From positions 62,001 to 126,000 of the forward strand of contig MU058896.1 of assembly GCA_013265495.1 (NCBI GenBank): a stretch of 64,000 nt of DNA, given 5' to 3'. The stretch's first letter is position 1. Each line of letters begins with the position of its first letter. The notes beneath the pieces are model-generated. The model was not told the DNA's origin. It made no database searches and worked only from the letters and a program-made list of their open reading frames with translations. Made by a program: the position numbers and the translations under genes. Shown in pieces: positions 1-64,000 of this stretch. This DNA is from Vicugna vicugna. Taxonomy: Eukaryota.

Positions 1-608
1 TTGCTGTGTTCTTTACCGTAGAGCCAGGATTCAGCTCCTCCAGAGAGCCAGAGCTAACTGATCAGAGACGCAAACCATGTCCCTGTTAGACACCCCACCC
101 CAACCTGGGGAGCTGAGCATCCCTCACTTTCACATCCCCCTCGCCCACCCCCCACTGCTGTGTGGGAGGTGGAGCCACACCGCAGTTACATCTGAGCAAA
201 CAGCAGAGACACAGCTGGTGGCCCAGCCAGTAGCCCCAGACCCATTCATGGGGCTTCCTCTACAGGTGGGCTTCCACATCTTGGGAGTGAGCCACATCGG
301 GAGCGTGTTAGCTTTTTCATGGCAGGGTCAGAAGGCACTGAGCTACAACTCCACTCATCAGGGCAGTGGAACTGCTAAGGCCATGCCCCCCTCTCCCCAA
401 CCCAGGCACAATGCATCCAAGTGAGCGGGATCCCCCACGGCACCCTAGGAAGAGGACATAAGGAGTTGGGTGTGGAGACACCCGGCTGGCAGCAGGCACT
501 TCCAAAGCCCATGAGGCTGGTGGGGGCCCTTGGGTTTCCCATCCAGGACATCATGATCCATCACTTAATCTGCCACCTCTCCATTTCCCTCTCTCTGCCA
601 TCACACAG

Positions 609-673
609 CTGGGACACAGCAGGGCAGGAGAAGTTCAAGTGCATCGCATCTGCCTACTACCGGGGTGCACAGG
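609..673 (+). CDS. RAB36: RAB36 internal coding exon (G3 box, WDTAGQEKFKCIASAYYRGAQ)
   Basis: Acceptor acacag| at 607-608, donor |gtaagc at 674. Encodes the Rab G3 motif WDTAGQE. QEKFKCIASAYYRGAQ matches RAB36 rather than RAB34 (QERF...STYY, from memory), and RAB36 lies directly upstream of BCR in human. Confidence 0.96.
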
Positions 674-2058
674 GTAAGCAGCCGGGTGATAGTGATAGTG
701 GGGCCTCAGCCACGTGTAGCAGAGGCTCCCCACCAGACTCCCAGCAAGGAGTCCAGGTCTTGTGCGCAGGCGCCAAGTCTGCCCTCTGAGAACCACTGAG
801 GAAACATAGGGGCCAGTCCACGCCTTCCAGCCGAGCCAGACTGGCCTCTGCAGTCACACACTTCAGGGACCTGGGGTGGTGGGCGTTCCCTGAAAGTCTC
901 AGGCCCTGTTTCAGTTCAGAAGGATGCTCAGAGAGGGGAGTGCTTGTGCAGAGACCCCAGAAAGAAGAGCAGAGTCGACCCAGGAGCAGGGGGCAGGGCC
1001 AGGCTGGGGGGGAGGAGTGGAGGTGGGCCCCCGGGGGGGGCCCATCAGGGCTCCCCACCCACCCTCCACGCCAGGGGCGGCCTGGTCAGCTTAGCCGCCT
1101 ACTCTGACCAGGAATGAGAGGGAAGGGGTTTCAGTGGGAGATGGAGCGAGGCGTCTGAGGCATCCAAAACCGGACTCCAGTGATGAGACGGTTACGTCCA
1201 CTCAGTACTGGCGTTAAAAAATCACATTTTCATTAAGGTTTGAAAAAAAAGCAGAAGTGGAACATCCGCTGTGGTCTCTCTTCTCGGGGGGATGACACCC
1301 CCGGGAATAAGAGGCATGAGGCGCCTGGCCCAGCCCTGCAGATGGCAGCCCAGGCCACCGTCACCACTGGCATCAGTTTCCTCCCTCACTTCCCATCCCC
1401 CTGCCGGGGCAGGGCTGTGCACAGGTGGCCTGTGTCAGGCCCTGCTCACACCCTCCTCCGACCCCGGGCCAGTAGAGAGCATGCCCTTCTAGAATGATCA
1501 CCACGGGGGGCCGCCCTGGACACTGCGGGACCAGGTGGACAGTGGTGGAGGAGTCTGGGGCGGGGGCCGCGTCTCCAGTTTTTCTCCCCACCCTGCTCCT
1601 CAGAAAGTGTCTCCCTGGGGCGGGTTGTTGCGAATCACTCCCTCAGCCACAGCTGCCCCTGGTCAGAGAGCGGCCCCGTATCAGGCTCTGGACCAAGAGC
1701 TTTAAAAAAGCTGCACTGGCTTAGTCCTCACCGCCACCTGCGTGCAGGTGGCTACCGCCCTCCCCCTTCACAGACTGGGAGACTGAGGCTCTCGGCGGTT
1801 AAGGCCCTCACCTGTGCGCCCTCAGTGGGGAGCGGCAGGGAGACCTGAACGCAGGAGCTCACTGTGCCTCCCTGGACCCTCTGTGGCTGGGCTGCGGTGT
1901 GTGGATGTTCGGGAGGTCCTCAGGGGCAACCAGTCCCTGCTGTGGGATCCAGAGCTGAGGGCCCAAGGGTCCACCCCGCTATTCTGTGGGAGCCCCCTTG
2001 TCCCACCATGTTTGCCTCACCTGTCACTTACCGGCCCTTGGCTTTCCCCTGTGTGCAG

Positions 2059-2110
2059 TGATCATCACGACCTTTGACCTCACAGACCTGCAGACTCTGG
2101 ATCATACCAG
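2059..2110 (+). CDS. RAB36: RAB36 coding exon (V-IITTFDLTDLQTLDHT-R), probable GC donor
   Basis: Acceptor gtgcag| at 2057-2058. Phase 1 start completes Val from the previous exon. Ends ACC AG|gcaagt, the GC-AG donor consensus. An alternative end at 2114 is discussed in findings. Confidence 0.92.
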
Positions 2111-2757
2111 GCAAGTCTGGGACTCTTGGCCCCTGGGGTCCCCCGAGCTCCCCAAACCTTGGCTGTGACCTTGGCCCTTGACTGGGGGTGTGAGCGACCA
2201 GGCTCACTGATCAGAACCAGCCATCCACAGGTCGATTCCTGCCCCGTTGCCTTTTTATCCCTCAAGTTCTGCAGCTGTCTCTGAAGGTGGAGTGGCTCAC
2301 ACTGCCTTGGGGCTCTGCTGTCACCACCTTGAAAGCGTTAATTTGGAGCGGGGGGCCTGGCATCTTCACCCCCCATGGGCCTGTCTGCAGGGATATGACT
2401 GGGCACTTGCTGCCTGGGACGGGGATCTGCTCGGGTGTGCTGGCCACGTGACTGCCTCTGGAGACCCTCCTGCTTCTGCCAGGACCAAAGCCCCTTCACC
2501 CCACTTCTGTTTGGGGCATTCACACCCACATCTCCAACCCTGTGAGGGAGGCCGGGCTGGTCACTCCAGTTGGTGGCAGGGCAGGACTCACCCAGGGTGG
2601 AGCCGCAGCTAGGAGGTGGGCTCCAGCTCCCCTGATGGTTCCTTGCGTCCCCACGCCGCACCCCCAGCCCTGCGGAGGACTGGGCTGCACCCCGACCTGG
2701 TCATCCTGGGCTCCTCGGGGTGGGAGGTGCCATCTCAGCCTATCCCCCGCGGTCCAG

Positions 2758-2839
2758 GCAGTGGCTGGAGGATGCATTGCAGGAGAATGAGCCGGGCACC
2801 TGCTTCCTGTTCCTTGTGGGGACCAAGAAGGACCTTCTG
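2758..2839 (+). CDS. RAB36: RAB36 coding exon (QWLEDALQENEPGTCFLFLVGTKKDLL, G4 box)
   Basis: Acceptor tccag| at 2756-2757, donor |gtgagt at 2840. Contains the TKKD G4 variant typical of Rab34/36. Confidence 0.94.
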
Positions 2840-3108
2840 GTGAGTGGAGTGGAGAGGCCTGGGGCGGCCTTGGAAAATGTGTCCTTTCCCACCTAGTCGA
2901 GGGACGGAGGGTGAGGCCCATGTGCCTAGGTGGGAATTTGCAGACTGCAGGCCCGGGGGCCGAAAGTGGGGGCACGCGCATTCCCTGTGCTCGTCCCGTC
3001 AGGGCCGCTGGCACCCAGACTCTCCTGGGACCGCTGGGTCTCACCTCCAGGCAGGCACCCACCCCAGGGAGACCTGGGTAGCTGGGTCAGCAAGGCTGCT
3101 TCTCCCAG

Positions 3109-3199
3109 TCAGGGGCGGCGTGTGAGCAGGTGGAGGTAGAGGCTGTGCGCCTGGCCAACGAGATGGAGGCTGAGTATTGGTCAGTGTCCGCCAAGACCG
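3109..3199 (+). CDS. RAB36: RAB36 coding exon (SGAACEQVEVEAVRLANEMEAEYWSVSAKT-G, G5 box)
   Basis: Acceptor tctcccag| at 3107-3108, donor |gtgagt at 3200. SAKTG G5 motif; phases match both neighbouring exons. Confidence 0.95.
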
Positions 3200-3795
3200 G
3201 TGAGTGGGTCTGGGCCTGGGGGAAGCTGTGGCAGGAGCGTGGGTGGAAGCACCACCCCCAGCCCCACAGGAACAGAAAGGTCCCCAAGCCTGTGAGCACC
3301 TGCCGTCTTACTGGAGTAACAGCACGTTCCCTGAGAGCTCCCTGTAAGCCAAGCAGGACTGCTCTGTGGTTGCACAGGTTGTTAGCTGTACAAAGGCAAT
3401 ATGTGAGTTGGGCATGGCCTCGTCCTCCTGGAGGAGGATGCACAGAGTGTCCGCATGGGGGCTGGTGGTTCTAATCCTCACCACTGCCCACTGGACAGGT
3501 GCTCACAGGTTACAGGAAAGCAGGCTCATGTCTGATCTCCGCACAGCCCGGCGCCTGGCCCACAGGAGTGCTCAGTAGCAACTGATTGGAAGAGTAGGTG
3601 CTGGGAAACCAAGGCTCATTGATTTGCGGGAGTGGCCGGGACAGGTGTCCGGAATGAGGAGCCAATCCCCTGCAGTGCCCTTCCCAGACATCCCCAGAGA
3701 GGCGCCGCCCTGGTTCCCGCACCACTGTCTCCCTCCCAGTGCAACTGCGGGTGAGAGCAGAGGTGGCCGGGGTCACGGCTGTCCCGTGTCCACAG

Positions 3796-3915
3796 GGGAG
3801 AATGTGAAGGCGTTCTTCAGCCGCGTGGCTGCCCTGGCCTTTGAGCGCTCGGTGCTGCAGGACCTGGAGCGGAGGAGCAGCGCCTGGCCGCAGGTCGGCA
3901 ACGGGGACCTCATCC
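3796..3915 (+). CDS. RAB36: RAB36 penultimate coding exon (ENVKAFFSRVAALAFERSVLQDLERRSSAWPQVGNGDLI)
   Basis: Acceptor cacag| at 3794-3795. Donor |gtacgt at 3916 keeps the frame with the last exon. Peptide matches recalled human RAB36. Confidence 0.93.
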
Positions 3916-4383
3916 GTACGTGCAGGTGACAGGCTGGGCTGGGAAGCAGGCTTGCGGCCTGAAATCCACGTCCACCTCCCTCCCCTTCCAAGACCCAGCC
4001 ATTCCCGTAGCTGGCCACCCTCTGCTATCCTCTCTGGGCTGTCCCTTTCCCCGTCCCTCTCACCTATAGCCTGCAGCCTCCCTGCCTGTCTGCCCGCTCA
4101 GCTATCTGCCCCCTGGATCTCCCCATCCTCCGGCAGCCTCCTCATGGGCCAGGCCAGGCATCCCAGGCCCTACTGACGTGTCCTGGCCTCGCTTCTCCTG
4201 GTCTGTGCTTTTTCCACTCTGTTGCGCCACCTGGAACTCATCCTGGGCCTCTTGGCCTGTGCCCAGTCACCAAGGCCTTGAACAAGAGGCCTAGGAGTCA
4301 AAGTTCAGGGCTCTAACCAGGAGAATCAGCAGAGGGTACCGGTGGGGGCCCTTGACGCCAGGTGACTTCTTCCCTCCTTACAG

Positions 4384-4448
4384 GAATGGAGGGACATCCG
4401 CCCGAGACCCAGGACAGCGAGAGGCCCTCCAGCCTGGGTTGCTGTTAG
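4384..4448 (+). CDS. RAB36: RAB36 last coding exon (R-MEGHPPETQDSERPSSLGCC*)
   Basis: Acceptor ttacag| at 4382-4383, TAG at 4446-4448. Ends in the CC geranylgeranylation motif. Confidence 0.95.
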
Positions 4449-5632
4449 CCGAGCCTGCATCAGAGGCCTCTGTCCCTGATCCCGCGAGGGCAGTGCCTCC
4501 TGTGGCGTGGAGGGTGGCGTGGCCGTGCTGAGCCCCAGGGCTCCACCTCTCCTCTCTAGCGGGTCCGGAGCCAGAAGAGGCCCCACTGGCCACTCCAGGG
4601 CCCACGCTGCCCAGCTGGTGGGGGCACTGCAGTGATGATGTGGAAGTCTTGTCACACATATGGAGCCACCCGGCAGTTCCCCCAGCCCAGAGGGGCCTCA
4701 CGGCCGCAGACACAGACACGGGCCCCCAGGGCCCAAGGTCCTCTTGGGCCCTCTGCCCCAGCCTTCTTGGGTGACCTCGGAATCTTCTTCCTCTCAGTGG
4801 TCCAGACAAGCAGGACTTGTCAAAGTCAGCACATGAGGGTAAATCCACCTGCCATCCCGGTCTGGACTTTTCTGTCAGCAGCAGGACTGGCCATTCTGGA
4901 CCTTTCCGGCCGAGGGGCCATCTCTGGCTCCTCCGTAATCTATGGCATCCTGCCCTCCTGGTTAATGGGCGAGGAGGGGCAGAACAGGCCACCCGTGCCC
5001 GTCTGGCCCTGAGACACAAGGTTCCCCAGCCCAGCTGCGCCTGGGTAGCTCGCTGCTACACCCTGGAGTGGGGCACTGCCGGCTCTGCCCCCAGCAGCCG
5101 TCACCTGGACTCTGTGGGGCCACCACTCTCCGGACCCTTGTGATGGGGTCCATGCGTCTTGGGACACTGGAGGCCCTCCAGCACCTGTCAAGCGGGTTCC
5201 CTGTCTCCATCTCCTCCCTGTACACCCAGAACAGGCAAGCACGGCCCAGGCCCCCTCCCCAGCTCCTACCAGAGTGCCCGGCCCTCTCCTGTCCTCACAC
5301 TGCTCCCCCACGGGGGCCTCTTGCCCCCCACCTACCCCGCACGCCCCAGCCCTGGGTGTGTGCCCCTTCCCACCCTCCTCAGCCACAGGTGGGTGGTACA
5401 GCCGGCGTTTCGCCTGCTTCTTGGAGATGGTGAGCATTCCTGGGGCAACTGTGTGGGCGGGACCATCTCCCAGTGCCCCCAACAGTGCTGGGCACACCAC
5501 AGGTGCCCAGTGGGTGCCCACCTGCTCACAGTGATCGCCCGACAGTGGCCAGGGAGACACAGCGTTCTCTGTCCATTCCCCCGTCACCAGATTTTGAGCT
5601 CTCCTTTTTTATAGACATAAGGTACTTCTTTA

Positions 5633-5638
5633 TATAAA
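5633..5638 (+). terminator. Possible variant poly(A) signal (TATAAA) for RAB36
   Basis: Sits in the only AT-rich patch (about 5590-5680) of the GC-rich DNA after the stop codon. I found no AATAAA or ATTAAA between 4448 and 8644. Confidence 0.3.
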
Positions 5639-6879
5639 TCACTCTTAAAGAACTTACGTACGTGCTTATTGTAAAACAGGACAGCACAGAGCTTTGCGTA
5701 CAGAGCGACAGTTCCCCATGGCCCAGGTGTCAGCCTTGTCTTGATGCCCCCCATCTTCTAAGCAGAAGGGGCTCCCAGAGATGGGGGTGGGGCCCTGGCA
5801 CAGGTCACCCAAGGAGGCCCCGAGATGAGACACTCTCCCAGCAGCCCCCAGGCTCTGCCATCTGCTGCGGCCTCCCATGTCACCTCCCATATGTCAGGCA
5901 GGCAGAATGTGGCTGTCACGTGGCCTCCTTCCAAGCCTCCCCCCACATCCAGATGCTTCTGGCATATTCAGGGCCACCAGCTACCTGTCTGAGCCTGCGG
6001 CCCAGGAGGGAGCAGGCAGTGCCTCCTTGCTTGTAGGCCCTTCCCTCCGCTCCCTCATCCCCAACAGGTGGATGGCACCCCTGGCCTGAGGGTGCTCTGG
6101 GCCTCTGACCACAAGGAGCCACAGCCTGGACCATCTCACTGGCTGTCCCGGCGCCTTGGCTCTCTACGAGGCTGGAAATGCAGGCAGGATGCTATGCCAG
6201 GACCCCTCACTCTACTCATCGCAGCAGCGGTGGTTGAGTGACAGCTGAGGGGCCTGGGAGGAAAGACCCACATCTCACTTGTTGGAGCCGTTGGCCAAGG
6301 AAGTCCTGCAGAGACCCCTGCTCCCCACTCCGGGCCAGGGCTGGTGGCCTGGAGGAGGTGCCCCACCAGGCACCATTCAGCACAGCACGACCAGCAGGAT
6401 GAGGAAACAGCTGGATCGATCAACCCCGTGTTCTGACCTTGCCTGCAGCTCCCAGGGGCTGACAGGTGACAGATGGGGGGTCACGTGGCCACATCCCACT
6501 TAAGAGAGTTGTCCTCCGGTTTCTGGCCCCCAAAGTGGGTGGGGATGAGGGTATAGACGGGGTAAGGAAGGACAAAAAGTGGCCCAAGCTTTCAAGTCGG
6601 CCTCAGGCAGAAAGCCCTGCTGTTGACACCACACGTGACAGCTGTCTGGTGGCACCATGTCGGGAGCCTGGATCTGGGACTTGGGCAGGCTGGGCCCCCA
6701 CTTACTGCTGTGTGACGGGAGGTGGGGGGAATCGCTGCCTCTCTCTGGGGCCCTTTCCCCACCTCCTGCCCACATGATGGCTGCATGAGATTGAAGGAAA
6801 TCACATCTCTGGAGCCCCAGGCTGGCAGCTGGTGAGAACCCCAAGACTGTGGGACTCCCGTGGCAGGGCCACTGCACCC

Positions 6880-7466
6880 CGCCACAGGCACCTTAGCGTG
6901 AATGAGGAAAAGGCACCAGGTGGTTCCTCAAACAGTGACACGTGGAATTGCCACGTGGCCCAGAATTCCTGTTCCTAGGAATAATCCCAAAGGAACTGAA
7001 AACGACGGAAAGTGTGCGTACACACTTGTTCAGGCATCGTTACTGACACGAGCCAAATGTCCCCCAGTGGATGGATGAACAGAATGCCGTCCATCCATCC
7101 AGTGGGATATCATTCAGCCTCAAAAAGGAAGGAGGTGCTGACATGTGCTACACTGGGTGGGGGGCCTTGAAAACGTGATGCTCAGTGAAAGAAGCCAGAC
7201 CCCAAAGGCTTGTGTGAATCCACTGACAAGAAATACCCAGAATAGGCAAATCAGAAAGACAGAAAGGAGGTTGGTGGTTGCCAGGGGCTGGGGAGGGGAG
7301 AAATGGGGAGCAACTACTTCATAGGTTTCCTTTTGGGGTGATGAAACTATTTTTGAACGAGATACAAATTGGGGTCACACTAACGTGGATGTACCAGATG
7401 CCTCTGAACTGTTCACTTGAAAATAGTTTTATCTTATACGAATTTCACCTCAATTTTTGAAAAAAG
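6880..7466 (+). mobile_element. L1MB-like LINE-1 3' end remnant
   Basis: Recognisable L1M 3' motifs: 'cctaggaataatcccaaaggaactgaaa', 'gatgctcagtgaaagaagccagac', 'gtggttgccaggggctggg', 'gaatttcacctcaattttt'. Confidence 0.85.
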
Positions 7467-7945
7467 CACTTCTTGCTCAGGACATTTGATATCCATCTGT
7501 TAGAAAACTGCCCTTATAAAGTGACTTTGAAACAACAAGACACCTTTTGATAATTGCTGTCACCACCAGGTGGAAGCTGGGAACGAGGCTCTCTTTGATG
7601 TGTGCCCTTGTGCAGTGCACGTCCCACCCCACTGTAGCTGGCAGCCCTGCTCAGGAAACCCCCGAGGAGGACAGGGCTGGCCAGTCCATTTTACAGAGAA
7701 CACTTGACTGATGTTAGCCCCACATACTAGTGGGGCCTTCTGACTTTGGAATGGCCAAAAAAGGTTCTGGAGCTGGAGGACTGGGTCTCAGCCTGCCCAC
7801 AGCTGCAGGTCTGACGTGAGGGTGAATCTGGCTAGTGGGAGGATTGAAGAAGATGCTAGAAAAATGCTCATCCTTACCACTCAGTGAGCATGACCAGGGG
7901 CTGCTCACATCCTGGAGCTGAGGACCCAAGGGCTGGCTTAACTTT

Positions 7946-8365
7946 GTTTTTTAATACAACAACTTTATTGAGGTTTGATTCACATACCACACAATTCACC
8001 CATTTCAAGTGTACAACTGAGTGGTTTTTAGTATATGTGCAAGGCTGTGCAGCCATCACCACTGTCTAGTTCTCAAGTATTTTCAAAAAGAAACTCAATG
8101 ACTTTTAGCTGTCACTCTCCATTCCTCCCATCCCCTGTCCCCAGGCAACCACCAACCTGCTTTCTGTTTCTAAGATTTGTCTATGCTGCACATTTCCTGT
8201 AAATGGAATCATACAACTCGGTGGCCTTTTATGACTTGCTTTTTTGACGTAGCGTAGTGTTTTCAAGGTTCATCAGTGTTGTAACATGTATCGGTACTGC
8301 ATTTCCTTTTAGGGCTGAATAACATTCATTGTAATATTCCATTGATGGACATTTGTGTTGTTTGC
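7946..8365 (-). mobile_element. L1MB-like 3' end remnant
   Basis: 'ctttattgaggt...cacaattcacccatttcaagtgtacaa...aggcaaccaccaacctgctttctg...aatggaatcataca...ggctgaataacattc'. Confidence 0.85.
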
Positions 8366-8569
8366 CTCCCCCAGGGTTCTGAGGCAGCCAAAGTTCTCCA
8401 TTGTTTCCAGCAGAGGGGGCTGTTGGGTCCCATCTCTCCTGCCAGCAAAGAGATGAGATTGCCTTGGGGAGGGGTTTGCAGAAAACTGGGTCTGGGTTCA
8501 AAGACCACTGGGGCTGCTGCTGAGGGTACATGAGGGTGTCTGTGTGTGTGTGTGAGTGTGAGCTCACAG

Positions 8570-8665
8570 GTGTTTACAGGTGACAGAACTCATCAAATCA
8601 CACGCATCGAATATACCCAGTTGACTGCATGTCAATTTTACCCCAATAAAGCTGTAAAAAATATG
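8570..8665 (+). mobile_element. Short L1M extreme 3' end with AATAAA (8645-8650)
   Basis: 'gaactcatcaaatcacac...tgcatgtcaattttaccccaataaagctgtaaaaa'. Confidence 0.7.
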
Positions 8666-9099
8666 TTTAATAACTTTTTTAAATTACAAAAGATAGACAG
8701 TCATTATGGAGAATTCAGAAAAGCATAATGAAGAAGAAAATAAATGTCACTGGCCATTCGGGGACAGCCATGGAAGCTCTGGTGAAGTCCCCTCTGCCTG
8801 TTTGAACACCTTGGAAGGTGCCATGGGGCCAGTGTGTGTGCAGCCAGGGTCCAGGACCCACCTTGGCCCCACTAGATGAGTCTGCACCCTGCACCGGGAG
8901 TCCGCACTGGTGAGTCTGCACCCCTCGCTCTGGACTCCTGGGTCCCGGTCACGTCCTTGGTCAGCAACTTCTCGGGCTTTCTGCTTCTCCGTACCCCACC
9001 TCCCCAGTCCAGCCTCCACCCTTTCCTGATCCAGTGGCCTGGGGGAGGGGGGGTTGGTTCTCCAGCCCTGTGGCCATACACACCAGCTATTCACTTAAT

Positions 9100-9960
9100 A
9101 ACACCACTCCCACTTCTGCCTCTGGTCTTGACCTTCCCTCTGAGCCCAGACCCACCCTCTCTCCATGGGATATCCCCGTGGGTGGACTCTGGGCACCCAG
9201 AGCCTCACGAGGCCACCCCTGGCTGCCGCATCACAGTGGTGACACACTGTCCATCCATAGCTGGTCCTTCCTCTCCCCACATCCAATCTGTGTGCTAGTC
9301 CAGGACAGACTCTTGTCCGACCCCTTCTCCCCATCACCTTGCTTCCACCCTTGTCTGGGTCACCAACGTCCCCTACCTGGACCAGTGCCATGGCCCTTGA
9401 CCACTTGCCCTGTTCCCCACACCAGCCCCCAGCTCTCCATGTGACAGTCCCAGCACGTCACTCTGCTATGGACTGTGCCGTCCAGTACAGCGCCCAGTGC
9501 AGCTCTTTGAATTTGAATTCCCTAAAGGCACATCAGATTAAACTTTCAGTTCTTTAGTTGGAAGGAGCTGCATGTTAGGTGCTCAGGAGGTGCAGGGGGA
9601 AGCCGGTGGCTGCCAGGTTGTTCAGCATGCCCACTGTGCTGGAATGTTCTACTAGCTAGTGCAGGCTTTGCACCTTCCAGGTGCTTTGGGGTTTTTTGTT
9701 GTTGTTGTTGTTTTTTCCATTTAGAATAAAACCTAAACTTCTTACAAGCCTGTGCAGCCTGGCAGCCCACACCAGCCTCGCCTCCTAACCCAGTTGCTCC
9801 CCAAACACATAGAACTGAACTCTCCCCACCTTTGCCTTTCTGTTCCCTGTCCCTGCTCAGCCGTCACCTCCATTGGCCCTTCCCCAGACCTCTGCCTCTT
9901 CCTGGATGCCCTCCTGCATGGCACACACACCTCTGCTGTGGCCTGTTCTGCCTGCCTCAC
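9100..9960 (+). mobile_element. Degraded L2 LINE
   Basis: C/T-rich L2-like text including 'ttagaataaaacctaaacttctt' and 'cctttgcctttctgttccct'. Heavily decayed; edges uncertain. Confidence 0.5.
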
Positions 9961-10009
9961 CCTTACCTCCTACACATGCGTGTCTCTCTTCCCGGGCTGT
10001 GTGCTCCCT

Positions 10010-10115
10010 TGCCCAGCAGTGGTTGAATGCCTACTGTGTCCTGAGCACCGGGGGTTCACCGGGGAACAAAACAGCTGTCCATCCTTGGAAGTTTAGATCT
10101 AGCTGGGCACAGACA
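10010..10115 (-). mobile_element. L2 3' end fragment
   Basis: 'gttgaatgcctactgtgtcctgagcac...gaacaaaacagctgtccatccttggaagtttagatctag'. Confidence 0.6.
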
Positions 10116-11104
10116 CCAGATGAGGGTTACAGAGCATTATGTGTCTGAACCCCACTTTCCTCTTCATTCCTCCCATCTTCAGAGGGATGGATGATAAGAA
10201 AGCTCTTCGGGAAAGGACCAGAGACCCAGGGTGGGAGTCAGGGAAGGCTCCGAGGATGGGAGGAGTGTCCTTGGGGCCAGAAAAAGCTGTCCCATGGGAA
10301 GATAGCCACTATCTCAGAGTGTCCTTCTGCCCAGCAAGCCACTTGCTCTGCCAAGAGAACAGAGCCTGCAAACTGAAACCAAACGGCATCTGAGTTTGAT
10401 TGGAGCTTGCTTATGCATGCGGTATTTAAGGTGCGGCTGAGTTGGGGCCTGTAAACCAGAGAAAGGGACACCTCTCTCACAGAGGAACTCCCCCCCCAAT
10501 GTATCCTTGTCTCTCCCAGGTGCTTAATGATCGTGTCCTGCTGAGCCCACAATTCCCCCTGGAAACGGAGGGACTCTGTTAGCAAGGGGGAAAACGCAGG
10601 TTGAAAAAAGCTTTTCGGATTCTCCCTGATGACTGCCAGGAAATAGGGTTCTGGAGGCGTGGGTTCTAGTCCCGCTGGGTCCACTCGCTGGGTGACGGGA
10701 GCAGGTCATCCAAGGAAGGCACTAATAGCGTTGGTGAGCTGCTGGGAGGTCAGGGTCTATGGTACCCATTCTAAAGAAGAGGTCACTCAGCCTGCGAGCA
10801 CTGCTGGGATTCTGGCCTCGCTTTGCGCCCCCCGAAATGAAGGCATCAATTTCTGTTTCCACACCTGCAAAACAGGCTTTACAAGGGCCCTGTCTGCTTG
10901 ATGAAGGTGTGGGAGGGACATGGGGCCTCCAGAGGGGGACAGCAGGAGGGTGGAGAGCCTGCAGGGGGTGGCGGTGAGCTGTGCCTGGAAGCATCTGCCA
11001 GTCCCGCCCCAGGGGCTGTCCTGCCAGTCTCCCACGGCTCCAACACTAAAAGCAGTCATGGGAAGGCACAGTGGTGTCTCATGTTTGCCCTATCTGGGTG
11101 CCTT

Positions 11105-11220
11105 ACACAGGGCACTTATGACATTTTACATACGAAGACAAAACTTAAGCTCAGAGGGGAAAGGGAATTGCCAAGGACACAAAGCCTGGAGTGAGAGAGA
11201 CCTGAATCCCAGCCAGGCCG
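11105..11220 (-). mobile_element. MIR SINE fragment
   Basis: 'cattttacatacgaagacaaaacttaagctcagaggg...ttgccaaggacacaaagc' matches the MIR core. Confidence 0.6.
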
Positions 11221-11384
11221 GCCTGGCCACTGGCCCTGGGTTTCTGTTCCTTTAGATTAGATGTCAGGGCATCCGCTCTGGTGGCACTGGAACCCAGGGG
11301 AGGGCAAGATAACACCTCACATCCATGCAAGGACAACAGAGGGTGGGCAGGAGGGAGGGGCAGGGAGGGTAGTATCCTGTTCCC

Positions 11385-11465
11385 ATTTCAATGGCCAGGA
11401 AACAGAGGCACAGAGAGTCAGAGGCTGCCAGGACTCAAGCCCTGGTTCCTGGTTGACAAATCCTG
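11385..11465 (-). mobile_element. MIR SINE fragment
   Basis: 'cccatttcaatggccaggaaacagaggcacagagag'. Confidence 0.55.
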
Positions 11466-11799
11466 TTTGCTTTTCCCCTCACCTGGCAGGCTGGTTGGGG
11501 TATTGTGACTTTGCGCTCCTCAGACTCCCTCCAGGGTGCGCTCTGCTGTGTGTCTAAGATCTCTGGGCTTCCCTGGAGGACAAGAAAAGATTTTGTTGCA
11601 CTGCCCGCCTGGGCTATCCCGTCTTATGCCGAGCCCTGGGCGTCCCAGTGGAGGCTGGAGACCCCCTTAGAGGCAGATTACACAGAGAAGTTCCGAGTCA
11701 GGCAACCCCGGGACGAACACGGGCTCAGGACCGCAGCAAGGGAGGCGTGGGTATTGAGTGACCGGGGGAGAAATTCTCATTGATTATGTCTGACAATCC

Positions 11800-13760
11800 C
11801 GCGTGGCAAAAGTTGCTTCATCACCCACCCGGCGACTTCAGGGCTGGAGACCGGTTGGCACCGCTGGGTGACCTGCTCGCTGGGGGCGCACTCAGCCCTC
11901 ACCCCCGGGAGGGGCCGCCGGGCTGGGGACAATGAGGGTGCAGGGGTTCCTGTCCCGGGAGTACAGAACTCTCCCTCCCGGCCTCGGTTTCCCCAAGCTC
12001 GGGGACGCAGGCCGGGCCGCGGCTGGGCGGGGGAGCGGCTCCTTTAAGAGGCCCTCCCGCTTCGTCCGCCGCGCCGCGGCCACCGCCCCCCGGCCCTCCC
12101 CTTCCTGCGGCGCCGGGTGCGGGCCGGGCGCGAGTGCGGCGAGAGCGGGCGGGCCAAGCGCAGCGCTGGGAGGCGGCGGCGGCCGGTCGCGGGCGCGGGC
12201 GCGGGAGCCCGAGGAGAGCAGCGCGCGGGCAGCGGCCATGGGCTAGTGGGCCCGGCAGAGCCGAGGCAGCGCTCGCCCCGCGCGCGCCGGGAGCCCCGCA
12301 CACAATAGCGGCGCGCGCAGCCCCGCGCCCTTCCCCCGCCCTCGCGCGCGCCCGCCCCGCGCCCCGCCTCGCGCCCGGGGAGCCTGGCCGCAGCCTCACC
12401 TGCCGCCCGGGAGGGGGCGGACATTGTTCGCACGCCGCCGCCGCGCCGGGCCCCGCGCGCACCCGGGCGGCGCAGGTGAGGCCGGCCGCGCCATGGTGGA
12501 CCCGGTGGGCTTCGCCGAGGCGTGGAAGGCGCAGTTCCCGGACTCGGAGCCGCCGCGCATGGAGCTGCGCTCGGTGGGCGACATCGAGCAGGAGCTAGAG
12601 CGTTGCAAGGCCTCCATCCGGCGCCTGGAGCAGGAGGTGAACCAGGAGCGCTTCCGCATGATCTACCTGCAGACGCTGCTGGCCAAGGAGAAGAAGAGCT
12701 ACGACCGGCAGCGCTGGGGCTTCCGGCGCGCCGCTCAGCCCCCCGACGGCGCCCCAGAGCCCCGCGCTCCGCGCCCCCAGCCCGCGCCCGCCGACGGCGC
12801 CGACCCTCCGCCCGCCGACGAGTCCGAGTCCCGGCCAGATGGAGAGGGTTCCCCGGGTAAAGCCAGGCCCGCGGCCGCTCGCAGGCCCGGGACCGCTGCT
12901 CCCGCGGACCGCGACGACCGGGGGCCCCCCACCAGCGTGGCGGCCCTGCGCTCCAACTTCGAGAGGATCCGCAAGGGCCCGGGCCAGCCAGCGGCGGCGG
13001 ACGCCGAGAAGCCCTTCTATGTGAACGTCGAGTTCCACCACGAGCGCGGCCTGGTGAAGGTCAACGACAAAGACGTCTCGGACCGCATCAGCTCCCTGGG
13101 CACCCAGGCCATGCAGATGGAGCGCAAGAGGTCCCAGCAGGGCGCCGGGCCCGGCCCGGGGGATGCGCCCAGGCCCCCCTACCGCGGGCGCGCCTCCGAG
13201 AGCAGCTGCGGCCTCGACGGCGACTATGAGGACGCCGAGCTGAACCCGCGCTTCCTGAAGGACAACCTGATCAACGCCGACGGCGGCGGCAGGCCTCCCT
13301 GGCCGCCCCTGGAGTACCAGCCCTACCAGAGCATCTACGTCGGGGGCATGATGGTGGAAGGGGAGGGCAAGGGCCCACTCCAGCGCAGCCAGAGCACTTC
13401 GGAGCAGGAGAAGCGCCTTACCTGGCCCCGCAGGTCCTACTCCCCTCGGAGCTTTGAGGACAGCGGAGGCGGCTACACGCCAGACTGCAGCTCCAACGAG
13501 AACCTCACCTCCAGCGAGGAGGACTTCTCCTCGGGCCAGTCCAGCCGCGTGTCCCCGAGCCCCACCACCTACCGCATATTCCGAGACAAGAGCCGCTCGC
13601 CCTCGCAGAACTCCCAGCAGTCCTTTGACAGCAGCAGCCCCCCGACGCCGCAGTGCCAGAAGCGGCACCGGCAGGGCCAGGTGGTCGTGTCCGAGGCCAC
13701 CATCGTGGGCGTCCGCAAGACGGGGCAGATCTGGCCCAACGATGGGGACAGTTTGTCGAG
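11800..13760. promoter_or_regulatory. BCR: CpG island over the BCR promoter, 5' leader and exon 1
   Basis: Very high GC and CpG density. GC box GGGCGG at 12025-12030 and TATA-like 'cctttaagagg' at 12041-12051. Leader blocks 'gagccccgcacacaatagcggcgcgcgcagcc' and 'gcctcacctgcc' match the recalled human BCR leader. TSS probably near 12070 (inferred). Confidence 0.9.
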
Positions 13761-13798
13761 CAGGGTGCCTCAGGATGGCACCTTCCATGGAGACGCAG
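12493..13798 (+). CDS. BCR: BCR exon 1 coding part (435 codons + 1 nt): coiled-coil oligomerisation domain, Grb2-binding YVNV tyrosine, Ser-rich region
   Basis: gcgccATGg Kozak context. MVDPVGFAEAWKAQFPDSEPPRMELRS... is the BCR N terminus. The PFYVNVEF Tyr codon at 13018-13020 is residue 176 here (human Y177). Phase 1 donor GCA G|gtgggt at 13799. Confidence 0.98.
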
Positions 13799-16138
13799 GT
13801 GGGTACCTCCACCCCCTTGGTAGGCACACCTGCCCCTGGCTGGAAACCACTGAGCAGGAGGGACTACAGGGAGGAATAAGTGGACACTTTGGGGAGTGAT
13901 TTTCAGATACTGTTGTGAACTGATTCATGCTGCCCCTGTGCCTGAACAAACTCCATCCTGCTTTCCTCCTGAATGCAAATTCCCAGTGCTTGGAATCAGA
14001 TGGGTTGGGAGGGGTGATGTGTGGGGATGGTAAGCAGCTCATTTCTTTGGTTCCAGAGCCATGTGCTTCTTGTGAGAGTCCTCTCTGTGGGTCAGGACCA
14101 GGATGCCCTGGGCAGTCGTCATCTTGCCCACTGATACTTCCACCCCGGGCAGTTGGGATGGTATAAAGAAGGGGTCAGCTCTGCCACCTAGGTGGATGTT
14201 TTCAGCTGGGATTGATCTGTGTCTTGGGCATTCCCCATCACTTGACCTAGAAGAGTTATGTGACACTTTTGGTGAATCCAAGATGTGCCAGCTGCTCCCA
14301 GGCCTTAAGAGTGTCAGGTTCACTGGTGAGCCAGCAGCCCCAGTGCAAGTCAGAGCAGGTGAAAATGCGAATTAGAAGGAAGATAGGTGACAGGCAGGTC
14401 TGACTCAGTGGGCCACAAAAGATCGCCGGGGTTGAAGATTTTATCTGGGGCCAGAGCGGAGCCACACCCGTTCTGATCTGCCTGGCACTGGTGGGAGACG
14501 TCACCCATCATTACTCACCTCTGTGCCTCTTACCCCACCTCCATTTTCTGATCCTTCGGCACACTCTTCCTCCTGTCTCCCCAAGGTTGCCTGCCCACTG
14601 GTGCTTATTTGGGGCTCCTAATCTGTGGTCTGACTCCCGGCCCTCAGATTAAACCTATGGAATTTTATTGTGTATGTAACTTCTGTGTACAAACGCCTTG
14701 AGATGTTGGGCTGATGGGACCGGGTGTTGCGATCCAGGCACAGTTTGTGATGTTGGGCTGATCCGGTTTTCTGCTCCATTGATTTTTCTTTTTCTGCTGA
14801 TGGATTTGTATGTGCCTCCTCCATCAAGAATCCTCTTGAAGCAAGTGAGGCTATTTTTGGCTCTGTCCAGCGGTCTCTTTGCAATCAGCGCTCTGTCCTG
14901 TTTGTTTTAGGCCCATCCAGTGGCCGGCCCTCCATCTGCAACTGGGTGGCTGTGTTGGTGTTGCTGCGACCTGCGGCCTGGCGCAGCCTCATCCCCTCCG
15001 TCTCTCAGAGCGGGTGGAAGGCTGTAATGTTTAGAAGCCTGCTTTGTAGGCCCATCAGCTCCTCCGGGGTCTGGAGGATTGCCCTGTGGTCACTTGGCAC
15101 CAGCCTCGGCTGGCCAGCTGTCAGCTGAGCGAGCCAGCTTGAACTGGCCCTCAGCGCTGTGGTGCAGGAGGATGTAATTAATAAAGGAGAAAATAAGAGG
15201 TTTTCATGGAGACCTGTCTTCTGAAACGATGTTCTCTAGCTGGTGGAGGATTCTGAGTTTCCAGAAGGTGGGCCCCTGCCGGCTGGGGTGTGTATCAGCA
15301 GGCCCTTCCCTGAGCTCACAGCTCCTGCAGACCGGAGACCCCGGCTCTGTGGGTGACACAGAGCAGGTTCTCGGCTGAGAAGTTAACTTTCCAACTTGGA
15401 CCCCACTCTCAGCACTTTCTGGATCCTTCCCTGAACTGTCCTTCCAGGTTCCACGTTGTCTCTCCTGTTACGTTTTAAAACTCCTGCTGGGTTTAGCTCT
15501 GGGAGCCTTTCAGCTCAGTTGCCAGCACCCTCCTCTGAGGGTTGTGCTGGAGAGGATGGGGGGATCCCGCTCTGGCCCGGCCATCTGTCTCTGTCCTGGC
15601 TGTTTACCCACGTTCTCGGGCCTGGGGACTGCTCGGCAGGGCTGCACCTCTGAAAAGGGCCAGTGATGGAAATCACAGTGTGGGAGGGAGTGGAAGTCAC
15701 TCTAAGACTCTGTAGCAGCAGCAGCTGGTCCGTGGCCTGGACCTAACAGCTTCAGGGTCCCTTTGGATGAGCGGGCTCTGGTGTTTCTGAGTTGAGAGAA
15801 GAAGCTGAAATGACCACCTGCCACTGTGTGCCAGGGCCCCTCGGGTCAGTCCAGGGGGCCTTCCAGCTCCGCACACCCAGGTCCCCCCGCTGTGAACCTT
15901 GCTGCGGGCAGGCTCTTCCCTTGTGCCCCGTGGGCTGCAGAGGAGAGAGTCTGGTCCCTGTCATCTGGGAGCTTACAAATTACAGGGAGACAGGAATGCA
16001 CACGTCACTTATGTGTTCAGAGGGAGCGCGATCAGGGAAGCTTCTGGAAGCAGCTGCACTGGAGAGGGACCTTCTGGTGAGGGGAGCCGTCTGCTTGGAG
16101 GAGCAGTGGGAGCAAAGGCTTGTCACTCTAGACTGTAC

Positions 16139-16250
16139 GTTTTTTTTTTTTTTATCGTGGTGCATTATGTATGACAAAATTTACCGGATTAACCCACTTT
16201 AGACATTTTTGAGTGTATAGGTCAGTGGCATCAAGTATGTTCACACTGTC
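16139..16250 (-). mobile_element. L1MB extreme 3' fragment with poly(T)
   Basis: T15 followed by 'atcgtggtgcattatgtatgacaaaatttacc...gtcagtggcatcaagtatgttcacact'. Confidence 0.7.
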
Positions 16251-17314
16251 AGCTGCGCCCGTCCCTGTCCCTTAAACTCCCTTCAAGGACTTTGGTGACC
16301 CTTTCCTGAATACGGCCACACAGCCAAGGGTCTTTCCTCTTTTGGGTCTCAGGCACCCCCGCCCTGCGTCCCTCTTGAGCTGGGACCCCAGGCCTTTTGT
16401 TTCTTTCGGGCGCTCCTGTGAGTTGCTGCCCTGTTTTTCCACATTTCTGTTAAGCAGCTTCATTTGCCCTTTGGATCCTGGTGACGTGTTAGCGTCAGAA
16501 TGACCACGGCTTTGTTCTTCCCTGGGGCAGCCAGTGTGAGTGAGTAACTGCGGGGCAGTCAGATGTCACCCAGGCCTGGTGTGGGCCCCACCGGCGTCTC
16601 TGGCCCAGCGCCTGTGGTCACCTCCAAGTTGAATGCAGGCTCCTCCCTGTGGACAGAGGCAGAGGGGACAGAACTGGGTGGGGTCTGAGACCACTTAAGT
16701 CACCAATGGAGTGGAAGCAGAACCTATAGTAAATTTTAAAGGGGTTCTCCAGCTCAGGAAGGATGACTTTCTTGTTTTGGGAACAGAAGGAGGCATTTTG
16801 GAACTATCCCGAAAGAAGGAGCTGGGAGTGGTGATTTGTGGGGTCCAAGGGACCGTGGCCCCCCATTCCTCCCTGTTGCCTCATTTGATGCTTCTGGCTT
16901 CAGTGGCCGCCTGCCCTCCCTGGCCGGGAGTCCTGGGCCCAGAGAGTCACCCTTGGCAGGACAGAATCCAGGTGAACCAGGCACCCGGGCCACCTGGGAG
17001 AGGACGCTGCGGGGCGTGAACCTGGGCTGCAGCCCACCCTGCGTCTTTGGGGGACTCACGTTCATGGTGGAGGGAGAGACGTCTTCCAGTGTCGAGTTGC
17101 CAACAATAGGCCTGAGTTTTGACTGAGGCCTCTTAGATCAGGGCTCAGGGGTGGGAGTGGGCGGGTGAAGGATTTAATTAACTGTGAACCCCAGGGGGGA
17201 CTTGACCCCGACTGGAATTACAACCCCAGTGGCTTCTGTTGAATTTTTTCCTTCCTCTTGAAGAAATGTTGTCATTTTATTTAATTAAAATGTGTTGTTT
17301 ATGTATGTATGGTA

Positions 17315-17580
17315 GGATTTTCTTTATCGTGGTAAAATATACGTAACCAAAGGCGGCATTTTTACCATTTTTCAGCGTCCAGCTCAGTGGCATTCAGTGC
17401 AGTCATGTTGTTGTGCAACCATCACTATCTCCAGAACTTTGCATCTTTCTGATGAGAAACTCTGTATCTATTACGCGATAATGCACCTGCCCTTGCCCCC
17501 AGCCCCCGGCAACTGGTTCTGCGTTCCGACCCCATGAATTTACTTGTCCTACGTACCCCAGGTACCTGGAAGCAGGTACT
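17315..17580 (-). mobile_element. L1MB 3' fragment
   Basis: 'ttatcgtggtaaaatatacgtaac...cagtggcattcagtgcagtcatgttgttgtgcaaccatcactatctccagaac'. Confidence 0.8.
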
Positions 17581-17765
17581 AGCTGTCCTGTGTGTCTGGC
17601 TGATCTCACTCACGGAGGGTTTTGAAGCTGCCGTTGCCAGGGGCAGCATTCTCATCCTCAGCGCCGCATCTCTGGTCCTTAATAGGCGTTTCTTTTTAGG
17701 AAAACACCTGTGAGCGATGGGGGTGTTTCCTTGACTGTCACGCCCACATATGTGAAGCGACCCAG

Positions 17766-18095
17766 TGTATTAGTGTGCTCAGGCTGGAAGTCCAAGATCG
17801 AGGTGCCAGCAGGGTTGGTTTCCCCAGAGGCCTCTATCCTTGGCGTGTAGATCCCCCCCTCCCCACCCCGCTGCCCCTTCACCTGGTCATTCCTCTGTGC
17901 AGGTGGACCCCTGGTGACATGTGCGTGCCTAAGATCTCTTATAAAGACACAGTTCAGATTGGTTTAGGGCCCACTCTGATGACCCTGTTTTAACTTAACT
18001 CTTTAAACCCTCACCTCCACACAGTCCTGTTCTGAGGTGCTGGAGGCTAAGACCTCGACATGTGAATTTCGAGGGGGACACAGGTCAGCCCACAG
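17766..18095 (-). mobile_element. MLT1 (MaLR) solo LTR, MLT1B/C-like, internally deleted
   Basis: 'tgtattag...ggctggaagtccaagatcgaggtgccagcagggttggtt...tagggcccactctgatgacc...ttctgaggtgctgg...gggggacaca'. Confidence 0.85.
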
Positions 18096-20819
18096 CCCTC
18101 AGTGAGTCCCTGATTGGGCAGCAGAGAGAGACAGTGTGTGTGCTGGCGGGTTTTAGGAGGAATTCGAGTGAGGTGGGTGGTGTCAAGCAGCCTGGTGGGG
18201 CCAAGAGGACCCAGCCGGGAGAAGGAGAGGCCGCGTCTCTCTCCTCACCTGAAAAGCTACAGGTTGGACCCTGTTGTTGCTAAGATCCTTTCCTTCCATT
18301 CTTAAATTCTTATCTTAAAAGTTTATTAACTTTCCCCATGTCTTTCTCCTGTTTCCTGGTTTATACCTGCGTCTCCTTTACCATGGCAGCCCCCTCTCCC
18401 CTCTCACACAGCGGTGTTTATTGAGCGTCTGCTGAGTGCCAGCCACTGTCTCTGGAAGGTCTCTCTTGCCTTTCTTCACAGGATTGTGGAAAGGCTTCTC
18501 TCCAAGGGCCTTGTCTGAAAAACTAGCGCAGACGAGCGGAACCTTTGTAACGTCCTCACATCCTCCCTGACTGTGTATCTTTCTTTAACTGTGTGTGCAG
18601 CCATTTCCTGTTAATCTTGTGTCTGTCTGCTTTCCTCTGCAGGTTGGTGAGATCCTTAAGGACCTACCTGGGTGTCTGTGTCTGGCGTGTCAGGGGTGTT
18701 TGTGGGTGACAGGTGGAGTGAGACCACCTCTCTGAGGTTTCCCTTTGTTCCGGCCCCTCCGCGCTTACTGGCATCTAAGTGGCCTCAGATTTTCAGGGGC
18801 CTAATGATACAGGTGTCCAGCGAGGGAGATTGTTGGCTTTGAGGTGGTCTGGAGGTAATTTGTCCTTCTTTGCTGAGACTTGGGCTCCCCCTGCTCAACC
18901 CTGAGAGTTTCCCGGATCCCCAGCCTGGGCCTGAGAATCAGCATCTTAGATTCTGGCCTCACTGCTGCTACCTTGCAAAACGACTGTGGATGGCGCGATG
19001 GTGGGTGCCCCCGGGAGATGTGCCTGCCCAGGTCTGGGGGCCGGGTTGGGGGAGGGACTGCGATGCCTGACTTGGGGAGTAAACACGACTTTGGCGCAGG
19101 CTGTGTCATGTACCCATGGAGTGTTCTCGTAAAGTGGCTGGAGTGAGGTTATGACCATAATTGTGCACTGTTGGCGGAGTGGGACTGAGGGGTGTGAGAT
19201 GCACTCCCTTGCCCGAGGTCAGGCGGTTGGCAGCAGGACTGGCGCTGGCCTCTCTCCTAGGCTGGGGGGTGATGCACGAGAGTGGGCCCAGAGTGACCCC
19301 CCAGGGGTGGAGGGGACCTGATCAGTCATTCGGCAAACAAAAAAAATCTCCTGATCTGCATACGTCCTCCGGGGGCGCTTTGCTTAGATTCCTCCAGCAA
19401 GTCGGTGGAGAGGGCCCAAGAGGACAGACGTGTTGGAAGGACACTGCCTGTTCATCGCCTTTTCCATTCAGCAGTCAGATATTGGGGGGTGGAGGGTGGG
19501 ATGCTGACCGGCTCTGCTGCAGGCAGTCCTAGAGGGGGCAGGGGGCAGGGCTGGCTGGAAAGAGATGACAGAGGTGCCCTCATGCACAGAGGGGTCAGCA
19601 TGTGGCCCAGGGAGCCCTAGGAAGGAGCCATCGACAGCATGCAGGAGGGAGAGGGAGAGCCCCACTGCCCCCGCCACCACAGGAGCCAGGCTGGCAGACC
19701 AGGTATGCACAGCCCCAGGGGATCCTCCACGCACGCATGCGCCTCTGTTGGCATAAAAAGAGCCTTTGAAGATTCACTCCATTTTATGGGCCTGACCTGC
19801 TCCCTTTAAAAAATGCTGCTGGGGTCAGTTGGTCTGGAGAGCAGAAAGCGGTTTTCTGCACGTGACACATGTGCACACAGCCTTGCATGGAGCAAGGTCA
19901 ACTTTCTGGAACATGTGTCCTCTAGCCTGGGGAAAGATCGCAGACCTTGAAGGTAGACCTGGATATGCCCGTGATCTGGTGTGTGGCCTTCTGCAGGGAC
20001 TGGATTCTGTTGGCTGGAGAGGACGCCCCCTCCTTGGGGGCTTTGTGGGGGCGTGAGTGCCCAGAACGGTGGCCGCTGGGGTCGGGCCCTCTCTCTCGTC
20101 TCAAAGAGTACCTGCCTCCCCTGGGCATCTGACATCCATGATTGAACAAGCACTTAGCGAGCGATTGTAAAGGGCAGATGCATAGTTTAGCAGGTACAGG
20201 CCCTCTCACCCACTGGGCTCGGCGAGAGTGCTCAGAATGAGCTCCGGTGGGAGGACCCAGGGGTCTGCCGTGGACTTCATCCCACTCCGTTTCCTCTCGC
20301 AGTGTGTCCTGGGCTGAGTGGGGTTCGTTCGTCTTGAAGGTACAGTGTGTATGTGTTTTTCTGCATCGTGGCCCCAAAGGAAAGCCCGCTGCTTCGCCTG
20401 GTGGGCTCTTCGCTCAGCCCGGGGTACCTGGGGCCAGGGCCGCGCCCACCCCTGTGGTGTGGAGGGGGGTCACCTTGCAGGGCTCCTGGGCCACTTGGCC
20501 TTGTGAGTTTTGGGGGCCTGGGAAGCTGGGAGCTGCAGGGAGCTCGATTGTTCGCATAGAGCCCCCCCCCCCCGCTGATTGCAGAGGAAAAGCTTAGAAC
20601 CACTTGGTTCTTGTTTTCAGTGGTTTGTGGGGCCCTGAGAGAGGAGGTGAGAACCTCAGACCTTCTTACTCCAATAGGAAACAGAGGAGAAGGTGGGAAG
20701 CTGTGGGGCTCGCTCAGGCTTCGGCATCCCTAGGCTCCCGAGCAGGTTGCCAGGGCTCTGCAGAGCAGAGGGTGCTGCCCCGGGTCATGTCGGGGGGACG
20801 GTGGACAGCTGGGCCCAAT

Positions 20820-21100
20820 GTGTCTTCACCATTTGAAGCGTCCAGCTCAGTGGCATTAAGTGCATTCACTTTGCTGTGCAACCATCACCTCCATCCATCT
20901 CCAGAACCTTGCTGTTTCCCCACTGAAAGCCTGGCCCCGTTAGGCAGTAACCCCCCCTCCCCCAGCCCCTAGCAGGACCACTGTCCTTGCTGTCCCTGTG
21001 CGTCTGCTCCGGGGGCCTCGCAGGAGTGGACTCACGGCACTTGTTCTTTTGCGTCCGGCTTGTGTCACTGAGCACAGTGACTTCACCGATTCTCCCTCAG
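20820..21100 (-). mobile_element. L1MB 3' fragment, strongly GC-shifted
   Basis: 'cagctcagtggcattaagtgcattcactttgctgtgcaaccatcacctccatccatctccagaac'. Confidence 0.75.
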
Positions 21101-22954
21101 GCCTCTCGTTGCCGGCCCTGGATGGTGGCCGGACAGCAGGACCCGGAGAGGCTGAGCCACCAAGTCCTCTGCTTGGTGCATGGGGGGGCGGATGGTGCTT
21201 GGGGAGCATGCTGCGTTTTGCACAGTGGCTTCCCCCAGAGGGGGAGCAGCAGGGACCCTCACAGCTGACCGTCCGAGGCTTTAGGTGGGGGACTGGGGGT
21301 GTCCTGCAGGCTTGAGGTTAGTAGATAGGGCGATCTTCATCCCTGGCCCTCCCTGATGTCCTGGAGCGGCTGTGCCGCGACGGCGGGGGGACACACAGGC
21401 TAGGCCAGCCTTGCCTGTCCCCACCTCTCCTGTTCTCTGCGAGGCTTAGGGGTCCCCGTGCTGGGTTCAGAGCTGTCATCCGATTGCCCGGAAGCCTTGG
21501 TGACCTGACCTGCGAATTCTCTCAGGAGACACTCAGCTCGGCGGGTTCGCCCTCTGGGCGTGTGTGTGTGCAAAATCTGTTTTCACTCAAATCTTAGACC
21601 TTAGACTGAAAAGGGGAACTCACTCGCGGGTGAAAGCTTTCCACTTTCTCCCTTGGGAACGTGGGTGAACATGTCCGCTTTGGGGCCCTGCGGGGCGATC
21701 TGGATCGGAGACCGCCACGCCCGCGAGGAGGCCCTAGGGGACAGCATCACGGAGCAGCCGAATGGGCCACCCTTGTCCCCCAGAGCGGCGGGGCAGCGCT
21801 GCCTGAATCTGGCCCTACAAAATCCAGGTTGTGAAGATGAACATAAGTCTGGGTTCCCCTCCTGTGGTATTTTGTCAGCGACCAGATGGTGTGAATCATT
21901 GTAGCAGACTCTTCTCTGTGGAAGGTGGGGAGACTCCGGGAAGGGGGCAGCGGGGGAGGGGCAGTGGTGGAGATCTGGTCCTGGCACTCCTTGTCACTTC
22001 CCAGCTTCCCCACCCTGTGGGGCCTATGCTGGCTCTTAATCCTCACTGGGTCTGCGGTCCCGGGGTCCGGAAGCCTTGGCAGGGAAGCCAGGAAGGCTTA
22101 GGGCTGAGACCGGCCTGCTGGCTACCCAGAAGAGACACTTTGTTCTGACCACTCAGGAGTGTCCGCTGGGCTGGACACTGATTCTGCAGGCGGCAGGTGC
22201 GAAACCACCATGGTCAGCTGCTGGGGTGTGACAGGCAGGGTTCCAGAGTGTCAGAACCAGAGAGCCCTGCCGGCCACCCTGTGAGTGCAGGGACTACGTC
22301 TGGGAGGAGAACAGAGTGTGGGTGCCTCTTTCTCTCTGGCCCCAAAGCGCTGGGCTCCCTCAAGTATGTGCATTAATCAGACCTGTTCCTAAGGGAGGAG
22401 GGTCACTGTGTGTTTATTAGGCTCTGAGTCATGCACGACGGGGCATGTCTGTAAATAAGACCTTGGACATCAGAGGCCGAGGTGGGGCTTGCTCGTGGGA
22501 AGCTCCCTCTGTCCTCGGGGTGTGTGCTGACACCATGCTGGCCCCCCATGGGCTCCAGGGTGTGTAGACCCGGCAGGAGCAGCGGGTCAGGACCCACGTA
22601 CTGCCCTTGACTGTTCCCTTGTGGAGCTGCTTCGAGGGGGCTTTAAAGGCTGGGCTGGGCCGGGCTTTGGGTCACTTGGGAAAGATCTGGGTCCTGCCTG
22701 GTATCCATGGACATGTCCGGGCCCTGTGAGGCCATGGCTTTACTCTGCATGGTGCCGCTAAGCCCAGAGGCTCAGCAGGGGGGTGACGGGAACTGGAGGC
22801 ATTTGGCCTGGTGGAGATTGAAGGCAGCATCTCTGTCCTGCCTGCCCACGTGGACCGCCTCCGCTGTGTTAGAAAAGTCACACACATCCCCACAGCTGGT
22901 CGCTCCTGGAGAGTCTGATTAGTGAGATTCTTCTTATTTTTGCCTAGTAATAGT

Positions 22955-23225
22955 AGTTTCCATGGGTCAGCAGTTCTGGCATGGCTTAGTTAGGTCTTCT
23001 ACTCAGGGTCTCCCATGGCTGCAGTCAAAGTGTCAGCCGGGGCTGCCTTCCCATCCGGGGCTCCACATCTCCTCCCAAGCACAGGTTGTTGGCAGAGTCA
23101 GTTCCTGGTGGTTGTAGGACTGAGGTCCCTGATTTCTTGCTGCCTGTCGGTTGCTCCCAGCTCCCAGAGGCCACCCGTCTTCATAAGCACCTCCCACAAG
23201 GCTGTCTGAACCAGCTGGGTTTCTG
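22955..23225 (-). mobile_element. MLT1 LTR fragment (MLT1E/F-like)
   Basis: 'gggtcagcagttctggcatggcttag...ctcagggtctc...gttgttggcagagtcagttcctggtggttgtaggactgaggtccc'. Confidence 0.75.
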
Positions 23226-23429
23226 AAAATCTCCTTGGGTGATTTTCTCAGCAGCCAGCTCGAGAACCATCCACCTGTGGGAATCCGTGAGTGCTAGCTG
23301 TGTGTTTCGAATGGTTGTCATGTGGAAGAGGGAGTGGATTTCTTTAGGGTTACAGCTGGAAGGCTGGTCTGTTATTAACAATGAGAAGCTTTGGGGAGGC
23401 GGGTTTCTGCTCAGTGTTAATAGGGATTT

Positions 23430-24290
23430 TCATTTCTTCCCGACTTTATATAAAGTCATATTTATGAATATTTTATGTAGCTGAGATCTCACTGCGTACT
23501 TGGGTGTCCTGCTTTTGTCGATGAATGGGATCATTTTTCTGTTTTACTGAATATTTTGTAAATGTTGTTTTTTAAAGGCTACATTATTACTGCATAGAGG
23601 AGTTATGGTTTAATTGATCTAATTTTGATGAATTTTGTTGGACATTTAATGTTTACTAAATGTAGCTGGTTATTACAATGTTTCAGTGAGCATTTATTTT
23701 TAAAAAAGAAAGCTTCACTGAGGTATGATGTACATACCATACAATTTGAATTTAAAATGTACAATTTGATGGGTGTTGGTACATTGCATTATTAACTTTT
23801 AAAAATCACGGTTTTACATATACATATATATATGACTTACCATAAATAAGTGTTTTTTTGTGATAGTATGTTTACATTGTTGTGCAACCATCACCACCAT
23901 CTCCAGCACTCCTTTCATCTTGTGAAACTGAAACTCTGTGCCCTTTCAGCAGTAACTCCCCCAGCCCCTGGCAGCCACCATCCCTACTTTCTGTCTCTAT
24001 AAATTTGACTGCTCTGGGTACCTCACTTAGGTAGACTTACACAGTATTCCTATCTTATTTCACGGAGCATAGTGTCTTCAGCGTTCATCCATGTCATAGC
24101 ATGTGTCAGAATGTCCCCCCTTTTACGGCTGAATAATATTCCACTGTTTGTTTGGACCACATTTTGTTTCAGGTTACAGTTCAGTGGCGTTCATCGCATT
24201 TTGTGAGCATCTCCTCTTTTTACATCCGTTTCCATTCGCATTTCTGCTTCCTCCTTGAAAGTGAGTGTTAGTCAGTAGATTTACCAAATC
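23430..24290 (-). mobile_element. Cluster of L1M fragments (clear L1MB piece at about 23790-24170)
   Basis: AT-rich block with 'ttgtgcaaccatcaccaccatctccag...cccctggcagccaccatccctactttctgtctctat...ggctgaataatattcc'. Confidence 0.8.
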
Positions 24291-26339
24291 AGAGATCTGG
24301 ATGGTTATAAGACCTTTGATATTTGTCATCAAATTACTCTCCAGAAATGCTGTTCCTGTTTACCCTTGATTTTACAGTTAATCCTCTGCTGTCCTTTGAC
24401 TCCTTTCCTGGCAAACTGGGTCTCACCTTAACGCCTCATTCCTTAGTGCTCCCCGAGGGCCCTAAATCAGGAAAGGCCCTGAGTTGGGACCACACCAGTC
24501 CTCTCTCTCGTTTGGGGAGATTCCTGAGGCTTCCGGCTATGTGCCAGTTCTTTGTCAGCTCCATGGTCCTCGGCAGGGAGGGAACTCACTGTCCCCTTGT
24601 TTATCATAGAACTTACTTCCCTGGACTGCTTGTGACCAAATCTAAAAAGCATTTCAGCCTCTGTGCATCCTGGCCGTGGATTCAGTCAGCTGGACAGCAT
24701 TGTCCAGTTAATTCTGGCCCCTGGAGTTCCTGCCTGGCTTAAGGGAAGCTCCAAGGAAACCAGACACTGTGGTAGAAAAGGGATTTTACAGAAGGTAGCA
24801 CATGGCTGCACTCAGGCAGCAGAAGCCAGCAGGAGCCGGGCCAGGACAGCGAGACGCTGTTGGGCTTGTCAGGTCAAACACCTCCCTGTGCCTGAGGACT
24901 TGGAGTGTGTAGATTGTGTGGTTGTGTAGGCTGTGTGGTTGTGCAGGTTGTGTGTGTGTTGGGGATGCAGATACATACAGCAAGGCCATAGCTGGAGGTT
25001 GGGCAGTGTGGTGTAACAGGCTTGGGGAGGAGAGGAGAATGGTGGACACTACTCCACGCTGGCGGGGGTCTGTCTTACTGTCTTAGCGTTCACTGCAGCT
25101 GAGAGCCAGCACTTCCGGAGTCTGAGCCGTCCGGGCGCATGCATCACAGAGCTGGGGCTCCCGTGCGCCCCCTCTGCTGTGTTGCCTGTCTTGGATGTGA
25201 CGTCAGCTGCTGTTCAGATTCTGGGTGAATCACTTAAACCCCGTGGGTCTCTGTGTCCCCCCCTCCCGACCCCGTAAGTGAAAGCTGCACAGTGGAATCT
25301 TAAAGATCTCTTTAGTTTTGTGATTCCAAATAAAATTAAGTCCTGTTGCTCTGAGTTGCCAGCAAATCACTTGGAAAATCTCATTGGCGGGTGTCCGAAG
25401 CAGTCTTCCCGTTAGACCCTGATTGGGTCTGGCTGCCTGCAGAGACGGGGTCCAGGGAGCCAGCGGTGGGCCGGGGGTGAATTTGGCTCTGCGTGTACCT
25501 TCAGTGGGAACCAGGATGCTGCTTTGCTGGTTGAATTGTCGTCTTCCCTTGCTGCCCACTGGCCAGGGTCGGCCCTTGGGGCAGCACAGATGCTCTGGGC
25601 AGTGTGCTGACAGGCATGGCGTGGGTGGCGGGAGGCCCGGCCAGCGATATGGGGGGGGTGAGGGCAGCGTAGAGGGCATCTGCCAGGGTGGAGGTGGTGG
25701 GGTCCGGGTAGGTGGTTGGCAGCGGGATGCCTGGAGGTGCCAGCTGGTCTTCCTAGCCAGAGCACAGTCCTGCGTGGTCAGGAACGCCATTGTCGGGGTC
25801 GGCCCTGAGACAGGCGAGGCTTGCGTGCACGGCTGTGCCTGCGTGCAGCTCTGTGCTGTGGAGCTGGGGAGTGTTGGTGCCTTGGTGCTGTTTTCCTTCA
25901 TCGCAGATGACAAATCCTCCAGCAGCCTGCTGCCTCATGAGGCCGCACCTGGGACTGGAGTCTGCAGAGGAAGCTCTCTGTCTGGTCCCTGTTTCACTTT
26001 CTGAGCACCCTCCGTGCCAGCCGGAGCAGGGACTGTCTTGTGCCCGCGCTGCCAGCCCCAGGGGTGGGTTGGTCAGTCTAGGGGACACGAGCACAGGAAG
26101 GAGACTCTGCTGAATACCTGCACTGCTGTGAGGCTCGGGTGCCTCAGCAGAAATCCATGCTTTCCTTCACCACTTTATGTTTGGTGGGCTCGGCTTGGAT
26201 TTCCAGGGACCCCCCCAGCATTTCCTTCTCTGGTGATGGTGCAGGAGAGAGGACTCCTCCCTTCACTGGAACTTCACTCTTGGGTTGGCTTTGCACTTAG
26301 TAATGGAATCCCGTGTGCCTTCCGGGATCCGAGCCCCAT

Positions 26340-26470
26340 GCCAGCCTGCAGGGAACCGGGTGGTACCTACCACACAGATGCTCAGACGGCAGGAGCTTGG
26401 GAGGGTAAGAAGGTAGGAAGCCTCCATGGCAGAGCCTGGATTTGAACCAGGGGTGGTTCTGTGAACATCT
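26340..26470 (-). mobile_element. MIR fragment
   Basis: 'ggcagagcctggatttgaaccagg' core. Confidence 0.5.
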
Positions 26471-26489
26471 GCTCTTGGCTCTGTGGTAC

Positions 26490-26580
26490 TGGGGTGGCTG
26501 ACCTTTTCTTAAAGGGCCAGGTAGTAGCTAATTTAGGCTGTGGGTAAACTCTTACTCATCTGTTCCCTAGTAGCCAATGT
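26490..26580. mobile_element. MER58-like hAT-Charlie fragment
   Basis: 'ccttttcttaaagggccaggtagtagctaatttaggctgtggg' resembles the MER58 terminus. Confidence 0.5.
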
Positions 26581-26609
26581 TCCTGGGAAAGGCGTAGCTG
26601 TGCTTAAGC

Positions 26610-26687
26610 CTCTCCATCCATCTGCCAGTCATCCATCCGTCCATCATCCATCCATCCATTTACCCATCATCCATCTATCGAGCCATC
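26610..26687 (+). repeat. Degenerate (CCAT)n tract, left part
   Basis: 'ctccatccatctgccagtcatccatccgtccatcatccatccatccatttacccatcatccatc'. Confidence 0.85.
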
Positions 26688-27023
26688 TGCCTTACTCCAT
26701 TCCGGCTGCTGTACCAGAGTACCGTAGACTGAGTGGTTTATAAACAACAGAAATTTATTTCTGCCACTTCTGGAGGCTGGCATCCAAGATGAAGGTGCCA
26801 GCAGGGGGTCTGGTGAAGGTTCCCTTCCTCACCGTGTCCTCACGTGGCGGAAGGGGTGCGGGAGCTCTCCAGGGTCTCTTTTATAACAGGACTCATCCCA
26901 CTCAGGAAGGTTCCACCCTCGTGACTGAATCACCTCCCAAAGGCCCCTCCTCCTAACACCAGCACACTGGGGCTTAGGTTCCGACATCTGTATTTTAGGG
27001 GGACACAGTCATTCATTGTAGCA
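26688..27023 (-). mobile_element. MLT1A-like solo LTR with 5 bp target-site duplication
   Basis: Begins tg at 26688 ('tgccttactccattccggctgct') and ends ca at 27023. Internal 'ataaacaacagaaatttatttct...ggaggctgg...catcccactcaggaagg...aatcacctcccaaaggcccc'. Flanks are ccatc and ccatt. Confidence 0.88.
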
Positions 27024-27082
27024 CCATTTGTCATCCATGCATCCATACATCCATCTATCCATCCACCCATTTACCCATCAGT
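27024..27082 (+). repeat. Degenerate (CCAT)n tract, right part
   Basis: 'ccatttgtcatccatgcatccatacatccatctatccatccacccatttacccatc'. Confidence 0.85.
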
Positions 27083-27084
27083 CT

Positions 27085-27530
27085 GTGCATCTGAAGCCTC
27101 CAGAACTTCAATTCATGCAGTTTAGTGGCATTAGGTACATTCACGCTGCTGTGCAACCGTCTCCACCATCTGCCCCCAAACCCTTCATCTTCCCAAACCG
27201 AAGCTGTCCCCATGAAACCAGGGCTCCCCCATGTTCCCTCTCCTGGTCCCTGATGACCGCTCTCTGCTTTGGCCCCTGCAGAGACCTCGCTTAGGTGGGA
27301 TCCTGCAGGGTTTGTCCTTTTGTTTCCCTGAGCAGAATGTCCTCGAGGTTCATCCGCGTTGTGGCCTGTGTCAGAATTCCCCTCCTTTTTAAGGCTGAAT
27401 AATATCCCATTATGCAGATGGACCACGTTTTGTTTATCCGTTCATCTGTGGATAGATGCTCGGGTTGCTTCCACTTTTGGCTTTTGTGAATGATGATGCT
27501 GTGAACATGAGTCTCCAAATTCAGCAGTCT
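27085..27530 (-). mobile_element. L1MB 3' fragment
   Basis: 'tttagtggcattaggtacattcac...ttttaaggctgaataatatcccatt...cttccacttttggc...tgctgtgaacatg'. Confidence 0.88.
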
Positions 27531-27589
27531 TTTGTTGACATCAGAATTCTATATTTGTCTGCCTCTCACTTCAGCTATTTGGTTGATTT

Positions 27590-27745
27590 ATTTTTATTGA
27601 GATTGTAATTGACATGTAACATTGTATTCATTTTAGCTTTACAACAGAAAGATTTGATAATATGTATATATTGAAAAATGATAATCACGGTAGGTTAACA
27701 CCCATCGCCATGTGTAGTTAACACATTTTTCTTTTCACCTATTTG
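27590..27745 (-). mobile_element. L1MA9-like 3' end fragment
   Basis: 'tttttattgagattgtaattgacatgtaacattgtattc...gaaaaatgataatcac'. Confidence 0.65.
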
Positions 27746-27772
27746 TTTTTCAACCAATTTCCTTCCCTCCAC

Positions 27773-27863
27773 CTTTTTTTTTCTTTTACTGCAGGTACTG
27801 GGGATTGAACCCAGGACCTCGTGCATGCTAAGCATGTGCTCTACCACTGAGCTGTACCCTCCC
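27773..27863 (-). mobile_element. tRNA-Ala(AGC)-derived SINE (camelid type) with A-tail
   Basis: Reverse complement reads gggagggtacagctcagtggtagagcacatgcttagcatgcacgaggtcctgggttcaatccccagtacctgca plus an A-rich tail. A and B boxes are recognisable. Confidence 0.9.
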
Positions 27864-28049
27864 TTCCTGCTTTCTTCTTTTAACAGATTTCCAATTATAG
27901 GAGCTTTTGTCCGTGTTAGGAAAGAAATTTGGGGTTGAGGATAAAAAAAAATGATATATCATAAACTATCTATTCCTTTTTTTTTTAAGAAGGCTATAAA
28001 TTCAAAAGATATTGTGACATCAGTAGAGGTGTGTGTGGGTGCGTTGAAA

Positions 28050-28420
28050 TGTAATTTACAGAAGTCACTTTTTATGGTGTACTCTTCTGTGAGTGAGGAC
28101 AGGGTGGTATAACCACAATCAAGGTACAGAACAGGTCCGTCACCCCCGAAGGTCCATCACCCCAGAAGGTTCCGTCACTATGTCCCTTGTAAACACCTCC
28201 CCAGGACCACCCCCCGCAGCCTGGGCAACCACTGATGTGTGTCCTCTCCCTCTGGTCTTGCCTCTTCCCGAACGTCGGATACATGGAATCCTACGGCGCG
28301 CAGCCTTTTGGTCCAGCTCCTTTCACTTCGGGAGGGCAACTGTGACTCATCCAGGTCGTTGTGTGTATTGATACCTTGTTTCCTCCTGTTACTGAGGCGC
28401 ATTTCATCACCTGGATGGGA
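28050..28420 (-). mobile_element. L1MC/MD-like 3' fragment
   Basis: 'aaccacaatcaaggtacagaaca...catcaccccagaagg...gggcaaccactgat...atggaatcc'. Confidence 0.7.
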
Positions 28421-28494
28421 TGACCTGGTACTCTTCCTTTCGAGTCTGTTCTAACAGCTTTACTGAGGGAGAACTTATATCCTTTCTAGGTCCC

Positions 28495-28730
28495 TCACTG
28501 CACGTGCACAGCTCAGTGGCTTTTAGATTCACAGACTGAGGGATGCGACCACCACCACTCTTGAGTCCCAGAACCTTTTCATCACCCCGGCAAGAAGCCC
28601 ACACCCATCAGTGGTCTTTCCCCAGTCCTCCTCCCCTGAGCCCGGACACCACTAATCAGCTTTCTCTTTGTGTGGATTTGCCTTTTCTAGACATTTCATA
28701 CAAATGAGGTCTACAGTGTGTGGCTTCTGG
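28495..28730 (-). mobile_element. L1MB8-like fragment
   Basis: 'cagaaccttttcatcacccc...accactaatcagctttctctttgtgtggatttgccttttctagacatttcatacaaatg'. Confidence 0.75.
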
Positions 28731-31114
28731 TGGACGCTGTCCTTTTTTTCTGGCTTCTTTTGGAAGGCCTGTCTTTCAGCCACCCTACATCCTGGGGGGC
28801 CCATGGGGCCTGAGGAGCAGCTCCCCACAGTGTGTCCTCAGCTCCTCCCCGAGACTGGGCCTTTCTCTCTGGGTTTGGGGCTGCTTCCCACAGCGTACCA
28901 GGGAACAAACCCCTTTCTCTTCTAACTCCCCTTCTCCATGACTGGGGTCCCACCTGTCTTGCCCTTGGCCTTCACTAGGGGTTTGGATCCTGGAGGTGGC
29001 AGGTGGATGGGAGGTTGGACCCTTCAGATCCCCAGAAGGCCCTGCCTCTCCTCTTCCCTGTGGCTCCAGCTGCCGAATCCCCTTTGTTTTTGCTGCTGCC
29101 TTGGCCAGGCCCGGGAAAGAGGCTGGAGGCAGGAGAAAGCTGCCCAGCACCCAGCCACAGCTGCAGCCTGGGGTCTGAGCTCTAGCTGGAGGCCTGACCT
29201 TGGTTAGGCTGGGCAGACGTGCTGGCTCTGCTGGAGGAAGACCTGCAGGGTGAGCTGTGATCACAGTGGGATCCCTGTGCTGCCTGTTGTCCTCAGCCTG
29301 TGACCGCTGACACATGTCCCTGGGAACCGTGGTGGTATTTGGCATCTGCAGGGATGCCCTTTGTCCAGGGCTCCAGGCCTCAGCAGGGAGCATTCTGGTT
29401 TCTGGAAGCTTATCAGAGCTGTGGCTGCAGGTGCACTAGACCCACCGGGCTGCAGGGCCTACAGTAAGTCCCCGCTGGGCTCTGCGGGGCTGGGGCCGGC
29501 GGCCTCTCCCGCAGGAACACATCCTTGCTCTGGGAGCACAGGGGCTTCTGGAGCCGGGCAGTGCAGTAGACTTATGCACGAGGATCGTGCCCTCCCGTGA
29601 GTGTACCCCTAGCCAGAGCCCTCCATGGGCTCTGATTCTGACCTACAGGGCATTTGTGACTGTGTGTTTGGATTCGTTCCCTTGTTTAAAGAGGAAAAGT
29701 GATGCACCTGCTTTCTGGCCAAGAGAGGTGGCAGCTGCAAGCCGTGCGCCCAGTTCCGAGTCTCATCCTGACCACGGGATGAGTTATTTGGTCGTAAGTC
29801 AGCGTCTCATCTACAGAGGACTTGGGGGATATGAAGGCCGGTGGGCTTTATCTCTGTCACTGGGAGGGTGGGGACCACAGAAGGGACAACACTCTGATTA
29901 GAAGATTTCCGGGCCTCCCTGTGACACCAGGTCCTGGGGAGACCCCGGGAGGTCCTCTGACCTCTGGGCTCCCCTGCCTGCTGTGCCCTTGCTCTACTGG
30001 GTGGTCTCGGGGCAGCCACCCTGGAGGAAATGTGCTGACCCCTGCCGCCCTCTGCGGACACTCATGACCCAGGGGGAGATCCCATGCCGCGTGGGCGCTG
30101 GCCAGGCCGTGGATGTGGCACTGGGGACCTTGAGAGGTGTGGCGGGCCCCTCCCTCAGGGACACAGAGCTGGGACTTTCACTGCTCATTCCAGTCGCCCG
30201 GCACTCCCTCGGTGGTGAACCTAGTGAACCTCGCCGTTGGCTGATGAGCCGCCAAGAAGGAAGGCCACACTGCCAGTTTTCGTGAGGGACAGAGACGAGT
30301 GTGAGATCCCACTTCCGGTTAGGTTGAAGTGTGTGGAAAATGTGTGCCTGAGCATCTGAGAAGGATGGTCAGGTTCCCTCACGTACAAGCTAGGGATCGG
30401 AGCAGTCACCTGCGCGGGGACTTGTGTGAAGCGGCAGTGGCCGGCGTGACCAAGAAGCAGCGCTCAGCCCGCCTCCGGGCGCGCCTCGCGCTTAACAGCA
30501 CTTGTTATCCTCGTATTGCTGTTGTGACAGATCCAGCGGGAGGGGAGGTTGGCTGCTTCATCAGCTGCCTGGAGGTGTGGGTTTGTTTTTTTTAAGAGGC
30601 CGCAGTGGAAGATGAGAAGCTGCCTTTTTCCATCAGAGTTGGAAACGCCCAGAGTCCATTTCCAAGCAGTGGTTTTTCAAAGGGTTTGGTTTTGTTCTGG
30701 GAGCAGAGCCCTTGTTTTCAAGTGACATTTTAGGTGACACCTCAGTACGTGAAACAGATGCAAAGGATCCCTGGTACCCAGCCCTGCTCAGCCTCCCACC
30801 CGGCGCCATGTGGCTCTGAGGACCCCAGTTTGTTGCTGATTCTCTCGGGGACCTAGGGGGAGGCTCTTCTTGGAGATCGGCGTCCTTCTTCTCCAAGGTG
30901 GAGTCAGCTGGGCAGGGAGCCTGGTACAGCTTCTTCTCGGAGCAGAGAAGCAGACTTGGTCCCGGGAACGACCAGCTCTTCTTGTCAGCAGATGTGGGGT
31001 GAGGGGAGGGGACACGCTGGCTCGGAGCCTGGGTTTGCCAGTGTGTTGTCCAAACCTGCATTTGGAAGGGGTTCGAGGCAAGGCTTTCGGCCGTCATAGA
31101 ACTTTGCTTTCGTT

Positions 31115-31545
31115 CATTTTCTTTTTAAATAGCGATCAAATCTGAAGTGATGGTTTGGTGGCATTGGGCACGTCGGCCTTGTTGTGCAACCATCACCACC
31201 ATCTGACTCCCCAACTTTTCATCCTCCGGAAACTCTGTCCCCACTAAACACTAACCCCTCACTCCCCCGCAGCCCCTGGCACCCCTATTCTGCTTTCTTA
31301 CTCAGTGAATTTTACTACTGCAGGCACTTCACATGAGTAGACTCCTACAGTATTTGTCTTTTTGTGTCTGGCTTCTTTCACTTAGCGTAGTATTCAGGGT
31401 GCGTCCACATTGTAGCAGGTGTCAGAATATCTTCCTTTTTAAGGCTGAACCATGTTCCTTTGTATGAATAGACCACGTTTTGCTCAACCACTCATCCATC
31501 AGTGGACACTTGTATTGTTTCTGCCTCCTGGCTGCTGTGGGTGTG
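31115..31545 (-). mobile_element. L1MB 3' fragment
   Basis: 'ttgtgcaaccatcaccaccatc...cagtatttgtctttttgtgtctggcttctttcacttagc...ttttaaggctgaa'. Confidence 0.85.
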
Positions 31546-32554
31546 GGTGTAATACTTTTCATCTTGATCTCTTGTAACCAGGTCCCCCTGCAGGAGCGCC
31601 CAGGGCACCGCTCAGCTGCCTGTAATGGGGAGGCAGCGGAGGTGCGGGGACACCATTCTCCTGCAGTTACTGCCCTGGGAGCACAACCCTCCGGAATGTA
31701 GCAGGCGGCGGATGAACAGGGCGGGAGTTCTTGGAAAGGGGTGTTTCTGGTGGTGAGTCCCACCTCTGTTTTCTAGCCACCTCTCTGCCAAGGAAACTTG
31801 CATCAGCCACTCCTGGAAAGTGGCAAACCTCCGATTGGGTTCCTGGGAGATGGTGGAGTGTTCCTCTGGGTGGTCCACCTGACCCTGGGCAAGTCAGGGA
31901 TGAAGCCAGCGCAGAGGTGGGACAGGGTCCTTGCTTGGTTTTGACTGTGCTTCCAGGCAGCACTGAGCCTGGCCCTGGGGTGGGACTATGGGAGCCTGCC
32001 TTCAGGGGACGGGGACTTGTAAGTGGGACATGGGACCAGGGAGTCAAGGAGTCAGACAGTGACGGAGACTCCAGGCGTTGGCTCTTTCCTGGGTTGTTTT
32101 CTAGAATAGCCAGATTCCCTTGAATTTTGCCAGGTTCAGGGAACCTAGCTGAGCTGGCCTGGCTTCAGAACATGGAAGTCTGTTCCTACAAAGCCAAGTG
32201 TACTCCTTGACCCTTCTCATCAGTTCCAGGGACAGCTTTCTCTTCGAATTCTCAGGGTCTTCATTGTTCCAGACTTACTAACATGTTTATAAGCTCAGAC
32301 CCAGGAATCCCACCCTAGATTTTCCTAAGGAAATAGAACCTTTTTTTCCCTTTTCCTTTTGGTATTATTATGTGAAGCGATTCATTGTGTTCGTAACAGT
32401 GGGAAGCTGGAAACAAACTCAGCTAGTCCTGCAGTAGAGCAGGGGGTGCGTCAGCTGGGTGGACTGTGACGTGACCATCGCACGGTAATGATGAGGACTG
32501 TGTAGCCATGCAGTAGGGGCTCCTGAGTAGAAGAAGTGACACACAGAGCCGTAC

Positions 32555-32960
32555 TGTTAGGCTTTGTCTCTGTCATCTCTTGCTGTGTAACAAACCGTCC
32601 CCACTCTGAGTGGCTTACAACAGCACGATTTAATCTTTTTTGATTCTGGCTTTTGGGTGGTTCTTTTGTTGCTGTCACTGGTGGGGACACTGGAAGGCTG
32701 AGACCTCTCTCTCTCTCCTTGGGACCAGCCATCATTCCATGGTCTTGTCTGAGTGCCTTCACATGCAGGCTGGGTTCCAAGGCAAAGATAGAAGTTGCAA
32801 GGCCTCTTGAGATCTGAGCTGTGGGCCTCACACCCCATCACCTCACCTCGCCGTGTTGGTCACCTCTGGGACAGGGCATGGGGAGCTGGGACTAGACTGC
32901 CTCTGGCCGGAGACAGCATCGCGTAGCCCTGGGGTGTGGCGCAGCCAGGTGATCACTCCC
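32555..32960 (-). mobile_element. Old MLT1 LTR (MLT1H-L-like)
   Basis: 'tcttgctgtgtaacaaacc...gtggcttacaacagca...gctgggttccaagg...gaagttgcaaggcctcttgag...catcac'. Confidence 0.65.
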
Positions 32961-33539
32961 AGTGCCTGGGTTATGCCGCCTTCTGTGGGGTTCCAGTTAT
33001 GTAGTCCCAGGAGAGGGACTTATGGGGCTGGGGAAACCAACCCAGATGATTGGTCAGGGAGGTGAGGGTGTGGGTGAGGCCTCCCTGTAGACGTCTGCCA
33101 CTGCCGTGTTTATGTAATAGGTTTAAAATAGTAGTTCTCTGCATGCCAACCGCTGGGTGCCTGGCTCGGGAATGGCTGGGTGGGGAGCCCAACTGTTAGG
33201 TCCTGTAGACTTGCAGGCTTGGCTAGTGGAGGACACTGTAGCCTGGACTCTGGGGAAAGGACAGTAAGTGGGTGCCTCCCAGCTCCACGGGGCCCTCTAC
33301 GTTGTCACCTGGACGTAAGGTGGGTGGGCCTTGGGCAGCATGAATGGACCCAGGCCATTGCAGGTGTTGGTCCACCTCCGAGAGGTGGGCATGGGCCCAG
33401 CCAGCAGCAGCTGAGCATCCTCACGTAGGAAGGGGCAGGGGGCGTCACAGGGACCCTTGTGTCCAAGGACAGTGCTGTCTGGTCGATTCCATTTGGGGGT
33501 GCGAGGTGTATTTATCTGTCCACACCCTCCCCTCCAACT

Positions 33540-33650
33540 TCCTTTTTTAGGTCCTTACTGTCCTAAACAAGGAATTCTTTGTACTCTGCTTGCAAGTTTT
33601 CTGTGAGTTTGAAAGTGTTTCAAAATAAAAAGTTAAATAAATAAATACAT
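33540..33650 (+). mobile_element. L1MC/MD-like extreme 3' end, sense to BCR, with three AATAAA
   Basis: 'ctttgtactctgcttgcaagttttctgtgagtttgaaagtgtttcaaaataaaaagtt'. AATAAA at 33624, 33636 and 33640. Confidence 0.7.
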
Positions 33651-36600
33651 GGGAAACCGCGCTCTGCCTCCACGTGGGCTGGCTGTGAGGCCTGCCGGGA
33701 GGAAGGGCGTTCCTGTGCGGGCCGGGCTCTGGGACGGGAGAGGCCTGGGCACCCAGATCCTGCTGGAGGGAGCACTGTGGGGGCCGGGAGAGCGGGAAGG
33801 GGCTCGAAGCTGCCAGGAGCTAGCGGGCTTCGCCCCAGGGCTGTGGATTATCCCGCCCCTGTGGGAGAGCCTCCTCCCCTGTCGCCTGGGGACCCGCCTC
33901 CTCCTGCTTGAACCCCCAGCCCTGCCCGTGCCCCAGCTCCCTAGGCTGGTGGTGGGCAGGGGGAGCCCTCAGAGCTAAGTGAGCCTCCATGTCTGCTCCT
34001 GCTGGGTCTGCTCCCGCTGCGGGTCGGCCTGGGAGATTCTGTCCCCTCACCGCCCCCACCGCCGCCCCTGTCATCCCCCAGGAGCCGTGCAGGGATCCCA
34101 GGAGGTGAGCCAGGGCAGGGCTGGTACCCAGCTAGGATGAATCACCCGGAAACTGAGCTCCTTTCCCAACCCACTGGTTTTCAACTTTTTCTTTACCAGC
34201 TGCAGAACCTTAGTGAAATTGGTGAGCCCTCCTGGGATACAAGGCAGATGAGCTGTTCGACACGCCCCTGCCCCACATTGTCCTGGCTTGGCCCCCACCT
34301 TGGAGGCTGCCGTAGTGCCTGAATAGCTGAGAAGGCCCAGCCTCAGGCCCTCCTGTTCTCAGGGATGACCCCACGGTGTGGTCTGGTTCTCTTGGCAGCT
34401 GGTGCATAAGTGGGCCCCCAAGACTGGCTGTCAGCCCTGCAGCGTGTCTGGGGTGGAGGTGGCTGGGAGTCATCCTGACAGTGTGCCTACAGCTCAGGTC
34501 ACAGGGGCTGGACAGGTGTGATGGACCCCGGTCCTCAGAGTGGGACCCGGCACTTCCAGCCCAGAGCATCCAGGCCGAGGTCCAGGCCCCACCGATGGGG
34601 GAGGGATTGGGAAGGGAGGCGGAGGGGCCCCACCAACAGGGCTGTTTTCTCTGCCCTGGACCGCGCCAGCTCCGAGGGTGAGTGGCTGTCAGCAGCTAGG
34701 ATGAATCGCCTATTTACTTGTTCCATTAAGAGGCCCCTTGCCGGTGGGAGAGGTCGCGGCTCGGCCCTGCTCGGGAGGAAGTGGTGTTTACAGAGCCCAG
34801 CTGGTGCAGGGCGGGGAGCTGGCTGGTCGGGAGCGTGCCAGCCCGCCCCTGCCCTGCCGCTGCCCTGATGGCCTTGATGGTGGATGGATGGACAGAGGGC
34901 CCAGCCAGCCTGACAGTGGAAACAGGAAACCTTATCTTTTAAAACTAATCCAGGGGGAAGGGAGAAAGTGAAGAAGTGGAGAGCGTAAACCCATAGCTGC
35001 CCCTCGTGGGGGGGCATCTTCCAGTGGTCCAGCTTCAAGGCTGGACATCCAGTGAGTCGGCAAAAAGTTGAAGACACTTGGTTGTGGGCAGGGCGGTCGG
35101 GGGGTGGGGTCATCTTCAAGGCCTGTCCCTGCTGTTAGATGCTGTCTCCCCACTGTGCCTCCAAACCAGCCCCGTGTGGACCCCATCAGGCCACACTGAC
35201 CCCCACCTTGACTGTGACCTTCCTGCCCCCCGGCTCACCCTGCTGCTCCCTGGACCAGCCAGTGTACACTCCAGAGTGTCTTCCCAGTCGTGTCCTCTGC
35301 TCTTCCCAGGCAGACAGGCCTGCAGGACCACCCCCACTCCTCTTCCCACCCTCGAGGGTGCTGCGGTGGGAGCAGAACCTCCTCCTCCCCACTAGTTATG
35401 AGATCTTACTCCCTGGTGTGTTCTGCACCCCATCTCTTCGCCTGGAACGCCCCCCATGTGTCGCCACCTGCCCAGATCCATGTGTCCCCGAGGCCCAGCT
35501 CTGATGCCACTTTGTCCACGAGCCTCCTTTGCCCCACCCCATGTCCCTCTCTGCCCCTTGACCTCTCCTTCTGACCTTCCCAGCCCCTCACTCATGCCAC
35601 CTTCATGCATTGTCCAGGCTCTTTGGTGCTCATACAGGCACTGCCCCGCCTTCTGGAGCATGGAGTCCCCTGTTGGCACCATCACTGCCCGTTGACGGTG
35701 GAGCAGGGTCTGCGCAGACGAGGCTTCCTTGGGTTGAGTGTCTCACTCTAACGGACTCATATTATCTTATCTTCACCTCCTGCTTCTGCGGCCTTGACAG
35801 TGAACCAGGGTTGTTTTGGCTGCAATATTTCACTCTTCCCAATGCACGAGGATTTCGTATCCATAATTTGCTTCCTTTCTTATTGGAGAATTGAGATGCA
35901 GATATAGGACAACCTGCTCACTCCCCGGGTTCCGATGCTCTCATCTAAGGACAACCCTTTGCCCCGCAGAGGAACTGTGGGGGACTGTTTCCCGGCTCCC
36001 CCAGCGGGTTCTGTACCCTGCCTGGTCCTCCCGCTGCTTCTCCCCTTCTCGTCTTCACCCCACTTCTCTCTGACAGTAGCGAAGATGGTGGTTCTGCTTC
36101 TGCTTCTGCAGACACTGCCTCCCCCAGACCAGGGCAAATGGGAGATGTCTTCACAGGAGGGGTTCCGGATGATGGGCTCAGAGCTAGGAGCCGGTGGGGG
36201 GGCTCTGTAGGACCTGGGGAGGGTCCTTTCACCCACCTTCTTGCTGAACGCAAAGGTCAGATGGGGGCACCCATGTTTCTCAGTGCTTCTCAAGGAAAGT
36301 CCCAGCTCCAGTCAGATCTTCAGGGATCTCACTTCCAGGATGAAGGAAACTTTATTTCTTAAGACTCAGGACAGATCCCCAGTTGGTGGTGAATATGACT
36401 TTTGTTTTCCCAGTTGGGTTTACTAGATTTTCTGCCTTCAAGAGCCAGTTTTTGTGAGTAGAGAAGTCATCTTTGTTGTGAAAAGTGACACCACTTGTCA
36501 GGTGTCCCCGTACCTGTCCCTCCTGTTGGTCTCCCTCCAGAGCAAGCTCCCCAGGGCCTGCGGTCACTGTATGTTGTGTTCACTCCCGTCTCCCCATCAC

Positions 36601-37206
36601 CAGGGCATTTTGGGGCACAAAATAGGTGCTCACTTGCTGTTTGCAGAGGGAAGGGAGGACACTCCTGCCCATCTTGTCTAGGGTCCCCTCCAAGGCACAG
36701 TACAGCACAGACAGCCTTGGTATGGGCAGTTTCCAGGGTGGAGCAGAAATATTTAAGAATTAAGATGAGAAGTAAAGTGATAGTTCACAGCATACGATGG
36801 GAAGCATTCTGTGACTGTCAGTAAATTGCCCAAATGCTGGGGGCTGGGAAAGCTCAGACCAAGGGGCTGTTCCAGCGCAGGTAGAGGGTGGCGATTTCCT
36901 GGATGTTAAGGAGGGTGGGACTTGGCAGAGGGCCAAGGGTGCAGGAAGACACGGCCCAGGCAGGAGAGGGTGGCTAACGGCCCTGCCTGGCGGTGTGTTG
37001 AGTGAACAGAACAGAAAGGCTGAAGCCGGACCATCAGGGCAGGGATGCTGGGTTCAGGAGCCGGAGCCTTCCCTTCGGGCGGAGGCAGGGTGGGTACCTG
37101 GGCGGGTTCCTGCCTGACCTCCATCCCTCTGGGTCTCTGGTCCATGTCTTTCCGTAGAGCAGGAGAAGGGGGATCACCTAGCAGTGTGACCAAGGGAGTC
37201 CAAAGG

Positions 37207-37330
37207 AGATTTCTGGACAAATCACATGAAGTAGCCGTCTTGGGGCTCTGAGAGGCAGACACGAGCGGAGGGTTGGGGTAGGGATCTCATGACTTGAGGG
37301 ATAGCCTGGCAGTGACTTCTTTGGTTTTTT
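37207..37330 (+). repeat. Inverted duplication, copy A (partner at 40900-41032)
   Basis: The first 46 nt are identical to the reverse complement of the segment ending at 41032; roughly 90% identity over about 116 aligned nt. Confidence 0.95.
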
Positions 37331-39059
37331 GAGATTCCACGTTTTGTTTCTAGGCCCGCATTGACGTGGTTCCCCCAGCCTCCCCGCACAGAGAGGACAG
37401 GGGCTCTGCCCCCTCCCGCTGCAGCGCCAGCACTGGGCACGCCTCCGCTTCCTCCCCTGGCCCCCGAGCGCGGCCTGCCCTGCCTTTCCCACGGGCAGAG
37501 GCCCTGGTGCCCGGCCCCACAAGCAGCTCCAGGGAGTGACAGGAGTGCCCTTATCTCGGCCGCCGGCCTGGAGGGCCGTTTATCTCTCCTTTCCACGCGG
37601 TCGAGAGGAAGCTGGTGCTGAAACGGCAAATGCAGCACTGACTCCACAACAGGAAGACAGGCGTGGGCGCGGGTCCCTTGGCACCGACCCGACCGTGGCT
37701 GCCTGGCAGTGGTCACTCCTGCTGCCCCAGGGCCACCCCTCTGGTCCTCAGGGCTCTGCTGTCCGGAGGGCTGCCTTAGAGGTGGTGTTTATGCTGTTGA
37801 CTTGGTTAACTGTTCTCAGAGCTCTTTGTAGAATGTTCAGGGGGACATCAGGGTGACCTGCCTGCAGCACCACGGTCAAGGACATTGTGGCGGTTGGCAG
37901 CGCTGGGCAGGGCATGGGAGGGTGTGCCTGAGCCTGCCTCCAGCAGGACTGAGATCGGCTTCCCCGAGACACATGCTTCCTGTTCCAAGGGAGAAGCAGT
38001 TTGGGGCTGCACTGTTTCTGTGCCTTGGTTTCCTTCATCCAGGGACGTCCAGAGGACGCCCAACCTGGGGAGCCCTGGACGGAGGATGCCACCCGAGCCC
38101 AGGGCAGCGCACAGGGTGATTATTTGGGGACCTCCTCTCTGTGCACTTTTGGGCCCACTCACTCTTTGGACCCCACCCTGCTTCTCAGACCCCGCCCCGC
38201 GGCAGGCTGGCCAGGCCAGGTGCAGGGTGCGGGCTCTGCCGAAGCCAAGACCACTGGCTGCGCACGGGATTGTGGGGCTCCCACTCCGGGCTGTCACGCC
38301 CTGGGACTCAGAAGGCATGGCCTGAGTGCCCTCCTGCCCCTCTGTGCTGGCGGCTGTTTGGGACTTTGATTTGGGGGAAATCCCTGTGGGTCTGGAGGAA
38401 GCCAAGGTGATCTGGGCTTGTTCCTCCTTTTCTACCTCTGGCAGCATCTGCTCCAGCAAATCGGGGGGTGGGGTAGAATTGCAGGGCTATGGAGCCCACA
38501 GTGAGCGACTGACTGCCGGCCCCTGTCGTCCTGCACCCCAGCTCCCCTGCCCCCCCGACTGCAGCCATTACTCAGACTCATCCACCTTTCCAGCCTTTGC
38601 CATCAGGAGGCTTGGGGGCCAGGCTGTGTTCAGTTGGCCTGGTTCACGCATCCAGGAACCTCAGACACTCTTTGGGCCTTTGTTTTTGTCTTCTTCCCAG
38701 CGGTCTTATTTCATGCTGTTTAATGTCTGAAGGCTGCCTCAAATCGTTTTGGAACCAGGCAGATAAAACCTATGCAAACATGCTCTCCCAGCCTGGCAGA
38801 CTCGCTGCCCACATCCTGCTCTCCTTCCTCGTGGGGCTCCCTCCTCCAGGCGGGGCCGGGTGGGGCGTCTCCTGAGAAATCCTGCCAACCTCCTCCTTGG
38901 GCTCCATAAATGATTCATTTCCTTCAAGTGTCCTGTGCTGTTTTCCAGCACAATCGCTATTACGAATGAATCAAGGCCCTGGCTCATACTTTCTGCTGTG
39001 ACTGGTGTGTTTTCTCCCTCTGGAAATATTCTTCCCACAGGAGCCAGAGTCATTCTTCT

Positions 39060-39115
39060 GTAGGAGTGTGTGCATGCGCGTGTGTGTGCGTGTGTGTGAG
39101 CACATGCGTGTGTTA
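39060..39115 (+). repeat. Degenerate (TG)n / alternating purine-pyrimidine tract
   Basis: 'gtgtgtgcatgcgcgtgtgtgtgcgtgtgtgtgagcacatgcgtgtg'. Confidence 0.8.
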
Positions 39116-39314
39116 CTGGTGCCACATGTGAAGGGAGCTGAGAAATTCTTTTTGTCTTACGGTGTCACCTATGCTGATGGGTTCTTGGCAGAGATGAAGG
39201 AAGAGGTTCCCAAGCTGCGTAACAAATTTCCAGGTCCATGGTGATGGCAGGAAACAGCCAGGTTCTGAAACTGAGGAGAGGAAGGCGGTGGTGGGCCTCT
39301 CCCTGTTATGGAGG

Positions 39315-39518
39315 CTGGGGTCAGCAAATTACAGCTTGACCGCTTGCTTTTGTAAATAAAGTTTTATTGGAACACTGCACGTTCAGTCCCTGCCAAACAT
39401 ATAGCTGCTTTTGCTTGGTGATGGTGAGGCTGAGTAATTGTGACAGATAGCACATGGCTTGAAAAGCTAAAAATATTTACTAGCTGGCTCTTTGCAGAAC
39501 CAAGGTAGCTGACCCCGG
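39315..39518. mobile_element. MER58A (hAT-Charlie non-autonomous DNA transposon)
   Basis: 'ggggtcagcaaa...ttttgtaaataaagttttattggaacac...aaaatatttactagctggctctttgcaga...gctgacccc' with remnant terminal inverted repeats. Confidence 0.85.
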
Positions 39519-40558
39519 GTTTAGGATAAAATGCAGAGGTGGAGAGGCCCCGGAATAGCATCTCCTTTGGAGCGTGTCCAGAGTTTCGTCTCTGGCAGTT
39601 TTAACTTTTAAATTAGGTTTAATATGAAATGCGAGCTCCCTCAATTCCACCTGGAAGGGACCAGAAGAACTAGGACCTGAGATTTAGGTTTGGGGAGAGA
39701 GTGAAGTTAGACTCGGCTTGGAGACCAGGCCCAGGATGGAGCCGGCAGTGACTTGGAGGTGGCCATGCATGTGTGCCTGTGACGGAATCCTTTTGAAGAG
39801 GGAGCCGCCTGCTGTGGATACAGCTTCACTTGGAGGTTAAAAAATTCCCACAAAGCCAAAAATGACATGAACCCTGAGCTGCCTGAACACACTGAGTGAT
39901 TCAAAAGTTAGAAAGCAGAGCCTTGCGGGAAGTATTTGAAGTGGAGTCTGGGCAGCCCGGGGACTTGGACTGAAGGGGCCACTTGCTGTTGGTGTCCACC
40001 ACTCTCCGCGTCGGCCACGTGCCAGGCACCGCAGTGGGTGCTGTCAACATGTTCAGTCCCAAAACAGCCCTGGTGGTGTCTCTCCTGCCAGCAGAGGCGC
40101 CAAGAATGCATCACTCAGCCCACAAGCAGGGAGGGAGCCATTGGAGCGCGGTGCCCTGTGGTCCGGCCCTCACAGGAAGAACGGGGAGTCAGCCAGCATC
40201 TGAGCTGCCCTGAGGGACAGGAGGAAGAGCATCTTGTGTGCAAGCTTGGTTAAACACGGAAAAGCCATCAGGGGAGTGTGAGGAAGTCCCATCTGGGTAG
40301 AGGTTTGGGAAAGATAAACCGTTTTCAGGTGTATCTTCAGTGCTTGGGTTTTCAGCTGCCTGGTGACCAGCACTGGCCTCTTTGGCTCTGGAGCACAGCC
40401 GTGCCACCTTTCTGATTCAGTAGCTCTCCTCCCAGGATGGCCCCCAAATCATTTACTGATCAGATCCCAGCAGCGCTGAGCCCGAGAAGGTTCAAGTCCA
40501 TGAGTTATTGGACGTTTGGTCTCTGGGATAGTTCCTTTTTGGTTATTTTGTTCTTTGA

Positions 40559-40586
40559 TTGTGCGTGTGTGTGTGTGTGTGTGTGT
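40559..40586 (+). repeat. (TG)n microsatellite forming the tail of the adjacent SINE
   Basis: About 14 TG units with one interruption. Confidence 0.9.
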
Positions 40587-40593
40587 TTTCAGT

Positions 40594-40668
40594 GGAGGTA
40601 CTGGGGATTGAACCCAGGACCTGGTGCATGCGTAAGTACACACTCTACCACTGAGCTGTACCCCCACC
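40594..40668 (-). mobile_element. tRNA-derived camelid-type SINE
   Basis: 'ggaggtactggggattgaacccaggacctggtgcatgc...ctctaccactgagctgtacccc'. Confidence 0.9.
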
Positions 40669-40899
40669 CCCTCCACTGGGATGGTTCTTGAACTGAAGGA
40701 ATCTTCTGGAAGGCTGGACCAACATGAGTTCCTCATGCCTGCTGTGCTGAGCCTCTGTCGGCCTTGGGTTTCCTTTCCCTTGTCAGCCCTGTGAGTGGTT
40801 AGGAGCACGTAGGTGGGGTCCCCAACCGGTTCCACTGAGAGGAAATCAGTCTCCATCAATCGTAACACATTTAAACAAAAGCAAAAAATAGTAACAGTG

Positions 40900-41032
40900 A
40901 AAAAAACCAAAACACCGAAGAAGTCACTGCCAGGACATGCCTCGAGTCGTGAGATCCCTACGCCGCCCTCCTGCTCGTGTCTGCCCCTCAGAGCCCCAAG
41001 ACGGCTACTTCATGTGATTTGTCCAGAAATCT
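40900..41032 (-). repeat. Inverted duplication, copy B (partner at 37207-37330)
   Basis: See copy A. The ORF track shows the same peptides (RFLDKSHEVAVLGL; CLPLRAPRRLLHVICPEI) on opposite strands at the two sites. Confidence 0.95.
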
Positions 41033-42669
41033 TAGTTGTGGTGAGCAGGGAAGAGTGGTGTGTTTCTCCACCTCCCCTGGAACTGGGAGCTCACGCTTCT
41101 GCCTGTGAACCTCCTCTCTTGTGTGTGGCGGTGCCCCGTGGGCTGACCGCTGTCCCTGGACACTGTTCTGAGGGTGCTGGTCACTGCAGCCGCTCCTCAA
41201 ATCCCTGAGCCTGGCCCAGCCGACGCTCACACGGCAGGTTCAGGCCGGCCCTCGGGACCCCTGACCGTGTCCCGCAGCCACTAGCTTGTGATGCTGGGTA
41301 GCACCTCTCTGCCTCCCTGGTCTTCTCGGCTGCATACCCTGGTTTGCCCTGTCCCTGCTCTGCAGCGGGCTCCTCTGTCAATTTCCATGGCCTGGCTCAG
41401 AAGTCCTCGCGGAGTGGCTACAGCTGTCTGTGTGTTGAAATTCCCGCCCTTATTTCCAGAGGGGGAAAGGCTTCAGGCCACCGAGGCGTGGAGACCTTTG
41501 CCCATCTGGGGATTCCCGGCCGGAGGATCCCAGAAGTCGTCCTGCGTGCCGGGCCTGCCTTCCCAGCCGCCCCCTCCCCAGCCCCACATCCAGCTGTCAT
41601 TCCCTAGAGCGCCACCCCCTGCAGTTGTCCTGGACGCATAGCGTTCCTCCGTGGCATGTGCCCCAGCGCAGTATGGGGTTCCTGCTTCTCTGAGGTGGGG
41701 GCTGTGGGTGGGGTGGGGAGCGCAGTGTCCAAGACCATCTGACGGGGCGGATGGCCTCGGGCAGATGATGGTTCCTCTGTGCGTCTGTTCTCCCTTTGGT
41801 CAGAGGGGAGTGATGTAGGAATGTTCAGGGCTGTGCTGGGGTGAGCATTGAGGTCTCTAACAGCCCGGCTCGTAGGTGCCTCGGGAAGGGGGCTTTATAT
41901 CTGAGATGGTTCCCCAGCTGCCCTGCCGTCAAGGGACAGCAGCGTGTGCTGGACAGAGCTGCAGCGTCGGGAGACCCCTGTGGGCTCGGGCGGCCTTGTG
42001 TGGAGTCTCAGCTGGTTGTGGTCTCCTCGCCCCCCTCCCACTGCCACACTTAGCAGGCCTGGAATCCAGCAGGAATGGGCAGTGCACGCTTCCCTGGATG
42101 CTCAGGCTGCCTGCACCATCTGGCCAGGCTGGTGGAGCACATGGCCCGTGAGTTATGTCCCCACCCGGGCCCACTCCCACATTTATGCTCCATTATCAGA
42201 GGGAGAATCAGCCCAGGCTAGAGCTGCAGGTTGGGGAGGGAAGTCGCAGATGAGTGAGTGAGTCTTTGGTGTCTTCCCACCCTCTTTCTCAGCCTTTCCT
42301 GGTTCCCTCTGGGCCCTGCCTGACCCACCTGCTCCCTGGGGCGCCCTCAGCCTGTCCAAAGGCCGTCATCCCCTGCACGCTGCCCTGACTTTTCCAGCCT
42401 CCCCTCCCCTCCCAGGGACTTGCTCCCGACATATTAACTCAGACCTCAGCACAATGCCCCAATTTTATGTCGCCCTCCAACACTTGGAAGCCTCGAGACC
42501 CAGTGCTCAGGCAAAGACAGTGTCTGCTGATCTCCGAGTCCTGGCCCAGCTAGGCTGAGAACACAGGCCCCCAGGGCCCCTGGGCAGGCGCCTTCTTGGA
42601 TGCTGCCTTGCCAAGTGTGGTGCCCAGCACCTCCTCCTCGGGATGTGCGGCCAGCGGACCAGCTGAATC

Positions 42670-42785
42670 CTCTTTTATTGATGAGAAGCCCGGGGCCCAG
42701 AGAGACAGAGTAACTTGCCAAGCTCACCCAGCTGGGCAGTGGTGCCACTGGATTGGAGCCAAGTTCTGCTCTGCCCCGAATCAGC
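42670..42785 (-). mobile_element. MIR SINE
   Basis: 'ttttattgatgagaagccc...ggcccagagagacagagtaacttgccaagctcacccagct'. Confidence 0.7.
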
Positions 42786-43129
42786 CACTTGGGTGCAGCC
42801 AGTGTGGGGCGACCATCCTGCCACCTGTAGTCTAGTGCCTGGGGGCAGTGGGGCCTGACCGGGAGGGAGGTTGTAGCCCAGCTCGGCCATTTGCCAGCTC
42901 TTTGTCCCTCTGGCCGGTCAGCAAGCACCCCCTGATGTGCATGCATGGCCCCGTCCTGCCTCAGCCTCGAGGAGAGGATGGCAGATGAGAGGGACACAAG
43001 TGCCACCATGAAGTCAAGAGTGAGGTTCATGTGGTGGGGCCAGGCCAGGGGGCGTCTGTCCTGCATGAATTTGGTGACCACAAGCAGGAGCTGCCGGCCT
43101 GAGGAGCTGGGTGAGGCTCCCTGTGGTGG

Positions 43130-43205
43130 GTGCACGTGCCTCACACACATGCACATGCCTGCACACACATGCCCTTGTGCACACTCATGTACATACACAC
43201 ACGTG
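43130..43205 (+). repeat. Degenerate (CA)n-rich tract
   Basis: 'cacacacatgcacatgcctgcacacacatg...catgtacatacacacacgtg'. Confidence 0.7.
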
Positions 43206-46200
43206 CTTCTCTGTAAGGACAGGGAGAATGTCAAGGGATGGAGATCCGCTTAGAGGGTTTCAGCCTGAACCTGGGTCCAGAGCCTCAGAGAGAAGCCTTT
43301 TTCTGGATTACCGGGATCTGGTGGGAAATCTCCCATGGGGCTCCTCTGCACCTGCTGTGGTCTCCCGGGACCCCTGACATCTCTGAGCAGAGCAGAGTGC
43401 CTTCATCGGAGCCTCCTGCAGGCCCATGTGCGCCCGGTTCCCACTTAGATAGATGCTTGCTTCTTGAAGTGTGCTCTGAGCAGCCCATGCAGGCGCCTCC
43501 CCCGCCATCCTTCTCTTGGCACAGACGATTCTCTGCCCGGTGGCGACAGGCTGTTCTTGTTTGAAAACAGAAAAGACACCATCGTTGCTTTTTTTTTCCC
43601 GCTTTCCCAAAACACGAGGCCGACTTCAATGCCGTGTGTCAAGTGCTGGCTCCATGTGTGCACGTGGTGGGTTCCTGCTCCCCTCCCCGTCAGTGCCTCC
43701 ACTCCTGGACCCTGGGAGGCACGGTGACTTCACCTGCTGCATGAGGTGTGCCAGCCAGGGCTGTGGACACATGGGGCCCCTGGGCAGATGCCAGAGGCTC
43801 TCTAGGCTGTCAGTGACCCAAAAAAATCACTGTTGAATTTTGTGACTCAGAAGTGAGCCCAGCCCACGCTCCCCTCAGGTGTCTTGAAACCCTGGCAGAG
43901 GTGTGGTATCAGGTACAGTCACACTGGGGAGGGCTGGGCTGTGAAGACCTGGTTGGTCTTAGAGGCCCAAGGAGGGCACCTGGATGGAGAGAGTGTGCCA
44001 GGGCCCAGGCTGGAGAGTGTTGGGGGCCCAGTCTACCGGGCTGCGGGGAGGAGGGGGAAGCCTGCGGGAGCAAAGGGAGGAGGCAGCCTGGGCAGCAAGC
44101 AGGAGCGCTGGGCCCCTGACCGCGAGCCTGGGCTGGACGGGCTGCGGGGACCATGCCTGGCGTAGCCCAGAGCCATGCACGCAGTGGGGGAGGCGGGGAG
44201 ACGGTGGATGACAAGGCCCGCAGTGCGTTTCCCAGCCCTGCAGGGCCTTATACCTGATGCTCCTGCTTTCCCCGCCGCGGTGGGGCCTGCGCTGCAGGGG
44301 GCTGGCGCAGAGTGGGCTTCAGGGTGGAGGCACCGTTCCTGGTCCACCTCTTAGGTCTCTGGCTCTGAGTTCCCTGGAAGCAACCCTGCCGCCCCCATGC
44401 CCTCTGGGTATAACTGGGCGTAAACCACCGGGAAGTGGCTTCTCTGATGAAGGGGCCCTTCCCACAGAGCAGGGAGGGTGTAAACGTCCAGGCCCACGTG
44501 CTCGGGTGTCAGATTTTTCAGGGAGGGGCATCCCAGAGGGCCTTGCCCCGAAGACTGAGGGGCTACATGCCTGGGGGCTGACTCCCTGGGGCCAGAGTGG
44601 GTGTTGACTAGAGGCTGGCTTGTCACCCCAGCTCTGAGGCCTCTGTGACAGTGTTCTGGGCCCCAGCCAGCTCTGGTGCCCACCAGGTTCTCACATCCCC
44701 ACCCCCAGAGGAAAAAGTTGGTCTCTCCGCACCGGTTCCTCGAGCCTCACTGGCCAGTCAGTGGGGCTCGGACACGGCTGTCTCCTCCCCTCTTGTCCAC
44801 CCTGCAACACTGGGACGCAGCTCAGCTGGGCAGCCAGGAGGCTGGGGGATGCTTGTCTGCACTGCCACTGTGGTGCTGACACATGCAGCCTCTCTGGAAG
44901 GGCTGAGAGGGAGCTGCTGGCTGAGTCGAGCGGTCCAAGTAGACCAGCTCGACCTGCCAGTTGCTGTGGGTGACACTCCCCACGCCTGAGCCAAGAGCAG
45001 GTGCACTTCAGGCTGGAGTCAGGCAAGACTGAGAGACGGACCTCTGCACAACTGGGACTGACTTGAGTCTCAGAAATGCTTTAGAAAGTGCTTAATTTGA
45101 GAAGGGTCCTGGTGCGAAGAGCCCGGGGGTGAGTGGTTGGGTTCCTTCGTGAGGATGGAACGGGGATTGACACGTGCAGGATGCCTGCTGTGTGCCAGGT
45201 GGGGACATGAGCGTGTGGCCTGTCACCACTGCTCTCCGTGTAGGGGGATGGCCGTGCATGGTCTGAAGGGACAGAGACACGCGGTCAGCGACCTGGGCAG
45301 TGGCCTGGGACCCAGGAGCTGGGCTTGTTTTCTCCAGGTCTGTCCGGGAAGTCCGAGCTCAGAGCCTGTGCCTTTAAGAGTACCCACGTGAGGTGCCATC
45401 CTACGGCCTGTGTATGGGGCGGGGGGTGTGGTGGAGCCGAGCTGTTACTCTACCACGTGGGACATTTCTAGGAGAAGCGCCAGGCACAGAACGGGTGTCA
45501 GGCCCCTCTGGGATCCCTCCTGGATACCTTGTTTTCCCTGGAGCACATGATTCTTAAGGGAAGGGCTGAGTGGGTCTCCACCCCGTGGGTCCAGGGCCTT
45601 CTGCAGCATAGTGGTCCATGCTGCCCTGTCTACGGGTTGAGTCTCTGGAAAACTCATTTTCCCCAAAAGGTGCCTTTGGAACCAATGCCCTAGACCTTCA
45701 TGGGGACCCACTCTCCTGGCTGGCCTGCGGGTGGCCAGCTGGAGCCCCGAGTCGGTGTCTGGCAGCTGTGCCCATTGGGGGTGGTGCGGCCGTGCAAGTC
45801 CCATCTCCTCCCACGAGCCTGGCCGACTGGGCAGTGAGCCATGGGCTGGACAGGCTGTCATGCCACGACGACAGCTGGGATTATCACTGGAGGTGGTAAT
45901 TCCCACATGACAGCTTCAAGTTTCAGGTCAAGGGCTGAAGCTCATCCTCGGCTCCTCTTGCATCTGGATGGAGAGCCTCGCTGGCTTGTTTCCAACCTGG
46001 TTCCTAAGCTGTTTCCCAGACCCTGTGCTCCACAGAGACCCGGAGGCCCCCAGGAGTCGGGGAGCACATCGCGTCTGGGACAGTGGGGGGGACATGCCTT
46101 CCTGGTGGGTGGCTCTGCAATGGTGGAGTGGGGCCAGCGTTTGGCGCCCTGGTTGGCTTTGGGGTGGACCAGAGGGACAGAATCACAGTGCCAAGGTCAC

Positions 46201-47624
46201 CCCTTGACCCATGGAGACCCAACCGGTACCATGGATCCTGCTGGATCCCAGCCCCGGGAAGAATCTTGCTGGCAGCCCCGAGCACATGGGCCCTTCCATG
46301 TTTCCCAGAGTAGAGCCCTCAGCCTGGTGTGGACGTAGGAGCAGCACTGAAGATGCCAGGCGAAGTCAGGCAGGGGGACATCGTGCAGCTTTCTGGGATG
46401 TGGTGCCGGCAGCTGTCACAGGCTGGACCGCGGGAATGGCCGAGGCTTCCGATAATTACAATAAATGATGCTTGTGCTTCTAGACGCTTCCTCCCTCTGG
46501 GAGGTGCCCTGCTTGTCACCCCCCGGGGTGTGTGGGTGGAGTGTCATTATCCCCATTTCACTGGTGGGAACGTGGAGAGATGAAACAATGCCGCCGGGCC
46601 CGCGACGATGCCAGCTTGTTTATTGTCTTTCTTTGCGGCAGGGATGATTGAAGGAGGCCCCGGAGGTCGGGCTAGTGGAGCCTGGAAACAGAGGGCATTC
46701 TGTCTCCTTTTCAAGATATGTTAAGTCCAGGATGGATGAGTTCCTGACCCTCCCATGATTCCCGTGCACAGGTTTTCCAAGAGAGCATCCATTTGGGGCT
46801 AGACTTTGAGACCTTGCACCTTCTGGTCTGTTCCTTGCCTTTGACATCTGAGACATCTCAAATTCGGGTACAGAATACCAGATATCACCCCTTTACACAA
46901 GCCGACTCCGAGGCCACCCTCAGGACTCCTGAAACTGGGGATCCAGCTCAGGGTGTGGCTGAACCCGTGAGGTCCCTGGAGGTGGCCTTGGCCGGGCAGA
47001 CCTCCCAACTTTGCTTAACTTTCCAGCCCTGGGGCTCAGGACACATTGCTTCCACTTCTAAACCGTCAGCTTTTTCTGTTAAACAAGGCGCCCGCGGCCA
47101 CCTTGCAGATGTGTGAGGATTCGTGGTGGCACACCTGGCCCAGACCTGGTGCTGCTGCTGGGTTGCCTCCTGGAGATCTGAGCCCCCGACTCAGGCTGGC
47201 ACCTGGGGGCCTCCCCCTCAGTGCATCTGGAAGCCAGTGAGTCTCCAGGAGTGCCGTCTACTGGGCTGACCCAGGACTGGGGCAGGGGCGAGATTGACAG
47301 GCTCCCACAGAACCCCAGGCTCCAACAGAAGCCCTCCCGCCAGGGCGCAGCCGCTAACTGGATGGGGGACCTCTTGATATAAAGAATTTTGGCCCACTTG
47401 GTGTAGCTGCCAGCCTGACGGTGGTAGGGAAAACAGGAAAACCTCCCAGATCGACCAGCTATATCTCAGAAACGGAGCAGCCTCTCATTGCCTGTGGGTG
47501 GCCTGGGGTGACAGTGCCAGGCCGGACTGACGTCTGTCCGGAATGATGCTCTGGGTCTTCAGGAAACAGCTGGATTATGTTCCCAGTTCCCCATTTAAGA
47601 GAGAAAAACAGGTCTATTTTGTTC

Positions 47625-48120
47625 TTTTTTGTACCATTTAGATGACATAATGTAACCGAAAACTAAACACTTCCAAGTAAATGGTTCAGTGGCACTTGAT
47701 TCACGATGCTGTGCGCTCACTACCTCTTTTTAGCTCCCAGACATTTTCATCACCCACGAAGGAAACCCCGTACTCGCGAGGGTTCTACTTTCTGTCACTG
47801 TGGATGTGCCTGTTCTGGATGCTCCATGTACACGGGATCAGACAGCATGGGGTCTTTTGCCTTCTTGGCATAACGCTCTGGGGGTTCATCCTGTGGTGGC
47901 AGGTGTCCGTACTCCCGGCCTTTCTGAGACTAAACAATACTCGACTGTGTGGATAGACCACTTGGGTGTACTCATCAGATGATGGACATTGGAGTTGTTT
48001 CACCCTTCGGCTATTGTGAAATAGAGTGCTCTTTAAACTTGCTGATTTAGGTTTTGGTTTGAACTCCTGGGTTATATGCCTTGGAGGGAAATTGCTGGGT
48101 CGTAGGGTTATCAGGTTGGC
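47625..48120 (-). mobile_element. L1MB8-like 3' fragment
   Basis: 'gttcagtggcac...cagacattttcatcaccc...ttctactttctgtcactgtggatgtgcctgttctggat...gatggacattggagttgtttc...ggctattgtgaa'. Confidence 0.8.
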
Positions 48121-48199
48121 CTTCTAAAAACATCTTCTCTTTGAAATGTGTTTGGAAAGTAAGTGAATAGGCAGGTCACACAGGAGGACGGGTGCAGTC

Positions 48200-48330
48200 A
48201 GGGTCCACCTGTTAGTCTCTTGGAGGCTCAGTTTCCCTGTCTGAAGAATGGGCATCTGGAAGTTCCTGCCCCTAAGGGGATGGGGAGGTTCAGGGAGATG
48301 GTATGGGTGCCTGGGCCGGGGGCAGTGCTG
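48200..48330 (+). mobile_element. MIR SINE
   Basis: 'ggctcagtttccctgtctgaagaatggg'. Confidence 0.6.
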
Positions 48331-50064
48331 GGCAAAGGTTGGCAGGTGTTTTGCAAAAATAACCATTAGCAACATCAAAATTTGAGGCTTTTCCACTGTT
48401 TGGGACACTGACTTCCCTGAAGCACCTCAGACGTTCACTGACTGTACCCGAGCTTCTGCTGCACAACAGACAGGGCCTGATCCCCAGGACCCGTGGCCTG
48501 TCCCACGGATGGAGTCCCCTCCTAGAGCATAGGGCGGTGGGAGGAAGGCTCAAACTGAGGATGAGTGTGGAGTCCAGAACCAGCTCTGTCCCGTGGAGCC
48601 CGTGGGCTCTTCTGTGACCTCCATCCCAGCCCAGTTTTCAGGGGCGACGCCTCCCTGGCTGGACCCCCCAAGGATATGAGCCACGATCAGGAAGAGTCCC
48701 CAGCACTGTGCCATCACTGCCACGGTGCTGCTGGCCTGGGACCCAGGGTGGGAGTGGGGCTAGAGGCGGGCAGGTGCCCAGGCGGGGCCTCTGTAGATAA
48801 GATGCGCTGGGGGCTCCGGGCCTGCCTCACTGCCGCTGGCCGAGCCACCAGAAGGAGGCTGGTGTTTGATCAGCTTTTACTTTTGTAAACAAATGTGGCC
48901 CAGCGTTTGCTGGAGGTGTAAACAGAAACTGGAGACCACCCTGCCGCTGGGGTCTTTCTGCGTGACTGAGTTCCTGCCCACCCATCCAAGTTCCAGGGCC
49001 CCGTCTCTTGTTCCGTTCTCTTGACCCGTGTGTGTGCTGATCGGTGAACTGCTCCCCTGGTCCTACCTGTTGTCCCCATCTGTTCTGGGCAGGGAGGACT
49101 GAGAGTGTGACCTTTGCTCCTCCAGAGGGCCTGCTCCAGCCTCAGCCTGGGGCACACTGGCCAGAGGGTTGGACAGGAGCTGGGATCTGGGACAGGAACT
49201 GGGGATCCTCCATGCATGTCGGGTCCAGGAGCGCCACCCCACTCCCCCAACCCAGCTTGGCTGCTCCCTGGAGACGAGTCGCCAGCAGTCCAGGCTCCAT
49301 TCTGCACACATTTCCTGAGAGCTCTGCAGCGGGGGTCCTGCAGGGTGGGGCAGAGGCCTCAGAGGGGGCCTGGCTCCCTGATATGCAGAAGTGGGAATGG
49401 GGAATGGGGTGTCAAGGTCGCTGGGGTCCCCTTGAGGAGCCGGCAGGACTTAGGCTGGTCTGGGGGCAGTTGGTGTTTTCCAGGCAGGTATGGTGTGGGT
49501 GTACGTGGGCTGCAGGCTCATGCTGTGCAGTCACTGCGTGTGATCTGTGATGGGCCAGGTCCTCCTCTGACCTCAGAAAACCGGCCAGCAGGAGTTGTCA
49601 GCCTGGGTCAGGAAGGTGCAGGTGGACAGAGAAGAGGCCTCAGAAAGGGATGCTGTGCAAACTCTGTAAGAAGAGGGAGTGGCTCAGACTGGCGTGTGGC
49701 CGCCGGCAACAGTGACTGTGCCAGTTTGACTGGTGGGACAGCGTGATGGTTGGTTGAGGCTGCCTTTCCAGGGAATACCAAGGCTTCCCTTGATTGTCTA
49801 TTATTAAACAGATACACGGGTTGGGAGATGTAAGGCCTGGGTGCCCATCAGCCAGCCCTGTCTCACAGCTCAGGGAGCACACCCTTGGAAGTTTCGATTC
49901 TCTGCCTATTTTGTTTCTGCTTATTTGGGACGTGACTGCACAGGGACTGTTAGAGATTAAGAGGGGAGCCCCCTCGTCCCTCCCCCGATCCCCTCCCCTG
50001 CACAGCCACCCAGCATGGCCAGCGGGAGGGAGGAGCCTCCAGAATGTGTGTGTGTTTGGTTCTG

Positions 50065-50630
50065 TATACGTAACATAAAATGGATCATTTTTATCCTTGT
50101 AAGTGTGCAGTGCAGTGGCATTAACCACATTCACATTGTTGTGCAACCATCCCCACCATCCATCTCCGGATCTCCTTTCATCTTCCCAAACCCAAACTCT
50201 GTCCCCGTTAATCAGTAGCTCCATTCCCTCCCAGCCCCAGACCCCCGGAGCCCCTGTCCCACTTGCTGTGTCTGTGAATTTGCCTGCTCTGGGGACCCCA
50301 TCTCAGTGCAGTGCTGGAGTGCATCTGCCCTTCTGTCACTGGCCCGGCTCACTGAGCACAGCGTCCTCGAGGTTCCTCCGTGGTCTGGCACGTGTTGGAG
50401 TGTCCTCCTTTTCTAAAGCTGAGTGATATTCTGCTGGACGGATAGACTGGCCCATTCATCCATCAATGGATGCGTGGGTTGCTGCCATCATTTGGTTGTT
50501 GTGAGTAATGCTGCTGTGAACGTTGGTGTGCAAATAACTCTTCCGGTCCCTGCTTTCAGTTTCCTTGAATGCATGCCCAGAAGTGGGATTGCTGGATCGT
50601 GTAGTCATTCTCAGTTTAATTTTTTGAAGG
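50065..50630 (-). mobile_element. L1MB 3' fragment, GC-shifted
   Basis: 'gtaacataaaat...cagtggcattaaccacattcacattgttgtgcaaccatc...aatgctgctgtgaac...gaagtgggattgctggatc'. Confidence 0.88.
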
Positions 50631-52689
50631 ATTGTTTTCTAAACCAGCGTTGGCCTTGAGGTGTAAGAATGGGCGTGACCTGGGCACTGACTGGGACACC
50701 CCCCCACCGCCGCCCCGGGACTTAACTCCTCCTACTTTTTCAGCTGGGGGCTGCCTTTCTTTTTGCACCAGAGATTAGACTTTAGATTTGCAGACTGCCG
50801 GGCTTGGGGCCTTTGAGTCAGCTTGCCTGGAGAGGAGGAGGCTTCGGACTTCATTGTGCAGTCCCTTCTCCACACTGAGCCGGGGGCCATGAATCAGTCC
50901 ACGCTCCTGCTCCCCTCTCTGCTGGTGAGCGGTTCAGTGGAGCTGCCCTCCTCTCCCTGAGCCTCCAGAGGCTGTCGGATCCCAGGCCCACACCCCCTGC
51001 TCTCCCATGTTTGGCTTCAGCTTTGGGGAGAGCTTGGCAGGGAGCGCCCAGCTGCTGCAGCCACCAGGTCCCCAGTCCTTCTTGGGGTGGCCGGGCCCGG
51101 AGCAGTCTTCCCCGTGGCTGTTCCTGGCCTCTCTCTGCTTGGCTTTGGTTCTGGGGAGACAGCAGCTTTCAAAAATCCCCTAATAATGCGCCTTATGCTC
51201 AAGAGGAGGGAGCCCCGCCTTGTGGGGGGACCTCAGGTGTGAAAACCACGCTGTGAGAGGAAGGCGGGTCCCTGTGCCCCAGTTAGAAGGTGAGTAGGTA
51301 GGGCGCAGGCTCTCCTCCCGCCCACCACGCTGGCATTGGGACAGCCTAGGGGAATCAGCAAAATGTGGGGGTCGAGTCCAGATCAGCTGGACAGTGACTG
51401 GCCTGAGCCCCCAGGTGGAATGCAGGGGGGGTGGCCGGCTGGCCAGAACCCAGACGTTAAAGCGTCAGTTCCTCAGACGTCGGTTTGGGGAGATGTGTGC
51501 AGGCTGGGAAGACAGCTGGGTTTTAGTTGCCGGGGAGCCTCGTAATTACCCCCCAGAGCCTGGCTGCCAACCTGGTCCCTCAGTCTCACCTGGTGTAGGT
51601 GAAGAAGCATCCACGTCGGAGCCGATGGTTCCTTCGACACTGACCGGCAGACCCGCACCAGTGACTTGATTTTGTACCAGGTTTTATCCTGGGTGTTGCT
51701 GAATCATCTCGTGACTTCACAAACGTGAGTTCTTGCAAATCCTCCGGGGTGAGCCCTGGGGCTCTGAGCTCAACCTTGAGGTCCTCACTGAGGGCTTCCT
51801 GGGTGTTGATTTAACCTTGGACGTGAGCTCAGTGTAGTCACAGGCCTGGAAATCAGGTGGCGTGCTCAGATAAGAGGGTGGGTGTTCTTCCAGGAGATGA
51901 AGAATATGTTGATTTTTCTAAGATTGCTGTTTTGAAAAACAGTTCAAAGATTCTTAGGACATGGGGACGCTGATGATTCTGAGCTAATGTAAAAGCCAGG
52001 TGCAGAGGCGGGGTTGGGCGGGAGGCAGAGGATGGGAGCTGCTGAAGAAGGTGGGGAGGGGAGGGCACAGCCACCACCCTGAGGAGCGACAGTGACATTT
52101 TAGAGCTGAGGGGGCCTCTATCCATGGTCCAGTTCACAGGCCCAATTTTAAGTCAGGAAACCCGAGACATGGATGGCTCACTGACCTGCACCATCTCAGG
52201 GGTGCGGCCACCTGGCAGGACCAGAGCCTCTTGCTTCAGAGAAGTTCCCACCCCAGCTTAAAGCTGGCCCACCTGGAGGGCGAGTCCTAGGTTGCAGGAC
52301 TAGAGCAAAGAGCTTGGTGACCTAGGGGGACCACTCAGGTTCACGGGAGCAAGGCCACGACAGCTGAGGCCTTCTGCCCTTGCGCCTGCCCCCCGCCTGC
52401 CCTGGGAAACAGCTCCAGTGGTTGGCAAGTTTCGAATAGGGGTTGCAGTGACTTAGGACAAGAAGGCCTCTGTGTTGGTTTTATTCAAAAAAGAAAAATC
52501 TGTGATTCCCCCAAAGAAAGTGGAAGCTGAAATCAGAGTCATTTTGGGGGCAGGGTTGGGGATTAGGGGTCTGCGTTAACAGGGTTTTGTGTTTTCTAAT
52601 ACAATCGAACCCTCCACAGCTGTCTTCAGGGATGCTGGGTGAGAACTAGTTAAGTGCCTTTGAAAATTCATGGGAGGAGGAGGCAGAAC

Positions 52690-52800
52690 TTGGGTACAGT
52701 GCCAGAGTGTGTGCTTAGCATGCATGAGGTCCTGGGTTCAACCCCCAGTACCACCATTAAATAAACAAACCTGATTACCCCCCCCCAAAAAAACCCCAAA
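52690..52800 (+). mobile_element. tRNA-derived camelid-type SINE with characteristic tail
   Basis: 'gtgcttagcatgcatgaggtcctgggttcaacccccagtaccaccattaaataaacaaacctgattacccccccccaaaaaaa'. The A box is degraded. Confidence 0.88.
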
Positions 52801-53129
52801 GCCCAAGGTCCAGGGCATCTGAGCAGTGATAACCCAAAACAGTGATCCTGGTACCTGCAGCCCCTTCAGTGGCCCATGGATTAAGGGTCCACAAGATTGA
52901 GAGGTACCAGGGTGCCTCCGCAGCTTGCTGAAGGAACCCACCCAGGTCTCAGGGTCCTCCACCTGGTCTGCTACCCTCCTGTGGACATACCTGTATGCAG
53001 TCAGCACCTGTATGCAGGCACCAGGGACACGGGGTAGTGGTGGAGTCAGCCAGCACGTGTCCGTCCTGGTGGAGGTAGTGCCTTGAGTCTGTGCCCCGGC
53101 TGCTTTCTGGAATCCCCGAGGAATCCTTA

Positions 53130-53250
53130 ATGGTCACTAAGACCCAGGCTATTCCAGGCATCTTGATTCAGTTGGTCTGTCTTGGGCCCGCCTGTTATGT
53201 TTTCAAAGCTCCCCAGGTGACACTGATGTGTCACCAGGGCTCAGGACACC
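53130..53250. mobile_element. MER5-like hAT-Charlie fragment
   Basis: 'cttgattcagttggtctg...gggccc...tttcaaagctccccaggtgacactgatg'. Confidence 0.6.
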
Positions 53251-54261
53251 TGTTAGAAGTCACAGGTCTAGCTGGGACATGGGGGTGGAGAAACTGGGGT
53301 GAGGCACAGGCATGCAGGGGACTGGGACTTTGGCCGTCTGTGGACACCCAGGCTTGGCGGTCGGTCTTAGCCTGCAGTGAGCAACCAGCCACCCCAGCTG
53401 CCACTCCTCTCAGCTGCCCACGTGGAAAGAGCTGAAAACAGTCGCCTATCTACAGTCCGGGGGCCCAAGAGTGGCCCTGTGCCGGGCCCTGTGCCCACCT
53501 GGCCTGGGTGTGTTTGGTGGTGGAGGTGGTTGTAAACTGGGGACTGACTGCCTGGGAGGCCACGTGTGCTGTGGTCTGGGCTGCTTGCAGCTGAGTCATA
53601 GTGAAGTGACTTAACCCAACTGGAATTACCTCTCAGAAATTCCACAGCAGAGAGGGTGCCCTTTGGAAGGAGTTGAGAAGTGGCCCTCATGTGAGACTTG
53701 GAACGGGCTGGGCCCTCGTAGGCTGTTGGCCCAGTGAGGGGTCCCCTAGATTAGAACAATTCTGAGAACAGAGCGACAGAAGGGCCAAGGGCTTGGAGTT
53801 AGCCTGGGAGGCGGGGTGACCGCCTTCAGGTGCCTGCAGGAGGGAGGTTTTCGCTCTGTAACTAGATGGTCCCAAATAGCAGGGAGCCTGTTGCAGGATA
53901 AGCCACTCTGCTCAGAGGGACACCTGGCTGGGAGGGGCCCTGCGGCCTGTTCCTGGCCCTACACCTGGGTCAGCAGGATCAGGTCAGATTCCATGGACAG
54001 GGATTAAAGGATGTCCCTGACATCTAGACACTAGCATTGGGGGGCCGCCTTTCAGGCCCCGCTGCCCCAGATAGTGCTCAAAGCCCGGACTTGTGTTGCT
54101 GGGGGAGCGAGTCGCTGGTCCACCCCACCTCGCCCTGCCGCCTTTGGCTAGTCAGTTGTGAGGTCAGTCTACCTGAGGTCCCTGTTTGACACCTGCAAGT
54201 GACAGGTAGGGTACGGCCCCTCTCCCCGTCTCTAACCCCGGCTGCCTCTCTGTACACACAG

Positions 54262-54428
54262 ATGCATCATTCGGAACGCCGCCGGGGTACGGCTGTGCCG
54301 CGGACCTGGCTGAGGAGCAGCGCCGGCACCAGGACGGGCTGCCCTACATCGACGACTCGCCCTCCTCCTCGCCCCACCTGGGCAGCAAGGGCAGGGGCAG
54401 CCGGGACACACCAGAGGCCACCAAAGCG
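54262..54428 (+). CDS. BCR: BCR exon 2 (D-ASFGTPPGYGCAADLAEEQRRHQDGLPYIDDSPSSSPHLGSKGRGSRDTPEATKA)
   Basis: Acceptor acacag| at 54260-54261, donor GCG|gtgagt at 54429. 167 nt, phase 1 to phase 0. Confidence 0.97.
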
Positions 54429-54938
54429 GTGAGTCCCCAGGTGGGAGGGCCCGGTGTGAATGGGGCTAGGCTGGGCTGCAGACCCGCCGTCCTCACGAGC
54501 AGGTAGCAAGCAGGTAATGGGACCGTCAGTGGTCGGAAGTCGGAGTCACTAAAACCCCTCAGCCCTGCATCTGGTGCACGGAGACCACCTGCTGGGTACC
54601 AGGCAGGGAGGTGATGGAGCTGCCAGCCAAGGGTGGAGGAGGCAGGCAGCCCATGCTGAGGCTGAGAACTTGGCTGCTGGATCTGGGCGGTGGCCCCAGC
54701 AGGGTCTGAGTGCACAGTGTCCAGGCTTCTGTCCCCAGACCCCACACGGTACCCTTGCCCCTTTTACCCAAGGACACGCTGTGTGACTGTGTTTGCTGGT
54801 CACAGTGACCTGCCAGGCCCGGTCGCCAGGGCACCAGCGAGGGGCAGCCCTGGAGTCCAGCACTGGGCCTCAGCAGGGAGGGGCAGACGCAACCCCACCC
54901 ACACCTTCTCTCAGCTCCGTGGTGGGGCTGGTCGGCCT

Positions 54939-54952
54939 CCAGCAGGGGGCCT
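54939..54952 (+). promoter_or_regulatory. Candidate CTCF motif
   Basis: CCAGCAGGGGGC matches the CCASYAGRKGGC core exactly. Motif match only. Confidence 0.35.
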
Positions 54953-56809
54953 GTCATGGACACATGAGGCCCAGAAGGCCTGTGCGCCCAGGATCAGCAG
55001 AAGTGGCCTTGGCTGGTGGGGCCCACGACACAGTGAGTATTTTTGTTTTGTGAGTGTTTTTTTTTCAGGAGGGAGCCAAAATAAATGCATATACTCATTC
55101 AGTGGGTCACTCCTACTCAGAAGTCAGTTTTACGTCTTTACAAGGGAACTAGAAGGTGGCTCCAGAGTGACGACAACGGACCTGCCGTATGATTTTGCCA
55201 CTTTCCTCCCCGTGCTCAGTGCACCTGGTCAGCAGTTGTGTCCGTGGGACAGAAATGATAACTCTTGACTCATGTTTTTAACCAGTTGTTCAGGGGCCCC
55301 CAGGAGGCCTGCAGCAGGCTCAGCTCAGCCACGTTCCCTGGTTCTGGGGTCCAGACTTAAATGGGGGTCATGGATGTTCTCACCCGTCCTCCTTGCAAAG
55401 CTGCAACACCTCGGGGTTTGGTGCCTTGGCCGGTTCTCTTCTCCCCAGAACCTGCGGGGTGGGCCCAGGAATCATCCTGCCTGCCCTGAGTGCGAGGGTC
55501 ACTCTGCGTGGAGGACTCGGACTGCAGGAGCCCCCTCGCACGTGGCGCTGGCCCTGCCCAGAGAAGGAGGGAGGGGTCTGTTGTCCAGCAGCTGTGCTGG
55601 CCGCCACCTCCCAGCCAGGAGCACCCCACCTCTCACAGCCCCAGGTTCTGCACCTCCCGATCACCCCAGGGTGGGGGTGGGGGTGAGAGGTGCCCCTAGA
55701 GCTCTGCCCATCCCACCCTCAGCGCCTGTTCACCTGGGTGCCTCCCTTGGCTTTCCTGCTTTGTCATCACACCCAGTTCTGTTTTTATCCATCCTTTTAG
55801 CTGCAGAATTTGTGTTCCTCCCTCCCCCATCCTCCCGGGCAGCAGTGGCCGGTGGCCATCCTTTCTTCTTTTCCACTTGCCCTTTTCCTGCGCTTCCTCC
55901 CCATATCCTCCGCCATCCTGGACGGATGGATTCACGTGCCCTCTCCAGACCTGGCACGTGCGGGGTCACCAGGGGCGCTGGTCCCGTCCGGCCCTGACTC
56001 TCTCTTCTACACTCACCCTCCACCGTCTCTCCTGCCGAGGGGGTTGGCTGGTGTCCGAGCCGCCCCTGTCTGATGCTACTGGCCTGCTCAGGGCTCAGGA
56101 GGAGAGGTGCCCGGGCCCCTGCTCAGACGTTCCCTTGAGCTGGCTGTGCCCTTTGGAACGAGCGCTGGACTCGGCGCCGTCCTGCCTGTGCTGTTTCCTC
56201 CCGGCTCTCCAAACCGCGGGGGTGGGAACCAGACGGCATCTTGTGCCCAGCGGGGCTCCCCCGCCAAGCTCACAGGAGAGGGATTGTTCCTGAGCACACA
56301 AGCCTGCACCCCGTCCCTCACTCGGGCGGGAAGGGTACCCAGACAGGATGGGAGGTGCGTGCAGGGTCAGCTGAGAGCTGCTTCCCCGAGGCAACGTGGC
56401 CTCTGTGGTCTGAGATGAGAGAAGGGGACGGGGTCCCCTGACGCTGCACGTCTGTGCTGACACTGGTGGCGCCAGGGGCCCCAGAGCAGGCTGCCTGGAC
56501 GGTCCTGGATCCTGGGACCTGCCTGTCTCACAGACGAGGGTTCCCCGGAGGGGCCCTAAGATGCAGCCCAGCTAGGGCCCAGCCAGGAGTTCTGGACCCC
56601 CTCATTGGTTCGTTTATTCCATGAATCTTAGCGGAGCACTTGTGTGTGTTCCAGGCGTGGTGCGGGGCGCAGGGAGCTTCAGGATCAGCACAGCGAGCCC
56701 CAGGCGCCGCCCCCAAGTGGAGCTGCTGGGCAGTGTGGCCTCAGGGGGCGTTTTGGTGTGGGTCGCAGGTGTCCTTTCCCTGGAGTGGCTCTAAGCCACA
56801 GTGGCTGCC

Positions 56810-56890
56810 CCCTGTGCATGCACACACTCAAGCACGTACACACACGTACATACAAGCACACACATGCTTACACTTGGCTCGTGCACGCCG
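56810..56890 (+). repeat. Degenerate (CA)n-rich tract
   Basis: 'gtgcatgcacacactcaagcacgtacacacacgtacatacaagcacacacatg'. Confidence 0.7.
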
Positions 56891-57754
56891 AGAGTCCCAG
56901 AGTAGAGTGGTGGTCCAGGAAACCTTTTTGGTTGGTCCCAGTGGGCAGCCAGGATGTGGTAAGCCCTGGGGATGCAGGAAGCAGAAGCAGGGTGGACGTG
57001 GGGATTGGGCCCCCTTCCCCAGGTGCCCCCACCACCTCCATGGGCAGCCAAGGCTCAGGACAGGATGGCAGTTGTCTGAGATGGTGGGGCTCGCTGGGCG
57101 GGCCTGGCGTGGCGGCCTCACTCCCCCGACCCTTGGCCCCAAGTGCTTCCTGCTGGGCTTGCTGTCTGTCCCTGTTCGCTAAGTGCCTCCCTCCCACCAG
57201 GCCAGGTTGGAGGAAAGACCAGCAGGGTTGGGGACACAGAGGGGCTGTGCTGGGGGTCCGGTTCCAGACTCTGTGGTGACACCATGAGCCCTGAGCTGGC
57301 CTCAGCCAGGTTGTCACCTGGGGGTGCTTTGGCCCCCACGGGGTGACGCCCCCATAGGGCAACATCTGTAGACACCTGCCGCTGTCCCAGCCGGGGGTGA
57401 GGGTCTTGCTGCTGGTGTCTGGTGGGCAGAGGCAGGAAATGCCACTCAACATGCCACAGAGCACATCGTGGCCCCCCAGCACCCAAAAGAGTCCTGCAGC
57501 CCCAGACATCAGCGGTGCTGAGGGCCGCCACGGTGGGGCTGTCCCATCGTCACCTGTGGAGAATGGGCAGGCTGTTATGACCCCTTCTCTGCACATAGGG
57601 CCCCACCTGCCTGGCGCCTCCCTCGGACACAGGCTGGGCAGAGGGAGGGCAGCCTCAGCCCCATGGAGCATGGGGTTGCCTCGCCAGGGGTCTGGGTCAA
57701 GTGGACTGGGGGCCAGGAAGTCGATGAAAATGGCAGTTTCGTCACCTTTGCCCA

Positions 57755-58360
57755 GTCATGGTTTCCCAGGCGTCTGTAACAGTGTGCCATGGAGAGGGCA
57801 TTAAACAACACAGATTGAGCTCTCCCGGTGTTGGAGGCTGGACGTCCAAGATCTAGGTGTCTGCAGGGTTGGTTTCTCTTGAGGCTTCTCTCCTTGGTGC
57901 CCGTCCTTTCCCTGTGTCTTCCCCTATGCGTGTCTGTGTCCTAATCTCCTCTTCTTTTTTATGTTGAGATACTGACTTATAACATTACATTAGTCTCGGG
58001 TGGACAAATGATGATTCAATATATGTACACATTGAAAAATGATCACTAAGTGTAAGTCTAGTTAATATCCAACTCCATGATAGTTACAAAATTTTTATCT
58101 TGTGATGAGAACACTTAAGATCTACTCTCCTAGCAGCTTTCATTTATACGATGCAGCGTTATGAGCTGTCGTCACCAGCTGTACAGGATGTCCCAGGACT
58201 GACTTGCTCTATAACTGGACGTTTGTACCTAATCTTTTCTTAGCAGGACACCAGACACGTTGGACTAGGGTCCACTCTAATGATTTCGTTTTAACATAAT
58301 TACTTGTCTAAAGACCCTGTCTCTGAGTACAGTGACGTCCTGAGGCACCAGGGACACACT
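57755..58360 (-). mobile_element. MLT1B/C-like LTR split in two by an L1 insertion
   Basis: Left half 'ttaaacaacacag...ggaggctggacgtccaagatc...tgtgtcctaatctcctctt'. Right half 'cctaatcttttcttagcaggacaccag...tagggtccactctaatga...aaagaccctgtctc'. Confidence 0.85.
57957..58227 (-). mobile_element. L1MA9-like 3' end inserted in the MLT1 LTR
   Basis: 'ttttatgttgagatactgacttataacattacattag...gtgatgagaacacttaagatctactctcctagca...ataactggacgtttgtacc'. Confidence 0.8.
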
Positions 58361-59134
58361 GCACCGGTAACACCATCACACCTGGGGGGAGGGCAGTCTT
58401 CCGGCCATGTGGACTCTACCCCCTGCACCTGCACCCAGTGACTCATCAGCTCTGGGTTTGGAGACAAAGTCAGCAGAGCGTCACCTGACACGCTGTAGTA
58501 GGGGTGTTTGGTAGTAGGTAGGGGGGCCCTTTGCATAGCCCAGTGGTAAGGGGGTCTCTGCCAACAAAGTCCGAGTCTGCAGATGGGCTCAGTAGAGCAG
58601 GTTCAGTGGACAGAGGCCCTGAGCCCAGGGCACCAGGTTCCCCTGGGCAGGTGGCAGCACCCTAGCTCCACCCCTGTGGCTGGGAAGGAGGAGGATGTGT
58701 GGAGGGAGGCGGTACTGCCCGACCGGTCAGTCCAAGGGTCAGACGGCCACAGTGCAGAAGCCGGCAAAGCCGGAACCAGGCGAGGAAGGGCAGCGGCGGA
58801 GGGAGTCAGGGTGGCTGGGAGGCGGCCTGACGCCCCCTGGGCTCAGCTTCCTCCAGGGTAGCTGCTCCTTGGTCACAGGCAGAAGGTGCGGAGACAGGCT
58901 TTGCCCCACCTGCCCACTTCTCAGTGTCAAGACCAAGGGTGGCCCTCGGCTCTGCCAGATGACCCTCCAGAATTTGCAGTGACCGCAAACAAGGGGCTCC
59001 CTTGCCTCCTCTTAATCCCACCTGGAACCTTCTTGGGAGGCTGGTCCTCAGGTTGACATGCCGGCTTCCTCTCTGAGGGGGCCACCCCAGGCACCGTCCA
59101 CAGATGATCTGACATGTGCCTGTTTCTCCTGCAG

Positions 59135-59239
59135 ACTGAGCTGGACCTGGAAAAGGGCTTGGAGATGAGGAAATGGGTCCTGTCCGGAATCCTGGCTAGT
59201 GAGGAGACGTACCTGAGCCACCTGGAGGCACTGCTGCTG
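59135..59239 (+). CDS. BCR: BCR exon 3 (TELDLEKGLEMRKWVLSGILASEETYLSHLEALLL), start of the DH domain
   Basis: Acceptor ctcctgcag| at 59133-59134, donor |gtgagg at 59240. 105 nt, phase 0-0. Confidence 0.98.
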
Positions 59240-59582
59240 GTGAGGAGGGTGCAGGGGCTGAGCCGGGCGGGCGGGGCCCCGAGAGCGCTGCGCACACTCC
59301 CAGCTTACGGGTCACAGGTCACGGCCCGGGAGTCCTCGACACACCTGTGGGGGGTGGGGGTCAAAACATTCCACCTCCGTAGGGGTTGGACCTCCCTGGG
59401 TGGGTCGGGGGATGGGGGGGTGCCAGCATAAGACTCAGTGCCAACCAAGCTGGCTTTCAATTTTTGTTGTTAATAGAATTTTAAATTAAAAGCTTGTATG
59501 TCATGTGACCACAATGCACCTGACAAAACAGCGAGCCCGCTCACCCGTGCCCCCTCCACCCGTCACCCGTACCCTCTTCCAG

Positions 59583-59768
59583 CCCATGAAGCCTTTGAAG
59601 GCCGCCGCCACCACCTCTCAGCCGGTGCTGACGAGCCAGCAGATCGAGACCATCTTCTTCAAAGTGCCCGAGCTCTACGAGGTCCACAAGGACTTCTATG
59701 ATGGGCTCCTCCCCCGCGTGCAGCAGTGGGGCCGCCAGCAGTGCGTGGGTGACCTCTTCCAGAAGCTG
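59583..59768 (+). CDS. BCR: BCR exon 4 ([62 protein letters not shown]), DH domain
   Basis: Acceptor ctcttccag| at 59581-59582, donor |gtgagt at 59769. 186 nt, phase 0-0. Confidence 0.98.
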
Positions 59769-62269
59769 GTGAGTGACATGCAGCACGGGCCTGGCAGCCT
59801 TGTGGGGGTGACCTGCGGAGGGGACCAGGCCTCTCCCTGAGCCCGACACCCCCCTGGGCGTGCGCTGCCAGGGTAGGCGGCGTGAGCCTGGCTGTGTCTT
59901 ACTGCCTCCGATTGCAAAGGGCGGGCCACGAGGAGGGGGTGTCGCCGCAGCGCCCATGCAGGACCCCGTGCAAGACCAGCCAGCGGGGCTGCTTCCTTCC
60001 CTCCCCCTACCCCGCTGACATCACTGGTCCTTTCTGGCTCCGCTCAGTTTCACTCAGGGTTCCCAGTCTCTAGCCTGGTCCCCTTTGGACCAGAAGGAAG
60101 CTGCTGCCCAGGGAGCAGGACTCAGGCTCCGGGCGGAGGGGTGGGGTGGGCGGCGCCTGGAGGGGCACACACGGGCGGGAACTGTGGGGATTTTGTACTT
60201 TATTTCATTTTTGCAGTTCTCTAAATTAAAGGCTCTTGAATCCATCAATAATTTTTTTTAAAAAAGAAGGAAAGAAAGAGAAGTGGTTTGGGGAGGGAAG
60301 ACTAGTCAGTAATAGTCAGGGCTGTGGGAGAGGAGTTCTCAGGTGAGACCAGGCCTTCTGTGTGGCCCCAGCACCCGCAGTAGCTCTTTGGGGAACCTGG
60401 AGGCATATTGAATGCCAGAGACTTGGACAGCAGCACCCCTGAGCCTTGCGGGAGCCAGGACACGTCCTGTGGACAGGCTGGAGAAATGCGGGAGGGGTTG
60501 GTTTGTAGCTGGGGACGTCCACACCAGAGTGTGGACCGAGGGACGGCCTTGTGCTGTGAGGTCATCGGGTCCCTGAGTAATGGGCTCGGCTCCAATCAGG
60601 GGCTCAAGGGGGCCTCTGGGTGCCCTGTCTCAGCTGAGCTGAGGCAGTTCTACACAGCAGGTCCCATCTTCACCCCAGCAGGTGAGGAGGCTGAGGAACG
60701 GTAGGTCACCTGCCCAGACTGTAGCCTGGTTTATCTGTCTCCAGAAAGAGTGCTTCCCCTGCCTTCAGGGACCATAAAACTGGAGGCAGAAGGTGCTGGA
60801 GAACAGAACAAGGGTTTCTGAAAGGGCTCAGGGGCCCAAATTGGCCAGGAATGCATCCGGCAGAGGTGGCTGTGGATCCTGGTTCAGGTCCCAGGGAAGG
60901 TGAGGCCCGCCGTGTGGGCAGGTCAGGGGCCTTCCTTGGCCCTTTGCTGACCTGAGGGCCCAAGAGGAGCCGAGCATGTGGCTTTTATAGGGTTAGTGGG
61001 ATCAGGGAAATGGGGCAGTCAGATGAAGGTTGGGGCTCAGGCTCAGGGTCCACACGTAACCGAGATGAGGATGCGTGGACCTTGTACAAAAGGAAGGGGT
61101 TGTTACGGGACCTGAGGCTGATGGAGATGCCGGGTCGACATCTGTCTTCTAATGTGTGAGGTTCAGGTGTGCTCACCTTTGTGGGTCTGAAGGGGGGGCC
61201 GTCTCTTTAGGTGGAGTCTGGTGGGGGGCATCTGGATACAAGGGCCTGGCCACTGTTGGAGCAGCCGCCTCCCAGCACCTCGAGCCCCCGTCCTGGGACT
61301 CCCTGGAAGACAGCTGCCCGTCAGGCCTCTGTGACCGGGATTCCACCTCCAATCCTGATTCCAGGGTTACCCGGGCCTCCTGTGCAACCTCTCCAGGGAA
61401 ACCAGTCCTGCAGGGTTGGGTGGCCGAGGTCACCAGGCTTCCCCAACTGCACAGAGCACGCAGTGACTGAATGCCAGGCCCCAGCCCTCCTGGGCCCCCA
61501 GACACCCAGCTGGCTGAACGCTTGCCTGCCTGGGCTCATGGTGGTCCAGGGTTCCGCTCCGAGGTGCGGCTTTCCTGTTGGCCGTCCCCTCCGTCCACCA
61601 CTCTGGGTTGCAGACACACTGGAGCGAGGATGCGAGGACGGTGTGAGGTGCCTCTTTTGTTCAGATTCTGTCACCTGGGACCCCTTTCCCGTGGCCAGAG
61701 AGAGAGCAGGAGCTGTATTTTGTCATAGGTGCTCCCCGTCCTGAAGCCCCCATCTGTTGTGGGCAGAAACAACAACCACAGTCTTCCCTGAATAACACTC
61801 TGAAGTCGCTTGGAAACTCTTTTTGAGGTTCATGCTCTGATGAATGCTGGAATTGGGAAAGTTTCCCTGCTTTCCCTGGTGTCCTTGAACTACCTTCGTG
61901 TATCAGATGTTGCAGCAGGAACATGGGGTGAGAGGTGGGGCCGACTTTCCATGGTGGAGCCACAAGCTGTGTGTTCACATGTGAGCCACCGGGGCTGGGC
62001 GCTGGGTCTCCCTAGGGACAGACAGACATCGTCCCTTTCAGATCAGCACAGCAGGCTCAGGCTCCCTGGCTCCCCAGCTGGGAGAGTCTCAGGACTTGAG
62101 GAGCCCGAGATGTCCCAGCCCTGGTACCTCTGCCGCCTGGGGAACTCACGCGCCATACCTGGTAGATGGGAAGCTGGTCCAACCCCCCCTTCGCGGGAGG
62201 GCTGCATGAGTTAACTGCCACTGTCGGGGCTTTGTTTCTGGCTGAATTTTTTTATCAGCCTGGGTTTTT

Positions 62270-62790
62270 TGTTTTTAATCATTTCAGACTTCCCAAGTTG
62301 TTATAGGAATAGCGGAAAGAACTCCATGTGCTGGATACACTGGTTGTAACATTTTGCCACCCTTTTTAACTGTTATCTTTTTCTCTCCTTTACATGTGGT
62401 GCACAGTCGCGTATCATTTAATATGTGCTTCTTCCTTGCGTCTCCCAAGTTAGCCATCGTGTTCTTTGGAGCCATTTTCCTTTTGAGTCAGGATCCAGTC
62501 CAGGTCATGAGACGTATGTGGTTGTCACGTCTCTAGTTTCCCTTTATCTGCACCGGTTCCTTGGCCTTTGCTGGTTTTCCACGACCTGGATGTCTTTTTT
62601 AACGGGTGCAGTTTGGGCCTGACGTTTCTTCAGGAATAGATTCAGGTTCTGCGTCTCTGATGGGAAAAAAGATCAGCCACCCACCGCAGTGATGCTGTGT
62701 CCTCCCAGTGCCTCCCATGGCGGAGGGGGTGCTGGGGAGGGGCGACGTAATCTCCGTTTGCCTTGCTGTCAGTGCAACTTGGGTTTTGAT
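62270..62790 (-). mobile_element. L1MC4-like 3' fragments
   Basis: 'ttgagtcaggatccagtccaggtc...tggttgtcacgtctctagtttcc...gaatagattcaggtt...agtgatgctgtgtcctcccagtgc'. Confidence 0.75.
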
Positions 62791-62910
62791 GAGCTAAAAT
62801 AAAGTGGGAATGAATTGCTTGGAACTCCTCAAAAGCTGCGTGGAAGATGTGAGCTCCTGGAAGAGGCAGCAGGAGAAGTAAGGAAAGAGGTTCTCCTCCC
62901 AAAGACCCAG

Positions 62911-63274
62911 TGTTCATTTACTAAGGCTGCGGCGGTCCCAGCCTCTCCAACAACAGAGACCTATTTCTTCCTGGTTCTGGAGGCTGGAAGTCTGAGATCA
63001 AGGTGTCTGCAGGGCCGGTTTCTCCCGAGGCCCCTCTCCTTGGCGTGTAGAGGGCCGTCGTCTCCCTGTGTCTCACGTGGTCGTCCCTCTGGGTCTGTGT
63101 CCTAATCTCTTCTCCTTGTAAGGGCACCAGTCAGAGTGGATGAGCGCCCACTCCAGCGGTGTCTTTTAACCTAGTCATCTCTTTAGGCCCATCTCCAAGT
63201 ACAGGCACATTCTGAGGTGCTGGGGTGAGGGCTTCAGCAGGTGAATTTCAAGGGGACACAGTTCAATAGTAACA
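62911..63274 (-). mobile_element. MLT1B-like solo LTR, near full length
   Basis: Runs tg...ca. 'gttctggaggctggaagtctgagatcaaggtgtctgcaggg...tgtgtcctaatctcttctccttgtaagggcaccagtc...cacattctgaggtgctggg...ggggacacagttca'. Confidence 0.88.
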
Positions 63275-63299
63275 TCCCCTCAGGACTCAGCTGAGCCGT

Positions 63300-63480
63300 C
63301 ATCTCTTTGGAGAGGCCGCCCTGACCACATGATCTAAAGCAGCCCCATCGTATGGAGCCCCCGCTCTCCTTTCAGCCATCTGCCATGTTAACGTCTCTCT
63401 TTACTTATGTATCACGTGTCTCTCCTGTTGGCCAGCCACATTGTATCTGAGAGATTCGCGGTGACAGTGCCCAGAGCAGG
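63300..63480 (+). mobile_element. Possible L2 3' fragment
   Basis: 'gccctgaccacatgatctaaagcagcccc...gacagtgcccagagcagg'. Very decayed. Confidence 0.4.
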
Positions 63481-64000
63481 CTCCTTGTTTTGGCGGGAGG
63501 CGCTCAGTGCCGGGGGTGGGGGGAAGGGGAGAGGGAGGGAGAGAGAGGGAGAGAAGTCCCACCCTGTGATAGAGAACCTGGCATTCCGGATGCAGCAGCT
63601 TGTCTGGGGCGCTCAGCGTGGTCGGGGCAAGGGGCGGGGGCTTCCTCCAGCTGCTGCGCTTTCTCCGCACCCCTAGGCCCTCTGTGCAGCCCCCCACAGG
63701 GAGCAGGGCCAGAAGACCAGACAGTGCCATGGGCATCTGGGATTGCCATCTGAAGACGCAGAAAATTTGATATAAATGCAAATGCATGGAGAAATAGAAT
63801 TTAGTTTTGAGGCAGAACAAACACCAGTATCAGCTTAGGCCTCCCACTCCAGGTCAGCTTCAGGGGGAGGCCTGGCCAGCAGGTCAGGGCGTCCCCCATT
63901 CCCTCCCCAGGCCTGAGTTTGCCGCTGCACAGTGAGGGCTGGGTCCCCCGGCTGCCTCTGGAGGTGACCTCGGCCAGTGCTGGTGGTGGCTGCACACCCC

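What the first reader, a model, noticed from the sequence alone, without database searches (positions are those of the whole stretch)
12473..12495. Near-consensus 5' splice site 17 nt upstream of the BCR start codon
Seen: CAG|GTGAGG at 12473-12481, with GT at 12476-12477 and ATG at 12493. It looks like a better U1 match than the real exon 1 donor (CAG|GTGGGT). From memory the human mRNA has CAG|GTAAGG at the same position, which would mean the donor is conserved despite a change at +3. Established: exon 1 encodes the coiled coil, the Grb2-binding Tyr and the Ser-rich region, and the paralogue ABR lacks them. Promoter-proximal U1 sites also suppress premature polyadenylation. Inference: (a) use of this donor removes the whole 1.3 kb coding part of exon 1 and joins a non-coding leader to exon 2, giving an ABR-like DH-PH-C2-GAP isoform or an unproductive transcript; or (b) it is a splicing-silent U1 landing site protecting a very long first intron. 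In human, (a) would also predict a leader-to-ABL1 junction in Ph+ cells.
Basis: partly seen in the sequence, partly recalled or inferred. Interest (0 to 1): 0.7.

Follow-up and report, generated by a model that had tools for sequence, protein, structure and literature searches.

The report
Conserved donor-like motif in BCR leader
A sequence that looks like a strong splice donor sits 17 bases before the BCR start codon and is kept in every mammal examined, but its exact mirror copy further upstream is kept just as strictly, so it is more likely half of a paired regulatory element than a working splice site; no RNA evidence could be obtained.

Summary
CAG|GTGAGG lies at 12473-12481, the BCR ATG at 12493, the exon 1 donor CAG|GTGGGT at 13796-13804, and exon 2 starts at 54262.

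The 8-mer is no commoner in the window than chance predicts (10 found, 9.0 expected). It is, however, invariant in 8 placental sequences. It is kept with changed flanks and spacing in two more divergent mammals, and it is absent from the bird, lizard and eel leaders.

New here: its exact reverse complement, CCTCACCTG, lies at 12394-12402. Apart from the block around the ATG, these two motifs are the only invariant runs of 7 nt or more in the placental leader alignment. Neither reader hypothesis explains the upstream copy.

- **Isoform:** splicing 12475 to 54262 keeps the frame, but the first AUG after the junction is out of frame.
- **U1 shield:** exon 1 has no poly(A) hexamer; the first lies nearer the real donor.
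- **RNA stem:** there is no covariation, and flank complementarity is at chance level.

My best reading (about 0.4) is a conserved inverted pair of CACCTG/CAGGTG E2-box-type DNA sites whose likeness to a donor is a by-product.

Whether the site is ever spliced stays untested.

The parts
12473..12481 (+). CAG|GTGAGG: the donor-like motif, which also contains the E2-box CAGGTG; GT at 12476-12477
   Evidence: CAGGTGA is invariant in 8 placental sequences, and the full CAGGTGAG is found in each of them. U1 duplex energy is -11.6 kcal/mol.
12394..12403 (+). CCTCACCTGC: the exact reverse complement of the donor-like motif, containing the E2-box CACCTG. On the minus strand it reads CAG|GTGAGG.
   Evidence: CTCACCTGC is invariant in all 9 mammalian sequences that reach this far.
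12404..12430 (+). Conserved block next to the upstream copy, holding a GC-box-like GGGGGCGG (12413-12420) and CATTGTTCG (12422-12430)
   Evidence: Alignments A1 and A2; coordinates.
12493..13798 (+). Coding part of BCR exon 1 (435 codons plus 1 nt)
   Evidence: Pfam Bcr-Abl_Oligo, E 2e-40; homologues at 87-94% identity.
13796..13804 (+). Exon 1 donor implied by protein homology, CAG|GTGGGT
   Evidence: U1 duplex -12.8 kcal/mol.
54262..54428 (+). BCR exon 2 (167 nt). Its first three bases are an out-of-frame ATG.
59135..59239 (+). BCR exon 3. It holds the first in-frame ATG after exon 1 (MRKWVLSGIL, the start of the DH domain), overlapped by the stop codon of the exon-2 ATG frame (ATGA).
12238..12246 (+). 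Mini upstream ORF, ATGGGCTAG, in the leader
   Evidence: The same MG-stop ORF is present in L001 and L002.

Best explanation
The motif is one half of a conserved inverted pair of identical 8-9 nt elements in the transcribed CpG-island leader of BCR: CTCACCTG(C) at 12395-12403 and CAGGTGAG at 12473-12480. The most economical reading is one sequence-specific reader that recognises the same DNA word in either orientation. That would make the pair promoter-proximal E2-boxes (CACCTG/CAGGTG), the class bound by ZEB1/2, SNAI1/2 and E-proteins. The likeness to a 5' splice site would then be a by-product, because CAGGTGAG is at once an E2-box and the donor consensus. As a donor the site is probably silent or rarely used.

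Shown: the two copies, their invariance, and their restriction to mammals.
For: - Apart from the block around the ATG, the only invariant runs of 7 nt or more in the aligned leader of 8 placentals are CTCACCTGC and CAGGTGA(G). They are reverse complements of each other.
- Spacing between the copies varies from 70 to 156 nt, and the sequence between them varies freely.
- In L011 and L010 the flanks and the distance to the ATG differ (GT at -10 and -36), yet CAGGTGA is kept. L010 changes donor position +5 (G to A) but not the E-box core.
- The upstream copy adjoins other conserved words typical of DNA sites, a GC-box-like GGGGGCGG and CATTGTT.
- No base in either 8-mer shows even a wobble-compatible change in 9 sequences. 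That fits a sequence-specific reader better than a pairing constraint.
- Precedent: the E-cadherin promoter carries CAGGTG at -74 and CACCTG at -24 as paired ZEB1 sites (PMC3244408).
Against: - No binding data of any kind, and no motif library could be consulted. The factor names rest on general knowledge.
- Both copies are transcribed if the start site lies upstream of 12394, so an RNA-level reading is not excluded. RNAalifold's consensus does pair the two copies.
- The invariant word is 8 nt, longer than the 6-nt E-box core.
- A U1 site whose complement is constrained to mask it would also predict two invariant copies.
- The block from the motif to the ATG is conserved as a whole in placentals, so part of the constraint may concern translation start.
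Confidence: 0.4

Rival explanations
1. Splicing-silent U1 snRNP binding site. U1 binds the cap-proximal motif and promotes transcription or elongation, or suppresses premature cleavage, while the downstream donor is the one joined to exon 2.
For: The motif forms eight contiguous pairs with the U1 5' end (-11.6 kcal/mol). It is conserved across mammals with changed flanks. BCR's first real donor lies unusually far from the cap: at least 1.4 kb if the transcription start lies upstream of 12394, and about 1.7 kb with the start I assumed at 12070. Established knowledge, cited in PMC9074902: U1 at 5'SS motifs blocks downstream cryptic cleavage. When two donors are both occupied, the one nearer the acceptor is used (my recollection of Eperon et al. 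1993).
Against: There is no AATAAA or ATTAAA in exon 1, and the first hexamers (14648, 15180) are nearer the real donor. The antisense strand of the same island carries equally strong sites, so there is no sense bias. This idea does not explain the invariant upstream mirror copy. The motif is predicted to be fully base-paired in this species. An unspliced 5'SS motif in a mature mRNA can favour nuclear retention, although that was shown for motifs near the 3' end (PMC9074902).
Confidence: 0.2
2. A real but minor alternative donor. Splicing 12475 to 54262 removes the whole exon 1 coding part. The product would be an unproductive, NMD-prone RNA, or, by leaky scanning or reinitiation, a protein starting at the DH domain.
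For: The site is a strong consensus, is cap-proximal and is conserved. The deletion of 1323 nt keeps the frame. The junction AUG has a weak context (C at -3, C at +4), and its 66-codon ORF ends in AUGA at the in-frame Met of MRKWVLSGIL.
Against: No transcript evidence was found by any route available here. The joined mRNA has no in-frame AUG in the leader. The motif is predicted to be paired in this species. To my recollection no such isoform is among the reviewed human BCR isoforms; this is unverified. The mirror copy is unexplained unless it acts as a mask.
Confidence: 0.15
3. The two copies pair in the mRNA and close a stem just upstream of the AUG. The stem would control scanning and translation, with the conserved uORF of other mammals lying in its loop, and might also hide the donor-like motif from U1.
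For: In the window the arms extend to a hairpin of about 28 bp. The MFE is -78.9 kcal/mol for 121 nt, and P(pair) is about 1 for six of the eight core pairs (0.77 and 0.30 for the other two). RNAalifold's consensus for 9 mammals contains the helix UCACCUGC/GCAGGUGA. A conserved 18-codon uORF lies between the arms in most placentals.
Against: None of the 8 core pairs shows covariation, and the covariation term is unfavourable (+2.31). The partition function pairs the arms in only 4 of 9 species. Complementarity of the flanks is not above shuffled controls: z is -1.5 in the window, -2.7 in pangolin and about 0 in the other six. The fold z-score is only -2.2 in a GC-rich background. Rfam gave no match.
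Confidence: 0.15
4. No function of its own. The motif rides along in a generally conserved block next to the start codon, and the mirror copy is a coincidence.
For: The 8-mer is at chance frequency in the window. Half of the ungapped leader columns are invariant among placentals (62 of 125). GC-rich leaders are full of inverted repeats (45 pairs in 511 nt).
Against: These are the two longest invariant runs in the leader and are exact reverse complements. By my own estimate, not simulated, the chance of that is about 4^-7 to 4^-8. The motif survives in L010 and L011 where the flanking block has changed.
Confidence: 0.1

Closest known systems
Paired E2-boxes of the E-cadherin (CDH1) promoter bound by ZEB1 (PMC3244408)
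   Same: Two copies of CAGGTG/CACCTG in opposite orientation, tens of bases apart, next to the transcription start in a promoter-proximal region.
   Different: In BCR the order is CACCTG then CAGGTG, and both copies lie inside the presumed 5' UTR. The invariant word is 8-9 nt, not 6, and the spacing varies from 70 to 156 nt. No binding has been shown.
U1 telescripting and promoter-proximal U1 sites (Kaida 2010, Berg 2012, Almada 2013, as cited in PMC9074902)
   Same: A sense-strand sequence complementary to U1, downstream of a CpG-island start site and upstream of a very long intron.
   Different: No poly(A) hexamer lies in the stretch it would shield. The antisense strand is not depleted of such sites. 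The real donor is closer to the intron.
Alternative 5' splice sites inside long first exons
   Same: A consensus GT donor upstream of the annotated donor, sharing the same acceptor; the resulting deletion keeps the frame.
   Different: No junction evidence. The product lacks an in-frame start codon until exon 3.
5' splice sites masked by RNA stems (MAPT exon 10, SMN2 exon 7 TSL2; from general knowledge)
   Same: The donor-like motif is predicted to lie in a stem with a conserved complementary arm.
   Different: Here the complementary arm is 70-156 nt away, the pairing is predicted in only 4 of 9 species, and there is no covariation.

Membership tests
Functional alternative U2-type 5' splice site | Match to the donor consensus and to the U1 5' end | tested here: met
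   CAG|GTGAGG scores 11.0 bits on an approximate matrix and forms 8 contiguous pairs with U1 (-11.6 kcal/mol).
Functional alternative U2-type 5' splice site | Spliced junction seen in RNA | not testable with these tools
The exon-2 peptide search returned genomic ORFs only. The junction pattern gave only chance microbial hits.
Functional alternative U2-type 5' splice site | The spliced product has a usable reading frame | tested here: inconclusive
   The frame is kept (1323 nt removed), but the first AUG after the junction is out of frame and the next in-frame AUG is in exon 3.
Splicing-silent U1 (telescripting) site | Cryptic poly(A) signals within about 1 kb downstream that need suppression | tested here: not met
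   No AATAAA or ATTAAA lies between 12476 and 13798; the first is at 14648.
Splicing-silent U1 (telescripting) site | Sense-strand enrichment of U1 sites over the antisense strand near the promoter | tested here: not met
   Antisense sites of equal or better score have their GT at 12399, 11482 and 13421.
Splicing-silent U1 (telescripting) site | U1 snRNP occupancy | not testable with these tools
   No CLIP data are available.
Paired E2-box promoter element (ZEB/SNAI/E-protein class) | CACCTG/CAGGTG core present in two copies near the promoter | tested here: met
   Copies at 12394-12403 and 12473-12481.
Paired E2-box promoter element (ZEB/SNAI/E-protein class) | Conservation of both cores across species | tested here: met
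   Both copies are invariant in the placental sequences. The upstream copy is also invariant in L010, and the downstream core is kept in L010 and L011.
Paired E2-box promoter element (ZEB/SNAI/E-protein class) | Factor binding and an effect on transcription | not testable with these tools
   No ChIP data or motif library are available. The older BCR promoter papers are not held.
Structured 5' UTR regulatory stem | Covariation supporting the helix | tested here: inconclusive
   The 8 core pairs never vary, so they say nothing either way. The covariation term is +2.31, and the flanks are not above shuffles.
Structured 5' UTR regulatory stem | The helix is thermodynamically favoured in each species | tested here: inconclusive
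   P(pair) is about 1 in 4 species and about 0 in 5.

The most novel reading that the evidence does not exclude
The mirror pair is a switch. The upstream copy pairs with and hides a strong cap-proximal donor. Transcripts that start downstream of 12403, or in which the stem is opened, expose the donor to U1. They then splice the leader straight to exon 2, discarding the coiled-coil and Ser-rich exon. BCR output, and in Ph+ cells BCR-ABL1 output, would then be set by start-site choice or helicase activity.
Probability: 0.06. Interest if true: 0.65.

Novelty: new member of a known kind. Interest (0 to 1): 0.3.

Why it matters
The BCR promoter and leader drive BCR-ABL1 in Philadelphia-positive leukaemia, and oncogene dosage affects disease progression (background in PMC4504180). 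A strictly conserved paired element in the last 100-180 bases before the start codon is a concrete, mutable candidate regulator of that dosage. If the motif were used as a donor, it would yield transcripts without the oligomerisation domain, which I recall (not checked here) is needed for transformation. As it stands, this is a conserved motif pair of untested function in a well-known gene. It is useful to BCR specialists but is not a surprise.

Tried and rejected
2. Two run searches show that RNA runs hold 0.44-0.69 of the words of exon 1 and the leader. That shows the region is expressed but gives no junction information.
3. The exon-2 peptide search returned 8 short proteins, all intron-exon-intron genomic ORFs and none transcript-derived.
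4. The junction pattern CGCAG+ATGSNTCNTTCGGAAC matches both the normal and the proposed junction. In metagenome contigs it gave 12 chance microbial hits and no BCR transcript of either kind, so the result is uninformative.
5. Literature: the primer-like string around the ATG gave no paper. BCR 5' UTR phrases gave no paper. Zhu 1990 and Shah 1991 on the BCR promoter are not held. The searches for BCR isoforms found nothing about a leader donor.
6. Rfam on 11900-13900 gave no match. The bacterial promoter scan is irrelevant here.
7. The idea of a long conserved hairpin is rejected as a conserved feature, because flank complementarity is at shuffle level in most species.
8. A CTCACCTG/CAGGTGAG pair 1.8 kb upstream of the lizard ATG shows no likeness to the mammalian leader and I take it to be unrelated.
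9. I could not tell whether L010 and L011 are marsupial or monotreme. The tree places them inside the mammal clade, unresolved.

Full report
**What is there.** The window carries the 5' part of a non-human mammalian BCR gene.
- The ORF from 12493 encodes the BCR N-terminus (Pfam Bcr-Abl_Oligo, E 2e-40). Its best database relatives are 94% and 93% identical. A tree groups the window with L001 and goat.
- Exon 1 ends at 13798, with donor CAG|GTGGGT. Exon 2 is 54262-54428, exon 3 is 59135-59239 and exon 4 is 59583-59768.
All quoted coordinates are right.

**Is it more than chance?**
- As a bare word, no. CAGGTRAG occurs 10 times in the window against 9.03 expected. Equally good donor-like sites lie on the antisense strand of the same CpG island, with GT at 12399, 11482 and 13421.
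- By U1 5'-end duplex energy the real donor is slightly better (-12.8 against -11.6 kcal/mol). 'Better than the real donor' therefore holds only by the matrix.

**Conservation.** I fetched orthologous loci through exon 1 protein homologues.
- CAGGTGAG stands at the same place in all eight placental sequences. These are the window, an unnamed close relative, pangolin, desman, slow loris, Scotinomys and two rodent-like assemblies.
- Two more divergent mammalian assemblies keep it with different flanks and spacing. L011 has CCAGGTGAGG with GT at -10. L010 has CAGGTGAAG with GT at -36.
- The bird, monitor lizard and eel leaders have nothing like it near the ATG.
The remembered human CAGGTAAGG could not be verified.

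**The new fact.** The exact reverse complement, CCTCACCTG, lies at 12394-12402.
- In the alignment of eight placental leaders, half of the ungapped columns vary (62 of 125 are invariant). Apart from the block around the ATG, the only invariant runs of 7 nt or more are CTCACCTGC (12395-12403) and CAGGTGA(G) (12473-12480).
- The distance between the copies ranges from 70 nt in the window to 129-156 nt in the other species.
- Any explanation of the donor-like motif has to account for its mirror copy.

**Testing an RNA stem.**
- In the window the two copies are the core of a long hairpin. The MFE is -78.9 kcal/mol for 121 nt with a z-score of -2.2. The donor bases -1 to +6 are predicted to be fully paired.
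- RNAalifold's consensus for nine mammals contains the helix.
- However, the eight core pairs never vary, so they carry no covariation, and the covariation term is unfavourable (+2.31).
- The partition function pairs the arms in only 4 of 9 species.
- With the core held fixed, flank complementarity is not above shuffled controls. The z-score is -1.5 in the window, -2.7 in pangolin and about 0 in the other six.
- What is conserved is the word, not an extended stem. Rfam has no match.

- Joining 12475 to 54262 removes 1323 nt and keeps the frame. The leader has no in-frame AUG, only a two-codon uORF at 12238.
- The first AUG after the junction is the first three bases of exon 2. It is out of frame and in a weak context.
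- It opens a 66-codon ORF whose stop overlaps (AUGA) the first in-frame AUG, the Met of MRKWVLSGIL at the start of the DH domain in exon 3.
- The product would be an NMD-eligible RNA, or a truncated protein made only by leaky scanning or reinitiation.

**Testing option (b).**
- Exon 1 has no AATAAA or ATTAAA. The first hexamers in the intron (14648, 15180, 17284) are closer to the real donor.
- The antisense strand is not depleted of U1-like sites.
- The specific shield idea therefore has little to act on, although a general U1 role in transcription is not excluded.

**RNA evidence.** None could be obtained.
I did not resend a trimmed stretch.
- The exon-2 peptide search returned only genomic ORFs.
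- A junction pattern that would match both the normal and the proposed splice found only chance microbial hits.
- Nothing on a BCR leader donor turned up in the paper library, and the two classical BCR promoter papers are not held.

**Reading.** Two invariant copies of one 8-9 nt word in opposite orientation have variable spacing and no wobble changes. The upstream copy lies beside GC-box-like and CATTGTT words. These features are most simply explained by one sequence-specific reader of double-stranded DNA.
- CACCTG/CAGGTG is the E2-box, and an inverted pair of them forms the ZEB1 sites of the E-cadherin promoter (PMC3244408).
- CAGGTGAG is at once an E2-box and the donor consensus, so the splice-site look may be incidental. 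I put this reading at about 0.4.
- A silent U1 site (0.2), a rare donor (0.15), an RNA stem (0.15) and no function (0.1) remain open, and they are not mutually exclusive.
- One sharp discriminator: if human really has CAGGTAAGG, the E-box core is broken there while the donor is kept.

**Verdict.** This is a real, conserved motif, but the finding as written sees only half of it. Function is untested. Interest is modest.

Noticed in passing
window 12430/12431; L001, L002, L004, L007, L008 at about -105 from the ATG: The window lacks about 100 nt that all the other placental leaders have after CATTGTTCG. In five of them this stretch holds an 18-codon uORF (MGAARRPGPGLAR.PRRR type) with a strong start context, ending at a conserved GCTGAG. 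In slow loris and Scotinomys the same uATG runs on past the main ATG out of frame. Either the window's species has really lost it or the assembly collapsed in GC-rich sequence.
   Followed up: partly
window 12238-12246: A two-codon uORF, ATGGGCTAG, in a strong context. L001 and L002 have the same MG-stop ORF; in desman it runs to 24 codons.
   Followed up: partly
window 12404-12430: A block next to the upstream mirror copy holds GGGGGCGG and CATTGTTCG. In L010 it is conserved except for one base of the window itself (12421, A where the other species have G).
   Followed up: no
L012 2800-3000 (bird, Limosa): The bird leader is unlike the mammalian one. The CpG island lies 200-1000 nt upstream of the ATG. 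The last 60 nt before the ATG are pyrimidine-rich with ...ctctccag, which looks like an acceptor, so the start codon may be preceded by an intron in birds. The flank contains N runs, which I left untouched.
   Followed up: no
L013 2179-2230 (monitor lizard): CTCACCTG and CAGGTGAG lie 36 nt apart, 1.8 kb upstream of the BCR ATG, in sequence that shows no likeness to the mammalian leader. This is probably unrelated.
   Followed up: partly
window 54262-54428: Exon 2 is 167 nt and encodes ...GSRDTPEATKA. That is five residues shorter than the ...GSRDALVSGALESTKA version seen in P0122.
   Followed up: no
window 59165-59168 (exon 3): The +1 frame that opens at the first base of exon 2 stays open for 66 codons. 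It stops in ATGA, overlapping the Met at the start of the DH domain.
   Followed up: partly
L004, L007, L009 at about +1280 and L011 at +1390 from the ATG: In these sequences the CAGGTGAG at these positions appears to be the exon 1 donor itself, the same 8-mer as the leader motif. The window has CAGGTGGG at its donor.
   Followed up: no
window 11478-11485 (minus strand): A third CAGGTGAG lies 1 kb upstream of the ATG on the minus strand. It is not at a conserved position in the other species.
   Followed up: partly
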